This document shows, piece after piece, positions 1 through 64,000 of a DNA stretch of 64,000 bases. Position numbers and translations under genes: made by a program. Origin of the DNA: a virus (lineage: Duplodnaviria > Caudoviricetes). The stretch spans positions 229 through 64,228 of the IMG/VR virus record IMGVR_UViG_3300020204_000066, one strand, 5' to 3'. Numbering within the stretch: position 1 is the stretch's first letter; each line of letters begins with the position of its first letter. The notes beneath the pieces were generated by a model. That model was not told the DNA's origin and searched no databases. It saw nothing but the letters and a program-made list of their open reading frames with translations.

Positions 1-380
1 TGGTAGGAATCCATGCTGCGCTCACCAACGTCAAAAAAGTCAGCATCATGCAGCTCTTTGTATCCAGTGTAGAAGTTGCGAGCGAGACCAGGAAACTTAC
101 GCTTCATCATTTTCTCAATGCGAGCATCTTCACAGACATTGAGATAGGATTGGGGGATACCATAATCTTGCCCCCACTTATCAGGCGTATATAGAGCGTG
201 ACCCACCTCATGCCCTACGAGCAGATCATAGACATTGGGAGATGCCACATCCCACATAGGCAGCGTGAGCACACGGTCTTTCACGTTGAACATAGCGGTT
301 TCAACCTTGCGATGCTCAACGATGAGGTTTTCGGTGGCGAGGAGACGGGCAAGATTGCCCTTGACTTCCATGTTCAGCAT
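1..380 (-). CDS. CobT-like / HExxH zinc metallopeptidase-domain protein (partial, runs off the window edge)
   Basis: Not in the ORF track. Manual translation from ATG at 380 gives MLNMEVKGNLARLLATENLIVEHRKVETAMFNVKDRVLTLPMWD...LLVGHEVGHALYTP...NVCEDARIEK, with an HEVGH zinc motif. This gene typically follows g46 in cyanomyoviruses. Confidence 0.8.
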   Translation of the reverse strand, partial: MLNMEVKGNLARLLATENLIVEHRKVETAMFNVKDRVLTLPMWDVASPNVYDLLVGHEVGHALYTPDKWGQDYGIPQSYLNVCEDARIEKMMKRKFPGLARNFYTGYKELHDADFFDVGERSMDSY

Positions 381-403
381 TGGTCTCTTGCGTTGTTGAA
401 CCT

Positions 404-432
404 ACTATACGACAAAAGGGGTGCCAAAGCAA
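404..432 (-). promoter_or_regulatory. sigma70-like promoter (TTGCTT-17-TATAGT) for the peptidase gene
   Basis: On the minus strand, -35 at 432-427, a 17-bp spacer, -10 at 409-404, with the ATG at 380. Confidence 0.65.
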
Positions 433-437
433 CCCCT
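414..437 (-). terminator. Rho-independent terminator after the g47-g46 operon
   Basis: Minus strand reads AGGGGTTGC-TTTG-GCACCCCT-TTT, a GC-rich stem followed by a short T tract. Confidence 0.55.
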
Positions 438-463
438 GTTTTCATTTCCTTATCAATAAAGTT

Positions 464-646
464 TTATTGATTAGTATTGCTTATACGATTGATTTCATAT
501 AAATTTGACGACATATATTTTTTAAGTTTTTTCAAACTTTTTCTGGCGCTAGCAGCACGAGAAAGAATAGTATCTCTCATCTTAGCATTTGCTTCGTCAA
601 TTTGCTGCTGAGTAAACTCAAGCGCCTCATCTCTTTCAGGTTCCAC
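464..646 (-). CDS. hypothetical protein
   Basis: 60-aa ORF overlapping the g46 stop, co-oriented. Confidence 0.6.
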   Translation of the reverse strand: MEPERDEALEFTQQQIDEANAKMRDTILSRAASARKSLKKLKKYMSSNLYEINRISNTNQ

Positions 647-2363
647 TATCTAGTTCCTCCATGTAACTAAAGTTTTTATGTTTTTCATATTTAAGAACAC
701 GTTTAAATTTTTCTACCATATTTTCTCGGTGAGAAATTACAAACACATTTACATTATCATCAAAGGTTCTGAGAATAAAACTCAACTCATCAGATCCAAC
801 TGTGTCCAAAGATCCATCAAAAATTTCATCCAGAATTAGCAAATTAGTATTAGTAGAATTTTTTAGTTTTGCAATTGCTCTCCAGGTAAGTAATAAAGAA
901 ATATCAATTCTTGCTTTCTCACCCTCAGAGAAACTTTCGTAACTAAACTCATCTCTATATCGAGATTTAATCACTTCCTCAAAATTTTCATTGAGTGTAA
1001 AACTTGCATAAAAATCTAAGGTTTGCAAATACTCATTTACCAACTTGTTCATGATTGGTAAATACTGCTTGATGATTTGTGTTTTAATTCCACTGTCCTT
1101 AAGAAGAGCAGACGCAACTGTACATAAATCTTTGGTCTTCTTATTTGCGATTAAATCTTGTTCTGCAGATTTCAAAGAATTAACATCAAACATTAATTTT
1201 TTAGCTTCTTGCTGAACAGAAACTTTATTGCTTTCAATAGTGCTGATTTCTTTTTTCAGATATGCAATTTGATCGTTATGATGTTTTATGCTTAATGTTG
1301 TCTCTGATATTACCTTAGAGTAATCCAGTAGTTTGGAAGAAAATTTTTGAAGGATTTTTTTCTGTTCGGTCAATTCATTTGAATACGTTTGCACTTCTTC
1401 AATCTTTACGTTGAACTCATCAATCTTTTCGTTGATAGAATTGATCTTATCTTTTTTGAATTCTTCCGTAATAGTTTGAGTGCAAGTAGGGCAAGTAGAA
1501 TTTCCAGAAAAGAAATTTTTCTCGGAAGAAACTAGTTCTAATTTTGCAGATAACTTAGAATGAATAGTATTCAGTTCTTTTAGTTTTGCATCAGGATTTT
1601 CCGTTTGACTGATCTTCTCATTTACCTCTTCCAGTAATTTTGTATTGGAAGATATTACCTTTTCATATTCCTGAATTTCACCATTCAAGTCAGAAATTTT
1701 TTCTAGTTTACTATTGATATCTGCAGTCTTTCTTTGTTCAATATCCAGAATATATTTTTTCTGCATTTCAATCTTTTCCTTTAGCAGAGAGACAGTGCTT
1801 TCAGAAAGATTGATAGTCTCTTTAACTTCTTTCATTCTATCTTTCAATAGGACATTCATAGTAGAAAAAATTTGAATGTCTAATAGATCTTCGATAATCT
1901 CTCTGCGAGAAGCAAGAGGAAGTCTCATAAACGGGACGAAAGTAGAAGATCCCAGTACTACAATTTGAGTGAAAGACTTATAGTTTAATTTTAAAATATT
2001 TTGCTCTAGATTTTTCTGCTGATCTACCGCACTAGCACTCTGATTTAACAGGGATCCATTCTGATATATCTCAAATATTGCTGGTTTAATTCCTCTGCGT
2101 ACTAAGAATTCTTTCTTTCCAATGGAAAATTCAATTTCGGCAAGACATTCTTTTTCGTTAACACTATTTACTAATTGAGGTTTATTAATCTTACGAAATG
2201 GTTTCCCAAACAGACTAAAGGTGAGAGCATCTAGAACAGTGCTCTTACCAGATCCATTAGTACCAATAATTAACGTAGATGAAGATGCAGTTAAATTTAC
2301 TTCAGTAAATTGTGCTCCCGTGGATAAGAAATTTTTCCAGCGAATTGTTTTAAAAATAATCAT
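636..2363 (-). CDS. g46: recombination endonuclease subunit gp46 (Rad50/SbcC-like ATPase)
   Basis: Walker A GTNGSGKS, coiled coil with CPTC zinc hook, FSEGEK signature, Walker B LILDEIFD. Confidence 0.97.
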   Translation of the reverse strand: MIIFKTIRWKNFLSTGAQFTEVNLTASSSTLIIGTNGSGKSTVLDALTFSLFGKPFRKINKPQLVNSVNEKECLAEIEFSIGKKEFLVRRGIKPAIFEIYQNGSLLNQSASAVDQQKNLEQNILKLNYKSFTQIVVLGSSTFVPFMRLPLASRREIIEDLLDIQIFSTMNVLLKDRMKEVKETINLSESTVSLLKEKIEMQKKYILDIEQRKTADINSKLEKISDLNGEIQEYEKVISSNTKLLEEVNEKISQTENPDAKLKELNTIHSKLSAKLELVSSEKNFFSGNSTCPTCTQTITEEFKKDKINSINEKIDEFNVKIEEVQTYSNELTEQKKILQKFSSKLLDYSKVISETTLSIKHHNDQIAYLKKEISTIESNKVSVQQEAKKLMFDVNSLKSAEQDLIANKKTKDLCTVASALLKDSGIKTQIIKQYLPIMNKLVNEYLQTLDFYASFTLNENFEEVIKSRYRDEFSYESFSEGEKARIDISLLLTWRAIAKLKNSTNTNLLILDEIFDGSLDTVGSDELSFILRTFDDNVNVFVISHRENMVEKFKRVLKYEKHKNFSYMEELDSGT

Positions 2364-2364
2364 A

Positions 2365-2622
2365 TTAAAGTTTTGGAGGAATTACAATATCATCGTTAGT
2401 AACTAAAAAATATTTTAGTTCTGACATCTCACAGAAATCTACTATCTCATCTTCAACTTCTACAACAGAAAGGGGAGGATACTGGTCTTCTGCTTCAAGC
2501 AGTCCCACATATCTTTCTACATCATCTTTTTCTTCAAAAAGATATAGAAGTTTATCTCCGCTATCAGATAAAACTGAATAGGCACCTTCTTCTTCTTTCC
2601 CCTTTACTGCTATAACATACAT
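2365..2622 (-). CDS. conserved cyanophage hypothetical protein (acidic)
   Basis: 85-aa ORF packed tightly between g47 and g46. Confidence 0.75.
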   Translation of the reverse strand: MYVIAVKGKEEEGAYSVLSDSGDKLLYLFEEKDDVERYVGLLEAEDQYPPLSVVEVEDEIVDFCEMSELKYFLVTNDDIVIPPKL

Positions 2623-2623
2623 A

Positions 2624-3679
2624 TCAATTCACAATGTTACAACTCTCTATATATAAAGATCTCATAAGGTTTTTTAGTTCGGTTTTGTCCACCGAAACAC
2701 TGAGATCTTCGACATACTTATCGAGAAGAGTTAGAGTATCTTCGATTTCGATGTTGTCTGAAGATGATTCTGATAGTTCAGAATTAATAAAAGTTTCTAC
2801 AACTTTTACATCATGCACACCTGTATTATACAGGGTTTCGATCAGATTGTCAAACTGCGAATAATTTGTTTTCTCATCCACCACAACCTTAACAAAAGTT
2901 TTTTCATAAGATGAGCAATCAAACTCATCATAATTTGTTTTGATATCGTTGTAGAATATTTTTTTGTATATTGTATATGGATTTGGAATAAATTTTAATT
3001 TCTTACTGGTCAGATCTAGTTCATGAAATCCTCTAGTATCAGAGTAATCATTCCAATACATCTGATATGGATTACCCAAGTATTTAATATTTCCTTTCTC
3101 CGATTTAAAGTGAAAGTGTCCCGAATAGACTTGTCCAAAATCTCGGAATAAAGATGCATCCATTCCATGATCCATAATTACTCCAGGTCTAGAAATAAAT
3201 CCCTGAAGTTCTAAATGCCCAATGGCATATTCTTTATGTGAATTATCGATCGCTTCAAATGTCTCTGAATAGTTTTCAGCACAAATCCATGGAAGCATCA
3301 TGAAATAAGAATTACCAAGTTTAATTTCCTTAGGTCGTGAATAAACATTTACATTAGGAAACTCATTTAAAAGTAGTTCTGGAGTATTTACATCAATGGT
3401 GTTTTTATAGAACGTAGTATGATTTCCCACGATCATGTGAACAGTAACACCAAGATCCTCAAGTTTTTTGTAATAGTTTTCTTTTGCCCACTTCAGTGAT
3501 ACAAAGTCAATAGACTTTCTGTTATCAAAGGTATCACCAAGATCAATAAGTGTTTTAATTTTATTCTCTTTCAGATACGGAAAGAAAACTTCATCATAAA
3601 ACTTTTTATAATAATCTTGGAAAATTTGACTGCCTTTATGAGAACCAAAATGCTGGTCTGTAATTAAACAAATTTTCAT
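2624..3679 (-). CDS. g47: recombination endonuclease subunit gp47 (Mre11/SbcD-like)
   Basis: Metallophosphoesterase motifs TDQHFG, DLGDTFD, VGNH and SGHFH. Confidence 0.97.
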   Translation of the reverse strand: MKICLITDQHFGSHKGSQIFQDYYKKFYDEVFFPYLKENKIKTLIDLGDTFDNRKSIDFVSLKWAKENYYKKLEDLGVTVHMIVGNHTTFYKNTIDVNTPELLLNEFPNVNVYSRPKEIKLGNSYFMMLPWICAENYSETFEAIDNSHKEYAIGHLELQGFISRPGVIMDHGMDASLFRDFGQVYSGHFHFKSEKGNIKYLGNPYQMYWNDYSDTRGFHELDLTSKKLKFIPNPYTIYKKIFYNDIKTNYDEFDCSSYEKTFVKVVVDEKTNYSQFDNLIETLYNTGVHDVKVVETFINSELSESSSDNIEIEDTLTLLDKYVEDLSVSVDKTELKNLMRSLYIESCNIVN

Positions 3680-4179
3680 TTTTTCATTCGTGCTTCGATG
3701 TTTTCTTTAATACTATTCAAAGAGGATGGAGTTGTATTATATCCCGTCATTGTACCATCGTAACGATCTGAATACAAAACTTCATCGTACCCAGACTTTT
3801 CTAATATTTTTTGCTTAATTTCTAACTGCTTCTTTTCTTTCTGAATTCTTCTCAGGAAAGCAAAGTAAATGATTTGAGTAAAGTATGCAAAAGGATTGGT
3901 TGATTTTTCAGTGTTAAAGTTATCAACGTATTGTAAACAATTTTCTACACCATCACAAATCATATCTTCCCTAAACATGTAGTTAACAAAGTTAGGTTTG
4001 TATGATAAGTGTGTGGCAATTTTAAGAAAGCACTCTCCAATGTAAGGAGGAACTCTTGGTTTTGGTAAGTCTTCTTCTCTTGCTTTTTTTAGTTCTTTTT
4101 TATATTCAATAAGAACTTCAAGAAATTCTCTGTTATTTACATAATTTTCTTTCTTTGGATTAGGCATACGTTGATACAC
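3676..4179 (-). CDS. g55: late-transcription sigma factor gp55
   Basis: YVNNREF, YIGECFLKIATHLSYKPNFVNY and NPFAYFTQIIYFAFLRRI motifs. The start may be the ATG at 4167. Confidence 0.96.
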   Translation of the reverse strand: MYQRMPNPKKENYVNNREFLEVLIEYKKELKKAREEDLPKPRVPPYIGECFLKIATHLSYKPNFVNYMFREDMICDGVENCLQYVDNFNTEKSTNPFAYFTQIIYFAFLRRIQKEKKQLEIKQKILEKSGYDEVLYSDRYDGTMTGYNTTPSSLNSIKENIEARMKK

Positions 4180-4197
4180 TTACTTTCTATTGTAATC

Positions 4198-4226
4198 ATT
4201 GTAGCACTGTACACCTAAAATGTCAA
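4198..4226 (-). promoter_or_regulatory. sigma70-like promoter for g55 (TTGACA-17-TACAAT)
   Basis: Near-consensus boxes at 4226-4221 and 4203-4198, directly upstream of g55. Confidence 0.8.
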
Positions 4227-4253
4227 CAGATTGTAACAGAATTTCAGAGGGGC

Positions 4254-4282
4254 TTGACAAGGTATCCAAATCTCTGTATAAT
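4254..4282 (+). promoter_or_regulatory. perfect sigma70 consensus promoter (TTGACA-17-TATAAT) with no downstream sense gene
   Basis: TTGACA at 4254-4259 and TATAAT at 4277-4282; divergent from the g55 promoter. Confidence 0.75.
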
Positions 4283-4333
4283 CACAGTGTAGCGCGGTAA
4301 AATACATTTAGCTTCTTTAAATCTTTTAGATAC

Positions 4334-4729
4334 TTAATGATTATTATAAATCTTTTCTAGTAACATTCTAGCTTCATTTACTTTGGTTACGTAACCATTA
4401 TGTTTTTTACCAGTACTAGATCTAGATACTTTATTTAAATTATTAGAAGAAATAATTTTTAAATAGAATACTGCTACATCAGCACTTGCTTCTGCTATTG
4501 TAATTATTTTATCTCTTGATACAGCAACCATATCATCAGTACAAGATCTTAACCAAGGTTCTAATTGAAATCCTTTCATTTTAATTTGAGAATTACCACT
4601 CTCTACGGGTACAACTACCATGGGATTCTCAATCATAATAATATCAGTTTGATCATCGTAAATAATATTACCAATTAATTCTTCTTTAGTAACTAATTTA
4701 ATAATTCCTACAAAGTGAGTACTTTCCAT
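4334..4729 (-). CDS. conserved cyanophage protein, probable Sm-like fold
   Basis: IIKLVTKEELIG...IENPMVV...LEPWL pattern; usual position between uvsW and g55. Confidence 0.7.
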   Translation of the reverse strand: MESTHFVGIIKLVTKEELIGNIIYDDQTDIIMIENPMVVVPVESGNSQIKMKGFQLEPWLRSCTDDMVAVSRDKIITIAEASADVAVFYLKIISSNNLNKVSRSSTGKKHNGYVTKVNEARMLLEKIYNNH

Positions 4730-4736
4730 TTTATCT

Positions 4737-6200
4737 TTAAAACTTAGTTTGCAAATTAATTATTTCATAATTAAAGTTTTCTTCGTTGTAGATTTTAATT
4801 CTTTCTTCTAAGTGCTTAAGGGTAAAGTTCCTTAATTTGTTATGAGAAATATCGTCTGCTATATCGTAAAGAGTAGCGATATCCTTACTATCACTTTTAC
4901 GAAGAACTCTTCCTATTGATTGTAAATTTCTAATTCTTGATTTTGAAGGAGAAGCAAATACAACGTTGTGTAAATTTTTAATATTGATACCAGTACTGAA
5001 TGTTCCGTAAGAAGCAATAATTACACAGTTATCTTCTCGTTCAGTTAATAATCTGATGTCTTCTCTGTCTTCAGTGTCAACACCACCGTAGATAAAAAAT
5101 ACTTTTCTATTTTTATCCTCACCATTATTTATCAAATTGAATAGTGGTCTCCCATGTTTTTCAACGTAGTTAAATAGAACCAAAGTATTACCTGACAAAT
5201 CTTTAACTAAATTTTTGATTAAGTTATTTCTTTTTTGATGTTGAACCAGATAATCAATCTCTTCTTGGTAAGATGCAAAGGGTTGATATTCATGCTTACA
5301 CACTAGGATCTTAATTCTAAAGTTTGCTAGGTGTCCTTTCTGAATAAGATGATCAGTTTTTGTAACTTGATCACAAGGACCAAACAATCCTTCCAGAACC
5401 CACTTATGAGTTTTAGTTCCATCTAAGGTTCCAGTAAATCCAATTCTGTACTTTGCATTGTGCAACTTACTCATCAATCCAGTTAATGATTTGGATTTGA
5501 ATAGGTGTGCCTCATCACCAATAACACATTTAAATCTTTCAAAATAACGACTAGGTAGTTTATATACAGACTGCCAAGTAGTAATGATTACTTGTTTATC
5601 TGTAAATCTTTCTTTTCCTGAATATACACGATGGCAATGTTCATCAACATTCCATCCGTAATCTTTAAAGTCAGCATACATTTGCTCAACCAATGATGTA
5701 GTTGGTACAACAATTAAAACATCATTGTCTTGCTCTATATGATACCTGACAATAGAATAAATCATCAACGATTTTCCTGATGCTGTTGGAGACAGCAAAA
5801 GTTTTCTATTATACTTCAGTGCCTGATATACTGCTTTGTATTGATAGTCACGAACCTTCAGTGAAGTTATTGAATTCATAAATTCAAATACTCCTTCTGG
5901 AGTGATCATTTTGTTTTCATCCTCAATGTTTCCGAAGAAATTATTCTCTTCAAATTTGTAAGAATACGAATGCATCTCACACCAACTTTTGAAGTGTTCG
6001 GTTAATCCTCCGTACAACTCTCCTGTTCCTGGCGAATACAATCTAATTTTTCCATCCCATATTTTTTGTTTATACAAAGGCATAAACTTTGCTTCTGGGA
6101 CATCAAATGTAAAATAATCAGATAATTCTTGATGAATGTGTGGTGGTGCTTGGATAATGTTGAATACTTCGTTTTTCTTTTTGAGGGTGATATCCGCCAT
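4737..6200 (-). CDS. uvsW: UvsW SF2 RNA-DNA/DNA helicase
   Basis: SPTASGKS, GDEAH, GFTGT and QSIGRVLR motifs. Confidence 0.97.
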   Translation of the reverse strand: MADITLKKKNEVFNIIQAPPHIHQELSDYFTFDVPEAKFMPLYKQKIWDGKIRLYSPGTGELYGGLTEHFKSWCEMHSYSYKFEENNFFGNIEDENKMITPEGVFEFMNSITSLKVRDYQYKAVYQALKYNRKLLLSPTASGKSLMIYSIVRYHIEQDNDVLIVVPTTSLVEQMYADFKDYGWNVDEHCHRVYSGKERFTDKQVIITTWQSVYKLPSRYFERFKCVIGDEAHLFKSKSLTGLMSKLHNAKYRIGFTGTLDGTKTHKWVLEGLFGPCDQVTKTDHLIQKGHLANFRIKILVCKHEYQPFASYQEEIDYLVQHQKRNNLIKNLVKDLSGNTLVLFNYVEKHGRPLFNLINNGEDKNRKVFFIYGGVDTEDREDIRLLTEREDNCVIIASYGTFSTGINIKNLHNVVFASPSKSRIRNLQSIGRVLRKSDSKDIATLYDIADDISHNKLRNFTLKHLEERIKIYNEENFNYEIINLQTKF

Positions 6201-6204
6201 TTAT

Positions 6205-6654
6205 TTACTTCCCGTTAATGAATTTTTCCCAATCAATAGCATTTTTAATTTGATTATGTCTGTATGTAATCATCTTGATCACATTATCCAGATAACTTAA
6301 AGTTGTTTTTACATAATCAATTTTTCCTTGTAATGTTCTTACGTCATCATCTGCATCTACATATTTTTCAATCTCCGCTCTAGTGAGATCTAATCCAAAT
6401 TTTTTTTCCTTATATATTTCTTTAGGTGCATTACCTGAATAGAATTCCCATTTGTCTCGTACAAGAACTTTCATTTGGGAATCGTATTGACACTTGATCT
6501 CGTTGTAGTGAGTATAAAGGTCTAAGTATTTGCAATGTAAATAAGGTGTTTCTACTGAAAGTTTTGCAATATCTACTGAGTATTTGTCTCCTTTCATTCC
6601 AAAATCACATGCAGAATCTTCTGCCCACATCTTCTTAATATCATTTAATTTCAT
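6205..6654 (-). CDS. uvsY: UvsY recombination mediator
   Basis: MWAEDS, P.LH.KY, KWEFYSG and IKNAIDWEKF motifs; adjacent to uvsW. Confidence 0.9.
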   Translation of the reverse strand: MKLNDIKKMWAEDSACDFGMKGDKYSVDIAKLSVETPYLHCKYLDLYTHYNEIKCQYDSQMKVLVRDKWEFYSGNAPKEIYKEKKFGLDLTRAEIEKYVDADDDVRTLQGKIDYVKTTLSYLDNVIKMITYRHNQIKNAIDWEKFINGK

Positions 6655-7178
6655 AATGGTCTTGCGTCAACTCCTTGCATTTCGTAGTACAAATATTTAA
6701 AAGTTACTGATGCTGACATGTATTCAATGTCATTGCTGCCAGAATCAAAATCAACACCGCTTAAACTTACTGGGTATACATTGTTGAAATTGATCACTAC
6801 ATTTGCATTCATTGCATTAGTTAAAATTACAAGTTGTGCATTTGCATATTCAACTTCATCATTAGTAGATCCTTCTAATGCCACTCCGTTTTTATTGATC
6901 CATTTAAAAAGACTAACATAATTAGATAAATCTTCGTCAATTAAAAAACGAATATTAAGATCATCATAATCTACGCCACCAGATGTAGGTACTGTAATTC
7001 CTTTGTATCTAGTAGCTACGTTAGTAGACCTTAATGACAGTCCTGGTAGATTTGAGGACTGACAGAAAAATTCTGCTTCTGGAAATAAATCTACATTAAA
7101 TTTAAACGCAACAGGAGAAAGATAGTTTCTATTTGCTGGTTGCGCCTTTTTCCATCTGGGTGATGTGATATTAGTCAT
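6651..7178 (-). CDS. g3: tail completion / tube terminator protein gp3
   Basis: NYLSPVAFKF, FFCQSSNLPG and RFLIDEDLSNY motifs; downstream of g23. Confidence 0.85.
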   Translation of the reverse strand: MTNITSPRWKKAQPANRNYLSPVAFKFNVDLFPEAEFFCQSSNLPGLSLRSTNVATRYKGITVPTSGGVDYDDLNIRFLIDEDLSNYVSLFKWINKNGVALEGSTNDEVEYANAQLVILTNAMNANVVINFNNVYPVSLSGVDFDSGSNDIEYMSASVTFKYLYYEMQGVDARPL

Positions 7179-7200
7179 AGCAAAAAATTTCTTTTATTTT

Positions 7201-7207
7201 TATTTAT
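7201..7207 (-). promoter_or_regulatory. late promoter ATAAATA
   Basis: gp55-type motif about 22 bp upstream of the g3 start. Confidence 0.65.
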
Positions 7208-7211
7208 CCCT

Positions 7212-7239
7212 AATAAAAAACCCCCTCCGAAGAGGGGGT
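7212..7239 (-). terminator. Rho-independent terminator after g23
   Basis: ACCCCCTC-TTCG-GAGGGGG stem with a UUCG loop, followed by TTTTTT. Confidence 0.9.
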
Positions 7240-7259
7240 GGAACTATGTGAACTAAGGA

Positions 7260-8627
7260 TCACATTAGGTTGGTAACCTGTACTCTTCTGTAGTACTGGT
7301 TGACGTTAGCGGTGAGGGTTTCAGCGTCTGGAGTTGAACCACCGATAGTTGTGGCAACGAATGGGTTGCTGACCATGCCGTAACGGGTTTTGAAACCAAT
7401 CTTAGGCTGGAATGAACCCTGATCGATAGCACGTACCATTTGGAGAGGTACATATGGGCAATAGAAGAGACCTGCATCATAAGGTGAGGTTCCCTTATAA
7501 CCCATTACATAGAACTGCTTAGCGTCTACGTTTGCTGAATATGGATCGATGAAAACACGGATCTTACCGTTTAGTACACCAGCAAATACGTTACCAGTGT
7601 CATCAACATTAAGATTGGTGTTTAAAGCAGGAGCGTAATCAAGTACGCCTGCCATTGATAGAGCACTTGCAACGTCCGCAGAGCAGATCATGAAGTTGCC
7701 CTTTCCTCTACGAGTTTGCTGAGCAATTGCGTTAGCATCGCGCTCGATTTGGAATAGAAGACCTTTGAACTTCTCAACTGACCAACGACCGTTTGAATCA
7801 ACGTCTAGGTCAAAGATACCAGCGTTAGCGGTATTGAGTTGAGCACCAGGACGTGCAACACGATAGATGGTACGAACAACCTCACGGTTGATTTCTGCAA
7901 GAACTTCGCTAGAAAGAATATTAGCGAGTTCAGTCTCAGCATCAAGACCGTGAATTGCCTTAAGGTCTTGTGCTAGTTCTAGAGTGTACTCAGCCTTGAG
8001 TGCTCTGGACTTTGCAGTAACAGAGGTTTTCTCGATGCTGAATGACATCTCACGGAAAGCAGGTGATCCTGAAGTTCCTAGAGCTTCAGCATCAGCACGG
8101 CTCATGCCAGTTGCTTTTTCGTAGGTGCCAGGTGTGCTGTCGTTAAGAACTGCAGGGTTGTTACCCTCACTGTCTCCACCAACACCAGAAGCGTTGCGAA
8201 CGGTGTATGCACCGCCACCACCAGTGAAACCAGTATCTGCTTCGTTGAATAGTGCTTCTTCGCCACCCTGGGTCTGATACTTAGCCTTCATTGCGAAGAT
8301 AAGACCAGTAGGACCGCTCATTGGTTGAACACCACAAACATCGTATGCCATTAGGTTAGGCATTGCACGACGAATGAGGCTAATTAGAACAGGATCGAAA
8401 CCAGCGAGACCGCCAGTTGACGATGCTGCAGATGAAAGACCATTAGCGCCAGCTGCGTTAACAGGTGCTGCTTCATGGAGCATACCGCGATCTTCGCGCA
8501 TTGCTCTCTCTTGGTTTTCTAGCAGGACTGAGGTTACTGCTCTCTTGTAATTATCCGAAATCTGTGAAAGGTCTGGATGATTTAGAACAGGTGACCACTT
8601 TTCCTGCAGATGCTCTGAATTGAACAT
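7260..8627 (-). CDS. g23: major capsid protein gp23
   Basis: FDPVLISLIRRAMPNL, GVQPMSGPTGLIFAM, ALKAEYTLELAQDLKAIHGLDAE and FYCPYVPLQMVRA motifs. Confidence 0.99.
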   Translation of the reverse strand: MFNSEHLQEKWSPVLNHPDLSQISDNYKRAVTSVLLENQERAMREDRGMLHEAAPVNAAGANGLSSAASSTGGLAGFDPVLISLIRRAMPNLMAYDVCGVQPMSGPTGLIFAMKAKYQTQGGEEALFNEADTGFTGGGGAYTVRNASGVGGDSEGNNPAVLNDSTPGTYEKATGMSRADAEALGTSGSPAFREMSFSIEKTSVTAKSRALKAEYTLELAQDLKAIHGLDAETELANILSSEVLAEINREVVRTIYRVARPGAQLNTANAGIFDLDVDSNGRWSVEKFKGLLFQIERDANAIAQQTRRGKGNFMICSADVASALSMAGVLDYAPALNTNLNVDDTGNVFAGVLNGKIRVFIDPYSANVDAKQFYVMGYKGTSPYDAGLFYCPYVPLQMVRAIDQGSFQPKIGFKTRYGMVSNPFVATTIGGSTPDAETLTANVNQYYRRVQVTNLM

Positions 8628-8664
8628 TTGCTAAACTCCTTTAAATGGGTATTGTGGATAAAAA

Positions 8665-8672
8665 TATTTATA
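8665..8672 (-). promoter_or_regulatory. late promoter TATAAATA for g23
   Basis: Exact T4 late consensus upstream of g23. Confidence 0.8.
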
Positions 8673-8675
8673 CTA

Positions 8676-9815
8676 TTAGAAACCTTTATTACGTGAAATA
8701 GCCTTTAGATATGCATTCATTACAGGACTAAAGGTATCTTCGTTTAGGGGCTCCTCTGTCACTTCTGGGGTACTTTGTACCTTGTGGAAGTAACTTTCCT
8801 TAATCGTAAGTAGTTTCTCACGATAAGAACTCTCATCGGTAAATTCAATTCCTTCGGATAAAGTTTTGAACTTTTCTTTTTGAGTGTCTGCTAGACCCTC
8901 AGCAATTTCTGTTTGCAACTTATCTTTTACGAATTGATTTAGGGTATTATTAAGTTCAATATTACGCTCAATTTGCTCATTGAGGCGCTGTTCCATCTCA
9001 CCAAACTCTTCGGTCATAGTTTCGACCACATCAACTTTATCTTCTGGGATGTCAATGTAGTGCTCTTCAAATACATTCTTGAGAGCAAGAATGAATGATT
9101 CAGTAATGTCGCTCTTGATTCCCATATCAATGCTGAGTTGATTTTCTTCAACCCACTTCTCAATCACATAGTTGAGTGTTCCATCAACTTCTTCTGATAG
9201 AGAAGATTTAATTTGCTCAACTTCTTCTTGAAGTCTTGCTTGATATTGCTCCTCTAGGTGAGCAGCTTGCTCATTTAGTTTTGCTAGTAGAGCAGCTTCA
9301 AAAATAGTTTTTGCTCTATCTTTGAAACCTTCGGAAAGATCTTCGCCATATAGTAGAGCATTTACATCATCAGAAACATCAATGTCTTCTTTCTTGATCA
9401 TTTTCTTGAAAGATTTCTTATCTTCTTTTTCCTCATCTTCATCCTCTTCTTCCTTCTCTTCCTTAACTGCCTTGCCAGGGACTACTGAAGGAGGTACGGT
9501 TGGCATTGGATCGCCACCCTTTGAAGAAACTGACCCGCCTGCTTTTGAATTCTTAGCGGATGCTTTTGCTCCTAGGTTTTCAGTTCCTCCAGGATTTTCG
9601 TTTGTAGAACCACCGATCTCATCTTCCGATTGATCGTCTACTACAGAGGTTGGAACTGAAGGCATAGGATCTTTTCCGCCAGCCTTAGCATTAACTTGCG
9701 TTTTTGATTGTGTGGGTTCTTTGCCCTGACCTGGGATTACAGATGCAGGAACCGTTGGCATTGGATCCCCTTCTGAAATCATGGTTTCAAATTTTGTGTT
9801 TAACATATCTGACAT
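8676..9815 (-). CDS. g22: prohead core scaffold protein gp22
   Basis: LSEGFKDRAKTIFEAA, WVEENQL and EGLADTQKEK motifs; lies between g21 and g23. Confidence 0.93.
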   Translation of the reverse strand: MSDMLNTKFETMISEGDPMPTVPASVIPGQGKEPTQSKTQVNAKAGGKDPMPSVPTSVVDDQSEDEIGGSTNENPGGTENLGAKASAKNSKAGGSVSSKGGDPMPTVPPSVVPGKAVKEEKEEEDEDEEKEDKKSFKKMIKKEDIDVSDDVNALLYGEDLSEGFKDRAKTIFEAALLAKLNEQAAHLEEQYQARLQEEVEQIKSSLSEEVDGTLNYVIEKWVEENQLSIDMGIKSDITESFILALKNVFEEHYIDIPEDKVDVVETMTEEFGEMEQRLNEQIERNIELNNTLNQFVKDKLQTEIAEGLADTQKEKFKTLSEGIEFTDESSYREKLLTIKESYFHKVQSTPEVTEEPLNEDTFSPVMNAYLKAISRNKGF

Positions 9816-9858
9816 TGAGTTTACCTCAGCTCTTTGTAAAAACCTTTGTTTCTATGAT

Positions 9859-9866
9859 TATTTATA
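9859..9866 (-). promoter_or_regulatory. late promoter TATAAATA for g22
   Basis: Exact T4 late consensus in the g21-g22 gap. Confidence 0.8.
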
Positions 9867-9868
9867 AA

Positions 9869-10516
9869 TTATAATTTGTATAGAAAATCCTCAAAGACTT
9901 TTAAAGTCCTTTCTTCGAGATCTTTCCTATTAGTAGACTCAGAAATATACCTTTTGTATTTATCTACTTTGACTTCTCTGAGAATACCACTTTCCCAAAT
10001 CCATTCTTTTCCTTCCATAATTCCATTAACAAATGCATCAGGAGCTGAAGGATCTGCTACAATATCTGCAGCAGTCGCAAGCATGAAATCATCACGAACA
10101 TAGTTGGCACCGTTTCTCTGTTCTAGAGAACCCATACCTCTAGAAGAAACTCCTAAACGAACTCCCTCATCTAGGAGTTGTTTGGCAATATTGCCCATTG
10201 GAGTTTCTAGTAGTTTTGCCTTCCCAATAAAATTATTTCCCTCTCTTCTCAAGTTAGTAATTTTATGAGAAACACGATCCAAATTAATAGTTGGACCATC
10301 TGGATGACCTAATTCACCAAGAGCACGATTGCTAACAATATAACTTTCGCTATACTTGTTAACTTCACGTTCTAGAATATCAATAGGGTAAACCCTACCA
10401 TTTCTGTTTTTTAGTTCAGCCTGCAGAAAAATTCCTTCGATAAAATAATTTTTTCTACCGTTAGATTCTTCTATCAGAAGATTGATATCTTCTACTGTTT
10501 CTGTGATTAGTTTCAT
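9869..10516 (-). CDS. g21: prohead protease gp21
   Basis: NRNGRVYP, ALGELGHP, GVSSRGMGS and DIVADPSAPDAFV motifs. Confidence 0.97.
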   Translation of the reverse strand: MKLITETVEDINLLIEESNGRKNYFIEGIFLQAELKNRNGRVYPIDILEREVNKYSESYIVSNRALGELGHPDGPTINLDRVSHKITNLRREGNNFIGKAKLLETPMGNIAKQLLDEGVRLGVSSRGMGSLEQRNGANYVRDDFMLATAADIVADPSAPDAFVNGIMEGKEWIWESGILREVKVDKYKRYISESTNRKDLEERTLKVFEDFLYKL

Positions 10517-10704
10517 TGTTCTTCGTTTTCTGTGGATGAATTTTCATCATCATTATCTGAAGTGACAAAGTAAGAGTTAGCCACAACTTCTTTGTAGTTT
10601 TCTAACGCAGAATGTGCTTTTGCATATAGAACATCATTGATAGCATCTAGTGCATCAGACCTGTTTTTGTTGTAAATTAAATCAACAATTTGAGAAGAAT
10701 CCAT
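10513..10704 (-). CDS. small acidic protein, possible prohead core protein
   Basis: 63 aa between g20 and g21, where T4 has g67/g68. Confidence 0.65.
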   Translation of the reverse strand: MDSSQIVDLIYNKNRSDALDAINDVLYAKAHSALENYKEVVANSYFVTSDNDDENSSTENEEQ

Positions 10705-10717
10705 AGTAATAACTCCG

Positions 10718-12352
10718 TTATTTTACCGTGTCAGCATCACCTTTAGGTGGTTTTGGCGTTGTTCCCATAGTGCTACTTCCGTTTGAAGTAGGTGGGACAA
10801 GCGAATCAGCTTGTAATTTATTTAGCAATTTGGGATCAGGAACAATTCCAGAAGATATATCTTTTGCCATATCCTTATCAATTTCTTTAATTTCTTCATC
10901 AGATTGCATAAGAATTTGCTTTCTTACCCAATTGACTGAATAGTATTTTCCAAGATAAGGATCTAACATTTGAGCAACATTCAATCTACTCGTCATCAAT
11001 TCTGCATTTTTAAGTTCTGTGAAATGATTGTCAAAGTTAAAATCAAACTGGATATGCTCTTCCATTTCATCCCAGTCTTCAACTGTGATGACGCCCTTCA
11101 AAATTAATTGGGTCTTTAGTAAATCTGTAAATAAGTAACTGAATTGTTTTCTTAGTCGATTTACAAATTTAGTAAATTTCAATTCATCACGAAGGATTTC
11201 GGATGAACGACCTAAACTAAATGATTTGTTATCATCTCCTAAACGAGAAGATGGAAGGTTTAATGACTTATATAACTTAGATCTGAAGTACTCAACGTCC
11301 TTGAGTTCACCAAGGTTTTGACCGCCTGGGAGTGTAGAGATTTCGGTTCCTCTACCACCTTCACGACGAGGTAGCCAGAAATCTTCAAGCATACTCATAT
11401 GCTTTTTGTCATCACGAATTTCTCCAGTGCTTGCATCATATACAAGTTTATTTCTATAACGAGCCATAACCTCACGAAGGTATTGCTCTGCTTTTACCTT
11501 AGGAAGATTACCTACGTCAATATAGAAAATTCTTCTTTCTGGTGCTCTAGAAATTCTATAGATTACCAAACTATCCTCAATCATTCTGATTTGATTGAGT
11601 GCTTTAATTGCTTTGTTTAAATAACTTAACGTAGTCTTTTTATTAAGATCTAAAATTCCTGATGGTACAAAGGTAATTGCATCGTTGGCAATTCTAATAC
11701 CAGTATTAGTAGTGCCAGGACTGTATCCTGGATATGAACCCGCAAATCCAGAAGCGTTGTATAAAAAGTATTCAATATAATCATTATAACTAAATGCTAA
11801 TGCACTATCTTTTGCAGATTTTGTTGCTGCATTAGTATCCTTCGGTCTCACCTCACGAATTTTTTTAATCTTAAATGGATCGATATATCTTATCTCTGTT
11901 AATCCGTTTTTAGGTGATTTTAAATCGATGACTTTGTGGTAATAAAGTCTTCCATCGATGTACCACCTTCTAAAAATATCTTGTGCTTTCTTGTCAAAAG
12001 AAAGTAATTTTTTGATATTTTTAAACTCTTCTCTTATTTTCTCTTTGATACCATCACTTACATTTAAGTTTGATAGTTCAACTTCTACGGGACTATCATC
12101 CATGTCCCATACAATAGCTTCATTTACAATTTCATCAATAGCACTATCCACTTCTGGATGTAGTGCCATATCACGATATTTTCTAATCAGGTCATATTCA
12201 TTGCGAATATTTCCTTCCATATCAATATACTGACCATAATATCCGCCAGAGGATACTACGGTATTGACATCTTCCGAAGCTGGAGAAACAGGCGATTGCC
12301 CTGAGACAACCGCCTTATTTTTTCTTATTGAAAATCCAAACAAATCAGCCAT
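10718..12352 (-). CDS. g20: portal vertex protein gp20
   Basis: IYRISRAPERRIFYIDVGNLPK and EDFWLPRREGGRGTEI motifs. Confidence 0.99.
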   Translation of the reverse strand: MADLFGFSIRKNKAVVSGQSPVSPASEDVNTVVSSGGYYGQYIDMEGNIRNEYDLIRKYRDMALHPEVDSAIDEIVNEAIVWDMDDSPVEVELSNLNVSDGIKEKIREEFKNIKKLLSFDKKAQDIFRRWYIDGRLYYHKVIDLKSPKNGLTEIRYIDPFKIKKIREVRPKDTNAATKSAKDSALAFSYNDYIEYFLYNASGFAGSYPGYSPGTTNTGIRIANDAITFVPSGILDLNKKTTLSYLNKAIKALNQIRMIEDSLVIYRISRAPERRIFYIDVGNLPKVKAEQYLREVMARYRNKLVYDASTGEIRDDKKHMSMLEDFWLPRREGGRGTEISTLPGGQNLGELKDVEYFRSKLYKSLNLPSSRLGDDNKSFSLGRSSEILRDELKFTKFVNRLRKQFSYLFTDLLKTQLILKGVITVEDWDEMEEHIQFDFNFDNHFTELKNAELMTSRLNVAQMLDPYLGKYYSVNWVRKQILMQSDEEIKEIDKDMAKDISSGIVPDPKLLNKLQADSLVPPTSNGSSTMGTTPKPPKGDADTVK

Positions 12353-12376
12353 ATTAAATTGTTTTTACTGTAGTAG

Positions 12377-12383
12377 TATTTAT
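12377..12383 (-). promoter_or_regulatory. late promoter ATAAATA for g20
   Basis: Motif in the g19-g20 gap. Confidence 0.65.
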
Positions 12384-12395
12384 GCTACTATCAGA

Positions 12396-12980
12396 TCAGG
12401 TTACATCAGTAAATGTATTGTTGTTTCCTGACTGCCAGTATTGAACCTGGAATTCTACAGTATACTCTTCAATCTGATCATTGCTGTCATAAGCAAGATC
12501 AATTTGAGAAATATTTGTTGGGAAACAACCGAAGAGTTTGATAGATCTTACATAGTTAGATGATTGATCTACACCACTTCTTCCTAGTTGATGTACTACT
12601 AAATCTCTGTGGTAACCTTGGTTTGTGCTGTCTGGTGCGAATAACTCAGCAGTATTGTCTACGTGAGCATTCATACCTCTCATCCATTTTTCCATGAGAC
12701 TTCTAATTTTGAAGTCAACATCGTTGATGATGGTAACAGTCCAAGTGTCAAAAGTTCTGTCTCCAGAAACTTTTAGAACTCTTCCTCTGAAAGGGACTTC
12801 GATAACACCCATGTTGGATGCAGGAAGAGCTGCTGATTTGCATAGAAATGTAGTCAACTCAAGATCTTGATTTGATGCAGAGAGACTTGCAGGATATTCA
12901 AGATCAACTCTAAACAGATTGGGTTTTACACCACTCTTTACTTTTTCTAAGAACTGCGTTACGTTTGATGATACTGGCAT
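12396..12980 (-). CDS. g19: tail tube protein gp19
   Basis: KPNLFRV, VPFRGRVLKVSGDRTFDTWTVT and IEEYTVEFQ motifs. Confidence 0.97.
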   Translation of the reverse strand: MPVSSNVTQFLEKVKSGVKPNLFRVDLEYPASLSASNQDLELTTFLCKSAALPASNMGVIEVPFRGRVLKVSGDRTFDTWTVTIINDVDFKIRSLMEKWMRGMNAHVDNTAELFAPDSTNQGYHRDLVVHQLGRSGVDQSSNYVRSIKLFGCFPTNISQIDLAYDSNDQIEEYTVEFQVQYWQSGNNNTFTDVT

Positions 12981-13016
12981 TTGTCTATACCTCTAATTGT
13001 GGAAATTTTTTAAAAA

Positions 13017-15227
13017 TTAACGAGCAACTAATTCATCAAAAGAAATTCCCGTTCTAGTCGCAACAAATGTGATCGTGATGAAGTTGATAGAACGCGCAGG
13101 CTTGATGTAGAGTTCAGCAAAGAACTCATTTCTATCGATTACATCTGGAGTGTTATTTGTTTCGTCACATACCACTAGGAAATCATCAATACCTCTTCTT
13201 GCTCTTACTTCTCTTAGGTAAGAAGAAACAGCGTTTGCAAATGAATTTCTAGTAATCTCATCATTTAGTTCAAACAGAACAGTCTTAGCAAGATTTTCAA
13301 TTCTCTTCTCAAGAGTTAGGAATAGAAGTCTTACGTTAATTCTATCGAATGCGCTAGCAGTAGCAAGTGCAGTCTTATCACCAAAGAGAACAATACCTTG
13401 ACCAGGGAATGATGTGATAGGATTAATTCTCTTTTGATATAGCTTATCTCTGTCACCCTTATTTGGAACATATGCTAATTTAATAGCATTCTTTAGATTT
13501 CCTCTTGTAAATCCTGCTGGTGAGAACCAAGGATCGAGAATATCTGAAGTTTCTACACAGAGACCAGCAACGTCTGAGTTGCATGGAATATAACGATAGG
13601 TATCGTTAAATCTATCGTAGATGTACTTGTATCCACTATCAAATACTGCATACGAAGTGCTGCTTCCTACACCATCAAAGAATGAGATGATGTTATCTCT
13701 TTGTGATGTTACTGAAGTAGCGCCAGCGCCAACAACAGCAGCTCTGTATGGAGAAACGAAAGCTACGCAATCTTTTCTAGTTGAAGCGATATTGATTACA
13801 TTCTGAGCTTTGGTGATGCTGTCAGTTCTAGTAGAAAGACCAGGACCATTTAGAATGAAATCAATACGAATGTTCTCTACATCTGAAAACTGATTGTAAC
13901 CAGAGGTAATTTCTGCAACAGTTGGATCATAGTCATCAACACCGCCCGCAAGCGAGTATGACTTAACTTCTAGCATACCGAAAGTATTTGGAGTTCCATT
14001 GTTTGCAACTACTGATGAAGCAAGTGCTGCTCCTGTTGCACCTCCTGGATTTTCTACTGAAGTTTCCTTTGATGCACCGTAAACATATGAAGATGCTTGC
14101 TTAATTACAGTTTTGTAGTATGCAGTATCTCCCTCTGTGCTCTTAGCATCAGTTGCTTTAGATACAAAGAGAATTCTTTCTAGAACAGTGTTTGGAGTTC
14201 CAGTTAGTTTTCCTGATACATCAACCACAGCGATATGCATTTCATCATATTTTGCTTTTCTATCTTGAGCAAATTGACTGGTCTTTGGTCTTGCTGCAAT
14301 TCCAGACCATCTAATTCCAGTTGATCCAATAGTAGCATTTTCATACCAATCGTAAACGTCGTTGCAGTTTACGCTTGCTAGTTTGACCACTGAAGCACCA
14401 TTTGCGTGTGCAACTGCACTTGTGCCAAACTTTGCTCTAGTTACAGTTAAACTATTTGAAGCAACTGCGCTTACCTTTGCAACTTCTACGCCGCCAATTA
14501 GAATGTAATCGTTGGCAACAATACCTGTTCCAGATGCAACGTCAACGCTAGTAGCACCTACTGCAATAGCAGCAGATAGAGTTGTTGATGTTGATGATGA
14601 ATAGTATGTTGCTTTTGCTGCAGTTGAAGTGCCGATGAAAATTCCGTTGCTTTCAAATACTTTTACTGTATTAGCAGCAGTTGCTGCAGCATATACAACA
14701 GCACTGATTGCAGCGTTGTCACTAGTTCCTTCTAGTTGCCATACTCTGCTTCCTGCAGCAATAGTTACGTTAGATGCTAGAGTTAGTTTGTAATCATATC
14801 CATGATCAACTACTCCAACTACTAAACTATTGCCCCATGTACCAGCAGTTTTTGCTGCCCACTTGTATGGTTTTGAGTTTGAAGTTTCGATATTTGCTTC
14901 GTAATCAAGAACGTTCTCGATCAGCTCTGCAGTAGCACTGTCGCTAACAGCATTTTTAAGGTTTGCTGTCTTGATACGAGTTAGTTCTAACTGACCCCCA
15001 TAAAGGAGAAAGTTCGATGCTGTATACCAATATTCGTAGTTATTGTCGTTTGGTTTGCCAAAGGCGTCTAGTAACTCTCTCTCGGAAATAATATTAACAA
15101 TTTGATTTACTGGACCCTTTTCAAAGGGTGCAGCAAACGCAGATACATTATTTGTTAAATTGTCAACTCTTGAGTTAGTTAAATCGCGCTCTCTAATGAC
15201 AACACCAGGCGATACTTGTCCTGCCAT
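13017..15227 (-). CDS. g18: tail sheath protein gp18
   Basis: SPGVVIRERD, PWFSPAGFTRG, FDRINVRLLF and IKPARSINFI motifs. Confidence 0.98.
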   Translation of the reverse strand: MAGQVSPGVVIRERDLTNSRVDNLTNNVSAFAAPFEKGPVNQIVNIISERELLDAFGKPNDNNYEYWYTASNFLLYGGQLELTRIKTANLKNAVSDSATAELIENVLDYEANIETSNSKPYKWAAKTAGTWGNSLVVGVVDHGYDYKLTLASNVTIAAGSRVWQLEGTSDNAAISAVVYAAATAANTVKVFESNGIFIGTSTAAKATYYSSSTSTTLSAAIAVGATSVDVASGTGIVANDYILIGGVEVAKVSAVASNSLTVTRAKFGTSAVAHANGASVVKLASVNCNDVYDWYENATIGSTGIRWSGIAARPKTSQFAQDRKAKYDEMHIAVVDVSGKLTGTPNTVLERILFVSKATDAKSTEGDTAYYKTVIKQASSYVYGASKETSVENPGGATGAALASSVVANNGTPNTFGMLEVKSYSLAGGVDDYDPTVAEITSGYNQFSDVENIRIDFILNGPGLSTRTDSITKAQNVINIASTRKDCVAFVSPYRAAVVGAGATSVTSQRDNIISFFDGVGSSTSYAVFDSGYKYIYDRFNDTYRYIPCNSDVAGLCVETSDILDPWFSPAGFTRGNLKNAIKLAYVPNKGDRDKLYQKRINPITSFPGQGIVLFGDKTALATASAFDRINVRLLFLTLEKRIENLAKTVLFELNDEITRNSFANAVSSYLREVRARRGIDDFLVVCDETNNTPDVIDRNEFFAELYIKPARSINFITITFVATRTGISFDELVAR

Positions 15228-15292
15228 GTGATTCTCCTGAAGTAAAATCCAGATTTGTGTCTACATTTATTTAGTATTTTTAGTTTTTGTGA

Positions 15293-16963
15293 TCAAAGGT
15301 AAGAGAAATATGAAACTTCTGGTTGAGAAACTCCATACTCATCCATCATTGTTGCACTTCTCCAAACATTACCATCCTCATCAATATACATTTCTTCTTC
15401 AGTGCCATCTACAATAAATCCAAAGGGAGACATGTCCTGTTCAATCTGTTCCTTTTGTTCCTCATATATTCTCTTACGAACATCGTTATCAGTCATTTCC
15501 CTAAAATAGGGTTGGACTGCCAACCAAGCAAAAATAACTAAGCACATAACTAAGTCATCATTGTATCCTTCATCCGCTTCAAAGGATTGATTTTTTTGAA
15601 TAAATGTGGTAAGCTCACTTATAATTTCATAATCAGGAATAATCAACTTATCATCTTCAATTAATGTCTTTAAGTTTGAACAACCAACTTTTTTGGTCAC
15701 CTTAGACATTTTCAATCCCAATTGAGATTTAGTACCTGAGAAACCTTGACCGACTATCTGACCAGCCCTACCTCTCATAGCACACATTAAAATATTTGGA
15801 TACTCCAAGTCATAATGTAAAATATTTCCTACTTGTTCTCCAATATCATTCACTTCAATAAGTATATAACATTTATTATAGTTCTTTGCTACTTGATCTA
15901 TTATGTTTGGAAATAGAATAGGTTTAATTTCATTGTTACGATATTTTGCGACTATTTTCCATGGCAATGTAGTAACATCAACAACTACAAACGCTGAATA
16001 ATCATTATTAGTTCCCCGAGAAACGTCCACAGTCATGATATAATCATGATTTGCTTTTACTTCTTCATATACCTTCAGTCCTTTACCATTATCTTGAATA
16101 GGATCTTCAAACACCATAGAACGAAGTTTAGATGCAGAGATCAAAGTATCAACAGACCCTAAGAACTCGCATTCAAACTCTTGCGTGAACTGCCTCTCTG
16201 AGGTGTTTCTAATCGTCTCCTCTTTCCATGCTTGATCTCTGCCAGGAACTTGAGACCAATGAACTTCAAGTGGCACATAACCGTTCCTACCGCGCTCTGC
16301 GTCATGCCAGAGCTTATAGAACATGTTCATACCCTGTGGGGTAGAGATAATAATAACTTTCGTCGTCTTACCAGATGAGATAGTAGGATACACAGAGCTG
16401 AAGAACTGCTCTGCCATGTGATTAGGAACGAACGCAAACTCGTCAAGGAAGATGATGTTGAAAGAGTTTCCTCGGACTGCAGATGATGAAGTGGATGCTG
16501 CTACAATTTTGGATCCATTATCTAGTTCCATGGAACCTTTGTTCCATGCTATAATACCTTGCTGCATCCACTTCGGTAGATTTTCATATGCCAACTGCAA
16601 ACGTGACAGAAGTTCTCTTGACGTTTCTGCTTTGTTTGCAAGAATAGCAATCTTAATGTTGTCGTTGAAGACAGCATAATGCAACAGATAGGAAATAACC
16701 GTTGTAGATTTTCCTGTCTGTCTTGGAAGTTTTGCAATATTAAATCTGTTCTCGTGGAAGTTAGAGATGAGTTGCTCTTGGAAATCATACATTTCAAAAG
16801 GAATAAGACCCTCATCAAGCGAAATAATTTTTACATAGTTTCTCGCAAAGTATACAGGATCATCCTGACACCTTACAAATTCTTCAATTTGTTCCTTTGT
16901 GAAACTAATAGCGGTATTCGCTTTTTTTAAATTAGGATTACCAAGATATACTGCATCACTCAT
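15293..16963 (-). CDS. g17: terminase large subunit gp17
   Basis: YLGNPNLKK, PRQTGKS, FLDEFAF and DDLVMCL motifs; no intein or intron seen. Confidence 0.98.
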   Translation of the reverse strand: MSDAVYLGNPNLKKANTAISFTKEQIEEFVRCQDDPVYFARNYVKIISLDEGLIPFEMYDFQEQLISNFHENRFNIAKLPRQTGKSTTVISYLLHYAVFNDNIKIAILANKAETSRELLSRLQLAYENLPKWMQQGIIAWNKGSMELDNGSKIVAASTSSSAVRGNSFNIIFLDEFAFVPNHMAEQFFSSVYPTISSGKTTKVIIISTPQGMNMFYKLWHDAERGRNGYVPLEVHWSQVPGRDQAWKEETIRNTSERQFTQEFECEFLGSVDTLISASKLRSMVFEDPIQDNGKGLKVYEEVKANHDYIMTVDVSRGTNNDYSAFVVVDVTTLPWKIVAKYRNNEIKPILFPNIIDQVAKNYNKCYILIEVNDIGEQVGNILHYDLEYPNILMCAMRGRAGQIVGQGFSGTKSQLGLKMSKVTKKVGCSNLKTLIEDDKLIIPDYEIISELTTFIQKNQSFEADEGYNDDLVMCLVIFAWLAVQPYFREMTDNDVRKRIYEEQKEQIEQDMSPFGFIVDGTEEEMYIDEDGNVWRSATMMDEYGVSQPEVSYFSYL

Positions 16964-17195
16964 TTAATTTTCCTAAATCTCTTTCTAAACTCTTAAATGT
17001 ATTTAACCTTTTTTTCCACCCGTCACCTTTTGTTGTTCCTTTTGCTGGGTTGATGCATCTATCATCATTCATTCTTTCGTTATCACAAACTAAACTAGCA
17101 AGTTCTGTTTCGTTGCCTTTCTTGGTAGTGCCAGACCAAAAATGCTGCCCACCAATCCAGCACGCCCCGCATTTGGGGCAGGTTTTAGTATCCAT
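16956..17195 (-). CDS. conserved cyanophage hypothetical protein (Cys-rich)
   Basis: CPKCGACWIGGQHFWS...LVC...CINP; overlaps the g17 start. Confidence 0.75.
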   Translation of the reverse strand: MDTKTCPKCGACWIGGQHFWSGTTKKGNETELASLVCDNERMNDDRCINPAKGTTKGDGWKKRLNTFKSLERDLGKLNE

Positions 17196-17221
17196 GTGTC
17201 TTAGCTTGATATTGTAATGAT

Positions 17222-17249
17222 ATTATATATGAAAAAGAATGTTTGTCAA
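17222..17249 (-). promoter_or_regulatory. sigma70-like promoter TTGACA-16-TATAAT
   Basis: Consensus hexamers at 17249-17244 and 17227-17222, upstream of the 79-aa ORF and g17. Confidence 0.65.
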
Positions 17250-17272
17250 GTAACAAATGATATGGTTTTATG

Positions 17273-17779
17273 TCAGCAATTCCACGCACGAAGCGATTTC
17301 GATAGACGGTCTTCGCCAGTGTTATTGCTATCTTTTTGTCTCTTACGCATTCCTTTCATTCTGGCACAGAATGACGCCCTACGGGGATTTCCAACCTTTT
17401 TTGAAGGTGCCTTAAGGTCGCTTCCAGGATTTTCGCGCTCGTAAGATTTGCGTCCTTTTTCGTTAAGTCCACCATTCTTGTTCTTCCCCTCCTTACGGGT
17501 CCAAGCGGATTCCATCACTACAGGACACCTCTTTTTTCCGTGACATGGACAATTAACACCTTCTTTAGTGTGATTGCAATTATTTTTTTCAATCAAACTT
17601 ACTAAATCTATTTCTTCTGCCTCCTCATGAAGGTGTGGATGTGGAGCATATAATGGACCTTGATAATTACCAGCAAATGATTCTTTCTTAATAGCAACAG
17701 CGATACGATTTTCACAAATCTCACGCATCTCCTTAAAGGTTCTTTTCTTCTTATGTTGTGCTTTTAATTCTTTTTCCAT
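17273..17779 (-). CDS. hypothetical protein, probably 5'-truncated
   Basis: C-terminal AWTRKEGKNKNGGLNEKGR...RRASFCARM...SLRAWNC module common in T4-like phages. The frame stays open for 25 codons upstream with no start codon. Confidence 0.7.
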   Translation of the reverse strand: MEKELKAQHKKKRTFKEMREICENRIAVAIKKESFAGNYQGPLYAPHPHLHEEAEEIDLVSLIEKNNCNHTKEGVNCPCHGKKRCPVVMESAWTRKEGKNKNGGLNEKGRKSYERENPGSDLKAPSKKVGNPRRASFCARMKGMRKRQKDSNNTGEDRLSKSLRAWNC

Positions 17780-17854
17780 TTTAAGTAAGTGCTTGTAGTA
17801 ATCTGGGAACTCATCTAAATGTTGAAGAGCAATACCATATGCTTCACTGTGCCA

Positions 17855-18100
17855 TTAGTTTGCATATGCGATTTTGACAACTTTAAATGCAACGCCACCT
17901 TCAAGAGTATCTGTTGGATCTTTTTCTAGATAAGCAATTTCATTAGCATCAATAGTTACAGATCCGATAGTAGTTCCTCCAGAATCTTTTCTAGTTACTA
18001 AAGCAGCAGTGCTAGTGTTCAAAATTCTGACTACAGTTGCGAGACCAACACTAGTAGCATTAGTTAAATCTGTTTGAGTTCCTAATAGTTTAATAAGCAT
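17855..18100 (-). CDS. hypothetical protein
   Basis: 81-aa ORF with ATAAATA at 18122-18128 just upstream. Confidence 0.75.
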   Translation of the reverse strand: MLIKLLGTQTDLTNATSVGLATVVRILNTSTAALVTRKDSGGTTIGSVTIDANEIAYLEKDPTDTLEGGVAFKVVKIAYAN

Positions 18101-18120
18101 TGTGTTATTCCATTTATTTT

Positions 18121-18531
18121 CTATTTATCTTTGGCGGCATCTTTAATCATCTTCTGTAGGTCTGCTGTTGTTCCAATAAACATAGTATTATTGACAGTAG
18201 TTGGAAATGATTTTTTACCCTCAGATTTAATATCCTTCATTTTCTTTTGAAGGTCTGCTAATTTATCCGTTACATCAGCAACATGTTTAATTAATTGACC
18301 AGCAACTTCATATGCTCTCGGATGATCCGAAGATGTTGCAACATCCAAAATACCACTAACAGCCTCTTGTCCTTTTTCAATTAGACTATACAAGTGAGCT
18401 CTTGCATGTTCATAATCTTTTTGAATGTCAGCTTCTGATATGGGTTGCTCAACAGCTGATTGCACGACTTCTACTTTTTCTGCAGGAGCAAGATCAAATA
18501 TGTTGTTCATGTTATCTTCAAATTTTGTCAT
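18121..18531 (-). CDS. g16: terminase small subunit gp16
   Basis: KDYEHARAHLYSLIEKG, SDHPRAYEVAGQLIK and NNTMFIGTTADLQK motifs. Start moved to the ATG at 18531, just after the g15 stop. Confidence 0.92.
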   Translation of the reverse strand: MTKFEDNMNNIFDLAPAEKVEVVQSAVEQPISEADIQKDYEHARAHLYSLIEKGQEAVSGILDVATSSDHPRAYEVAGQLIKHVADVTDKLADLQKKMKDIKSEGKKSFPTTVNNTMFIGTTADLQKMIKDAAKDK

Positions 18532-18535
18532 ATGT

Positions 18536-19339
18536 TTATGGGAGTAAAGTAATACCTTCATTAAAACCAAAATCATCTCCAGGCATTAACAGTGCATGGT
18601 CTGCAGCATTAATAACACCATCGGCATTTCTATCTGTTAGAGATTCTGGAGTATACTCAAGTTGAACTGCTCTCTTATTTGTAGTAGGATCGCCAAGAGT
18701 TTCGTAAACAATTGCCTTGCGAATAACATCGGATGTAGTAACAGGACCATAGATATATGATTTTGCTACAAACTTCAATGCATATGTTATACTACGTCTA
18801 GTTAACATATCTCCCTCATAATCATCATCATATGATATATTGTTTAGAACAATAGCTACATCTCTCACTTCTTCCATCTCTGGAATAAACTTAATTGAAA
18901 TAGTAAATGCTGGTTGAAAATATGCTAAAATTTGCTCTAAAATTTGAAGAGCATCATCTTGAGTTTTTGAAATAATGTTAAGTTCAAACTCCATATTATA
19001 TGGAACTGGTGTATACTGAATTCTTAATTTGTCCGTGGAAGTATCATCAGATCTATATCTTTGAATTACTGATGTCTTTCTTGCAGTATCGTAACTTAAT
19101 CCAGTAAGTTCAAACGAAAGTCTTGGAAATACAATGTTTACTTTCCTTGATGTGCTGGGATCTTCATCAAGTCTTGCTAAAAATTTAGATTTGGGTCCGT
19201 ATGCAATAGGTACTTTTTCTTCTTTTAGAATGGTTCCAGTAGCAGGATCTTTCTTTACTAATTCAATGTTATTGAATAAAGTTCCAAATGAAATTACAGT
19301 TTTTCTAATTGCTTCGTTATAAAATTGCTTGTTTAACAT
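18536..19339 (-). CDS. g15: tail sheath stabilizer gp15
   Basis: FGTLFNNI, KVPIAYGPKSKF, PRLSFE and QILEQILAYFQP motifs. Confidence 0.95.
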   Translation of the reverse strand: MLNKQFYNEAIRKTVISFGTLFNNIELVKKDPATGTILKEEKVPIAYGPKSKFLARLDEDPSTSRKVNIVFPRLSFELTGLSYDTARKTSVIQRYRSDDTSTDKLRIQYTPVPYNMEFELNIISKTQDDALQILEQILAYFQPAFTISIKFIPEMEEVRDVAIVLNNISYDDDYEGDMLTRRSITYALKFVAKSYIYGPVTTSDVIRKAIVYETLGDPTTNKRAVQLEYTPESLTDRNADGVINAADHALLMPGDDFGFNEGITLLP

Positions 19340-20241
19340 CAGAATGATCCTCCTATGTCTCCATATTCTCCGAACGGATTGCTCTCAGTGAAGTCAATAA
19401 TAACATCACCTTTATTTTCATAATATCTATTTTCATCGTATGCATTATTATCAATTAAAATATCAATAGTATCAAAATTATTTACTACCCAATTTGCTGC
19501 GCTAGTTTGACCAACAAAGGCGACATTAGTTTTCACATTTCCTACTAAGTAAGTTAAACGTAACTTTCTTGTGGAAGCATCCCATTTAACAACTTTTGCC
19601 GTAGTAGTTTTTTGAGTAGAACCTTCAGTATAAGTTTGAGTAACAGTTTCTCCGACAGAGAACGTTCCTGTTCCTCCAGTATTCATAGTAACTGGGAAGA
19701 TATAAGATTCTCCTTCCAGATTATCCAGAGTAGAATTTCCAGTATTGAAAATACTATTTCCAGGATTATATAGTTCACAATTTAAAGTATATGTATAATT
19801 TTTTCCTAACTGATAAAATGGTGCTTCTCTTTCGACATACTTAATTTCATAAGTATTTTGCGTCATTGGCACATAAATTAAATCACCTTCATTAGGAATT
19901 CCATTTACATGAGTAGTTATTTCTGTCGTTACATAATTAGTCCACCTTCTTTTAGATACAGTGAATACTACCTCATCTTTAATCTGCAAACCAAATTTTG
20001 CTAGATTTAAAGAGGATGCTCCACCAAATCCATCAACGCTTGTCAAGAGCATTTCTATCATTACATTATCTTCAAACTTAGACAAAACAACATCATTCAA
20101 TGCTCTATCAATTAGCATTGTTTTTGGAATGTAATAAACATCCATTCCAAAAATTTTAATTTGTTCATCAACAAGATCTTGATACAAATCTTGCTCTGAA
20201 CCAATTCCACCGTATTGAGGAAAATAGGAATTCTTAGTCAT
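19339..20241 (-). CDS. g14: neck protein gp14
   Basis: EQIKIFGMDVYYIP, PNEGDLIY, PFYQLGK and DFTESNPFG motifs. Confidence 0.95.
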   Translation of the reverse strand: MTKNSYFPQYGGIGSEQDLYQDLVDEQIKIFGMDVYYIPKTMLIDRALNDVVLSKFEDNVMIEMLLTSVDGFGGASSLNLAKFGLQIKDEVVFTVSKRRWTNYVTTEITTHVNGIPNEGDLIYVPMTQNTYEIKYVEREAPFYQLGKNYTYTLNCELYNPGNSIFNTGNSTLDNLEGESYIFPVTMNTGGTGTFSVGETVTQTYTEGSTQKTTTAKVVKWDASTRKLRLTYLVGNVKTNVAFVGQTSAANWVVNNFDTIDILIDNNAYDENRYYENKGDVIIDFTESNPFGEYGDIGGSF

Positions 20242-20244
20242 GTT

Positions 20245-21060
20245 TTATCCTATCATGTCTAGTGGTGGTAACTCATATTCATTATACAACTGCTGCTTCA
20301 GTTCTTCTATTTCAGCAATTGCATCTTCGTATATTTGTCTTCCATTAAGAGTAATGCCTCCAGGAAGTTGTACGTTATTGAACTTAATTAAATTTTGACC
20401 CCATTGCTTTTTAATCAATGCAGTCAGATATTTTTTTATCCAAATATCATTATATACTTGAGTGTATGTTGTTGGATCTAATGCACGATAACAATCAATA
20501 ATTAAATATTCATTTTCGTTAAAATCATCGACATTGATATCAAGATATAAACGATCGTTCTTTCTATTGAAACGAATATCAATTAAAGATCCAGTATTTA
20601 AAACCATATCTAAAGTTTCTAGATATGATTTAGTCATATAATAATTAAGTATATCTACAGATCCAAATTGATATAAATCGTTTAGAAAAATTTGATATTG
20701 AATACCAAATAAATTTCCTCTGATACTACTTGACTTTAACCCAAATACTTTTTGTATTCCAACAATATGATCTGGTACAGCAATATAATTATTTCTTTCG
20801 GTGAATGATGATGTTACTGAACCACTAGTTCCAGTTGTCGTGGTATCAGATGTTTTAAATCTAGTCATATCTGCAGCAGTAACTTGATGCTTCAGATACA
20901 TTCTTTCGATACCATCGAAATGTCTTTCTTGATATAATTGCAAAGCATCATCCACTAGATCATCAATCTGAGCATTGTCAATATTAATTTGCAACACAGG
21001 GTGACCTAATTTTCTTAGGCAATAATCAATTAATTGTTGTCTAGTAGATGGTTGCGCCAT
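20245..21060 (-). CDS. g13: neck protein gp13
   Basis: YCLRKLGHPV and KKQWGQNLIKF..VQLPGGITLNG motifs. Confidence 0.95.
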   Translation of the reverse strand: MAQPSTRQQLIDYCLRKLGHPVLQINIDNAQIDDLVDDALQLYQERHFDGIERMYLKHQVTAADMTRFKTSDTTTTGTSGSVTSSFTERNNYIAVPDHIVGIQKVFGLKSSSIRGNLFGIQYQIFLNDLYQFGSVDILNYYMTKSYLETLDMVLNTGSLIDIRFNRKNDRLYLDINVDDFNENEYLIIDCYRALDPTTYTQVYNDIWIKKYLTALIKKQWGQNLIKFNNVQLPGGITLNGRQIYEDAIAEIEELKQQLYNEYELPPLDMIG

Positions 21061-21069
21061 GTTTTTTGT

Positions 21070-21297
21070 TTATGATAGTGCTGCTTCCATTAACTCAGCA
21101 TCGTCTTTCTTTCTTTTAGTTTGTTTAACAACCTGAGCTTCTTGTGTCTTTTCCACTAACTCCATCGCTTCGATGGCACCTTGAAGTTTGTGGTATAATT
21201 CTTTTTTGAGTTCTAATGCTTTCTCTAGTTCCGCGATTTCTCCAGCTGCTTGCTTGAGTTGTGACTTAAAACTAGTAGTCAATTCATCAAATACCAT
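21070..21297 (-). CDS. hypothetical coiled-coil protein
   Basis: 75 aa with KLQGAIEA; late promoter upstream. Confidence 0.7.
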   Translation of the reverse strand: MVFDELTTSFKSQLKQAAGEIAELEKALELKKELYHKLQGAIEAMELVEKTQEAQVVKQTKRKKDDAELMEAALS

Positions 21298-21330
21298 AAT
21301 AGATTCCTATAAAAATCAACAGTCATTATC

Positions 21331-21338
21331 TATTTATA
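21331..21338 (-). promoter_or_regulatory. late promoter TATAAATA
   Basis: Exact consensus upstream of the g13 operon. Confidence 0.8.
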
Positions 21339-21340
21339 AT

Positions 21341-21364
21341 AAAAAAGACCCCCTTTCGGAGGTC
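21341..21364 (-). terminator. Rho-independent terminator
   Basis: GACCTCC-GAAA-GGGGGTC stem followed by TTTTTT. Confidence 0.85.
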
Positions 21365-21385
21365 CGTTGAAGAGTATCGCAAGGA

Positions 21386-24300
21386 TCATGCTTGCGATTC
21401 TGACCATGTTAGACGTGCAGTAACTTCTGTGTTTTGACCCGATGTTGGGTTATCAGTTGGAGTAACAGCAACAGTTAGAACATCTGGACCGTTGGGGAAT
21501 ACGAAATCTCCACCCAGAATTGAGTTACCAAGTTGAATCAGTTCATCTAGTTCTTGCGAAACGGATGCACCAGATGCAGCACGGAATTCGTAAACAATGA
21601 TACCACCAGTGACACTATCAGCAGCAGTTCCTGTATGCTTAATGATCTGAGTTAGTGAAGGAGCACCAACGTTGGAGAAGTATGGTTGTGCCAAGTTTCC
21701 ATTCAGAATTAGCTTAACTGAAACTGGTTTGTTATTGACTGGGTTTGTAGCAACAATTCCAACCTGCTTCAGGGTAATCGCCATTCGGTTGATAAGATCT
21801 CTATCCCCTAGAGCACCGACAAGTGAACTATCTACAGATGGTGCGAGACGTAGTGAAAGAATAGGAATATTCTGACCCTGTAGTTCTCTCTTAATCGTCA
21901 ATGTATCATTACCCGAAGATCCTGTAACTGCAGTGAATAGATACGCACGGTCATCTTCAAATTGACCATCCATAATAACTGATGCACCCCAGTGGAATAG
22001 ATTTGGTGGATATGATGGGTTAGCACCATTTTCTACCTCATATCTTGCTGGTAGGTTACCAGAGCGTAGGTATGCTTCTGTTTTTTTGTTGTTGTGTAGG
22101 AATTCGTGTACATAAATCACGCGACCATTTTGATCCTTAAATCCAAAGCGAACCTTACCCGCGCCATACCATGAGTAATCCATGTATGCCATCTGGATCT
22201 TATTGATGTCAAGTACGTAACCAAATTTACCAGTTCCGTTGCACTTATCAACAGACCAATTGCTTTGTACTACTCTTTCGTCCTCAGTTACAGTACCGAT
22301 AACACCAGTATAAGTCTTACCAGAATAAGGTCTGCTGACAGAAAGTTGAGTATCGCTAGCAATGTATGTAATCTTATAACTTTGTCCGCGAATTACAATT
22401 CTTTGACCGACAGATAGTTGCTTAGTAAATCTAGTACCAACACCCGATACAGTGTTTGATTGATATGTGACCGAAAGTGTTCCACCAATTTGCTTGACTG
22501 AACTTCTCTTCACACAGTATAGATGTTGACCATCATATTCAAAGAACATACCATTCTGATCATCATACATACCAGCACGAACCTTAGCATCAGTCCAACC
22601 AGTTAGATTGACTAGTGGGAAACCAAATGGTGTTACATCAACTGGAACTGCAGCAGTAGGATACTTGAAGGTGAAATCATCAACAACTGCCATTACTGAA
22701 ACAGTTGCATTATATCCAGCAGCAGATCCTGATTGTACCTGAACATCTTGAACTTTAACTTGATTACCAACTTTTAGTTTATGTGGTTTTCTGGTTACAA
22801 CAATTGCTTTTCCATTTGGAGCAGAAATGCTATTTTCAGTTGTAGTATCAGAACTATAGCTAATACCAGAAACTTCGATTGGTGGATTAAAGTTGATTGC
22901 TGATGAATATTGCAGACCCTTACCAGACTGATAACGGAAGTATCTTCTGGTTTGTCTTACAATAGAGCAATTAGGAGATTCAGATGCACTGATTTCAACA
23001 CCACCGTCAAATGGTCTGTGTAGATTGATAGCATCAGGTCTTGTGTATAGTTGGGTTTCAACTAGATATTGACACCACTGGAATACACCTGGATACAATC
23101 CGCCATCTCTTTGATCAGTGTAGATAATATTGTTAGCATCATAGTTTGTATTACCGACAGAAAGGTTGCCACTTGTTCTTGTTACATAGCTACCAGCACC
23201 AACAGCAACACCGATAAAGTAATGCTTAAATCCTTGTCCACTGTTAGTTAGGTTAACTTGAGTTACACCACCAGAAACAGCACTTAGAGAATCACGGAAG
23301 AAGTTAACGTTAGCAGTACCATCACCCATTAGTTTGAATGAGTTATCATCAATCTTATAGACGTAGTATGTACCACCATCAACCATCGTACCAATACGGA
23401 ATCCATCGTTTAGAGGTCCAGCAGAATAGTAAACCTTGGTTCCAGTAACAAATCCGTGGTTTGGAATTGTGAATACATCCTGATCAAAGTTTAGTACTGG
23501 GTTGCTTCTGTCGGTTGGAGTACCGAGTAGAACCGTTCCCTGTGGGTTGAATTCAACAACTCTGTTTGGATATGGATCATCAACAATACACTGGTTGTCA
23601 GATACAATCGAGAAGATTGATGTTGGATATACTTCGGTATAAACTTTTTCCAATCTATGGAAAGAACCTAGTCCGATGGTAACCAAGTTAATTGCAAGAG
23701 TATAACTAGTACCAGTATCTGCTTGTCCACCAGTCCAAGATCCAGGAGGATTTTCAAATAAAGTAATAGTGTTTGCAGTGACACGGTTTACATAATACAG
23801 TTTATTTTGTGTTAAACCTTCGATAGGTCTTTGTTCAGCCGAACCAGCACGATCATAATCAATTCTATAGAATACAGCATCTCCTGTGTGTAATTGGTGA
23901 TTATTAATTGTAAGAATATTCTCTGTAGTATTAACAGCTGAAGCAGCATCAAAGTACTGAGTTGACCAAGGAACTTCATTAACAATATTAAGAGTATCTC
24001 CTTGCTTAAACTGAGCGTTAAACTTAGTAGCAACACCGAGGTTTGAAGGAATTGGAGCCCATCTGTTATCTAATACACCAGCATCAGATACTGGTTTTAC
24101 GTTTGCTGCAATAGGACTTCCTGCTGCAGTATCGGTAATGTTTCTTGATGTAGTTGGAATACCAACTCTAGCAACGTAGAAGTTATTTTGATATAAAACA
24201 ACATCATGTGCAATATAAGTATCTGTTGCGTTCCATTCACCTTTGTATGATGTACCATATACAGTTGGGTTTGTTAACTTCAGTACGTGTAGAGTGCCAG

Positions 24301-27300
24301 TACCAACAGCAGAAATATTTGCTCTTTCTGTGTTTGTGTATGCACCCAACCATGTATTGTGCAAAGTAATTACAGTATTACTAATTCTATTGACGAAATA
24401 GTTTTGACCATTATTCAAACCAAGAACTGCAGTGCCCTGGGCGTATACGTTATACTTAACACGGTCGCCAGTTGAGAACGGATGGTTTCCTGGGAAAGTA
24501 ATTCTGTCGGTAGCAGGAGCAATAACAGAAGAACTTGAACCGTTGAAAGTAATGTCCTTAGAAATAAGAGTTACTAGACCAGTACCTACAGATTCACCAT
24601 AAACACTCAGAGTTTGAAGTCTGTGTGCAGCACCAGAACCATAGTTTGAATATCCACGAATTGATAGACCAGCAAAAGCATCTGCTTTACTTCTTGAAAG
24701 AGCAAAGTAGTTTTGTGATTTTCTGATAACATAGTATGTTCCAGGTGCTAAAGAAGAGTAACCAGACTCAGGACCGTTTGATGCAAGACCAATACCAGTA
24801 CCAGTACCAGCGGTATAATTTACTTTAGTTCCAGTGATAAATCCGTGATTGTTTACATAGAATTCACCGTTAGATAAGTTGACTGTAAATTCTGGGTTGA
24901 ATGCAATATTCTTACCTAAAACTTGACCAGTTGCCCTCAGAGGAATGAGAAAGTTATTAGTGACATTACCAGCGACATATCCACCATCAACACTTCCAGT
25001 TGGAGAAACATCAGTAAACGTATGAGTTCCTGATCCTTTTCCTAGTGGAATTGATGAATAAACTTGAGTGAAAGATGGACTTGTTCCAGAGGTAATATCA
25101 ATCGGATATCCTTGTAGTGCCTGCACTCTAGAAATAGCAACTTGGAATGTACCAGGGTCAACAATAATTACGAAAAGAACTGAACCAGTAGAAACTCCAG
25201 CACCTGATGGACCTCTGGTTACCATTGATGGACCGCCATTATAGATTAGACGATCTCCAGCTCTTAGACCATGATAAAGAATACCAGTTGCAGTTACGGT
25301 TGGAGCAGCGGTATATAAAGTTCCTCCGTTAGTAACTGTAATACCAGTGATATTACCGCTTGAGTTTACAGTTGCAGTTGCTGTAGCACCAGATCCTCCA
25401 CCACCAGAGAATGAGATGATAACTTCACCACGGTTTGTTCCTGGAACAGGATATCCAGATCCTTGGGCGTTTACGTTAACTTGAGTTACAGCACCTGAAG
25501 CAACAACGGCAGTAAATGTAGCACTTCCGCCAGATGTAAATCTGAAATAATCATTACCAGCATCAGTACTTGCAGGCGGCATTGTTCTAGGAACAAGCTT
25601 GTTTGCCATAATTCTTAGCGAATTAGTCGTAACATCTTTAGCAATATAAACATTATTATTTTCAAGACCTAATTCACCAGATCTTGTGCCTGGAACATCC
25701 GCATTACCATTGTTATTATAACGAATTTGATTTCCTTCACCAATACCATGGTTATTAATATAAATTCTATTAGATTCTGGGTTTTGAATTGCAATACCCA
25801 TGTTTGCAATACCAGATACAAATAAATGAGTATTTACTGTACTGGAACCACCAAATCCTCTGAAGTTTACAGTAGGAACGCTAGTTGGAAGAATGTTATT
25901 GTCAAATTTTTGTAGTTTAATAACATCCGTTGTTACAGGAACTGCATAAAAATCGGCTGAACCATCACTTCTGTTTGATGCAAATGTGGTATTGATTGAA
26001 CCACCGAAGATATAAGTTCCTCTTAGTCTTTCTATGTTATCTGCTGCTCCAGGCTCACCTTGGCAGAAGTAACGTAGTCTGTACTGAGGCCATTCATATT
26101 GCTCCAATCCAGAGATTTGAGAAATTTTCTTGAATGGATGATTTTGTAAGTAGATGCTATTGCTATATTGGTTCTCAATGACACTAAATGCAATAAATTC
26201 GTTTGATCCAGGAGTTGCAGCACTTGTCCACTCAACCACAGATCCATAAAGTGCAGTAGTTAAAGAGTATTCTGGGAATCCAGCAACCTGATCAACTGAA
26301 CGAATGTAATAATATGATTGTCCCATAACTCGGGTGCCTACTCCACTACCAGTAGATGTAAACATATCTTCATGGTTTGATGTATCAGTATCAAGGCCAC
26401 CAGATGAATTAAATCTCAAACCAATTAGACCAGCAGGAATAAAACTACCGCTTTGATTCTTGAGAACAACTTTTTGAGTTTCGTCAACCCAAATAGGTGC
26501 TTTTGCGTACTTAAGAAGAACACGGTCTCTTTGACCACCCTCTGCAGCATTAAACGCAAAGTTTTTTACTTGATACCCTGGGTGGAATTGCATCCATCCA
26601 AAGTGCTTTGTTGGAATTGAAGAAAGATCGAGAGTTGTTCCAGGAGTTCCGTATAGAGCGTTTGCAGCAAAGCTTACGCTAGTTGACATCTGGAATGTAT
26701 CTTCTGTAGCATTCTTTACGTAATAGATACCACCATCAGTCAAACCTCCAGGAGGTGAGTTGTCTGGACCACAAACAAACATAAGTGGTTGACCATTCTT
26801 AAATCCATGTTTTCTGATAAAGATTGAAGATGATCCAGCACCAGTTGTGATTGCATCCTTATTGAAGTAACGTGATAGTTGAACATCAGTTGGTGTTGTT
26901 GCTAATGCAGCCGTTGCAGTAGCTTGTGATCCGCCTACTACTGGAGGAGCAATATATACAGTGGGAGTAGTAACATATCCAGCACCTCTGAAAGTAATTT
27001 CTACTGAAGTGATGACACCAGAAGAATTTACCTTTGCAATACCTTGAGCAGGAAGACCATTATATTCAGTAGAACCAGATCCACTACTAATTTTAGTTGG
27101 ATATGAGAAATAAACTACAGGAGGAGTTGCTGGATCATACCCAGATCCTCCATTGGTTACTGTTACAGATGCAACAGTTTCTGTGGTTGTATATCCAGAT
27201 TCCCAATCAAAAATGCTAACCCTAGTTGAATTTAATTCAGCAAATCTTAGATATCTTCTGAAAGTATGAGTTGCTCCAGTTCCACCATTACTGGTTAGGT

Positions 27301-28882
27301 TAAGAAGAGTTGGACCGTAAATTGCATTTGCCTGTCCAGCAATAGTAGTTGAACTATTTGCAAAAGTTCCATTTGTAGGAGTAACTGCTGCAATAGATTT
27401 GACGTTTACTGCTGAACCTGGAGTTGGATCAAACGTTGTTTGTAGAGCAGCAACAGTTAATAGTAAATCATCAGTGTTGTTTAGACCACCGATAAAGTTT
27501 CCAGGAATTTTTAAAGTATTGCCTACTGCATAGTTGCTACCACCGTTCACAACTTGAACACCAACAATAGCACCACTTGAATTTCTATCAATACGGAATG
27601 TGGCACTAGTTCCTCCTGATGGAGAAACTAAAGTTACTGATGTAACTCCAGTGTGTGCACTAGATGCTCTTGTGGTAATTCTAAATCTATTGTTGTCTAA
27701 TTTTACGACATATAATTGATGGAATGTACCAGAGTTGCTATATGTTGGCAGAGCACCAGCACTGATAGGAGATAGTGACTGTACTTGTAGTTGGCCATTA
27801 GTCCAACCAGTATATACAAGACAATCGCCAGTTTCCATACCGTGATTATTCACAGTAAAAATACCAGTTGTTTGATCAATATTTGTTGAGGGAATAGTTA
27901 ATGCAGTTGTTCCTACATGCTCTGGGAACGCAGGATCAAAAGTACCAGTTGTTGATAGTGAAGATGGCAGAACCTGACGGTCATCAATAGCACCACCGTT
28001 TTGGAAACTATCTGCATCGAAGGTTACCTGTCTGTTTCCTACTGAGTTTGATAGATAGAACGCAGATCCAGTGCTGAAACCATGCTCGTAACTAGTTCTA
28101 ACAGTCAACGTTGATTGAACTGCTTCGTCAGTCACAACTGGATCTTCAGTTGCAAAAGATTTATCAACTTTAAGAAGAGAACCTACATAATATCTACCAA
28201 TAGTGATGACAGTATATGCAGTTTGAATTTGTCTGGTGGCAGTCTGGAGTGAACGCGCTTGATATGTAAATATTGACGTACCAGGAATTGATCTGATGAT
28301 GAAAGCACCTTCCGCAGTAATGCTTTCTACACCTCTTACGTCAATAGCAACACCAGTGGCAAGGTCGTGAGGAACAGTTGTATTTACAGTTACAATATTA
28401 CTACCAGCAACTGTTGTGATTGTTGCAACCGTTGTTAGCGGAGTATCGCCAAGTGCAGAATAGAATGAGGGAACATCATTAACTCTCTCTAAACTTTCCC
28501 ACTTGGTTGCTTGGAGACCATATTCAAAGTCAGTATCAATGAGAGTATTTGGTTGAGAAACACGTAGTTTGTGTACGGGATCTAGTAAAGCCTCATCGGG
28601 CTCAAAACGAACTGCTTCTTCTTCAGTATAAACTTGAAGAACGTCATTATTTGAATGACCGTTTACTGCAGTGTCATAAATTAGAGTTACTGTAGTTTCA
28701 TCAGTAGTAGGACTGTATGAAACGTTAGATGCACCTAGAGTGGAGTCACCAACGATGAAAATAATGGTGTTTCTGGTGACATTATTAATAAGAAGTAGTT
28801 TATTAAAGGAAACATTTCCTTTGATTTTTACTTGTTTTGCCGCAGCATTAAAAGAATAATCAAATTGTAAAGTCCTTGCCAT
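21386..28882 (-). CDS. giant virion structural / fibre protein (2498 aa)
   Basis: About 12 repeats of xHG(F/L)xTGxx(V/L)xY, GGSGY repeats, and conserved termini (DTDFEYGLQATKWE; RQTRRYFRYQSGKG, YSWYGAG). Confidence 0.85.
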   Translation of the reverse strand: MARTLQFDYSFNAAAKQVKIKGNVSFNKLLLINNVTRNTIIFIVGDSTLGASNVSYSPTTDETTVTLIYDTAVNGHSNNDVLQVYTEEEAVRFEPDEALLDPVHKLRVSQPNTLIDTDFEYGLQATKWESLERVNDVPSFYSALGDTPLTTVATITTVAGSNIVTVNTTVPHDLATGVAIDVRGVESITAEGAFIIRSIPGTSIFTYQARSLQTATRQIQTAYTVITIGRYYVGSLLKVDKSFATEDPVVTDEAVQSTLTVRTSYEHGFSTGSAFYLSNSVGNRQVTFDADSFQNGGAIDDRQVLPSSLSTTGTFDPAFPEHVGTTALTIPSTNIDQTTGIFTVNNHGMETGDCLVYTGWTNGQLQVQSLSPISAGALPTYSNSGTFHQLYVVKLDNNRFRITTRASSAHTGVTSVTLVSPSGGTSATFRIDRNSSGAIVGVQVVNGGSNYAVGNTLKIPGNFIGGLNNTDDLLLTVAALQTTFDPTPGSAVNVKSIAAVTPTNGTFANSSTTIAGQANAIYGPTLLNLTSNGGTGATHTFRRYLRFAELNSTRVSIFDWESGYTTTETVASVTVTNGGSGYDPATPPVVYFSYPTKISSGSGSTEYNGLPAQGIAKVNSSGVITSVEITFRGAGYVTTPTVYIAPPVVGGSQATATAALATTPTDVQLSRYFNKDAITTGAGSSSIFIRKHGFKNGQPLMFVCGPDNSPPGGLTDGGIYYVKNATEDTFQMSTSVSFAANALYGTPGTTLDLSSIPTKHFGWMQFHPGYQVKNFAFNAAEGGQRDRVLLKYAKAPIWVDETQKVVLKNQSGSFIPAGLIGLRFNSSGGLDTDTSNHEDMFTSTGSGVGTRVMGQSYYYIRSVDQVAGFPEYSLTTALYGSVVEWTSAATPGSNEFIAFSVIENQYSNSIYLQNHPFKKISQISGLEQYEWPQYRLRYFCQGEPGAADNIERLRGTYIFGGSINTTFASNRSDGSADFYAVPVTTDVIKLQKFDNNILPTSVPTVNFRGFGGSSTVNTHLFVSGIANMGIAIQNPESNRIYINNHGIGEGNQIRYNNNGNADVPGTRSGELGLENNNVYIAKDVTTNSLRIMANKLVPRTMPPASTDAGNDYFRFTSGGSATFTAVVASGAVTQVNVNAQGSGYPVPGTNRGEVIISFSGGGGSGATATATVNSSGNITGITVTNGGTLYTAAPTVTATGILYHGLRAGDRLIYNGGPSMVTRGPSGAGVSTGSVLFVIIVDPGTFQVAISRVQALQGYPIDITSGTSPSFTQVYSSIPLGKGSGTHTFTDVSPTGSVDGGYVAGNVTNNFLIPLRATGQVLGKNIAFNPEFTVNLSNGEFYVNNHGFITGTKVNYTAGTGTGIGLASNGPESGYSSLAPGTYYVIRKSQNYFALSRSKADAFAGLSIRGYSNYGSGAAHRLQTLSVYGESVGTGLVTLISKDITFNGSSSSVIAPATDRITFPGNHPFSTGDRVKYNVYAQGTAVLGLNNGQNYFVNRISNTVITLHNTWLGAYTNTERANISAVGTGTLHVLKLTNPTVYGTSYKGEWNATDTYIAHDVVLYQNNFYVARVGIPTTSRNITDTAAGSPIAANVKPVSDAGVLDNRWAPIPSNLGVATKFNAQFKQGDTLNIVNEVPWSTQYFDAASAVNTTENILTINNHQLHTGDAVFYRIDYDRAGSAEQRPIEGLTQNKLYYVNRVTANTITLFENPPGSWTGGQADTGTSYTLAINLVTIGLGSFHRLEKVYTEVYPTSIFSIVSDNQCIVDDPYPNRVVEFNPQGTVLLGTPTDRSNPVLNFDQDVFTIPNHGFVTGTKVYYSAGPLNDGFRIGTMVDGGTYYVYKIDDNSFKLMGDGTANVNFFRDSLSAVSGGVTQVNLTNSGQGFKHYFIGVAVGAGSYVTRTSGNLSVGNTNYDANNIIYTDQRDGGLYPGVFQWCQYLVETQLYTRPDAINLHRPFDGGVEISASESPNCSIVRQTRRYFRYQSGKGLQYSSAINFNPPIEVSGISYSSDTTTENSISAPNGKAIVVTRKPHKLKVGNQVKVQDVQVQSGSAAGYNATVSVMAVVDDFTFKYPTAAVPVDVTPFGFPLVNLTGWTDAKVRAGMYDDQNGMFFEYDGQHLYCVKRSSVKQIGGTLSVTYQSNTVSGVGTRFTKQLSVGQRIVIRGQSYKITYIASDTQLSVSRPYSGKTYTGVIGTVTEDERVVQSNWSVDKCNGTGKFGYVLDINKIQMAYMDYSWYGAGKVRFGFKDQNGRVIYVHEFLHNNKKTEAYLRSGNLPARYEVENGANPSYPPNLFHWGASVIMDGQFEDDRAYLFTAVTGSSGNDTLTIKRELQGQNIPILSLRLAPSVDSSLVGALGDRDLINRMAITLKQVGIVATNPVNNKPVSVKLILNGNLAQPYFSNVGAPSLTQIIKHTGTAADSVTGGIIVYEFRAASGASVSQELDELIQLGNSILGGDFVFPNGPDVLTVAVTPTDNPTSGQNTEVTARLTWSESQA

Positions 28883-28919
28883 TTTTTTTGGTCTCCGTTG
28901 TTTTTTTAATCCTAGTGTT

Positions 28920-28927
28920 TATTTATA
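28920..28927 (-). promoter_or_regulatory. late promoter TATAAATA
   Basis: Exact consensus upstream of the 2498-aa gene. Confidence 0.8.
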
Positions 28928-28942
28928 AGTCGAAAATAAAGA

Positions 28943-29851
28943 TTACATTCCGAACACAATAGTGGTAGCAAATGCTTGTGCTTTTGCAGTTGCTAATTGA
29001 GCATTAATATTAACTGTTGTCGTATCTCCCTGTGCAAGTAGTTCCCAAACAGTAGAGTTTGTTCCTGGAACAACAGAATTGGTTTCAGTTAGGTTGATGT
29101 ATGATGATGCGCTAGCAACAACAAATACAACTTCTCCTGGTAGGTATGAGTTTGCTGGGTTCCATACTCCAGCATATTTCATTCCTTGTACTACCAATCT
29201 CCAATAAGTATATCCATTGCTAGCATTTGGTTTTATGCCAGTTGAATTTGCAATATTCACATATGTATAACCACCATACTGAATTAAATCTCCAGGAATA
29301 TATGCAGTTGCATTATTATAAGTTCCTCTTTCATTAAACCCAGTGGTTATAATATCCCAGTCAGCATTGATTGAAGTACTTGGAGCAACTCCAGTGTTTA
29401 CTGTAAGAGCAACATATGTATAACCTCCATATGTTACTAAATCTCCTGGTTGATATTGAGTACCAACTTGCCAACTATCTTCAAATTTTAGTCCTTCTAG
29501 GAAAATTGAAAATTTGGTATTATCTAATGCTGCTCCTGCGGACAAATGAGGAACTGTACAAAGATGTAGATTGTTTCCAAATTTTACAATATCATTTAGA
29601 TTGTAATAGGTTGCTGCAGCCCAAGTTCCTGCATTTTTAACTCCCTCTAAATGCACTGCCCATTTTGGGGTGCCTGCTCCTAGACCATCAGTTGCATACC
29701 AGTTGTTTAGTGATGCTACAGATGTGTGATTGGATACTGCAACATATGAGTTTCCTCCCAATGTTACAATATCATCAATTTCATAAGCAGTGCTTGCAGT
29801 CCAAGCACCTCTCCAATTAAATTTTAAGCGTCCAATTCTGAAGTCTGCCAT
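28943..29851 (-). CDS. structural protein with CBM5/12-like repeats
   Basis: Five repeats of W/YxxxxxYxxxDxVxxGxxxY. Confidence 0.75.
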   Translation of the reverse strand: MADFRIGRLKFNWRGAWTASTAYEIDDIVTLGGNSYVAVSNHTSVASLNNWYATDGLGAGTPKWAVHLEGVKNAGTWAAATYYNLNDIVKFGNNLHLCTVPHLSAGAALDNTKFSIFLEGLKFEDSWQVGTQYQPGDLVTYGGYTYVALTVNTGVAPSTSINADWDIITTGFNERGTYNNATAYIPGDLIQYGGYTYVNIANSTGIKPNASNGYTYWRLVVQGMKYAGVWNPANSYLPGEVVFVVASASSYINLTETNSVVPGTNSTVWELLAQGDTTTVNINAQLATAKAQAFATTIVFGM

Positions 29852-29863
29852 TGTTCTCTCCTA

Positions 29864-30259
29864 TTATTGAGGTCCGAGTGAATAGTTGTAATTTTGTCCA
29901 ACCCTTGCTACAAGATAACCGTCGCTATCAATGTAATAATTTAATTTTCTCTCATCCCAGCGATACTGTGCGTAGGTATCTAATGGACTATTTTTATCTC
30001 CATTGGGATTTTTTAATCTGTTAGAAGGAACTGCCAGAACATCATCTTCATTAATTCCATATCCAGTATCCCATTTTGGGTGAGATGGGTCCATGGGAGC
30101 ATTAGTAAAATTAATGACATCTATATCAGTGCTTTTAATTTGACTGTACACCAACATTCCATCTGGAGTTCTTGAAAGCGCATGAAATCCAGCATCCTGG
30201 AATGCAGTTTCTTGCGTCTGTGTACCAATAGTTATTAAACTTGATAATTGAATTGCCAT
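29864..30259 (-). CDS. hypothetical virion-associated protein
   Basis: FHALSRTPDGML...YAQYRWDERKLNYYIDSDGYLVAR; within the structural operon. Confidence 0.75.
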   Translation of the reverse strand: MAIQLSSLITIGTQTQETAFQDAGFHALSRTPDGMLVYSQIKSTDIDVINFTNAPMDPSHPKWDTGYGINEDDVLAVPSNRLKNPNGDKNSPLDTYAQYRWDERKLNYYIDSDGYLVARVGQNYNYSLGPQ

Positions 30260-31591
30260 TTAGAAAATTCTCCAATGAGTTCCCGACCAAATGATGTTGA
30301 CAATAACTCCATCGGTGTCAAAAATTAAAGTACTGTCAGTTCTATTTAAAGAATCTTTAAATAAATTTGACCCAGCATTGAGAGTAACATTATTTGTATT
30401 CCAAGTATTATTTGCATCCGCAAATAAAATAATATCGCCATTCAAAGGAGATGCTGGCAGGTTAACAGTAATTGGACCACTTGTTGAGTTGATCAAATAG
30501 TATTTATTAGAATCAACACTGTAAGGAGTAGAATTTACAATAATCCAACCAATGAAAACGTCTCTACGATCACCAGTAACCAACGATTCCCAACGATTTG
30601 TATAAATCTTTAAAAGATTTGAACTATCATCATATAACAGTTTTCCTTCTACTGCTGGAGCTGCTGCTTCATTTGGATATTTAATATTTAATTTTTCCGA
30701 CGTTACAGCGTTATCAGGTAATTTTTCTGTTGTAACTGCACCGTTTCTGATATGGTTTGTTGTTACTGCTCTATCAGAATCAACGGTTGTGCTATCTTTT
30801 AATTTAGTAGCATCTACAGCATCATTTGCCAGTTTTCCTGCAGTGATATTAAAGTCACGAATATGATCTGATGTTACCGCTCTATCGCCATCAGTTGTTG
30901 TACTACTTTTCAGTTTTACACTATCTACAGCATTGTTTGCTAACTTTCCTGTAGTTACATTTAAATCTGCAAGTTTTCCTGTAGTTACTCCAAGGTCAGC
31001 AATTTTGCCTGTAGTTACTCCAAGGTCAGCAATTTTACCTGTGGTTATATTTAAATCACGAATGTGATTTGTTGTTACTGCTCTATCTGCGTCAGTAGAA
31101 ACACTGCTTCTTAATTTTGTCGCATCTACTGCATCCGCAGCAATTTTTGTTGTAATTACCGCAGAGTTTGCAATGTCTCCAGACTGAATTGTTCCATCTG
31201 CAATCTTGTCAGATGTGACAGCACTTGGAGCAATCTTTACAGTGGTTACTGCAGAATTTTTTAATTCATTACTTCCTACAGTATCCGATCCTGGCACACC
31301 AACAGAAAATGGATCTGTAAAGACCGCATAGAATGATGAGTTTGAAGATGGTGCTACTGAAAACGTAATAATATCGTTAGCAACCGTATACTGAACTCCT
31401 GGTTCTAAAATACCGCCATTTAAATTTACGGTTAATAAAATTTCAGTCTCTGGATAAATCGGTTGCCCACCAACTCGCAAATTAAACTGTGTAGCAGTTC
31501 CATTGAACCCGCTTCCCCCACCAACTCTAGGTAGAGGAACGTCTACTTTTTTCGCATTACTGCGAACTGGTTGTATACCTAAATATGGCAT
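30260..31591 (-). CDS. tail fibre-like protein with 10-aa repeats and a gp9/gp10-like C-terminal domain
   Basis: Repeated (A/V)VTTxK(I/L)AD units; C-terminal TSGPITVNLPASP..GD...NNVT motif. Confidence 0.75.
   Translation of the reverse strand: MPYLGIQPVRSNAKKVDVPLPRVGGGSGFNGTATQFNLRVGGQPIYPETEILLTVNLNGGILEPGVQYTVANDIITFSVAPSSNSSFYAVFTDPFSVGVPGSDTVGSNELKNSAVTTVKIAPSAVTSDKIADGTIQSGDIANSAVITTKIAADAVDATKLRSSVSTDADRAVTTNHIRDLNITTGKIADLGVTTGKIADLGVTTGKLADLNVTTGKLANNAVDSVKLKSSTTTDGDRAVTSDHIRDFNITAGKLANDAVDATKLKDSTTVDSDRAVTTNHIRNGAVTTEKLPDNAVTSEKLNIKYPNEAAAPAVEGKLLYDDSSNLLKIYTNRWESLVTGDRRDVFIGWIIVNSTPYSVDSNKYYLINSTSGPITVNLPASPLNGDIILFADANNTWNTNNVTLNAGSNLFKDSLNRTDSTLIFDTDGVIVNIIWSGTHWRIF
30948..31050. 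repeat. 30-bp-period tandem repeat inside the fibre gene
   Basis: cctgtagttactccaaggtcagcaatttt is identical at 30978-31006 and 31008-31036, with degenerate flanking copies. Confidence 0.9.
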
Positions 31592-31611
31592 TTTTTTATG
31601 TTACTTTACTC

Positions 31612-31618
31612 TATTTAT
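31612..31618 (-). promoter_or_regulatory. late promoter ATAAATA
   Basis: Motif about 20 bp upstream of the 443-aa gene. Confidence 0.6.
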
Positions 31619-31971
31619 TAAGTTGATTCCAAATAACTTACTATCACATCCACAGACGTAGCATTTGAAGAACTTACAACGATAGAATCTCCATTTGCTT
31701 GAGTAACATCTTTTACTAAAACAATCTTTTGTCCAGACATAACTTCAAAAGAAGTACCAGAGGGAATGGGAATATCTTTTAAAAGATAGATATCATCCAA
31801 CGCTGGATCTCCTTTTTGAATTTGAACTGAAGCTGTTGTCGATGTCAATGAAGTGTTAGTCAAAGTTAGACCAAGTAACACCGCGTGAGAAACGCCAGAT
31901 GGAACTGCGTAAATTGTAGAAGGAGTTAATCCTATACTCGCTTTTGTAGTGGATTTGAAAAAATTTGCCAT
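31618..31971 (-). CDS. small beta-rich virion/fibre-associated protein
   Basis: MANFFKS...YAVP...IPSGTSFEVMSGQKIVL...VSYLE. Confidence 0.75.
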   Translation of the reverse strand: MANFFKSTTKASIGLTPSTIYAVPSGVSHAVLLGLTLTNTSLTSTTASVQIQKGDPALDDIYLLKDIPIPSGTSFEVMSGQKIVLVKDVTQANGDSIVVSSSNATSVDVIVSYLEST

Positions 31972-31975
31972 TTAT

Positions 31976-34900
31976 TTATCCTAGGGCTAGAACGAATGGG
32001 ATGATGTCATCAAACGTAACGTTTGTAGTTTGAATAGCTGCATAAACATTATTTATTGCTTCTACAACACTATTTCTTTGTGTGATACCCGCAGCAAGTG
32101 TTGCGATATTTCCAATATCACCCTGCAATTCATTAATAGCAGTTACAAGACTGGTATCATTTGTGATTAAGTTGCTGAGAGTTGAGATATCACCAATATT
32201 AGGAGCTGTGATGTTTCCAGTTAAAACAACGGCTCCTGTAACTTCGAGATTTTTATAGAAATAAATTTTCTCAGAACCATTAGTAGTAGTAATCTTGAAG
32301 TAAGTATTTGCTCCTTCATCGATACTAAATGCAGTTGCGAGGTTGTCAGTAATACTTAACTTTGAAGTTTTTAATGTGTTAATATTGGCATCTCTTGCAA
32401 CATATAAATCTCTCCACTGCTGAGACGAACTACCAACATCATAAGTATTATTTGTATTAGGAATAATGTTAGAATTTAGATCAGCGTTGAATACAATATT
32501 GTCAGTATTAAGATCACCAAATGTAATCGTACCACCAGTGCCATTTCCAGCTCTAAATGTAATATCACCATCGACGGTCAGATTGCCACCAACTCCAAGA
32601 TTTCCTGTGATATTTGTATCTCCACCAGAAGGAACAATACTAATATCTCCAGATAAAGTACTAATGGTATTGCCACTAAATTCAAAATTGCCAACATTAA
32701 TTGAGGTGGAATTGATTACAGTAGATGATGACCCATCAGTTACTGAAATCGAAGACGCACTACTAATGCTGAAATTTTGATTTCCGAAATTAATGTTTCC
32801 ATTTTCTTGATCTACGTAGAAAATATCTCCAACTCTAAAATCTCCCTTTTGATCAATAGAAACATATGAAACATTACCGCCATTTACTTCGACTACTTCA
32901 TTTGCCTGAATTACGAGAGTATCATCTTGAGTAAAATCTCCACCACTTCCAACATAATTAAACGTATAAGAAATCAATTGAATATCAGTTCCAATTCCAT
33001 CAGCAACAATTCCCTTATCTCCAAACTCTGATGCACAACCAACTGATCTCATCTCAGCGCCAAATTGCTGATAATCTGCTAATGTTATAGCAGTGGCAGT
33101 ACCAATTTGAGTTGCCCCATTAAAGAAGCGAATATCTTGTGTTCCTACTGCATCATCAGTGAATGTAGTACTACCATTCGTACCATTTAAGTGAAGTAGT
33201 AATGATGTATTGATATCACTGCCAAACTCTGCTGTTGGCACAGTATATGTTCCAGTATATCTCGCAAATCCTTTCGTAATTCTTACTTCATCAATGTAAC
33301 CACTAAAGGGAATTACTCCAGATACGTTTGCACCTATTCTTAGAGGCTTTGAACCACCATAATCATTACTATCAGTATAGGTGCTTCCAATTTGAACACC
33401 ATCTAACCATAACTTAGTTGAAGTTCCCTGTCTAGAGACTGCAACATGATACCAAGTATTAGTAAGTAGTGTTCCTCCAGATATTCTATCTGCACCATTA
33501 GTGTAATACTTGAGTGTGCTTCCATCAAGATATAATGTAGGAGAAAACTCAGTTTCAGTTACGCGATGATCTAGGATTACTTTAGCTCCAGTTGTGTTGT
33601 TTAAGTAAATAAATGCTTCAATAGTAAAATCGCTGGTTCCAAAACCAAAATCTGTACTATTAGAATATGACAGATAATTATCTGTACCATCAAAAATTGC
33701 AGATGATGTGCCAAATTTTTTCTGTGTAGTTGATAAAGTAATGCCGCCATTTGCAGTTGCAATTTTTCCTGGTCTGGATTCTGCAGTAACAAAAGTTCCA
33801 GTCCCTTTATTTGTTAGCAGTAGAACTCCATTGTTATAACTTGATACCGTTCCTTCTGCTAAAACCGTTGTCCCATTAACATCATAATATTTTACGGTAT
33901 TTCCTGCTGCTGGAGTGAAACTTCCAAGACCAGTAAATCTAAGTTTAGTTTTTCCTGCTCCAGCAAATCCAGTGCTTCCACTTACAGCAAGAACTCCAAT
34001 TTCTGCAAAGTAAGTAAAGCAGTTTAAGTATTCTGCTCTAGCGCCATTTGTCATCTTAACGCCAATTGCATTAGGAACAATGAAAGTGGTTTCATTGAAC
34101 AAAATGGCAGCTTGAATAGTGTTTGGATTTACAACGCTACCATCAATCAGTGCCCCTCTACCAGCATCGTTTGCTGCATATCCATATGGATCAGTGGAAG
34201 TAGTAACTGATCCTCTATTGAGCACTGTAACTCTTTGAATATAAGGACTTCTTAATGGAGAATTTGCTCCAATTGCAAGTCTGAATGCATATCCAGTATC
34301 ATTAGTATCATTATAAAACATATCTGCAATCGTAAGATCTTCTATGGTTGTTTCTCCATTTAAAAGGAAACAATCAAGATCTTTGGTTGATGTAGTAGGA
34401 ACAATTTTAGTAGATCTAAGTCCAGTCCCTTTAATTGTTACGCCCTGGGGAACTGTCATTGGAAATTCTTCTACAAACACCCCAGGACCAACGGTAATAG
34501 TATCTCCAGATACTGCTTGAGACAATGCGTATTTTAATGTTGCAAAAGCAGTCTGGGGAGTTCTTCCTGGAAATTCTCTTGCTCCTATTCCACTTGTCGC
34601 AATACTATCAGTTCCTCTGGAAGAAACATAATAATGATGTCCTAGATGTTCAAAAACATTTACGCCCTTAACGCTAAGAGATTGAGATACATTAATATCA
34701 GTATCAACTGTAATTTCGGCAGCGCCAGCTGATCTGATAGTATTTGCCTCTAGCGAAGTATTTACAACTACCTTTCCAGTACTAAAACTAGTTGCTTCTG
34801 ATCCATTCGTAGTTATAACCTTAATATATTCATTCGACCCTTCAAAAACAGAAATTGCCGAAGCAAGATTATCAGAAAGACTTACCTTAGTAGTTTTTAA

Positions 34901-35818
34901 AGTATCTATATTTGCATCTCTTCCTACATGAATATCTCTCCATTTTTGTGAGGAAGAACCAACATCAAAAGTGTTATGAGTATTGGGAATAATATTTGAA
35001 TTTAAATCTGCATTGAATACAATGTTATCAGTGTTGAGGTCACCGAATGTAATTGTGCCGCTGGTTGTATTCCCAGCTCTAAATGTAATATCACCATTAA
35101 CGGTTAAATTACCTTCTACAAGAGTATTCTTGTGTAAAGTAATCGATTCTGAACCATTAGTTGTATTTAAAGTAAAATAAGGATTTGCACCTTCAGATAC
35201 AACATACGCAGATGATGTATTGTCTTGAATTGCTACCTTTGCATTAGTGATGGTATCAATAGTAGCATTTCCTGATAGATATAGATCTCTCCATCTCTGA
35301 GAAGATGATCCTAGATCGTAGGCATTATTTGTATTTGGAATAATATTAGAATTTACATCTGCTCCAAATACAACATTATCTGTATTTCCATCACCTAAAG
35401 TAATTGATCCAGAAGATCCTTGTCCCGCTCGGAATGTAATATCACCATCAACAGTTAAGTCACCACCAATGAAAGTATCTTTATGAATAGTTACCGCTTC
35501 TGATCCGTTGGTAGTATTAATACTTAAATATGAATTCGCTCCTTCTTTAATCAATAAAGCATTTACAATATTGTCTTTTATGTTTATATTCGTAGCATTA
35601 CTATCAAGATTAATATCACCACCTTGAATAGTTACATCTCCACTAGTTGTTAAATTAGTAAATACCTGAACTCCACCGATTAAATTATTTAAAGTAGTTA
35701 CTACATTAGTTGCCAACCCAGTTAGAGTTGAAATGTCACCAAGATCAGCTGAGATCAAGTTAATTTCTTGACGCTGTTCTTCAAAGGTATAAGTTTTAGC
35801 TACGTTTCTTAGTGCCAT
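31976..35818 (-). CDS. tail fibre-like protein with a beta-helix-like region and a LamG/concanavalin A-like domain (1280 aa)
   Basis: MALRNVAKTYTFEEQRQEIN N-terminus; AFATLKYAL...VGPGVFVEEFP; LamG motifs DFTIEAF, WYHVAVSR and GYIDEVRITKG; three internal repeats. Confidence 0.8.
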   Translation of the reverse strand: MALRNVAKTYTFEEQRQEINLISADLGDISTLTGLATNVVTTLNNLIGGVQVFTNLTTSGDVTIQGGDINLDSNATNINIKDNIVNALLIKEGANSYLSINTTNGSEAVTIHKDTFIGGDLTVDGDITFRAGQGSSGSITLGDGNTDNVVFGADVNSNIIPNTNNAYDLGSSSQRWRDLYLSGNATIDTITNAKVAIQDNTSSAYVVSEGANPYFTLNTTNGSESITLHKNTLVEGNLTVNGDITFRAGNTTSGTITFGDLNTDNIVFNADLNSNIIPNTHNTFDVGSSSQKWRDIHVGRDANIDTLKTTKVSLSDNLASAISVFEGSNEYIKVITTNGSEATSFSTGKVVVNTSLEANTIRSAGAAEITVDTDINVSQSLSVKGVNVFEHLGHHYYVSSRGTDSIATSGIGAREFPGRTPQTAFATLKYALSQAVSGDTITVGPGVFVEEFPMTVPQGVTIKGTGLRSTKIVPTTSTKDLDCFLLNGETTIEDLTIADMFYNDTNDTGYAFRLAIGANSPLRSPYIQRVTVLNRGSVTTSTDPYGYAANDAGRGALIDGSVVNPNTIQAAILFNETTFIVPNAIGVKMTNGARAEYLNCFTYFAEIGVLAVSGSTGFAGAGKTKLRFTGLGSFTPAAGNTVKYYDVNGTTVLAEGTVSSYNNGVLLLTNKGTGTFVTAESRPGKIATANGGITLSTTQKKFGTSSAIFDGTDNYLSYSNSTDFGFGTSDFTIEAFIYLNNTTGAKVILDHRVTETEFSPTLYLDGSTLKYYTNGADRISGGTLLTNTWYHVAVSRQGTSTKLWLDGVQIGSTYTDSNDYGGSKPLRIGANVSGVIPFSGYIDEVRITKGFARYTGTYTVPTAEFGSDINTSLLLHLNGTNGSTTFTDDAVGTQDIRFFNGATQIGTATAITLADYQQFGAEMRSVGCASEFGDKGIVADGIGTDIQLISYTFNYVGSGGDFTQDDTLVIQANEVVEVNGGNVSYVSIDQKGDFRVGDIFYVDQENGNINFGNQNFSISSASSISVTDGSSSTVINSTSINVGNFEFSGNTISTLSGDISIVPSGGDTNITGNLGVGGNLTVDGDITFRAGNGTGGTITFGDLNTDNIVFNADLNSNIIPNTNNTYDVGSSSQQWRDLYVARDANINTLKTSKLSITDNLATAFSIDEGANTYFKITTTNGSEKIYFYKNLEVTGAVVLTGNITAPNIGDISTLSNLITNDTSLVTAINELQGDIGNIATLAAGITQRNSVVEAINNVYAAIQTTNVTFDDIIPFVLALG

Positions 35819-35819
35819 G

Positions 35820-36023
35820 TTACTCTACTAATTTCCTTAGAAGGGTTTTGATTTCATGAAGTTCTTCCTTCAATGTATTTAGTTCATTATCAACGAATTT
35901 TAATTTTTTATTCAGCAAATATTCTCTGTAGGCAGAATCATCTGTGTTGATTACTGCCCCAGTATCTTCATCTTTTTTTAAATTTGGGTGTGTAGTAATG
36001 TTGATCATATCGTAGCAATACAC
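35820..36023 (-). CDS. hypothetical protein
   Basis: HPNLKKDEDTGAVINTD plus a C-terminal coiled coil; follows the VrlC-like gene. Confidence 0.75.
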   Translation of the reverse strand: MYCYDMINITTHPNLKKDEDTGAVINTDDSAYREYLLNKKLKFVDNELNTLKEELHEIKTLLRKLVE

Positions 36024-39000
36024 TTGATGTCTTTTAATTTGGGTATAAAGACTGGATTATCACTAGTCAGCACAACCTTAATTGCAAATGAACTAAATTC
36101 AGATAAGTTTTGAACAGAGTATTTCAGTTCTTTATATGAATTTGGATTTTCAGTTAATGGAGATAAAATTGTTGATGGTGTGACAATGATATTATTATCG
36201 GAACTTCCATCTCCGTTGAATGGTATCCAATCAATTTCAGCAAAAACTTTATCGGAACTGTACTTGTGCTTATAGTACACTTTGATATTATCTACAGAAT
36301 TCAATAAAGCATTGATGGTAACATTAATACCTGTTGATCCATTTGCTAATGCAATTTCTTTAGTTACATACTTACATGCAGAAGAAGAATTGTTTTTATC
36401 TTCTGGAACAAATAGAACACCATTTTCAAACACTGTAGATTTAATTTCTAGATCCACCGTTGGTCCTGAAGAAGGAATATATGTGATCACATCTCCTACA
36501 CGGAAAATATCACTTGTAGATCTTGAATTTGGATTTGATGCAGCCTCTTGTAGTAGAGTTGCCGTTTTATTTGAACCATCCCACTTAGTTACTTTTCCTT
36601 TTGCTTTGATAGCAGAGGTTGAAGCATTAAAGTTTTTATGCTGAATTGTTGAATTGATTGGGAAATTAATTTGGTATTCAGTGTTTTCTGCAGAAACAAC
36701 TAAAGGAGTAGTATATGTTACGGGTTGACCCCCAACAGTAACTGTTTTTGTTCCCGATGAACTTCCGCTAGTAGGATTCCAATCTAAGTTGTTGCCAACA
36801 AATTCAAGACCTTCTCCCTTAATGAAGATGTCTCCTTCAGTAACTCTTGCATAAATTGTGCTAGATGTAAATGCTACAATTTTACCCACTGTATTTGAAC
36901 TCTTTCCAACAACAAATGCAGGAGTTGAATCTGTAGAAATACTAATTAAGCCAGCACCTAAAGTAATTCCACTTGGCAATGTTCCATCTGTAATTGGAAT
37001 TAATACAGTTCTATAGAAAGTAATCTGCTGATCTCTTCTTCCAAATCTATCACTATCACCGATTGGATTGTCAATTCTATTTGTGGAAATAACTGCACTA
37101 GTAGTTTCTACGTCATAGACTGGCGACAAGTTTTCTAATGAAGTGCTGAATGACATGTTATAGCGTAGTGAATCTTCTTCTGGAAGATCATTTTTGTAGA
37201 AAATTTGGTTCAGTGGAGATAAGATTGCTTTTTGTGTGGTGAAATATGTAATTTGATTTGGAATAATATCTACAGTTTTTACATTGCCAGTTTGACTTAA
37301 GTTTTGACGATAGTTATATGTAATTGAATCATTATCAACTGGTTTGGCATCAGTAGTTACTAATGAATATGTTGCAGTAGTTTGATCAAATGTCAATGAA
37401 TTTTGCTGTAAAAATAGTCTTTCAAATTTTCTATTATGAGAAGACTTGATAGAAAGACCTCCACTAAATCCAGTTGTAGTTGCTGTAGAATTTACAGAAC
37501 AAATATAATAATCTAGTCCTACTTCTTTTACTTCCAAAATAACATTATTAAGAGTGTTGAATGTTACACCATTAATTCCAGACGCAGGAACATTTTTAAG
37601 AACAACTCTAGCACCAGGAACAAATCCATGGTTTTTATGGGAAATCTTAATGTAAGTTGGATTACCACCAAATAGTGTTGAAGAAGTGGTAGGACTTAAA
37701 ACGTCAGTTCCATAGGTTTCTACAGGATTTTGTTCCAGAACCTCATAACCAAGTGATTCATTTTTAAATGTTACGTTTGCAGTTGTCGCAACCGAGAAAG
37801 ATGCTCTATTTAATTTAAATGTAATATCTTCCGAAGAACTTTCTGTCCAAACATCAGAGTTTTGAGATCTGAATAAAGATCCAACTAGAGGTTGAGTAGT
37901 AATTGAACTTGAACTGTTTACAATAGTACTTCCTAAAGTTGATAACCAAATATTATAATTTTTGCTGCTAGTCTCAATCAAGAAGGCATATTCTTTGTCA
38001 TTCTCTAGGTAGACAGGACTTTCAAAAATAAATTTCGTAGAAATAGTTGCATCTGTAGAAGTGGCAACTCCCATTCTAACTGCTTTTTTATTGTATTCAA
38101 TTACAGCTTCTGCTTTTGCTCCAGATCCAGGACCGCCAGTAATAAGAACCGATGGAGGATCCATATATTCTGATCCAGAAGATCCAATTTCAATTTCAAA
38201 TACTTTACCGTCACTAACAATAGGAGTAGCAGTTGCAGTTACTCCGCCAGGAAGAGCAGGACTATTTAAGGATACCGTAGTTGGTGAAGAATAACTTGTA
38301 CCAAAATCTGTCATTACAATTTTCTTCACGTATCCACTATCACGTACAATAGAAACTGTAACAGTATCGTTGTTTGTAATATTGTAAGTTGTTACACTAG
38401 GAATAAGGAGATTTTCTCCTTGCTCAAAAGATTTTCCATTGTGATTTGATAAAACCATAGTGTAAACTTGGTTTGGATCGATTGAAACAGTTCCACTAGT
38501 AGAAGCGGCTACTTCCACGCCAGTAGATGAGAGAATTTTTTTGATAGGACCAGATGCACTAGTTTTGTTTCCTTGTACTTGCTCATTGAGAACTAAGGAA
38601 ATAGTTTTATTGGTTCTAATTCTCAAGAATGTATCTGTATCTAAAGTTGTTTCACTGTATGGAATGACATTCTTTGTAGGTTTACCATTTTCAGTAGTAA
38701 CCAACTTAACTCTTACTGGCAAGTTTGCATCTTTACTTTGGAAGAATAGATCCAAGCTAGTAGCAAAAATACCTGAAGTAAAGTTTTCAATTTTAAATGT
38801 TTGTGCAATAGGATCAATAGTTCGATCTTTATTATACTGCTTTGAAATAATAGTATCAGTTCTCTTTGTTCCAGATTCGTTATAAGTAAAAATACTAGAT
38901 GGACTGATAATTTGCTTATTTTCTTGTGAGAATGGCAAAGCAATAAATTTAGTTAAAGCATATGTTGCTGGTAGATTTTGATCCAGAGGATCTGTTGGAC

Positions 39001-42000
39001 TTGAACTTAACTTAAACAGTTTTTCTCCCACAGAAAATACTTCTCTACTTGCTGAAGTATCATATGCAATTAAAGTAATGTCTTCATTATGAGAAGTTCC
39101 TGAAATTGGAGGATACCCGTTAGGAATTAAGAAAATACCACTAAGATTGCCAGTATCATCAGTAATGATTGGAGCTCCATATCCAGTTAAAGAACTTGCT
39201 GGAATTCCATTAAATGTAGCATCAGGATTTACCCACCTACTTACATCACGACCATCGAAGAATGCATAGACCTTAGTATTTGGTTTTAACCCACGTACAA
39301 CAAATTTGATTGCTTTACTTCTAATGTAGAAAGTTAGCAGAGAAGAAATTTGCTTGTCTGTTGAAGTTGAAGTAGAAGATCCAGATGGAACAAATCCATT
39401 GAAGTTTCCTAATGAAGAAGTGCTTGAATTGCTAGCAAGTGATACGGTGGATAGAGAAGTTGTCTGTGATAATGCAGAGTTGTTGCTTAAAATTTCTTTC
39501 TTGTCAACTCCAATCCAGTAATTTGTAAATACATCAAAAATCTTATCTAAAGCATTGATAGTATTCAATTCTGAAACGATAGGAGTTACTGTTAAACTCA
39601 AATCATTAGTTACAAATGGTTTTGTTGTATCATCAAACCATTCATCTAAGAATGGATATAGTGAAATGTGACCGTCATATTGGGCAAGTAAAAATTCATT
39701 GATATTAATAAAGTTACTAGAAAAATTATTTTGAATTGCTACTACGTTACTATATGGAAGAGTGATCAGGTTTCCTGTTTTCACATAATTATTACTGGAT
39801 CTATCTGCGTCAGTTAAAGCAGTCTCCTCAAGATTTAAATAGTACTCACTATTTTCTGTACGACAATTTCCTCTGGTGAGATCTAAACTGCACTTATAGT
39901 CTAAAGATTGAACATCGCTCGTTTGATATGATGTAAATGTATCTACAACAAATCCTGTCTTAAATCTTTCAGAATTAGTGATACTATCTTTAATTTGTAC
40001 ATTAAGAGCATCCTGTTCTAAAACGCTAAGTAAAGTATATTGCTCTAATCTTTCGATACGCTTCTCAAGATTTGCAATATCTTTCATTGTATAACGTTTG
40101 TTTTCAATAGGAAGAACCTTTACACTCTTTGCATTTTTAGTGAAAGCAGAGATATACAAGTAATATAGAGGAAGACCATCTTGAATTTGATCAGGTCTTT
40201 GAGGATTTGTAGAAGGAGATCCTTTTCTTACAATAAATTTTCCTGTTCTGTCTAAGTATACACAATCAATTCTATCAACATAGTGAGAATAATTGCATCC
40301 GAAACTATATGGTAATCCAGTATCACTAGCAATTAAATGTGATACAATAGCACCTTGACTAGTATTCAAATCATATACTGTGGAATTTAGTGCAGTAGCA
40401 TTTGAAAAACTTGGAAGTGTGCTATCGTTACTGACTTTAACTCTAAAGTCTATACAATCTCTTAAACTAATTTTTCCATTAACACTAGATTCAAAATCTG
40501 GAACTAAATCATGCGAAATTCCATCTTCATGAACATAAGAATCGACAACAAAGAAATCGCCATCAGAATGTTCAAAATAATCAAATCCAATGATTAGTGG
40601 AGATTTTGGAGCGGGATATCCTGGTTTGAGAATAATTCTTGCAACGTCATAAATGGTATCACGTTGACCATTATCAAAGATGTAATTATTAGTTACATCT
40701 TTTCCATTGCTTGAGATTAAATTTCCTTCGGCATCAATTTGTGCCACAGAAGAACCACCAGTTCCTTCATAGATGTATCTAATTTTAGATGCATCTGGGT
40801 ATGATACAATTGCTCCAGGAACATCATGGTCCGTTCCTCTTAGTGGAATTACATTGTTTGCAAAATCACTCAGAACTCTAATTCTTTTGTTTTCTACAAA
40901 CTTTTTCAGTTTTGGTTTTGCATCTGTGTATTCTACAGTAGCAGTTAATTTCAACTTAACGCCAGACAGAGATCCTTGGAAAAATGTCTGAGTGAATACA
41001 ATATCAATACTACCAGATGATAGACCTTGATTGTTGGTAGTTGTGTTAATAGTTACTTGGTTTTCAAATAATTCAATAATATCTCCATTTTGGAAGTTAG
41101 TTAAATTTCCTTTGTTTAAAACTGTTAGTAAGTAACTATCTTTTGTGAACGAAGCAAATCTTTGTACACCAAAAGGAAGTTGTGCTTTAAACAATACACT
41201 TTGATTTGAAGATGATTGAATAGTTTCTACAAAATCCTTTCTAAAGAAGTAAGATATTTCTGAATTTACGTCATTTTCTACAACAGATTTAATTTCTTTG
41301 TCCCCAAGTGGGAACACTAATGTAGAAGTTTCTGCACCATTAACTTTTGCCTTGATATTAGTTACAGTTTTACTAGTGATATTTTCTAAAACAATACTAT
41401 CGAGTAAAATGCGAGCTCTTTGTGTTGACGTAGGATTTGTAGTTCCTGATACAATGTACTTTCTTGTTACACCGTTATCTGCACTTACCTGAATTAAATC
41501 ACCTACTTTAACTTCAGTTTTTGTCAATACACCAGTACTGTCGCACTCTAAGTATGTTGCGCCAGATGGAGCAGAATATGGAATACCATTATTCAATGGA
41601 GTAAATGTATTTAAATCATTTTCTACGATATTAATATCGGCAGTAAATTTATAATTGGAGGGAGAATGAATTAATCCAAACGATTTAATATCTTCTGGAG
41701 CATATACTTTTATTGTTTCCTGGAATAGTACAACTCTAATTTTTGCATCTGTGGTTGGAGCAGAAGCACCCACAGGGAGGTCAAATATAACCTCTGGTGG
41801 GATATCATAGTTTTCTCTTAACAACTCTCTTCCAAGGGCAACTTCCGTGCCAGCACCAATACTTACAGAACTAATGCCAGGATCTGTAGTTCCTTGCATC
41901 GAAACGTTAATGATACTATTTGGCCAAATTCTTCCATTCAACTTTGCTCTAGTACCTGCTGTTGGATATCCAGCACCTGTTTCCATCACAACAAAGTGAG

Positions 42001-44797
42001 AGATCTGTCCACTGGTTGCTATGATTGCAGTTCTTACATCTCCACCTTCAATTTGAGTAATCGTTTCTCCCTCGATGAATTCTCCTTTTACAGATGATAA
42101 GAATAATTCTTGACCGTATGATAGAGTTGCAGTTGTTGGATCAGTGCTTCCAATACTTAAACCACCTTCTACAACACCAGTAGCTCCACTAGATCCTCCT
42201 AGAATTACTGCTCCAGATGTAAAATTGTGGTCAAATTCAGTTATAAGTCTTGTGTAAAGAAGAGGATCGCTATAATGTAATTTGAAGGTGGTATTTTTAT
42301 TGGTATCTGATGATAACTTATAACTTTGAGTTGCAGAAGAATAATTTGTTGAGGTTTTTACAAATTTAAAATCTTTTGGAATTGCAAATCCCATCAAAGG
42401 AGTTCTATATTCGTTGTAATCAAAAATCTTTCCTAAGGATACTGAAAGAGTTCCGCTATTATTGATTTTAAAGACTTCAATTCCTTCTTTTAAGAAATCT
42501 ACATGCCACTTGTAACCATAAACAGTATATTCAGTTACTGATAACTGACCGACTGTTGTTTTATTGGCATCAGTTCTATTAATGCTTGATGACATTGAGA
42601 GAACTTCAACTGAAGCATTTGTTATAGTAGAACCACTAGTATACTGGAAATGTAGTAATCCATTATTTGATGTAATAGATCCCTTCAAATTGATAGGAGA
42701 AAAACTGGAAGTAGAATATACATATAATGTTTTTACACATTTGTTATCTTCAAAAATAGGTACTTCAGTTCCACTTACTCTTCTTCTAGTTAAAGTATCT
42801 TTCTTAGAAATACTAGAAATGCCAGTTACAGTAAACGTAATATCATTTGCTGGAGTAGTGCCACCAACAGCAGTTCCTAAAATCTTTACAGTTTCCCCAG
42901 ATACAAAACCAGAACCACCATTATACAAAGATACAGATTCAATATTTCCAGTGTTTGCCGATACTGTAGCAACCGAAAATGTTAAATTATCTGCAGATCC
43001 AGTTCCTCCAATTGCACTACCCGCAATTGTAATAGTATTTGTTGCTGAATATCCTTGTCCACCGTCAACAATGCTAATCTGACCGATTGCACCTGAAGAA
43101 TTTCTTGTGATAGTGAATGTTACTCCAGAACCACCACTGGGTGATACTGCACCTAGTACATTAGCATAAGTTTGATTTGCTTGACTTATGATAGCAGTAG
43201 CAGTAGCAGTTCCAATTCCAGTTACACTTCCTGCTCTCAAACGCTTTACGGTAAATGATGCTCCAGAACCAGCACTTACACTACTAGTAGGTGAACCCGC
43301 AACTGCAGTATATGTAACTCCAGCACCAGAAGAAACGCCAGTTCCACTAGGAGATGAAATCGTTGTGATTACACCACTACTTGATACAAGATCATCGCCG
43401 TTAGAACCAATAGTTCCATCGTTGAAAATCGAGAATAATTTTACCTTTTTATCTGCAGAAAGATCTGATCCAGCAAATGAAACTGGAGGACTTCCATATG
43501 CATTAAAAACATTAATATTAGTTAGTTCTTTTGATTTTACTCTGATATTCTCTTTCTTTTGAAAATCTCTTGCTTTATCAATGGTTATATATTTTGTAGA
43601 ATCATTGATTACTTCATAACCTTTGATATATGCTTTTCCAGAACCAACAGAAGCAATCATTTTTCCTGCTGCTTCTTCTGGACTTAAATTATCAGGTCCA
43701 ACTAATCCAGTTGAAGGATCTTTGGAATAAAACCCAAAATATTCATCACCTAGTTCGCCATCTTGATCAAAATATTCTCTAAGATCAATGTTAAAATTAT
43801 TTACTACATAATCACCAGATTCATCGTAAGTTCTTCTGGCAATAGTTTCTTCAATTAGCGAATATGCTTTAGATACAATTTCTCTTTGAATTTCTCCATT
43901 CTTGATAGTTAAAAGATGAATGAAATTAGAAGGTAATGTTTCATTGTACTCATAGACTGATAGGCTTAACCCAATAGAAAATCTATGAGATCCAGGAGCA
44001 GAAAAATTACTATATCCCTTAGAATTATCATACAGGGAAGAATCATCTTCAGGGAATACTTTTTCTTCAGTAATTAGGAAACCAATCTTTTTGGATGGTT
44101 TATTATAATATGGGTCGATAATTTTTAATTCAGATTCATTTCTGACAAAAAATCCATTAATAAAATAGATACCTTCTTGAATACTGATAGCAGAAGCTTT
44201 CCCTAGTGGGAGACTTTTTTCAGAAGTTGTAGTTTGTGTATCAGGATTTGTAACAGCAATTGCAGTGGGTTTTACACCTTCTTTACCTACAATAAATGAA
44301 GGATCATCATCAATAGTTGCATTTTGAATTTTTAATGTTTCACCTTCTCTGAAAATATTTTCAGTTGATTGTGAACCACTAGTAATGTACTTTACATATA
44401 GGGTGTCAGATTCGGTATCAGTTTCATCTCTAGTAGAAATTACAGTTGCTAGAATTCCTGAAGTTTGACCAACTAAAACTCTGCCAATTAGATTGGATAT
44501 ATCATATTTTTTGTAAATAATTTCGTTATTTACAGTTTGTGCTACCTGAGATACAGAAGATAGTTTTACATAATCAACATCTGTATTAAGTAATACCTCT
44601 CCAGGTATTACCATTTGTCCCTGCTTGAAAAAGTGTTTTCCAATACTCTCAATTTGATTTTGTAAAATTGATTGGATTGTGGTTAATTCTCTTGCTTGAA
44701 TTGAATAACCTGGACGGAATAAAACTCTATAGAAGTTTTTTGCAGCATCAAAATCGTCAAAATAAGGAGATGTGTTTAAATTAGTATTCTGTGGCAT
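36005..44797 (-). CDS. VrlC-like (DUF4815-type) giant virion structural protein (2930 aa)
   Basis: MPQNTNLNTSPYFDDFD, FYRVLFRPGYSIQARELT, RRTYDESGDY, RYTMKDIANLEKRIERLE and DPIAQTF motifs. Confidence 0.88.
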   Translation of the reverse strand: MPQNTNLNTSPYFDDFDAAKNFYRVLFRPGYSIQARELTTIQSILQNQIESIGKHFFKQGQMVIPGEVLLNTDVDYVKLSSVSQVAQTVNNEIIYKKYDISNLIGRVLVGQTSGILATVISTRDETDTESDTLYVKYITSGSQSTENIFREGETLKIQNATIDDDPSFIVGKEGVKPTAIAVTNPDTQTTTSEKSLPLGKASAISIQEGIYFINGFFVRNESELKIIDPYYNKPSKKIGFLITEEKVFPEDDSSLYDNSKGYSNFSAPGSHRFSIGLSLSVYEYNETLPSNFIHLLTIKNGEIQREIVSKAYSLIEETIARRTYDESGDYVVNNFNIDLREYFDQDGELGDEYFGFYSKDPSTGLVGPDNLSPEEAAGKMIASVGSGKAYIKGYEVINDSTKYITIDKARDFQKKENIRVKSKELTNINVFNAYGSPPVSFAGSDLSADKKVKLFSIFNDGTIGSNGDDLVSSSGVITTISSPSGTGVSSGAGVTYTAVAGSPTSSVSAGSGASFTVKRLRAGSVTGIGTATATAIISQANQTYANVLGAVSPSGGSGVTFTITRNSSGAIGQISIVDGGQGYSATNTITIAGSAIGGTGSADNLTFSVATVSANTGNIESVSLYNGGSGFVSGETVKILGTAVGGTTPANDITFTVTGISSISKKDTLTRRRVSGTEVPIFEDNKCVKTLYVYSTSSFSPINLKGSITSNNGLLHFQYTSGSTITNASVEVLSMSSSINRTDANKTTVGQLSVTEYTVYGYKWHVDFLKEGIEVFKINNSGTLSVSLGKIFDYNEYRTPLMGFAIPKDFKFVKTSTNYSSATQSYKLSSDTNKNTTFKLHYSDPLLYTRLITEFDHNFTSGAVILGGSSGATGVVEGGLSIGSTDPTTATLSYGQELFLSSVKGEFIEGETITQIEGGDVRTAIIATSGQISHFVVMETGAGYPTAGTRAKLNGRIWPNSIINVSMQGTTDPGISSVSIGAGTEVALGRELLRENYDIPPEVIFDLPVGASAPTTDAKIRVVLFQETIKVYAPEDIKSFGLIHSPSNYKFTADINIVENDLNTFTPLNNGIPYSAPSGATYLECDSTGVLTKTEVKVGDLIQVSADNGVTRKYIVSGTTNPTSTQRARILLDSIVLENITSKTVTNIKAKVNGAETSTLVFPLGDKEIKSVVENDVNSEISYFFRKDFVETIQSSSNQSVLFKAQLPFGVQRFASFTKDSYLLTVLNKGNLTNFQNGDIIELFENQVTINTTTNNQGLSSGSIDIVFTQTFFQGSLSGVKLKLTATVEYTDAKPKLKKFVENKRIRVLSDFANNVIPLRGTDHDVPGAIVSYPDASKIRYIYEGTGGSSVAQIDAEGNLISSNGKDVTNNYIFDNGQRDTIYDVARIILKPGYPAPKSPLIIGFDYFEHSDGDFFVVDSYVHEDGISHDLVPDFESSVNGKISLRDCIDFRVKVSNDSTLPSFSNATALNSTVYDLNTSQGAIVSHLIASDTGLPYSFGCNYSHYVDRIDCVYLDRTGKFIVRKGSPSTNPQRPDQIQDGLPLYYLYISAFTKNAKSVKVLPIENKRYTMKDIANLEKRIERLEQYTLLSVLEQDALNVQIKDSITNSERFKTGFVVDTFTSYQTSDVQSLDYKCSLDLTRGNCRTENSEYYLNLEETALTDADRSSNNYVKTGNLITLPYSNVVAIQNNFSSNFININEFLLAQYDGHISLYPFLDEWFDDTTKPFVTNDLSLTVTPIVSELNTINALDKIFDVFTNYWIGVDKKEILSNNSALSQTTSLSTVSLASNSSTSSLGNFNGFVPSGSSTSTSTDKQISSLLTFYIRSKAIKFVVRGLKPNTKVYAFFDGRDVSRWVNPDATFNGIPASSLTGYGAPIITDDTGNLSGIFLIPNGYPPISGTSHNEDITLIAYDTSASREVFSVGEKLFKLSSSPTDPLDQNLPATYALTKFIALPFSQENKQIISPSSIFTYNESGTKRTDTIISKQYNKDRTIDPIAQTFKIENFTSGIFATSLDLFFQSKDANLPVRVKLVTTENGKPTKNVIPYSETTLDTDTFLRIRTNKTISLVLNEQVQGNKTSASGPIKKILSSTGVEVAASTSGTVSIDPNQVYTMVLSNHNGKSFEQGENLLIPSVTTYNITNNDTVTVSIVRDSGYVKKIVMTDFGTSYSSPTTVSLNSPALPGGVTATATPIVSDGKVFEIEIGSSGSEYMDPPSVLITGGPGSGAKAEAVIEYNKKAVRMGVATSTDATISTKFIFESPVYLENDKEYAFLIETSSKNYNIWLSTLGSTIVNSSSSITTQPLVGSLFRSQNSDVWTESSSEDITFKLNRASFSVATTANVTFKNESLGYEVLEQNPVETYGTDVLSPTTSSTLFGGNPTYIKISHKNHGFVPGARVVLKNVPASGINGVTFNTLNNVILEVKEVGLDYYICSVNSTATTTGFSGGLSIKSSHNRKFERLFLQQNSLTFDQTTATYSLVTTDAKPVDNDSITYNYRQNLSQTGNVKTVDIIPNQITYFTTQKAILSPLNQIFYKNDLPEEDSLRYNMSFSTSLENLSPVYDVETTSAVISTNRIDNPIGDSDRFGRRDQQITFYRTVLIPITDGTLPSGITLGAGLISISTDSTPAFVVGKSSNTVGKIVAFTSSTIYARVTEGDIFIKGEGLEFVGNNLDWNPTSGSSSGTKTVTVGGQPVTYTTPLVVSAENTEYQINFPINSTIQHKNFNASTSAIKAKGKVTKWDGSNKTATLLQEAASNPNSRSTSDIFRVGDVITYIPSSGPTVDLEIKSTVFENGVLFVPEDKNNSSSACKYVTKEIALANGSTGINVTINALLNSVDNIKVYYKHKYSSDKVFAEIDWIPFNGDGSSDNNIIVTPSTILSPLTENPNSYKELKYSVQNLSEFSSFAIKVVLTSDNPVFIPKLKDIKCIATI

Positions 44798-44838
44798 TTT
44801 TTCCTCTTATTTTCAAGCATGGACAAACAATTAATTAA

Positions 44839-46659
44839 TTAGAATTCAACTACAAGTTTGATATCTTCAATCTGGTCTTGAGCTCTGGTAATAGGTCTTC
44901 TATTTTCTACGTAAATAACATCGCCAGAATATTTCTCAATTTCTGCTAAAGCAATACCATCTGTGAAAGTCATACCGTAGTAAGTTGTAACACCAGCAGT
45001 ATTATCTGGAAGTGCTGCAATCAGAGATGACGCTCCCACAACATTTTGCTGATTATTTACAAATGCTCTTACCTTTCCACTAGCATCAGTGTGCTTTTGT
45101 GGAGACTGAATGTACTTTAGAATTCCGTAGTCAATAACACCAGTTGAACTATTGACATATGGCGTCCATGAAACTACAGTTCCCTTTGCAATATAAGTTA
45201 CACCACTTACAGTGTAAGTTTGAGTGATTTCTTCATCAACTTGATAATTTCCACCAGGAGTTTTGATCTTAATGCCATTCAGAGAACTTAGAGTACTAGA
45301 TGTTGCAAAAGTGCTAGTTCCTCTTAGTTTAGGATCTACTAGAAGACCAATTCTTCTGAAATCATTATCTGTAACAAAATCGCCACTTCCTTCTGCATAC
45401 TCTAAACGAGTATTGATCATCACTCTCTTTCCACCTAGTTCTAGGATAGGATCTGATCCATGTCCTCCTTGTGGCGAAATAACTACATCAATAGCACCAT
45501 TAGTAGCATTATTGTTAGCATCAATGCTGACCTGACCACTTAGGTTTGAACCAGTTAAAGTACTATACCAAACAGAGCTTGATGTAATATCAACTTTACC
45601 ATATTTGTATCCACTACCTCCAGATACCACGTCAATACGTGATAGTTGGTTATTTTCTACAACTAATTTTACAATCGCTCCTGTTCCATCACCCTTTACT
45701 TCTTGATAGTACGTTCCGTTATCATATCCTGTTCCAGCAGATGTGATCAGAGCAACATTAACCTCTCCATTCACTGAAGTTGTACCTCCAGCAATGATGG
45801 GAATAAAGTCGGTAGAAACAAATTTCAATACCGAAGAAGTTGGGATGGTGTACATATATCTCCAGATATATGGTCTCTTACTATCCGATGGTCTTCTTCC
45901 AGTGTTTGCATCAGTAGTTTCGATGAAAATATCTGGACCGCCAGCAGTTTTAATTGGTTCTTCAATTGAAACTACACCATTTACATCAGTTGGAGTTTGT
46001 CCATTATAGAGACACTTGAACACTTGATACTGACTATTCATTATATAAAACTTAGACTCATATAATGATGATTTTTGTGTTGCGCCACTAAGTTTTGCGG
46101 AAGAATAGTCAGGCTTATACATATCATAAACCTGAGATGACCAGTTATATCTAGTAACTACGTGAATGATGTCATCATTAGTAACTCTCTTTAGAGCAGT
46201 CATGTCATCATATACTTCAAATTTTTCCTCAAGATTGTCGAAAGGAACAATAGGATTGCTGTCAGTTCCAGATCTGAAAATACCAGCTTTTGCTTGACCA
46301 CCGCTAGTATTTCCCTTGATAGTGAGACCTGAAGAGAAAGTTCCTGTTACGTTTGTTAGCAATAGACTTTGTGGGAAGATTTTCACCACAGTTCCCTTCG
46401 CAGTAGCGGAAGCTAGAGAAGATCCTTGATAAACTTGCTCATTAATTTGAAATGATGACAAACTTACATCTGGAGCATAGTATTCTAGGTAGCTGTTCCA
46501 CTCATTAGGTCTTCCAATGAAGAAGTACAATCTAGTTCTTTCTGTGCCAGCTTCTGCTGCAGCAGCTGCAGAAGGAGTGCTAGTAGCAGGTTCTGAAAGA
46601 GATTCTACAAATTGTTTTGCGTTAAAAACTCTGAATAAATCAGTAATGATTGCTGACAT
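44839..46659 (-). CDS. g8: baseplate wedge subunit gp8
   Basis: MSAIITDLFRVFNA, YQVFKCLYNG, WRYMYTI and SGDVIYVENR..ITRAQDQIEDIKLVVEF motifs. Start moved to the ATG at 46659. Confidence 0.92.
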   Translation of the reverse strand: MSAIITDLFRVFNAKQFVESLSEPATSTPSAAAAAEAGTERTRLYFFIGRPNEWNSYLEYYAPDVSLSSFQINEQVYQGSSLASATAKGTVVKIFPQSLLLTNVTGTFSSGLTIKGNTSGGQAKAGIFRSGTDSNPIVPFDNLEEKFEVYDDMTALKRVTNDDIIHVVTRYNWSSQVYDMYKPDYSSAKLSGATQKSSLYESKFYIMNSQYQVFKCLYNGQTPTDVNGVVSIEEPIKTAGGPDIFIETTDANTGRRPSDSKRPYIWRYMYTIPTSSVLKFVSTDFIPIIAGGTTSVNGEVNVALITSAGTGYDNGTYYQEVKGDGTGAIVKLVVENNQLSRIDVVSGGSGYKYGKVDITSSSVWYSTLTGSNLSGQVSIDANNNATNGAIDVVISPQGGHGSDPILELGGKRVMINTRLEYAEGSGDFVTDNDFRRIGLLVDPKLRGTSTFATSSTLSSLNGIKIKTPGGNYQVDEEITQTYTVSGVTYIAKGTVVSWTPYVNSSTGVIDYGILKYIQSPQKHTDASGKVRAFVNNQQNVVGASSLIAALPDNTAGVTTYYGMTFTDGIALAEIEKYSGDVIYVENRRPITRAQDQIEDIKLVVEF

Positions 46660-46688
46660 TAGTAATTTCCTTATCTCTAAAAGTGATT

Positions 46689-46702
46689 TATTTATATTTA
46701 TA
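46689..46702 (-). promoter_or_regulatory. two overlapping late promoters (TATAAATATAAATA)
   Basis: Consensus at 46702-46695 and at 46696-46689. Confidence 0.75.
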
Positions 46703-46718
46703 CTGTATAGCAACAGTA

Positions 46719-49700
46719 TTAAACTAATAAACGAATTGTCGTTGTAGCAAAGTTGAATGCCCTGGCAGTACTTGCAGAACGAGTGCAACCAAATAAAGTG
46801 TTATTCAACGCACTAGTGTATGTAATCTCTTCAATACTATTATTTTGAGTATCTGCAAGTAGTAATTTTCCACCACCAGCAGGTAATCCTTTATCACTAC
46901 TTACTAAAATAGTAGATGATATAGTAAATGATGGATTTGATCCATCTACCAAATTCTGCCCAAGTTTAGTCATTATAGTAATATCTGATGCATAATTAGA
47001 TCTAAATCTAGAGGTTTCATTTGTTCCATATACAGATCCAGATCTAATATCAAAATCTTCAATCTTTAAATTTGGATATAGATTGGAGAAGTAACCAATA
47101 GTTTGAGGTACTCCTAAATTAATAACTCTTCCATAACTATCGGTATGTGATGGTTTTTCAGATTGAGTAAATTTAATATTTTCAAAAGTCTTTAGAGTAT
47201 ATCCAAGACTTCCTTCAGTGTAAACAACATTAAATCTTTCTGCAGAAGGATAGAAAGCATAATATTTATCAATGATACCAGTTGCATAAATTTTATCTAC
47301 GCTTATAGTTTCTGCATTAATCAACTTAACAAGTTTAATTTCAGCACCAGAAGTCCAAACCATTGTCTGCATATCAAAGTCAACTTCCATTAACTTAGAA
47401 TTTGCTACTTTTGGTGTTAGAATATCAACTAGTTTTGTTGGTAATTTTTCAATTCTAACCTCAGAAGGAACTTGAATATTTTTGATATATTTAACAATAG
47501 GACTTTGAGGACCAACTTTAGATTTTACATCACGAACAGTAACAATACTTCCAATTTGATTTAATCCAGCAAGAATTGCAGTAATATTGACACTTATTGG
47601 ATTTGGAATATTAGGGTCAAAACTACTATACTGTTTACTGTAAGAGATTGAATTTTGATTAGAAATTGTAAACTGTCTTCTGTATAGAGGAGATTGTTTT
47701 AGAATGTCAAATCCTCTAACAAATAGTACTTCTGGTGGCACCAGATATCCAGCTCCAGTCTTAACAACTTCAACATCAATTAATTCTCCTCCCGAAATGA
47801 CAGCATTTGCTACTGCACCACCCCCAGTTGGAGGTAGTAAAATAACTGATGGATTGATAGAATCACGCTTCTCTTTATTACGGAAAACTATCAATGGAGT
47901 TGTTTCATAATTATATGATTGTGGTTGAGGAACATTTTGTAAATCATTGTAGTAAGTTGATCCTGGAGGATATTTCTCAGAATTGATAGTATCTAATAAA
48001 ATTTCATCACTATTATTGTTGAAGAAATTTTGCAGATCTCTCTTATTAGGAATGATTAAATTAACACCCGCTTCTTTCAATGATTTTTGAGAAACAAAAT
48101 ATCTGTTGGTGCTTGAAATGTAAGTACGATAATTTTGCTTGAATGGGGTTGTTTCTGTCACAGAATACGAGGCACCATCTATCGCTGTGGTGTACACTGA
48201 AACTGCTCTTTTCGATAGATAATCATTTTTAATAACTGCTTGGAAAATTATTGGACTAGTAGTGTTATTTTCTACACTATATTGTCTGATGATTGTTCCA
48301 TTTACAAAATCAGTTTGAAGTGCAGTTGCAATATTATCCAAGAAAATTACTCGATCAATCACCACCTGAGCAGATGCACCAAAACCTTTGCTAGAGGATG
48401 ATGTTTGAGATAGATTAATAACTTCTTGATATTCTCTTAAATTAAATGATGTTGTTGGATCTGCAGTTGAATTACTTAACAGAGAAGCTTCTGATGGAGC
48501 ATACAAAACTGTTCTAGGCTCACTTTCTCCATCAATCAGAATTCGATCCCCAGCAGCAATATTGTTATTAAGAGTGCCCCATTTCTTAGGATATACAATT
48601 TCTCTTAAATCTGCATTTTTAGCAGAAGTTGCAGAAGTTGTAGTCGCGGTAAATGCATAACCAAATGAATAAGGATCAATAACAAAAGCAATTTCTGCGT
48701 TGGTAAACAGATATTCATTTCCAATAACTCTATTCAAGAAAATAGAACTTATTTCAATATTTCCATTTGTGGAATTAACATTGCGTACTTCAGTTGCTAC
48801 AAAACCTTTTGCAAATGATTCTTGATAACTATTTGCAGTATAAGTTTGACCATTGTATGTGTAAGATTTTACGTAGCAATAGAAAATATTTTCAATGCTA
48901 GTATTAACGAGAGGAGCAGATAAAGAAATTTGAACTTCTTTGTCATAAAGTTCAGTTTCGGTATTGAATGCAGAAAATGCTCTTCCAGCGTCTAATCCAT
49001 AATAATTTAAGATAAAGCATTTTGAACCTTGTCTAGGAGGAACTGAAAATACAATTGTATCTGCTGAAATGATGTATGAAAGATTTGGTTTTTGAATTAC
49101 TCCATCTAATACTACCAATAAAGATTCTGGACCTGGAGCATTAACTGCAACACCAGATCTAGTCAATTTGAAAATATTTCTACCTGTAGTTTCGTCAAAT
49201 AGAACTGAAATATCATCTAATTTAAAGTAATTTCCATGAGTAAAAATGTGAACATCTGTGGTCAGATTATTCTGGGAACTTCTAAATTTCTTAGGCGGTT
49301 CTGCAAACTTTATCTTTGCACTACTTACTCCAATTTTAGGAGTATCGTCAATTTCAAAATTAGGGGTAATAGTAAATGCTGTATCAGGTTCTTGGATAAC
49401 TCCATCAACATAAACTAATAGAGTAGTATTTTTATTGATATCAATATCAATATCAAATTCTGTAGTTGAGTTATCAATATTAAGTGGGAATATTTTATTT
49501 GCAATAAATGCAGTTGGTGATGATTTTATACCAAAATTAAGTGGATTATTTAAGTAATTTACAAAAGTACTGACAATACTAGTTACTTGAGTTTGATTGC
49601 CTGTAAGAACTGGAGTTTGAGTTTTATCAAACAACCAAGTTACTGGTTTGAATGCAATCGTACTTTGATACGTAGTTGATGGAGCAGTATTTGTAGAAAT

Positions 49701-52700
49701 TACTGAATTAATAATATCTCTACATTTGTTAATAATACTGATAGTTTGCGCCTTTTCATTAGCAATGAACAGTATACTACCAAGAGGAACTCCAGTGACA
49801 TCATCGAATTGAATATACGACTTTAAAACCTCCATGGTTTTTTCAGTTCCTTCGCCAAGAATATCATCCGCAAATGCAGTTAATATAAAAGAAAGGTCAC
49901 GCTTGCATTTGTTCCTATCTGGATATACAAATGATGGATTGTTTTGATCAAACCAAGATATTGATTCTTCAATCAACCATGATATATTTTCTCTAATAAT
50001 AGTTGCAGTGAAATTTCTTTCTTCTCTATAGTTTCTTACTTTTTGCAACTTAGTTGCATTTAAAGTAATATCAACAAATCTTCTAGAAATAGCACCAAAT
50101 GACTGGCGAATAATTTCACCACTCACGGGATCTGTATACATCTTCGGAGCAGAAGTGAATACTATGGTGCTAGAATTTGGAAAAACTCTATATGACTTTA
50201 ATGGAATTTGAGGAACATTGTCAACAGTGACAATTAATTCGTTTTCATTCTGTATAATGAATGGAGCATTTGTAGAACCATCAATTAATGTAAATGTTGT
50301 TCTAGTTCCATCTATTTGTTGTTGTAATGACAGATTTGTAATTTCTAAATCAGGAGTTTTTGCGGATACCGATCCAATAGCTCCCTGACCTCTACGTTTC
50401 TTTACTTGATTTGTAGATACACTTGAAATCGTAGTTTTTATTGATTTATGTTGTACGATTACTTTATTTTTCTCGGGATCCCAGAGGTTGATAACCGACA
50501 CCAAAGTTGCAGAACCATTGTCTATAGTTCTTGTTGGAGTGGTTATTGTTTTAGGTAATAAAGCACTGCCAAAAGCATCTAATAAAAGTTCTCCAAAATA
50601 TACAAATCCAGCAGGGTGTATATTTTTCTTGATATATTCTCTCCAGTCATTAATACTAATATTAGAACGAATAATATATGAGTAGTCTTGGTAGACTTGA
50701 CCATCTTGTAGTTTTGTTGATCCTACATTCAGTTTTCCTTTATCACTGAAAAATGTTCCTACGCTATCAGATTTTGTATCAACATCAGCAATGAAATCAG
50801 AAACCAAAACTTCTTTTACTAGTGCTGTGTTATATTTTGTTTTACCTGAAATATTAAATCCAGATTGAAATTCTCCAGAAAGAATTTCTACCCTAACAAT
50901 ATTTGAACCATTTCTCCATGATGTAATAATACCAGTAGCAATTTGTACTCCCTGAGCATTGAGTTGACTGATCTCTTCTCCACTTACAAAACTGTCATAA
51001 TTAACATTCTGTAGAATTAGAATTGCTGGGGTTGTAATTTGAGGTTTTAATGTGTAGTCAGTGGTAAATCCTACTCCACCTGATAGTAAATTAAATGTTT
51101 TTAAAGATCCAATACTTGATCCATAAGCATATACTTTATTATCAGTCTCCAATACTATGATATTTGGAGTTGATGAATATTCTTGACCTCCATTAATAAT
51201 TTGAACTTGTCCTATTCCATTTGTAGGAGTTTTTAGAATATTAAATTCAGCACCAGACCCACTTTGATCAATTACAATAATTCTAGGGTTTGAGTATCCA
51301 AACCCAGGAGAAATGATATTAATAGATGAAATCTTTTTAGTAGTAGGATTGACCGTGCAAGTAAGACTTGCTGCATTGATGCCACTCAGGACAATTCCTT
51401 CAATGATAGGAACTTTAGTATAATTAAACCCACCATCAACAATATCAATTTTATCAATCAGTCCGATTGCATTTACCGATGTTGTAGTATATGAAATTGA
51501 AGTAAATCCTTCCTTTGGTGGATTTGAAGGTAATGAATAAAAGATACTATTATTTTCTGCATAAATTACTGTTTTTTCTCCATCATAAGCATTTGATACT
51601 ACATCAAATAAGTTTTCAGCATTATTAGCACCAATTAAATAATTCTTTTCTGAATAGAATACACTTTCAGGAATTTCTGGAATATTTGATGTGATTAGAG
51701 TGTTTGCATCTTTTAATAATCCCAATCCTAGTTTAATCACTACATAAGCACCATTAATTCCTGGTGCAATATTGTTTTGATATACCGTTAGTAACTTTGA
51801 AGTTCTTTCTGAGTTATTGAAGAACTCTAAGGTGGTATTAGTTAATGAATTATCGCTAAGATCAAATACATATTTGTATTTTGGAATTAAAGTAATTTTA
51901 TTTGTATAATTCCAGTTTGCTTCAATATTTGATACTGTGATATTCTTAAATTCATACTCTAAACGTTCTGCCTCTGCTATTCTAATCTTTACATTTCTAT
52001 TGTTATTATCTTGGAAAATTTTCTGGGCAGTTAAGAACGCAGCAGAATAGTTTATACCATATACAACTTCTAATTTATTTCCAGTTTTTGATTTGATAAA
52101 GAAGTTTTCATTTGTTGTTGTTTGAATTTGAGTATTGAATGATAATGTATAATCAGGTTCAAATAGAGTTACTACAGTTTCGTTAAAATGATCCGTTGCA
52201 GTAGTATTTGCAGATCCTCTAGAAACAGTTAATGTTCTAGCATTTCTATCAATACCTGTTACAGTAACAGTTTCAGTTCCTATTTGAATTTTATCATTCA
52301 AAACAAAATTATCGGTTGGAAATACTCCAACTTTTGAATTATTTTTTAACTTAATTAATGTATTAGTATTTGAAAATCCTACATGTAAAATTTTAAATAC
52401 TGCTCTTGGGAAACTTGGATTATTTTGCTGAGGAGCATTTTGACTGGATGGATCTATAGTTAGTAAAGTGCCAATTGAATATCCATATCCTTTACTAGTT
52501 TCAATAATTTGAATAGATGAAATATTTCCATTTGCATCTACTACAATATTTGCTTTAGCATTGCCAGGAAGTCCTACCGCACCAGTAGTGGGAGTTGTTA
52601 AGTTTTGATTGGAAAATACAAGTTCAACATTATTATAAGTTCCTGGAACATAGGATTCGCCAGAATTAAGAACTTGCAATTTACCTATTCCAGTATCTTC

Positions 52701-55700
52701 AAGATATGCAATTTTTTTCAATTCAAGAGTGTGAGTATCTAAGTCCGAACCAAATGAAAGAAATTCTATCTTATCATAATTTTGAATAGCACCATCTCTT
52801 TCTGTGTGAAGAACAAATTTATTCTCATTAATTGCTCTTACGTAATAAACACCGTTATCTTCTAAGGAATATGCAGTATTTACTGCAGCAGTTGCAAAGG
52901 TGTAATTTATAATTTGAGAATTGTTTCTCTTGTATACAACTGCATCACCATTTTGGAATGGGTGATTTGTGTAATTAATTTCGCTATTTAAAATATTAAA
53001 ACTTTCTTTTCCGAAAGAAATTACTTCATATAAAGGATATAGTTCTACCGTTTGATATCTTCTTGCTCTAGTCAAGTAAGTGGTAGTAGTCAAGGTATCA
53101 TTAGGTATAGTAGATACGTTGATAGTATCAGTTTCGATTAATCTATGATTTGACGAAGTTGTTAATTTTGCTACATTAGCATTAATGGAAGTTAATTTAA
53201 ATCCATCCGAGAGATTAACGATATTTTCAACCTGTCTGTCTTGAGTATTTTGACCACCAACAATACCACTTACAGTTCCACTTGTAGTGAAAACTCCAGT
53301 GTTTACTCTAATTTTAATATTTTTCTGTCCAAAAACTGATTCTAGTAAAGTTCCCTCAGCATAGTTTGGATCACCGATAGTTCCTTGAACAATACTAATT
53401 CCTGCTGAGAAAGTTACAATATTTGATAATTGAATGTCCAGAACATTGTCATTAGTATTAATTACATCAGTAAGATTAAACGAACCAGATACATTGGTTA
53501 AAATTAGTCTATTTGCAAATGCAACATCATTAAACAATACACCAGTAGCATTTGTACTATTCTGAGTTAAAATCTTTCCCTTTCCGATAAACACATTTTT
53601 ATCAGTGATGACTTCAATTATCTTATTTGGATATGCATATTCTAAACTAGTTACTGAAACTCCCTTTACTCTAGAAACACTAGCGGATGCACCAAATCCA
53701 TTAGTTCCGCCATTGTCGAAGTAAATTTCATCTCCAACAGAATGATTACTTACAGACTGCTGAACCTCTAACTCTGTAACAGAACCAGTGTTGATTTCAC
53801 CAATTTCAATATCAAGAGATGTACCTGTTTGAGTAATTAGTGAGGTTTTTAATCTATCGACCTGAGAAGGCAGATATTCATATGTTGCCTTTGAACCAAA
53901 GTTAACTTCTGCAGGAACATTTTCATAATACTTTCCAATAACATAAGGATATGCTGGAGTTCCGTTACTTTCTATAGTAATGAAATAGCAATATCTTCCA
54001 TTGGGAAAATCTGGAGTAATACAAAATCTTCCATTGTTTTCATCTAAGTCTCCAGATCTAGGCACATAATTAAAATCTTCTACAAATGATCCCAGAGGAT
54101 ATGTACCAGTAGAAGGTCCGCTAGGTCTTGTTCCATTTCTACTATAACTAGATCTAATCCTAGTGACAGTAGACGCTGGATCTAGGGGATTTGAATAAGC
54201 ATATGGACCGTAAATTGGGTTGCCATCATATGCCCATCCAAGAATAGGAGAGTGAATGCCAGCGAATAATTCACTACCTTGACTATCCACGTTATCACTT
54301 AATTGCTCTCTTAGAGCAAATGGATTGCTTAGATGACCATACGTAACGGTTCCCATTGCTGTAGTGAATGTATAACCTCCAGATACATCTAGACCACTAG
54401 AAATTTCAAAATAAAGGTTATTGTTCCACTTAACTGGGTGTGCCAGAGCAGATGCACCATTGCCAGGAGAAATAATTTCAATTTTTACAGTCGATGATGA
54501 ATACCCAGATCCCTCAGAAATTTTCACAAAACCTGTTATAGTTTTGCTTACGGAATTTACTTGTGCTAAGTATGATGCACCATTTCCGTTTCCATTTGTA
54601 TCAGTAATTTTTACAATAGGTGCCTGAGTGTAATATTCACCTGGATTATTAACAACAATATTTGTAATTCTTCCATTATTCACAACAGCAGTAGCAGTGG
54701 CATTTCTTCCACTAGTAATAGTTACATCAGTAACTTGAGTGTATCCAAAACCAGCATTAGTTATTAAAATTTCATTAACTCTTCCTCCAACCAATACTGC
54801 TTTTGCAGTTGCATTACCACTTATGAGCACTACGGGTGGTGTTGTGTATCCAGATCCTTCGTTTGTGACTTGTATAGAACTAATACCACCATTATATACA
54901 TAATTTGTGCTAACGTTAGAATATAAAGGAACCCCATTTACCAGTAATCCAATTTCCCCTTGTTTTACGGGATATTTTACACCATCAGTTTTCGGAACAA
55001 ATGGGAATTTTTTTAAGTGCTTATTATCTTCAGGAAATTTTAAAATAAATGGACCGATTTCATAACTAGGAAATCCAGAAGAATACACGTAGTAATTTTC
55101 ATCATCTCTGAATACTGAGGTTACATCAGAAATTGCTTTTGATGTAATATTAACAAGTGTAGCATTGTTTGGGTCAAATGCTGCAGACTTTGCAACTCCA
55201 GTAGGATTTAATTTCCACTTATTAGCAATAACATCATTAGTTTCAAATCCTGGACTTTTAAGAGGTAGAGAAATCTGATTGTCGAGATAAGGAATTGAAT
55301 TGGTTGCACGAATATTCGACACAACACCAAAAATTCTTGCCACTACAGTTTGAGTTTGACCCGTAGTTTCATCTACATAAGTTCCCTGTAAAATATTTGT
55401 AGAATATACATTATTTCCAGCATCATGCTTAATAGGAATAGTTCCTCTTTCACGAATGATGAATTGATTTAATGTTTTGCTAGAATATATGATCTCTTCG
55501 CCATTAATGGTAACTTTGCCATTATTAAGAGGAAATCCAATAGTGGAGAATACATTAATAGGATCTCCAGAACCAGCTGATGCTGGAAGATCTTCCATTA
55601 AAGTTGTTCTAGGAGTTACTTTTAGAACACCAGTTAAACTGTTTACTGCTGCTACTACACTATAGTTATTTCCACCTTCAAATTTAATAGGAATTACATT

Positions 55701-56525
55701 ATCAACAATAAATGATGCTCTTTCTACACTAGTGTCAAATGCATTTGGTAACTGCTCTAGAGGAAGACCAATTAATTTGTAAATGTCGCCAGATACAACT
55801 TGAATTGCATAAGTTTGTTCATTTTGCCATCCAGATTCGGATGATTTGAAGATATTTTCCTTGGGATAATATACATCAATCTTTTCGCCAAAAATAGCAT
55901 TAAAGATAAAGTCATAAGACTGAATATTTCCTTTTGTCTGATAAAAATCTTTAATTCTCTTGACAAAAGTTTTTGATGATGTAATTTTTACCGCTTTTCC
56001 TTTAAACCCTTGGGTATATTCAATCTCAAAATTTTTAAGAAGTGAATATAGAAAAAGATTATTTAAATTTACTACCTTGCTATCAATTAAGTGTGCAGCG
56101 GGTTCACTTGTATAAGTCTTTTCTGCAACATATAAAGTTCCTAAGGTACTAGTACCAGTTGCACCACGAAGACAGTTTTTAAATTGAGTATTGGTTTTGC
56201 TTTCATACAAGAAAATTTCATTATCAATCTTAATCAATCCATACTTCTCGGGAAATCCTTGCGTGCTATCAACCGTAATGTCAATATTTGCTGAATCTTC
56301 AATAATATTTTGTCTCAATACACAAGTAGATACTAATCTAGCATATTCTTCATTATCAATATCTTTATACCCTAAGAAATTCTTAGTAAGGTCATATACC
56401 TCTCCCTGCCTTTCTAGAGAGCGGTAATATGCACTGATTAACTTTGAAAATGCTGGATAGTCTTCAGTGATGAACTGAGGAAGTTGACTATCGATTAGAT
56501 TTGAGATGTTTACGGTAGGAAGCAT
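46719..56525 (-). CDS. g7: baseplate wedge initiator gp7-like giant protein (3268 aa)
   Basis: SQLPQFI, IKDFYQTKG and LQDGQVYQDYSY...IHPAGF motifs plus a YHYH-like domain; lies between g6 and g8. Confidence 0.85.
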   Translation of the reverse strand: MLPTVNISNLIDSQLPQFITEDYPAFSKLISAYYRSLERQGEVYDLTKNFLGYKDIDNEEYARLVSTCVLRQNIIEDSANIDITVDSTQGFPEKYGLIKIDNEIFLYESKTNTQFKNCLRGATGTSTLGTLYVAEKTYTSEPAAHLIDSKVVNLNNLFLYSLLKNFEIEYTQGFKGKAVKITSSKTFVKRIKDFYQTKGNIQSYDFIFNAIFGEKIDVYYPKENIFKSSESGWQNEQTYAIQVVSGDIYKLIGLPLEQLPNAFDTSVERASFIVDNVIPIKFEGGNNYSVVAAVNSLTGVLKVTPRTTLMEDLPASAGSGDPINVFSTIGFPLNNGKVTINGEEIIYSSKTLNQFIIRERGTIPIKHDAGNNVYSTNILQGTYVDETTGQTQTVVARIFGVVSNIRATNSIPYLDNQISLPLKSPGFETNDVIANKWKLNPTGVAKSAAFDPNNATLVNITSKAISDVTSVFRDDENYYVYSSGFPSYEIGPFILKFPEDNKHLKKFPFVPKTDGVKYPVKQGEIGLLVNGVPLYSNVSTNYVYNGGISSIQVTNEGSGYTTPPVVLISGNATAKAVLVGGRVNEILITNAGFGYTQVTDVTITSGRNATATAVVNNGRITNIVVNNPGEYYTQAPIVKITDTNGNGNGASYLAQVNSVSKTITGFVKISEGSGYSSSTVKIEIISPGNGASALAHPVKWNNNLYFEISSGLDVSGGYTFTTAMGTVTYGHLSNPFALREQLSDNVDSQGSELFAGIHSPILGWAYDGNPIYGPYAYSNPLDPASTVTRIRSSYSRNGTRPSGPSTGTYPLGSFVEDFNYVPRSGDLDENNGRFCITPDFPNGRYCYFITIESNGTPAYPYVIGKYYENVPAEVNFGSKATYEYLPSQVDRLKTSLITQTGTSLDIEIGEINTGSVTELEVQQSVSNHSVGDEIYFDNGGTNGFGASASVSRVKGVSVTSLEYAYPNKIIEVITDKNVFIGKGKILTQNSTNATGVLFNDVAFANRLILTNVSGSFNLTDVINTNDNVLDIQLSNIVTFSAGISIVQGTIGDPNYAEGTLLESVFGQKNIKIRVNTGVFTTSGTVSGIVGGQNTQDRQVENIVNLSDGFKLTSINANVAKLTTSSNHRLIETDTINVSTIPNDTLTTTTYLTRARRYQTVELYPLYEVISFGKESFNILNSEINYTNHPFQNGDAVVYKRNNSQIINYTFATAAVNTAYSLEDNGVYYVRAINENKFVLHTERDGAIQNYDKIEFLSFGSDLDTHTLELKKIAYLEDTGIGKLQVLNSGESYVPGTYNNVELVFSNQNLTTPTTGAVGLPGNAKANIVVDANGNISSIQIIETSKGYGYSIGTLLTIDPSSQNAPQQNNPSFPRAVFKILHVGFSNTNTLIKLKNNSKVGVFPTDNFVLNDKIQIGTETVTVTGIDRNARTLTVSRGSANTTATDHFNETVVTLFEPDYTLSFNTQIQTTTNENFFIKSKTGNKLEVVYGINYSAAFLTAQKIFQDNNNRNVKIRIAEAERLEYEFKNITVSNIEANWNYTNKITLIPKYKYVFDLSDNSLTNTTLEFFNNSERTSKLLTVYQNNIAPGINGAYVVIKLGLGLLKDANTLITSNIPEIPESVFYSEKNYLIGANNAENLFDVVSNAYDGEKTVIYAENNSIFYSLPSNPPKEGFTSISYTTTSVNAIGLIDKIDIVDGGFNYTKVPIIEGIVLSGINAASLTCTVNPTTKKISSINIISPGFGYSNPRIIVIDQSGSGAEFNILKTPTNGIGQVQIINGGQEYSSTPNIIVLETDNKVYAYGSSIGSLKTFNLLSGGVGFTTDYTLKPQITTPAILILQNVNYDSFVSGEEISQLNAQGVQIATGIITSWRNGSNIVRVEILSGEFQSGFNISGKTKYNTALVKEVLVSDFIADVDTKSDSVGTFFSDKGKLNVGSTKLQDGQVYQDYSYIIRSNISINDWREYIKKNIHPAGFVYFGELLLDAFGSALLPKTITTPTRTIDNGSATLVSVINLWDPEKNKVIVQHKSIKTTISSVSTNQVKKRRGQGAIGSVSAKTPDLEITNLSLQQQIDGTRTTFTLIDGSTNAPFIIQNENELIVTVDNVPQIPLKSYRVFPNSSTIVFTSAPKMYTDPVSGEIIRQSFGAISRRFVDITLNATKLQKVRNYREERNFTATIIRENISWLIEESISWFDQNNPSFVYPDRNKCKRDLSFILTAFADDILGEGTEKTMEVLKSYIQFDDVTGVPLGSILFIANEKAQTISIINKCRDIINSVISTNTAPSTTYQSTIAFKPVTWLFDKTQTPVLTGNQTQVTSIVSTFVNYLNNPLNFGIKSSPTAFIANKIFPLNIDNSTTEFDIDIDINKNTTLLVYVDGVIQEPDTAFTITPNFEIDDTPKIGVSSAKIKFAEPPKKFRSSQNNLTTDVHIFTHGNYFKLDDISVLFDETTGRNIFKLTRSGVAVNAPGPESLLVVLDGVIQKPNLSYIISADTIVFSVPPRQGSKCFILNYYGLDAGRAFSAFNTETELYDKEVQISLSAPLVNTSIENIFYCYVKSYTYNGQTYTANSYQESFAKGFVATEVRNVNSTNGNIEISSIFLNRVIGNEYLFTNAEIAFVIDPYSFGYAFTATTTSATSAKNADLREIVYPKKWGTLNNNIAAGDRILIDGESEPRTVLYAPSEASLLSNSTADPTTSFNLREYQEVINLSQTSSSSKGFGASAQVVIDRVIFLDNIATALQTDFVNGTIIRQYSVENNTTSPIIFQAVIKNDYLSKRAVSVYTTAIDGASYSVTETTPFKQNYRTYISSTNRYFVSQKSLKEAGVNLIIPNKRDLQNFFNNNSDEILLDTINSEKYPPGSTYYNDLQNVPQPQSYNYETTPLIVFRNKEKRDSINPSVILLPPTGGGAVANAVISGGELIDVEVVKTGAGYLVPPEVLFVRGFDILKQSPLYRRQFTISNQNSISYSKQYSSFDPNIPNPISVNITAILAGLNQIGSIVTVRDVKSKVGPQSPIVKYIKNIQVPSEVRIEKLPTKLVDILTPKVANSKLMEVDFDMQTMVWTSGAEIKLVKLINAETISVDKIYATGIIDKYYAFYPSAERFNVVYTEGSLGYTLKTFENIKFTQSEKPSHTDSYGRVINLGVPQTIGYFSNLYPNLKIEDFDIRSGSVYGTNETSRFRSNYASDITIMTKLGQNLVDGSNPSFTISSTILVSSDKGLPAGGGKLLLADTQNNSIEEITYTSALNNTLFGCTRSASTARAFNFATTTIRLLV

Positions 56526-56527
56526 TT

Positions 56528-58333
56528 TTACGCGCTCTGTTGAATTATGTTAAATACGCTATTTGATAAATCTAAAGTCAAGAATGCATTTCTGAAAGAG
56601 TTAATGTCGTTATTTTTTGGAATAGTTCTTACTTGAACTAATCCATCATCACGCTCACTCTTTAATATGATTAAATTATCAACCATAATTTCTCCAGTGG
56701 CATAATTTACAGTTCCGATGTTAGATCTTTTAACTTCACGAATTCCGCTGCTAGTATTTGTGTAGAGTTGAATTACTCCAGAATTATCACCAAAATAAAC
56801 TGTCTCATCAGGGAATTCTGCAACTCTGAACGTAGTGCTAATTACAGTTTGTCCACTTTCGCAAGATGCATTGAATGCATTCTGATAGCAAAGTTCATAT
56901 GAAGTTTTAGTGTTTACTACAGGATAAAAATCCTTTCGCATTTTTAAATTTGTCAAGTTTGATAAAATTGAAGGTTCTGAATTATCAATCAATGACATCA
57001 ATTTACTATATTTTAATCTACCTTCAAATTTTTCGACATCGGTGTTGGTTTTGTAGTCAACTAATGCCTCGTATACTGCATTATATATCTCACTATCATT
57101 TAGAGTTGTTGAAATTGGATTGTAGAAAATATCAGAATATAATTCTACATAAATGATTGCTGGATCTACAATTTCAGGAGTTACTGAGAGAACAGAATAC
57201 TTCTTTAATTTTGTCTTAATTTCATTTTTGGTGAATGAACTCAGAGTAGTCGAATACTTTGGTTTGATCGTAATTAATACTTTACCATATTGAGGTGGAT
57301 CGTCGTCTTCGCCTCCGTAGCAAATAATATCTGCAATACTAGGATAAATGTTTCTTACAATAGTTTTATAATCATCTGCTGTAACGGCTCTATTCTGCGA
57401 ACTGTAATTTCTTGGAGCATTTAACTTGATAGATTTAATAGCTTCAATATCTTCGCCAGAATCAGACTTAGTAGCACTTAAAATTGTGATCTGAGGAGTT
57501 GTTACGTTATTATTGAGATCAGTTAAGGTTGCATTGAAATTATACGCAGTTGCATTATTTGCTGCCGACCCTTCTGAAACCAAATATCTAACTTCGACAA
57601 CTTCATTGTGCGCTAATTTTCTTCCAATTACATTATCGCCAAAAATTAACTCATAACGCTCATCTTCTACTTCCTGAACAAAGTAAATCAATGAATTTGC
57701 ATCTAAGTTCATGATGCTGTTAGCAGCACCGTATAATGTTTTTGCTGTACTTGAAGCAGATGGTCTCACATAGACCTGAATAGTGCTGACATCAATACTA
57801 GGGTTATTTAAAATAAAGCGTTGAGTAGTATCCGATGGTACTACAGTAAATTCTTCCTTTACCAGAACTCCTTCTAGAAGCACCAAGTTGTTAAATGTAG
57901 CGGTAGTACCAACTGGTGTTACTTGAATATCTGTAGGAGATACAAATGTATAAGTTACATTATCAATCGTTGAAATCAATCCAGTACCCGCTTTCCAAAC
58001 GACCTGAGAGGGCGCTGTAATGCCCGCTGGCCACGTTGCACGAATGGATGCGATAGTTCTTGCCGATTGGGTTGATTTAGGTGTATACCCAAGGTGCTTC
58101 GCTAATGAGACAACGTTATCTCTTATGGTGGCAGAATCGAGAAAACTCTCGTTTACTGCCATATTCGTATTGAAGGCAGTATAATAAGTGTTATATGCTA
58201 ACAGATCAAGAAGAACCGATAATGTGGATCCATCAAAATCGTATCCAGCAAAATCGCTGTTATTTCTTAAGTAATCTTTGAGACTTGCTTTGATTGCTGC
58301 AAAGTCTAACTTTGTTAACTGTGTATAAGACAT
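56528..58333 (-). CDS. g6: baseplate wedge subunit gp6
   Basis: LDFAAIK, YDFDGS, LAYNTYY, NESFLDSA and QNRAVTADDY motifs. Confidence 0.96.
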   Translation of the reverse strand: MSYTQLTKLDFAAIKASLKDYLRNNSDFAGYDFDGSTLSVLLDLLAYNTYYTAFNTNMAVNESFLDSATIRDNVVSLAKHLGYTPKSTQSARTIASIRATWPAGITAPSQVVWKAGTGLISTIDNVTYTFVSPTDIQVTPVGTTATFNNLVLLEGVLVKEEFTVVPSDTTQRFILNNPSIDVSTIQVYVRPSASSTAKTLYGAANSIMNLDANSLIYFVQEVEDERYELIFGDNVIGRKLAHNEVVEVRYLVSEGSAANNATAYNFNATLTDLNNNVTTPQITILSATKSDSGEDIEAIKSIKLNAPRNYSSQNRAVTADDYKTIVRNIYPSIADIICYGGEDDDPPQYGKVLITIKPKYSTTLSSFTKNEIKTKLKKYSVLSVTPEIVDPAIIYVELYSDIFYNPISTTLNDSEIYNAVYEALVDYKTNTDVEKFEGRLKYSKLMSLIDNSEPSILSNLTNLKMRKDFYPVVNTKTSYELCYQNAFNASCESGQTVISTTFRVAEFPDETVYFGDNSGVIQLYTNTSSGIREVKRSNIGTVNYATGEIMVDNLIILKSERDDGLVQVRTIPKNNDINSFRNAFLTLDLSNSVFNIIQQSA

Positions 58334-58334
58334 C

Positions 58335-58751
58335 TTACTTGGTTCTCTCCAGGAAGAACTTTAACTGCCCATTAGGATCACCAGTTTTGTTAACGGTGTC
58401 TAATGATGAAATTTCATATAAAATCTCAATTTCATACCCATTACCATCAAAATCAGGATAGATCGTTATTTTATGCACGCTCACCCTAGGTTCATAGAGA
58501 TTAATCGTATCTTCAATTTCACGCTCCATCAAAGATGCAGTAATATAATCAACAGGTTCAAAAAGTAATGAACGAATACTGCATCCAAATTTTGAATTAA
58601 AGAAACGTTCTCCACGTTGAGTTAATATAAGATTATATAGTGCCCTTTGAACTGCAGTCTCATTCGTAACTGTAAGAAGATCCTCAGTTACTGGATGAGG
58701 TTCAAAGGACACCCCTAGATCTTTAACTAACGTTTTAGTTTTCTTGGGCAT
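58335..58751 (-). CDS. g25: baseplate wedge subunit gp25
   Basis: GERFFNSKFG...LLFE...YEPRV motif. Confidence 0.95.
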   Translation of the reverse strand: MPKKTKTLVKDLGVSFEPHPVTEDLLTVTNETAVQRALYNLILTQRGERFFNSKFGCSIRSLLFEPVDYITASLMEREIEDTINLYEPRVSVHKITIYPDFDGNGYEIEILYEISSLDTVNKTGDPNGQLKFFLERTK

Positions 58752-58768
58752 TTACATAGGTTTTTAAT

Positions 58769-58775
58769 TATTTAT
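58769..58775 (-). promoter_or_regulatory. late promoter ATAAATA for g25
   Basis: Motif 18 bp upstream of the g25 start. Confidence 0.7.
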
Positions 58776-58801
58776 GCCCATTTTCTAAACCAGAGGATTC
58801 G

Positions 58802-58990
58802 CTAGTGCCATCTCTCGACATAATCATCAAATCCTCCTTTGCCCCCACATGGACGGGAATACCTATCTTCTGGTGGTTGGTTTAAGGATTTAGTTTGAGC
58901 AGGAATCGCGTTGTAGTCGGTAATGAGGCGATTTGTACCCCAATTTTCCTGCATAAATTTCGTGTCACGATCTACTTGATACTTTGCCAT
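58802..58990 (-). CDS. conserved cyanophage hypothetical protein
   Basis: 62 aa, VDR..FM.ENWGT..LITDY; AGGAG ribosome-binding site. Confidence 0.75.
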   Translation of the reverse strand: MAKYQVDRDTKFMQENWGTNRLITDYNAIPAQTKSLNQPPEDRYSRPCGGKGGFDDYVERWH

Positions 58991-59036
58991 CTGTTTTCTC
59001 CTAAAATAAGGTTGAACAGAACTTTTTACGGGGTTA

Positions 59037-59495
59037 CTATCCCGAATTTTCCACTAAATCGTAGTCATCTCCGAGGATTTCGCGTAAATACTCATCACTC
59101 CAATGAGTATAATACGGAGTTCTGGCAAGTTTTTCTCTAAAATTGCGTAACTTCTCACGCGGTTGCGCTAAAATTAGATTATACTTACCGTTATTTGACT
59201 GAATTCCGCCTATGTACGTGTCATATGACGCGCAATCTTCAAAAAATAGGTAATCTGAGCACAAATCATTGTGATATTCTACCCACTTTTGCACAGATGC
59301 GAGATCTAGGTCATCTTCGACGACATAAAAAATGACATCATACCCAGAAATAGGCATGATGTCTTTCGCTTTACACTCAATTATTGTATATTTTGCATTA
59401 GAAGCGTATGGACAGAGCGAAAAACCTCCCAATTCTGGTCGAACTTGGGAAACTTTTGCAATCCAGTCTTTAATGTGCGCTTCTATTTCGTTCAT
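59037..59495 (-). CDS. hypothetical protein (DUF1415-like CPYA motif)
   Basis: WI...LGGFSLCPYA...YYTHWS. Confidence 0.7.
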   Translation of the reverse strand: MNEIEAHIKDWIAKVSQVRPELGGFSLCPYASNAKYTIIECKAKDIMPISGYDVIFYVVEDDLDLASVQKWVEYHNDLCSDYLFFEDCASYDTYIGGIQSNNGKYNLILAQPREKLRNFREKLARTPYYTHWSDEYLREILGDDYDLVENSG

Positions 59496-59638
59496 TAAGT
59501 GCCTTGTCCACGATAACGCTTCTTTTTGCCGTTACGGGAACTGGCAGAAAGGTTAGTATTTTTACTACGACCCTGACGAGTACACTTTGGTTTGCCAGGA
59601 ACGTAACTAGACTTGTTAAAACTCGGTGATTTTGCCAT
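59495..59638 (-). CDS. small, very basic protein (47 aa)
   Basis: Not in the ORF track: MAKSPSFNKSSYVPGKPKCTRQGRSKNTNLSASSRNGKKKRYRGQGT. Late promoter ATAAATA at 59658-59664; TAATG overlap with the next gene. Confidence 0.8.
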   Translation of the reverse strand: MAKSPSFNKSSYVPGKPKCTRQGRSKNTNLSASSRNGKKKRYRGQGT

Positions 59639-59668
59639 ATACTACCAATGACGTACTTATTTATTGTA

Positions 59669-59923
59669 TCACTTGTCCTTCAGACTGTCAAGTGCTTCTT
59701 CGATTTTCTCCAATCTCTCAAAAATCTCATCAAAAATTAACCCAACGCTTACGGGCATCTCCTCATCTTTCTTTTGATAAGTAAACGTGGTATGCTTAGT
59801 CATAACGTTATCACGTAATGCCTCAAAGCATTTTTGAGTATCTTTTGCAACTAATTCAAGTTGAGAAATTCTTTGCTCGTTAGAAGGTGGTAAATTAAAA
59901 AATACGTTACTCATTGACATCAT
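59669..59923 (-). CDS. hypothetical coiled-coil protein
   Basis: 84-aa ORF in a tightly packed operon. Confidence 0.7.
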   Translation of the reverse strand: MMSMSNVFFNLPPSNEQRISQLELVAKDTQKCFEALRDNVMTKHTTFTYQKKDEEMPVSVGLIFDEIFERLEKIEEALDSLKDK

Positions 59924-60077
59924 CCTCTACATATGAAATTTGCAATCCTCCTTGTGGAACTGGTACTCCTTTCTCGGCATACCCTAAGTAAATCTCATGA
60001 ATATGATCAACTGCTTCATCATAATCATTGAAATACATTGTTCTTCCTTCATGAAGTACTTTCACTGTTTTGCTCAT
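59907..60077 (-). CDS. hypothetical protein (56 aa)
   Basis: Not in the ORF track: MSKTVKVLHEGRTMYFNDYDEAVDHIHEIYLGYAEKGVPVPQGGLQISYVEDDVNE. It fills the gap between its neighbours. Confidence 0.65.
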   Translation of the reverse strand: MSKTVKVLHEGRTMYFNDYDEAVDHIHEIYLGYAEKGVPVPQGGLQISYVEDDVNE

Positions 60078-60756
60078 CGCTTCTCTCCAAATTAAAATTA
60101 AATCTTAGCACAACTCCTGGTCTATCGTCACGCTGAACGTGCATCATACGTTCATAGTGTCCTGGTAATATTAATACACCACTCTCAAAAGGATCGATTG
60201 ATAAAAATGGAGTAACTGTCAGTGTATTATATAACGTATTTAGATAACGCTTGCCGACTGAAGGATCCTTTAAAATAATTGCGGGTTGCTCTTCAGTACA
60301 TGCAATCCAATAATATCCAGTAAAATCACATGGATCATATGAAAATGGTTCATACGCTCCTGGTAGAATAATATCAAACCAAGATTCTACAATATTGAAG
60401 TAATATCCAGAGAAGTCTTTGTATCCCTTAGCAAATTTTTCGGGGTCGTCGTTGTCGTCTTCACTCTTTGTGCATCCAATCTTACTTTGCTCTAAGATAT
60501 GAGGAAATACTTCGTTCTCTAGTTTCTCTCTGAGCTCGCTGAGGCTTTCAAATTGCTTTAATACATTAATAGTCCTAGGAGTTTGTGCTCCATCACGTAA
60601 TGACCAATTTGCCTTGTGCTCTGGTACAAATAGGTTTCGATCCTCGCAGTATTTTAGAAAATGTTCGATTTCTTGAAACATGTCTAACGTTGGTGCATGA
60701 GTGAACTCGTATGCCCACTGAGTATCATGCTTCACTTCAAATTTTTTAATTTCCAT
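60049..60756 (-). CDS. 2OG-Fe(II) oxygenase-fold protein, degenerate active site
   Basis: ESWFDIILPGAY...FTGYYWI...ILKDP...GVLILPGH...VLRFNF follows the phage 2OG oxygenase pattern. Confidence 0.6.
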   Translation of the reverse strand: MEIKKFEVKHDTQWAYEFTHAPTLDMFQEIEHFLKYCEDRNLFVPEHKANWSLRDGAQTPRTINVLKQFESLSELREKLENEVFPHILEQSKIGCTKSEDDNDDPEKFAKGYKDFSGYYFNIVESWFDIILPGAYEPFSYDPCDFTGYYWIACTEEQPAIILKDPSVGKRYLNTLYNTLTVTPFLSIDPFESGVLILPGHYERMMHVQRDDRPGVVLRFNFNLERSDEQNSESTS

Positions 60757-60787
60757 ACATTATTTTTGTTTATTTTTATTTAGACCC

Positions 60788-60816
60788 TTGACAGCACCTC
60801 AGATTCCTGCTATACT
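60788..60816 (+). promoter_or_regulatory. sigma70-like promoter TTGACA-17-TATACT
   Basis: Near-consensus boxes 24 bp upstream of the ATG at 60841. Confidence 0.8.
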
Positions 60817-60840
60817 GATCACAGAAATACTCAATACATT

Positions 60841-61080
60841 ATGCGACGCTATCTTGCAATCCTGACTGCAGCCACTATCCCGCTTGCTGCAAACGCTTAT
60901 CAACCTCAATACAATCCCCCCACCATCGTAGCCCCTCCTAATCAGGCACCTGTTGTGGTTCCCCCGACTGTTATTATGCCCGCTGCTGCTCCGATGTCCT
61001 CTAAGACCTCCTGTAAGCGTAACGTAATTAACTTGTTTCTCGTGTCCTGGGAAACTCATAGTGGAGACTGCCATCCATGA
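60841..61080 (+). CDS. small Pro-rich exported protein
   Basis: Signal-peptide-like MRRYLAILTAATIPLAANA, a Pro-rich linker and a C-terminal Cys pair. Confidence 0.75.
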   Translation: MRRYLAILTAATIPLAANAYQPQYNPPTIVAPPNQAPVVVPPTVIMPAAAPMSSKTSCKRNVINLFLVSWETHSGDCHP

Positions 61081-61229
61081 AGACGTACTCTACGAGAGAC
61101 TGGGTATCTACTGCAGTTACGACTACCCTTTTATGTGTCTCCTCTATTTGCATTGTGGAACTTTTCCAAGTGCCTTCATATAGAACAGATAAACTTCTGA
61201 ATGTCTATAAGATCTCAGCGACCCTTTGA
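61077..61229 (+). CDS. small putative membrane protein (50 aa)
   Basis: Not in the ORF track: MKTYSTRDWVSTAVTTTLLCVSSICIVELFQVPSYRTDKLLNVYKISATL. ATGA overlap with the previous gene; ends at the terminator. Confidence 0.55.
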   Translation: MKTYSTRDWVSTAVTTTLLCVSSICIVELFQVPSYRTDKLLNVYKISATL

Positions 61230-61239
61230 GGGTCTTTTT
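61220..61239 (+). terminator. Rho-independent terminator
   Basis: GACCCT-TTG-AGGGTC stem followed by TTTTT. Confidence 0.75.
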
Positions 61240-61364
61240 CTGGCGAAAAATTTTTTTATTTGAAGTGTTATCGCACTCGCGTTTTCAAAGTTTTGTAGGT
61301 TAATAGTATCTATCAATTTTCCTTTCGCTCGGCCGCCCCCGTCGCACGGCGGTCGCATCGTTGG

Positions 61365-61396
61365 ACTGCCCCCCGAGGGCTACTGCCCCCGAGGGT
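61365..61396. repeat. short direct repeat ACTGCCCCC(C)GAGGG x2
   Basis: Two adjacent copies at the boundary of the GC-rich region. Confidence 0.7.
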
Positions 61397-61412
61397 GTGC
61401 TAGGATGGGGGG

Positions 61413-61607
61413 TCAGTCCCCCAGAACCCAGGTCGCCAGTTCGCCTGCGTCGAGGCGCTCATTCATCAGTGCCCACCACGGGGAGTCGATGAAGGCGTCG
61501 AGCAAACCCTGGTGGTGGATGAAGCGGAGACCCTCCAACCAGGAGACGGTGCCATCCCACTCAGCAGAGGCGAGGAAGTCATCCCACAGGGTCACGTCGT
61601 TGGTCAT
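61413..61607 (-). CDS. putative early hypothetical protein
   Basis: 64 aa, downstream of promoter cassette 1. Confidence 0.75.
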   Translation of the reverse strand: MTNDVTLWDDFLASAEWDGTVSWLEGLRFIHHQGLLDAFIDSPWWALMNERLDAGELATWVLGD

Positions 61608-61633
61608 CGGTCGGTGTCGGTTGAACTGTGGTT

Positions 61634-61692
61634 AGTCTAGAGGCGATCCGCCTCAGTGGCGGTCGCTGATGTGCCAGTTGGTGATGGGGGCA
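61634..61692 (-). promoter_or_regulatory. early promoter cassette 1
   Basis: TGCCCCC-N8-CTGGCAC, 31 bp, TAGACT. Confidence 0.75.
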
Positions 61693-61817
61693 GGCACAGG
61701 GCGGATGCCTTGGCGGATCTCCTGGCGGATCTGCTCCTCGCGGATCACCTTGGCGGTGTAGTCTGCCATCACGGTGGCGAGCAGTTGTTCGTGGGTCATC
61801 TTGGTTTGGTTGTTCAT
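61653..61817 (-). CDS. putative early hypothetical protein (54 aa)
   Basis: Not in the ORF track: MNNQTKMTHEQLLATVMADYTAKVIREEQIRQEIRQGIRPVPAPITNWHISDRH. Confidence 0.75.
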   Translation of the reverse strand: MNNQTKMTHEQLLATVMADYTAKVIREEQIRQEIRQGIRPVPAPITNWHISDRH

Positions 61818-61823
61818 GCTGTC

Positions 61824-61881
61824 AGTCTACAGGGTCAGGGCATCTCGCAGGCGCCAGGGAGGACACTGTTGTAGGTGGCAC
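61824..61881 (-). promoter_or_regulatory. early promoter cassette 2
   Basis: GTGCCAC-N8-GTGTCCT, 30 bp, TAGACT. Confidence 0.8.
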
Positions 61882-62011
61882 AGCGGCGCTCGGTGGCGGC
61901 GTTCACGCTCTGCACGGTGTCAGCGGCGAAGGTCACAGCGGCGCTGCCTGCTGCCATGATCGGACCGTAGAAGGCGGCACCGAGGACGAGGAGGGCGATG
62001 GTCTTGAACAT
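61835..62011 (-). CDS. putative early membrane/exported protein (58 aa)
   Basis: Not in the ORF track: MFKTIALLVLGAAFYGPIMAAGSAAVTFAADTVQSVNAATERRCATYNSVLPGACEMP. Confidence 0.75.
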   Translation of the reverse strand: MFKTIALLVLGAAFYGPIMAAGSAAVTFAADTVQSVNAATERRCATYNSVLPGACEMP

Positions 62012-62038
62012 TGGTCGGGTCGTTTGGTTGATGTGGTT

Positions 62039-62097
62039 AGTCTACAGGGTCGATCGGTCGATCTGGGGTCAGAGGGGGACAGTTCCCCAGGTGTCCC
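62039..62097 (-). promoter_or_regulatory. early promoter cassette 3
   Basis: GGGACAC-N8-CTGTCCC, 31 bp, TAGACT. Confidence 0.8.
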
Positions 62098-62661
62098 TCA
62101 CAGTCCTTTCTCTTCAAGAATAGGGGCGACAACCTCACGAAGGAAGGTAAAGTATTCGTCAGATGTGAAGGGGGTCTCGATGATAGTGAGCAGGTCATTC
62201 ACGCCCCACACGTTCATGCCTTTGTTGGCGTACTTTGTCTGTTCTTTGTTGCTTACTGTAGCGACGACAGGCACAAAGTAGGCGGCGGTGATGTTGCCTC
62301 CGATAGTCTCAGCGATGGCGTTGATCTTATCATTACTGGCACGGATCTTCTCGCTGTCGAAGTTCAGATTGCACTTGCTCTCCAGGTAATAGTTCTGGGC
62401 GTTAATCTCAAACAAGTGATCGATTTGGCGCTGACGATCGTTAACGTCGAGCATGTTGGATTCTTCGATCAGGTTGGTGGCGTTGCTGTCGCTGATCACT
62501 TGATTCCAGAACCGCTCGATACGCTCACCGAAGGCAATGAGAATAGATTGAGGCGAGACACGATCAGCAAGACCGAGCGCCTCTAGGATGTGAGATTCAG
62601 TCTGCTTCGGTTCGATCGAGAGGATCAGGGGCAGCAGGTTGGTTTCCAGGTAAGCAGTCAT
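62098..62661 (-). CDS. putative PD-(D/E)XK restriction-endonuclease-fold protein
   Basis: FGERIE...QIDHLF...YYLESKCN gives an E...D...ExK arrangement. Confidence 0.55.
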   Translation of the reverse strand: MTAYLETNLLPLILSIEPKQTESHILEALGLADRVSPQSILIAFGERIERFWNQVISDSNATNLIEESNMLDVNDRQRQIDHLFEINAQNYYLESKCNLNFDSEKIRASNDKINAIAETIGGNITAAYFVPVVATVSNKEQTKYANKGMNVWGVNDLLTIIETPFTSDEYFTFLREVVAPILEEKGL

Positions 62662-62683
62662 TGGGTTGTTTGTTGATGTGGTT

Positions 62684-62742
62684 AGTCTACAGGGTCAGCG
62701 AGGCAGAAGCGGGCGATCAGGGGACACTTGCTTAGGTGTCAC
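62684..62742 (-). promoter_or_regulatory. early promoter cassette 4
   Basis: GTGACAC-N8-GTGTCCC, 31 bp, TAGACT. Confidence 0.8.
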
Positions 62743-62928
62743 ATCCTGCACCCGAACCTGCTCTACGAAATGGTAGGACGGTTGGCGGCGTCGTCTTGCC
62801 ATCTTGGCGATAGTACGGACAGCGCGAACGGTGCCGATCGGATTTGATGCCAGGGCACCTGCTGCCGACATGGCAGCGGTCATGGTGCCACAGACGGCGA
62901 TGATGACCAGCGAACCTAGAATGACCAT
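62695..62928 (-). CDS. putative early membrane-anchored protein
   Basis: Hydrophobic N-terminus followed by a basic tail; TGATG overlap with the upstream gene. Confidence 0.7.
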   Translation of the reverse strand: MVILGSLVIIAVCGTMTAAMSAAGALASNPIGTVRAVRTIAKMARRRRQPSYHFVEQVRVQDVTPKQVSPDRPLLPR

Positions 62929-63086
62929 CAGGCGAACTGGGCGAGGGAGGAGGGGGCGATGTGAGCGGGCGATCCACAGGAGCGGTAGAAGTCCACCATC
63001 CGCTCTGCCTCAGCGAGCGTGGGGAACCACTGCGAGCGCCACTCCTGGTGGTTGTAGGGGGTCTGGTAACGGACTTCGATTCGCAT
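62928..63086 (-). CDS. putative early hypothetical protein (52 aa)
   Basis: Not in the ORF track: MRIEVRYQTPYNHQEWRSQWFPTLAEAERMVDFYRSCGSPAHIAPSSLAQFA. Confidence 0.8.
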   Translation of the reverse strand: MRIEVRYQTPYNHQEWRSQWFPTLAEAERMVDFYRSCGSPAHIAPSSLAQFA

Positions 63087-63108
63087 CGGGTTGTTTGCTG
63101 ATGTGGTT

Positions 63109-63167
63109 AGTCTAGAGGGTCTGGGGGGGCAACGCTGCCCCCGCTGTGCCAGTTCAGAAATCGGTCA
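63109..63167 (-). promoter_or_regulatory. early promoter cassette 5
   Basis: TGACCGA-N8-CTGGCAC, 31 bp containing a GC hairpin, TAGACT. Confidence 0.8.
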
Positions 63168-63375
63168 GCATGTCATCCAGTTCGTCGGTGTCGATCTTAG
63201 CGTCCATCCAACGGGCGCCGTCTGGGGTCATCTGCCCCCACAGCATCTCCAGGTGGGGAATCAGTGCGTTGTAGCGGTTGAACCGCTGAGCGAGGTTGTA
63301 GGTCGTCTCGTCATTCTGAATCCAGAGGGCGACGTTCCAGGTCTCCCAGTTTGCCCATCCGTTGAAGGTGGTCAT
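63154..63375 (-). CDS. putative early hypothetical protein (NGWxNWETWNVALW motif)
   Basis: Start moved to the ATG at 63375, downstream of cassette 6. Confidence 0.8.
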   Translation of the reverse strand: MTTFNGWANWETWNVALWIQNDETTYNLAQRFNRYNALIPHLEMLWGQMTPDGARWMDAKIDTDELDDMLTDF

Positions 63376-63402
63376 GGTTCGGTTCGTTTGGTTGATGGGT
63401 TT

Positions 63403-63460
63403 AGTATGGCACCCCTTGGCGGGGTTTGGGGCAGTTGGTGGACAGTGCCTCAACTGTCAC
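63403..63460 (-). promoter_or_regulatory. early promoter cassette 6
   Basis: GTGACAG-N8-CTGTCCA, 30 bp, CATACT. Confidence 0.75.
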
Positions 63461-63633
63461 AGGATCTGCAGGTCGTCCAGGATCTTGCCATCGCGGCGGA
63501 TCTGAGCGTAGACGAACTCGTCTGCCTTGATGGCGAGCAGGCGCTGCGCCTCTGCCCAGGTATCAGCAGACATGGACTCCCAGGGGTCAGAGGGGACGAA
63601 GACGGTGAAGCGGCGTTGGTTGAGGTTGTTCAT
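63457..63633 (-). CDS. putative early hypothetical protein (58 aa)
   Basis: Not in the ORF track: MNNLNQRRFTVFVPSDPWESMSADTWAEAQRLLAIKADEFVYAQIRRDGKILDDLQIL. Confidence 0.7.
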   Translation of the reverse strand: MNNLNQRRFTVFVPSDPWESMSADTWAEAQRLLAIKADEFVYAQIRRDGKILDDLQIL

Positions 63634-63639
63634 GCTGTA

Positions 63640-63698
63640 ATTCTACAGGGTCAGGATGGGGTCTGTGTGACCCCTTGTGCCAGTGCCTCAGGTGGTCT
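63640..63698 (-). promoter_or_regulatory. early promoter cassette 7
   Basis: AGACCAC-N8-CTGGCAC, 31 bp, TAGAAT. Confidence 0.8.
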
Positions 63699-63849
63699 CG
63701 TGGTAGGCGTCGCTGACTTTTTCCTGTACACTGTCGAAGACCTTTTGATCCATCCAATCGGGGCAGTCCTCATGGAAGCAGACCAGATCATAGAGAACTG
63801 CCATCTCGTCAGTGGTAAAGGCGGTCAGCATGTCGTAGCGGTTGAGCAT
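63688..63849 (-). CDS. putative early hypothetical protein (53 aa, acidic)
   Basis: Not in the ORF track: MLNRYDMLTAFTTDEMAVLYDLVCFHEDCPDWMDQKVFDSVQEKVSDAYHETT. Confidence 0.75.
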   Translation of the reverse strand: MLNRYDMLTAFTTDEMAVLYDLVCFHEDCPDWMDQKVFDSVQEKVSDAYHETT

Positions 63850-63873
63850 TGTGCGTTTGTGGTTGATGCCGTC

Positions 63874-63931
63874 AGTCTACAGGGTCACGGTCTGGTGGCG
63901 CTGCAGGAGTGTGCGGTTCACCCACTGTCCC
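63874..63931 (-). promoter_or_regulatory. early promoter cassette 8
   Basis: GGGACAG-N8-CCGCACA, 30 bp, TAGACT. Confidence 0.75.
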
Positions 63932-63999
63932 AGCGAAGCGCCAGGGTTGACCATCAGGCGTAGCATGTCACGACGGCGGCAGTCATGGGCGGTCACGCT
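63877..63999 (-). CDS. putative early hypothetical protein (3' part only)
   Basis: ...SVTAHDCRRRDMLRLMVNPGASLGQWVNRTLLQRHQTVTL; its TAG stop is the first half of the cassette 8 -10 box. Confidence 0.6.
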   Translation of the reverse strand, partial: SVTAHDCRRRDMLRLMVNPGASLGQWVNRTLLQRHQTVTL

Positions 64000-64000
64000 G

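Follow-up and report, generated by a model that had tools for sequence, protein, structure and literature searches.

Small-gene cassettes of a T4-like cyanophage carry an upstream dyad resembling the CGRE1 element of host yfr2 promoters and coincide with points of gene exchange

A "novel regulatory element" of T4-like cyanophage early genes was reportedly described by Doron et al. in 2016, as a motif said to lie upstream of early start sites that had been mapped in Syn9 and P-TIM40. In other T4-type phages, namely RB49/phi1, T4/PST and KVP40/nt-1, promoter-early stem-loop (PeSL) cassettes have been described (Arbiol 2010, PMC2839356; Comeau 2014, PMC4122927). Neither of these two papers treats cyanophages in its accessible text, the string "cyano" being absent from that of PMC4122927, and in the accessible part of Puxty 2015 (PMC4503421) PeSLs were judged unlikely in the S-PM2 ORFanage. 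On the host side, the yfr2 promoters of Prochlorococcus and marine Synechococcus contain CGRE1, which according to the accessible sections of Lambrecht et al. 2018 (PMC6191309) is an element of 21-22 nt that is flanked by GTTG and its inverse and begins, relative to the start site, 55-57 nt upstream. The same sections report that the GntR regulator PMM1637 (PlmA) was pulled down on CGRE1 and shifts it in EMSA; activation by PlmA at yfr2 is proposed. In the MED4 genome, the accessible part of PMC6778093 places the motif nowhere other than in yfr2 promoters.

Here we describe a phage locus that resembles each of these systems in part. The window, by which we mean the whole stretch of 64,000 nucleotides analysed, comes from the genome of a T4-like cyanomyovirus (a virus of marine cyanobacteria) with 35% GC. 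Eight cassettes were found in it, all of them in a single GC-rich island of small genes (Table 1). S-PM2, S-H9-2 and three further phage genomes have GC-rich islands of the same kind, and S-H9-2 carries a cassette at positions 1236-1246 of its record. The nine island ORFs have a GC3 of 0.75, compared with 0.22 for the 27 other ORFs, and given this offset we take composition by itself as no mark of recent import. Four of the nine have a match in PHROGs, every one to a family of unknown function, and one has a match in Pfam; a DNA-binding family was found for none of the nine in either collection.

Table 1. Positions in the window of the cassettes, the island and its open reading frames.
Feature	Position	Strand	Details
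Island of small genes	61330..64000	minus	56% GC; ended by contig end at 64000
Cassette 1	63850..63932	minus	dyad 63932-63909; -10 TAGACT 63879-63874; leader to ATG 63849
Cassette 2	63634..63699	minus	dyad 63699-63676 (mainly 3' arm); -10 TAGAAT 63645-63640
Cassette 3	63376..63461	minus	dyad TGTGACAGTTGAGGCACTGTCCAC 63461-63438; -10 CATACT 63408-63403; ATG 63375
Cassette 4	63087..63168	minus	dyad 63168-63145 (mainly 3' arm); -10 TAGACT 63114-63109; ATG 63086
Cassette 5	62662..62743	minus	dyad 62743-62720; -10 TAGACT 62689-62684; ATG 62661
Cassette 6	62012..62098	minus	dyad 62098-62075; -10 TAGACT 62044-62039; ATG 62011
Cassette 7	61818..61882	minus	dyad 61882-61859; -10 TAGACT 61829-61824
Cassette 8	61608..61693	minus	3' arm AACTGGCACA only; -10 TAGACT 61639-61634; ATG 61607
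Set of nine small ORFs, putatively cassette-driven (ORF list)	61413..63849	minus	
ORF	63688-63849	minus	53 aa
ORF	63457-63633	minus	58 aa
ORF	63154-63375	minus	73 aa; DUF7249
ORF	62928-63086	minus	52 aa
ORF	62695-62928	minus	77 aa; N-terminus hydrophobic
ORF	62098-62661	minus	187 aa
ORF	61835-62011	minus	58 aa; hydrophobic
ORF	61653-61817	minus	54 aa
ORF	61413-61607	minus	64 aa

The original prediction had placed eight minus-strand elements here, each with a 22-bp imperfect palindrome followed at 30-31 bp by a -10 box. All eight were recovered at the predicted coordinates, with gaps of 30, 31, 30, 31, 31, 31, 30 and 31 bp between the 22-mer and the -10 (cassettes 1 to 8) and with the hexamers TAGACT in six, TAGAAT in one (63645) and CATACT in one (63408). 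The last 2.7 kb contains eight minus-strand copies of these three hexamers, and the eight copies are the eight cassettes. The sequence predicted to precede most -10 boxes is equally confined, since GACCCT(G/C)TAGA(C/A)T occurs six times in the 64 kb at no more than one mismatch, always on the minus strand and between 61824 and 63886. The expected lack of a TTGACA -35 was also seen, as a scan with the sigma70 consensus gave no bipartite site in 61400-64000, its three matches all lying outside this interval, at 60788-61000. The palindrome had been drawn too uniformly: the dyad is good in units 3, 5, 6 and 7 and partial in unit 1, while in units 2, 4 and 8 it is mainly the 3' arm, AACTGGCAC, that is present. 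With a 24-mer weight matrix trained on the 126 cassettes described below, seven of the eight units pass and unit 8 falls under the threshold; the best dyad of the window is that of cassette 3 (27.1 bits), and scores were also obtained for cassettes 1 (matrix score 15.5, gap 29), 5 (22.1 bits), 6 (23.0 bits) and 7 (13.9 bits).

A TGA within the dyad of cassette 3 is the stop codon of the upstream gene, the dyad of cassette 5 lies within a 77-aa upstream ORF whose stop is contained in cTGAccctg, that of cassette 7 lies within a 58-aa upstream ORF, and the 3' arm of cassette 8 is likewise within the upstream ORF. Hairpins are found in the spacers of cassette 2 (GC hairpin), cassette 4 (a G7/C7 hairpin) and cassette 8. 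In cassettes 2 and 7 an ATG, at 63633 and 61817 respectively, stands just 6 nt past the -10, and both are candidates for leaderless mRNAs; cassette 7 has a second ATG 18 nt past the first.

The cassette unit is widespread among cyanophages. We assembled 126 non-redundant cassettes from IMG/VR cyanophage contigs, picked by the -10 core and GC context only, and found a dyad scoring above the 99th percentile of shuffles in 111 of them; as the matrix was trained and scored on the same 126 cassettes these scores are optimistic, the positional concentration being unaffected. The end of the 24-mer is 28, 29, 30 or 31 bp from the -10 in 8, 36, 62 and 5 of the 111 cassettes, respectively, and chance would not produce such a pattern. 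Across the cassettes the spacer between dyad and -10 keeps its length and varies in sequence, the -35 columns of the 126 are C/G-rich, and the -10 core is nearly invariant. The predicted AC-rich leader is a general feature, with G at no more than 18% (23/126) and T at no more than 8% (10/126) at 15-27 nt past the first base of the -10, and in 20 of the 111 cassettes an ATG follows 6 nt past the -10. A strict 21-mer of core plus leader had no match in 185,579 species genomes, and the cassette as such is therefore not host DNA.

The further proposal that these promoters define an immediate-early regulon has to be narrowed, as the GACCCTGTAGACT version is not phage-wide and is limited to one island of 2-4 kb per genome. 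Dyads with other -10 cores are present elsewhere in Syn9 and S-PM2, where sites combining dyad and -10 number 5 (control 0) and 7 (control 0), respectively. Sites with the same spacing occur in both phages, in Syn9 ahead of gp61 and gp73, within a series of small genes. The cassettes and the element of Doron et al. probably belong to the same promoter class, and the early element as such is thus probably already in print. Within it the cassettes, by their GACCCTGTAGACT core, their leader and their GC-rich island, would form a distinct sub-family, which has a single locus per genome.

A close counterpart of the dyad lies in the host. We compared it with 36 distinct marine Synechococcus yfr2 loci (Rfam Cyano-1), each of about 3 kb. 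In the expected 7-nt slot the phage matrix ranked first among some 6,080 positions in 9 of the 36 loci, within the top 3 in 19 and within the top 10 in 25; the ungapped phage matrix is weak on many host sites, and 11 of the 36 loci rank below the top 10. In 35 of the 36 loci a motif derived de novo from the host loci only, TGTGCCAgTCaAcgaACTGGCCag, is positioned 34-39 nt ahead of the RNA model. Its correlation with the phage matrix is r = 0.80 when the two are in register (offset 0), against at most 0.12 at the other offsets from -6 to +6. Among the 23 host promoters with a strict hexamer, 22 have TAnnnT at a gap of 28-32 bp. Genome-wide, TGTGMCNNTNNNNNNACTGG has 48 matches in 41 host genomes versus 13 for the reversed control, and at least 15 of the 48 stand 58-61 nt before a Cyano-1 (yfr2) match, counted among the Cyano-1 matches listed.

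Host and phage sites nevertheless differ, by a one-base shift over the first 5-7 positions and in their consensus, TGTGAC/GTTGA/GGCAC in the phage versus TGTGCC/GTTCA/GGTCAC in the host. The phage conserves the central GTTGA but not the CAAC on the right, which unit 3 of the window does have. This GTTGA, apparently the point from which the accessible text of PMC6191309 counts, would lie at about -58 relative to the putative phage start site. A profile of the whole 86-nt cassette gave nothing significant in 5 host genomes, with 150 of about 400 candidates scored per genome (best E 0.08), so that the likeness to the host is limited to the dyad and its spacing; none of the 10 weak host matches to this profile was at a yfr2 gene. 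A match to Yfr1 (RF01116) was sought in the phage and none was found. Overall, the phage element shares with CGRE1 a dyad of about 21-24 bp in a promoter without a -35, in the same place and with a gap of 28-32 bp to the -10. In contrast to CGRE1, it drives protein-coding genes rather than a small RNA, it prefers TGTGAC/GGCAC with no conserved CAAC on the right, and its -10 core and leader are the phage's own.

Because the phage dyad matches CGRE1, which is bound by PlmA in the host, PlmA becomes the candidate factor for the phage site, and we would give about even odds that host PlmA is what binds the dyad. A limited literature search, covering main article texts, found no link between the phage element and PlmA. 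A phage protein, either virion-borne or among the first made, could bind the dyad instead; the cassettes would then be delayed-early or middle promoters served by a counterpart of MotA, and a related fold or convergence would explain why their dyad looks like the host site. The accessible part of PMC5780444 reports motA and asiA as absent from T4-like cyanophages, the phage consensus departs from that of the host at several positions, and the GACCCTGTAGACT core has no host counterpart, all of which would suit a binder encoded by the phage. However, not one of the nine island ORFs was assigned to a DNA-binding family in PHROGs or Pfam, and a match in register and with the same spacing to the site of a known host binder is more simply accounted for by that binder. 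We therefore consider a phage-encoded factor unlikely.

The dyad might also act as an RNA or single-stranded DNA hairpin, terminating or stabilising the transcript from upstream, as the stem-loop half of a true PeSL. The upstream stop codon is often within the dyad or ahead of it (at or before dyad position 2 in 27 of 110 cases), the dyad region folds at a mean of -5.6 kcal/mol compared with -4.3 for shuffles, and some spacers contain strong GC hairpins: the spacer folds reach -12 kcal/mol or lower in five of the eight window units (2, 3, 4, 6 and 8) and average -11.2 versus -9.6 for shuffles over 114 cassettes. Yet the arms, with 2 to 7 Watson-Crick pairs per 8-bp arm in the survey, show no compensating change at any pair, and pairing of positions 3/22 is below chance, with 31 pairs observed and 51 expected. 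The dyad is not followed by a T-run, terminator-like sites (GC stem plus T-run) number zero on the minus strand of the island, a terminator would not need a fixed distance to the -10, and the spacer hairpins are a separate and optional feature. This makes the hairpin very improbable. Even less credible is that the repeats are just the trace of a recent tandem duplication of one cassette, with an upstream box devoid of any role. Cassettes of the same island are indeed alike and their -10 core is nearly invariant, but dyad and distance are kept in 111 of the 126 cassettes, on many contigs, despite unrelated spacers and flanking genes, and the same dyad accompanies other cores in Syn9 and S-PM2 as well as host promoters.

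A protein site fits better than a hairpin, since the arms do not covary and the sigma70 scan found no -35-bearing site in the island, and we hold with considerable confidence that each unit is a promoter with such a site. The dyad is no coding artefact either, as the longest upstream frame passes through it in 65 of 110 cassettes and the stop codon varies widely in position. Of the activator site in the original prediction, the part that stands is a protein site tied to the -10, as judged from the fixed distance, the lack of covariation and its preservation inside ORFs; the activating role itself is a putative one. If transcription starts 7 nt past the -10, the dyad would span about -66 to -43, and the predicted centre near -54 follows. 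The TGGCAC-N5 in unit 4 recalls sigma-54, a reading that we rejected as neither the spacing nor the second element fits; cyanobacteria are not known to have a sigma-54.

The repeats had also been suspected of doubling as recombination points, and comparison with related phages bears this out: relatives share one flank of a cassette at 78-100% identity while the other flank is unrelated, and five comparisons place the switch in the -10/leader, one in the dyad's 3' arm. Blocks are shared with one relative, L053, in permuted order, and the five longest of them have all 10 ends between -45 and +43 of a -10. Cassette 1 matches L053 at 100% on its left side, up to and including the -10, beyond which the two diverge, the right side being 44% identical, and at cassette 7 the left side is 96% identical and the right side unrelated (30%). 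Relative to a second phage, L063, the right side of cassette 3 is 89% identical and its left side unrelated; at cassette 4 the switch falls within the 3' arm of the dyad, in a pattern converse to that of cassettes 1 and 7. The right side of cassette 6 is 81% identical to L063 at site 1795, a site whose left side matches cassette 4. Based on these junctions, PeSL-like shuffling of genes at the cassettes is likely, and since the junctions are in different conserved patches, homologous exchange fits better than a fixed, integron-like crossover.

As far as the accessible sections of the PeSL papers describe them, PeSLs resemble the cyanophage cassettes in that both recur, as units some 70-100 bp long, between orphan genes within a plastic part of a T4-like genome, with a promoter of their own and with gain, loss and reordering of genes at the units among relatives. 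At our locus the genes are orphans, block order is permuted with respect to L053, L063 and others, and the junctions are in the cassettes. The cyanophage units differ in having an activator-type dyad in place of the TTGACA -35 and AT-rich UP region, in that the stem-loop is optional, and in the lack of a Shine-Dalgarno sequence, the leader being A/C-rich with G at no more than 18%; moreover, their island is GC-rich within an AT-rich genome. PeSLs are also described as forming mini-circles by recombination between units.

The explanation that we favour, to which as a whole we assign a probability of roughly 0.6, is that these are expression cassettes with a PlmA-recruiting dyad, exchanged between phages at patches of homology. 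Each unit would be a self-contained cassette for the expression of one or two small genes. Its 5' part would be the 24-bp dyad (consensus TGTGACAGTTGAnGAACTGGCACa), spanning about -66 to -43; a spacer of 28-31 bp, fixed in length, free in sequence and sometimes containing a GC hairpin, would lead to a -10 box set in GACCCTGTAGACT without a -35. Transcription would likely start at a conserved CA 6-7 nt beyond the -10, and the 3' part would be an A/C-rich leader of 21-30 nt that lacks a Shine-Dalgarno sequence or, in other units, an ATG at the start site itself. The dyad would be a copy of the yfr2-promoter element of marine Synechococcus in sequence, register and distance to the -10. Host PlmA bound to it would recruit host RNA polymerase to the -35-less promoter, so that the phage would need no protein of its own for firing the cassette genes, presumably early in infection. 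Expression of the cassettes would then track the host state that turns on yfr2, that is, late nitrogen starvation as well as high light. Related phages would use the conserved dyad and core as short homology patches for exchanging, inserting and deleting genes.

Our results name a candidate host factor for a promoter class that would serve the first genes expressed by some very abundant ocean viruses. They also suggest that the gene-shuffling logic known from coliphages related to T4 is at work in cyanophages too, though the joint is of another kind, and shuffling at the cassettes would help to explain the turnover of the large stock of small unknown genes that cyanophages carry. We tentatively propose that T4-like cyanophages may borrow PlmA for a set of mobile small genes in host codon style, that their early expression may in this way be wired to nitrogen and light stress, and that the promoter boxes may be the joints at which genes are traded. 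If so, the onset of infection would be tied to the nutrient and light state of the host, and an island with many copies of the dyad could draw PlmA off yfr2 and disturb the Yfr2/Yfr1 network.

The array of eight promoter units described in the original prediction is confirmed: all eight elements lie on the minus strand where it had placed them, from 63932 (unit 1) down to ~61608 (unit 8), with 30 or 31 bp between the end of the 22-mer and the -10 in 8/8 units and with the hexamers it had listed (TAGACT in six units, TAGAAT in one, CATACT in one). These hexamers occur exactly eight times on the minus strand of the last 2.7 kb, each time in a cassette, and GACCCT(G/C)TAGA(C/A)T, allowing at most one mismatch, has six matches in the 64 kb, all in the GC-rich island (61330-64000) that holds nine small ORFs behind the cassettes. 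The lack of a TTGACA-type -35 noted there was also borne out, as a sigma70 consensus scan found no bipartite promoter within 61400-64000, nor did it pick up a terminator-like minus-strand site in this interval. The palindrome held in part: units 3, 5, 6 and 7 have a good one and unit 1 a partial one, while units 2, 4 and 8 keep only the 3' arm, AACTGGCAC. This promoter class probably corresponds to the early element of Doron 2016. Just below the island, at 61220-61234, GACCCTTTGAGGGTC gives a hairpin and T-run on the plus strand, a putative terminator for transcription opposing the island genes.

The window is nearly the whole of a 64,228-bp IMG/VR virus record (estimated completeness 35%) and terminates at the contig end. 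Its large ORFs are T4-like myovirus structural and replication genes, and in the phage collection its last 2.6 kb has DNA relatives only among Synechococcus cyanophages (28 records). GC is 31-41%, climbing to 56% over the last 2 kb. The nine island ORFs (61413-63849) have a GC3 of 0.75, versus 0.22 for the 27 other window ORFs (636-60756) and 0.65 for 13 long host frames. One of the nine island products is a DUF7249 protein, and searches of PHROGs and Pfam assigned no function to any of them. Islands of similar composition (53-62% GC) occur in cyanophages S-PM2 and S-H9-2 and in three IMG/VR genomes.

Features of the window and candidate leaderless starts in the island
Feature	Position	Strand	Remark
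gp46/47-like nuclease subunits, late sigma factor	window, large ORFs	minus	
Major head, portal, sheath, tube, terminase and baseplate wedge proteins	window, large ORFs	minus	
Virion proteins of 2,498-3,268 aa	window, large ORFs	minus	
Unit 2 ATG, 6 nt past -10	63631-63645	minus	candidate leaderless mRNA
Unit 7 ATG, 6 nt past -10	61815-61829	minus	candidate leaderless mRNA

Exact matches to TGACCCTGTAGACT occur in at least 120 stretches of IMG/VR. The window and the IMG/VR matches listed yielded 212 CC[CT][TC][GC]TA[GT]A[ACT]T sites, 158 of them in a GC context of at least 52%, and 126 remained once near-duplicates were removed; the upstream box was not used in choosing them. A 24-mer matrix refined on the 88 nt upstream of these sites converged on TGKGACAGYTGANGAASTGKCMCM, and the dyad scored above the 99th percentile of shuffled controls in 111 of the 126 sites among the matches listed, although matrix scores are optimistic because the training set consists of the same sequences. 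Independent of that training set is the positional concentration of the dyad, the box ending 28-31 bp from the -10 in 111/111 sites (8, 36, 62 and 5 sites at 28, 29, 30 and 31 bp). The aligned consensus reads TGTGACAGTTGAnGAACTGGCAC, ~30 variable bases, then CCCCTGACCCTGTAGACTAAnCnCAT. Across the window, the island holds every matrix match that has a well-placed -10 save one, an antisense site on the plus strand at 29538-29561 (17.8 bits, TATCAT 28 bp downstream), which lies within tail-fibre ORF 28943-29851 and may be a chance match or an antisense promoter.

Such a dyad could act as a hairpin or as a protein-binding site. Strong GC hairpins do occur in some spacers, those of units 2, 3, 4, 6 and 8 among them, and spacer stability is slightly above shuffles over 114 cassettes (-11.2 vs -9.6). 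The predicted folding of the dyad itself barely exceeds shuffles (-5.6 vs -4.3 kcal/mol), and its arms lack covariation, with 2 to 7 Watson-Crick pairs per 8-bp arm, pairing below expectation at positions 3/22 (31 vs 51), and the strongest correlations inside the 3' arm (TGGCACA vs TGTCCAC), none being as strong across arms. The longest upstream frame runs past the dyad in 65 of 110 cassettes, with its later stop often in cTGAccctgTAGact, and ends at the TGA of TGTGAC in 18. The box thus keeps its sequence and its -10 distance in coding and non-coding settings alike, as would suit a protein-binding site that works together with the promoter. The comparative evidence thus favors the putative activator site of the original prediction. 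In the window, minus-strand ORFs 62695-62928, 61835-62011 and 61653-61817 extend through the next cassette's dyad; two stop at the TGA of cTGAccctgTAGact and take their last codons and stop from the cassette.

Of 111 cassettes, 20 have their first ATG exactly 6 nt past the -10, each with a frame that stays open for 30 codons or more, and 89 have it 21-30 nt past the -10, behind an A/C-rich leader of that length without a Shine-Dalgarno sequence. These two distances suggest that the cassette exists in leaderless and leadered versions.

Three other phage records carry the core in one 2-4 kb stretch only, of 55-61% GC in genomes of 30-45% GC. Seven copies lie within 127186-129060 of one 100% complete phage genome; S-H9-2 has one copy and S-PM2 none, the homologous region there also being 53-62% GC. 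Dyads with other -10 cores gave 7 matches in S-PM2 and 5 in cyanophage Syn9, versus 0 for controls; in Syn9 they precede gp61 and gp73, within a series of small genes.

Blocks common to the window island and a related phage locus, L053 (82-98% identity), are permuted in order, and each of the ten ends of the five longest L053 blocks is located between -45 and +43 relative to a -10. Over 91 nt through TAGACT, unit 1 matches an L053 unit at every base and is then followed by a different gene; unit 7 shows the same pattern, with 96% identity. In units 3, 4 and 6 the likeness to units of two further related loci (L063 or L119) is limited to the downstream side, and unit 4 switches from L063 within the 3' arm of the dyad. 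Some breakpoints between genes would arise simply from the movement of whole genes; what carries weight here is that identity stops at conserved patches. Cassette order differing among relatives, with junctions at these patches, argues for the predicted shuffling at the repeats. The idea is already in print for other T4-type phages, and the pattern matches the logic of PeSLs (PMC2839356, PMC4122927). Three features that define PeSLs, the -35, the Shine-Dalgarno sequence and an obligatory stem-loop, are absent or optional in the cyanophage cassettes.

A similar arrangement occurs in the hosts. Marine Synechococcus genomes were reached by a psbD search, and yfr2-type genes were located with Rfam Cyano-1, which we take to be Yfr2, first in 5 genomes and then in 41, with matches in every one. 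These RNAs start with GUGAGGAG, which is complementary to the Yfr1 motif with UCCU that PMC6778093 describes. Across 36 distinct yfr2-type loci of ~3 kb each, the phage matrix in the expected 7-nt slot ranked first of ~6,080 positions at 9 loci, among the best three at 19 and among the best ten at 25. A motif derived de novo from host sequences alone, TGTGCCAgTCaAcgaACTGGCCag, lies 34-39 nt ahead of the RNA model in 35/36 loci; its frequency matrix correlates with that of the phage in register (r 0.80; at most 0.12 at offsets -6 to +6). Where a host promoter has a strict TAnnnT hexamer, 28-32 bp separate the motif from it in 22 of 23 cases. Genome-wide, TGTGMCNNTNNNNNNACTGG has 48 matches in the 41 host genomes versus 13 for the reversed control: 15 sit 58-61 nt ahead of a Cyano-1 match, 20 represent one conserved single-copy non-coding site and 3 are on a phage-like contig. 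Other results speak against a host link: in 5 host genomes a profile of the entire cassette yielded no significant match, its 10 weak ones all lying away from yfr2 genes, and the cassette core has no occurrence in 185,579 species genomes.

Three of the 20 single-copy sites (host loci L259-L261) carry near-identical dyad-like TGTGCCGTTGCGGTGACTGGCCCT in a stretch without long ORFs, followed by a degenerate second copy and TAGATT; no Rfam family matched within 1.4 kb, and the site may mark a further target of the PlmA type or a small RNA not yet annotated. Three phage-type dyad sites, one with TATAAT 29 bp downstream, lie within 6.5 kb (~131374-137874) of a 193,981-bp, 35-47% GC contig (C1) in Synechococcus assembly G038, which resembles a cyanomyovirus genome binned together with that of its host.

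The host yfr2-promoter site is described in PMC6191309 as CGRE1, which binds the GntR regulator PMM1637/PlmA; its right-hand CAAC, as given in the available text of that paper, is not conserved in the phage cassette set, which also counts against the link. A limited literature search found no publication in which CGRE1 or PlmA is tied to the phage element. A candidate binding factor can now be named for the phage dyad: we infer that PlmA would bind it.
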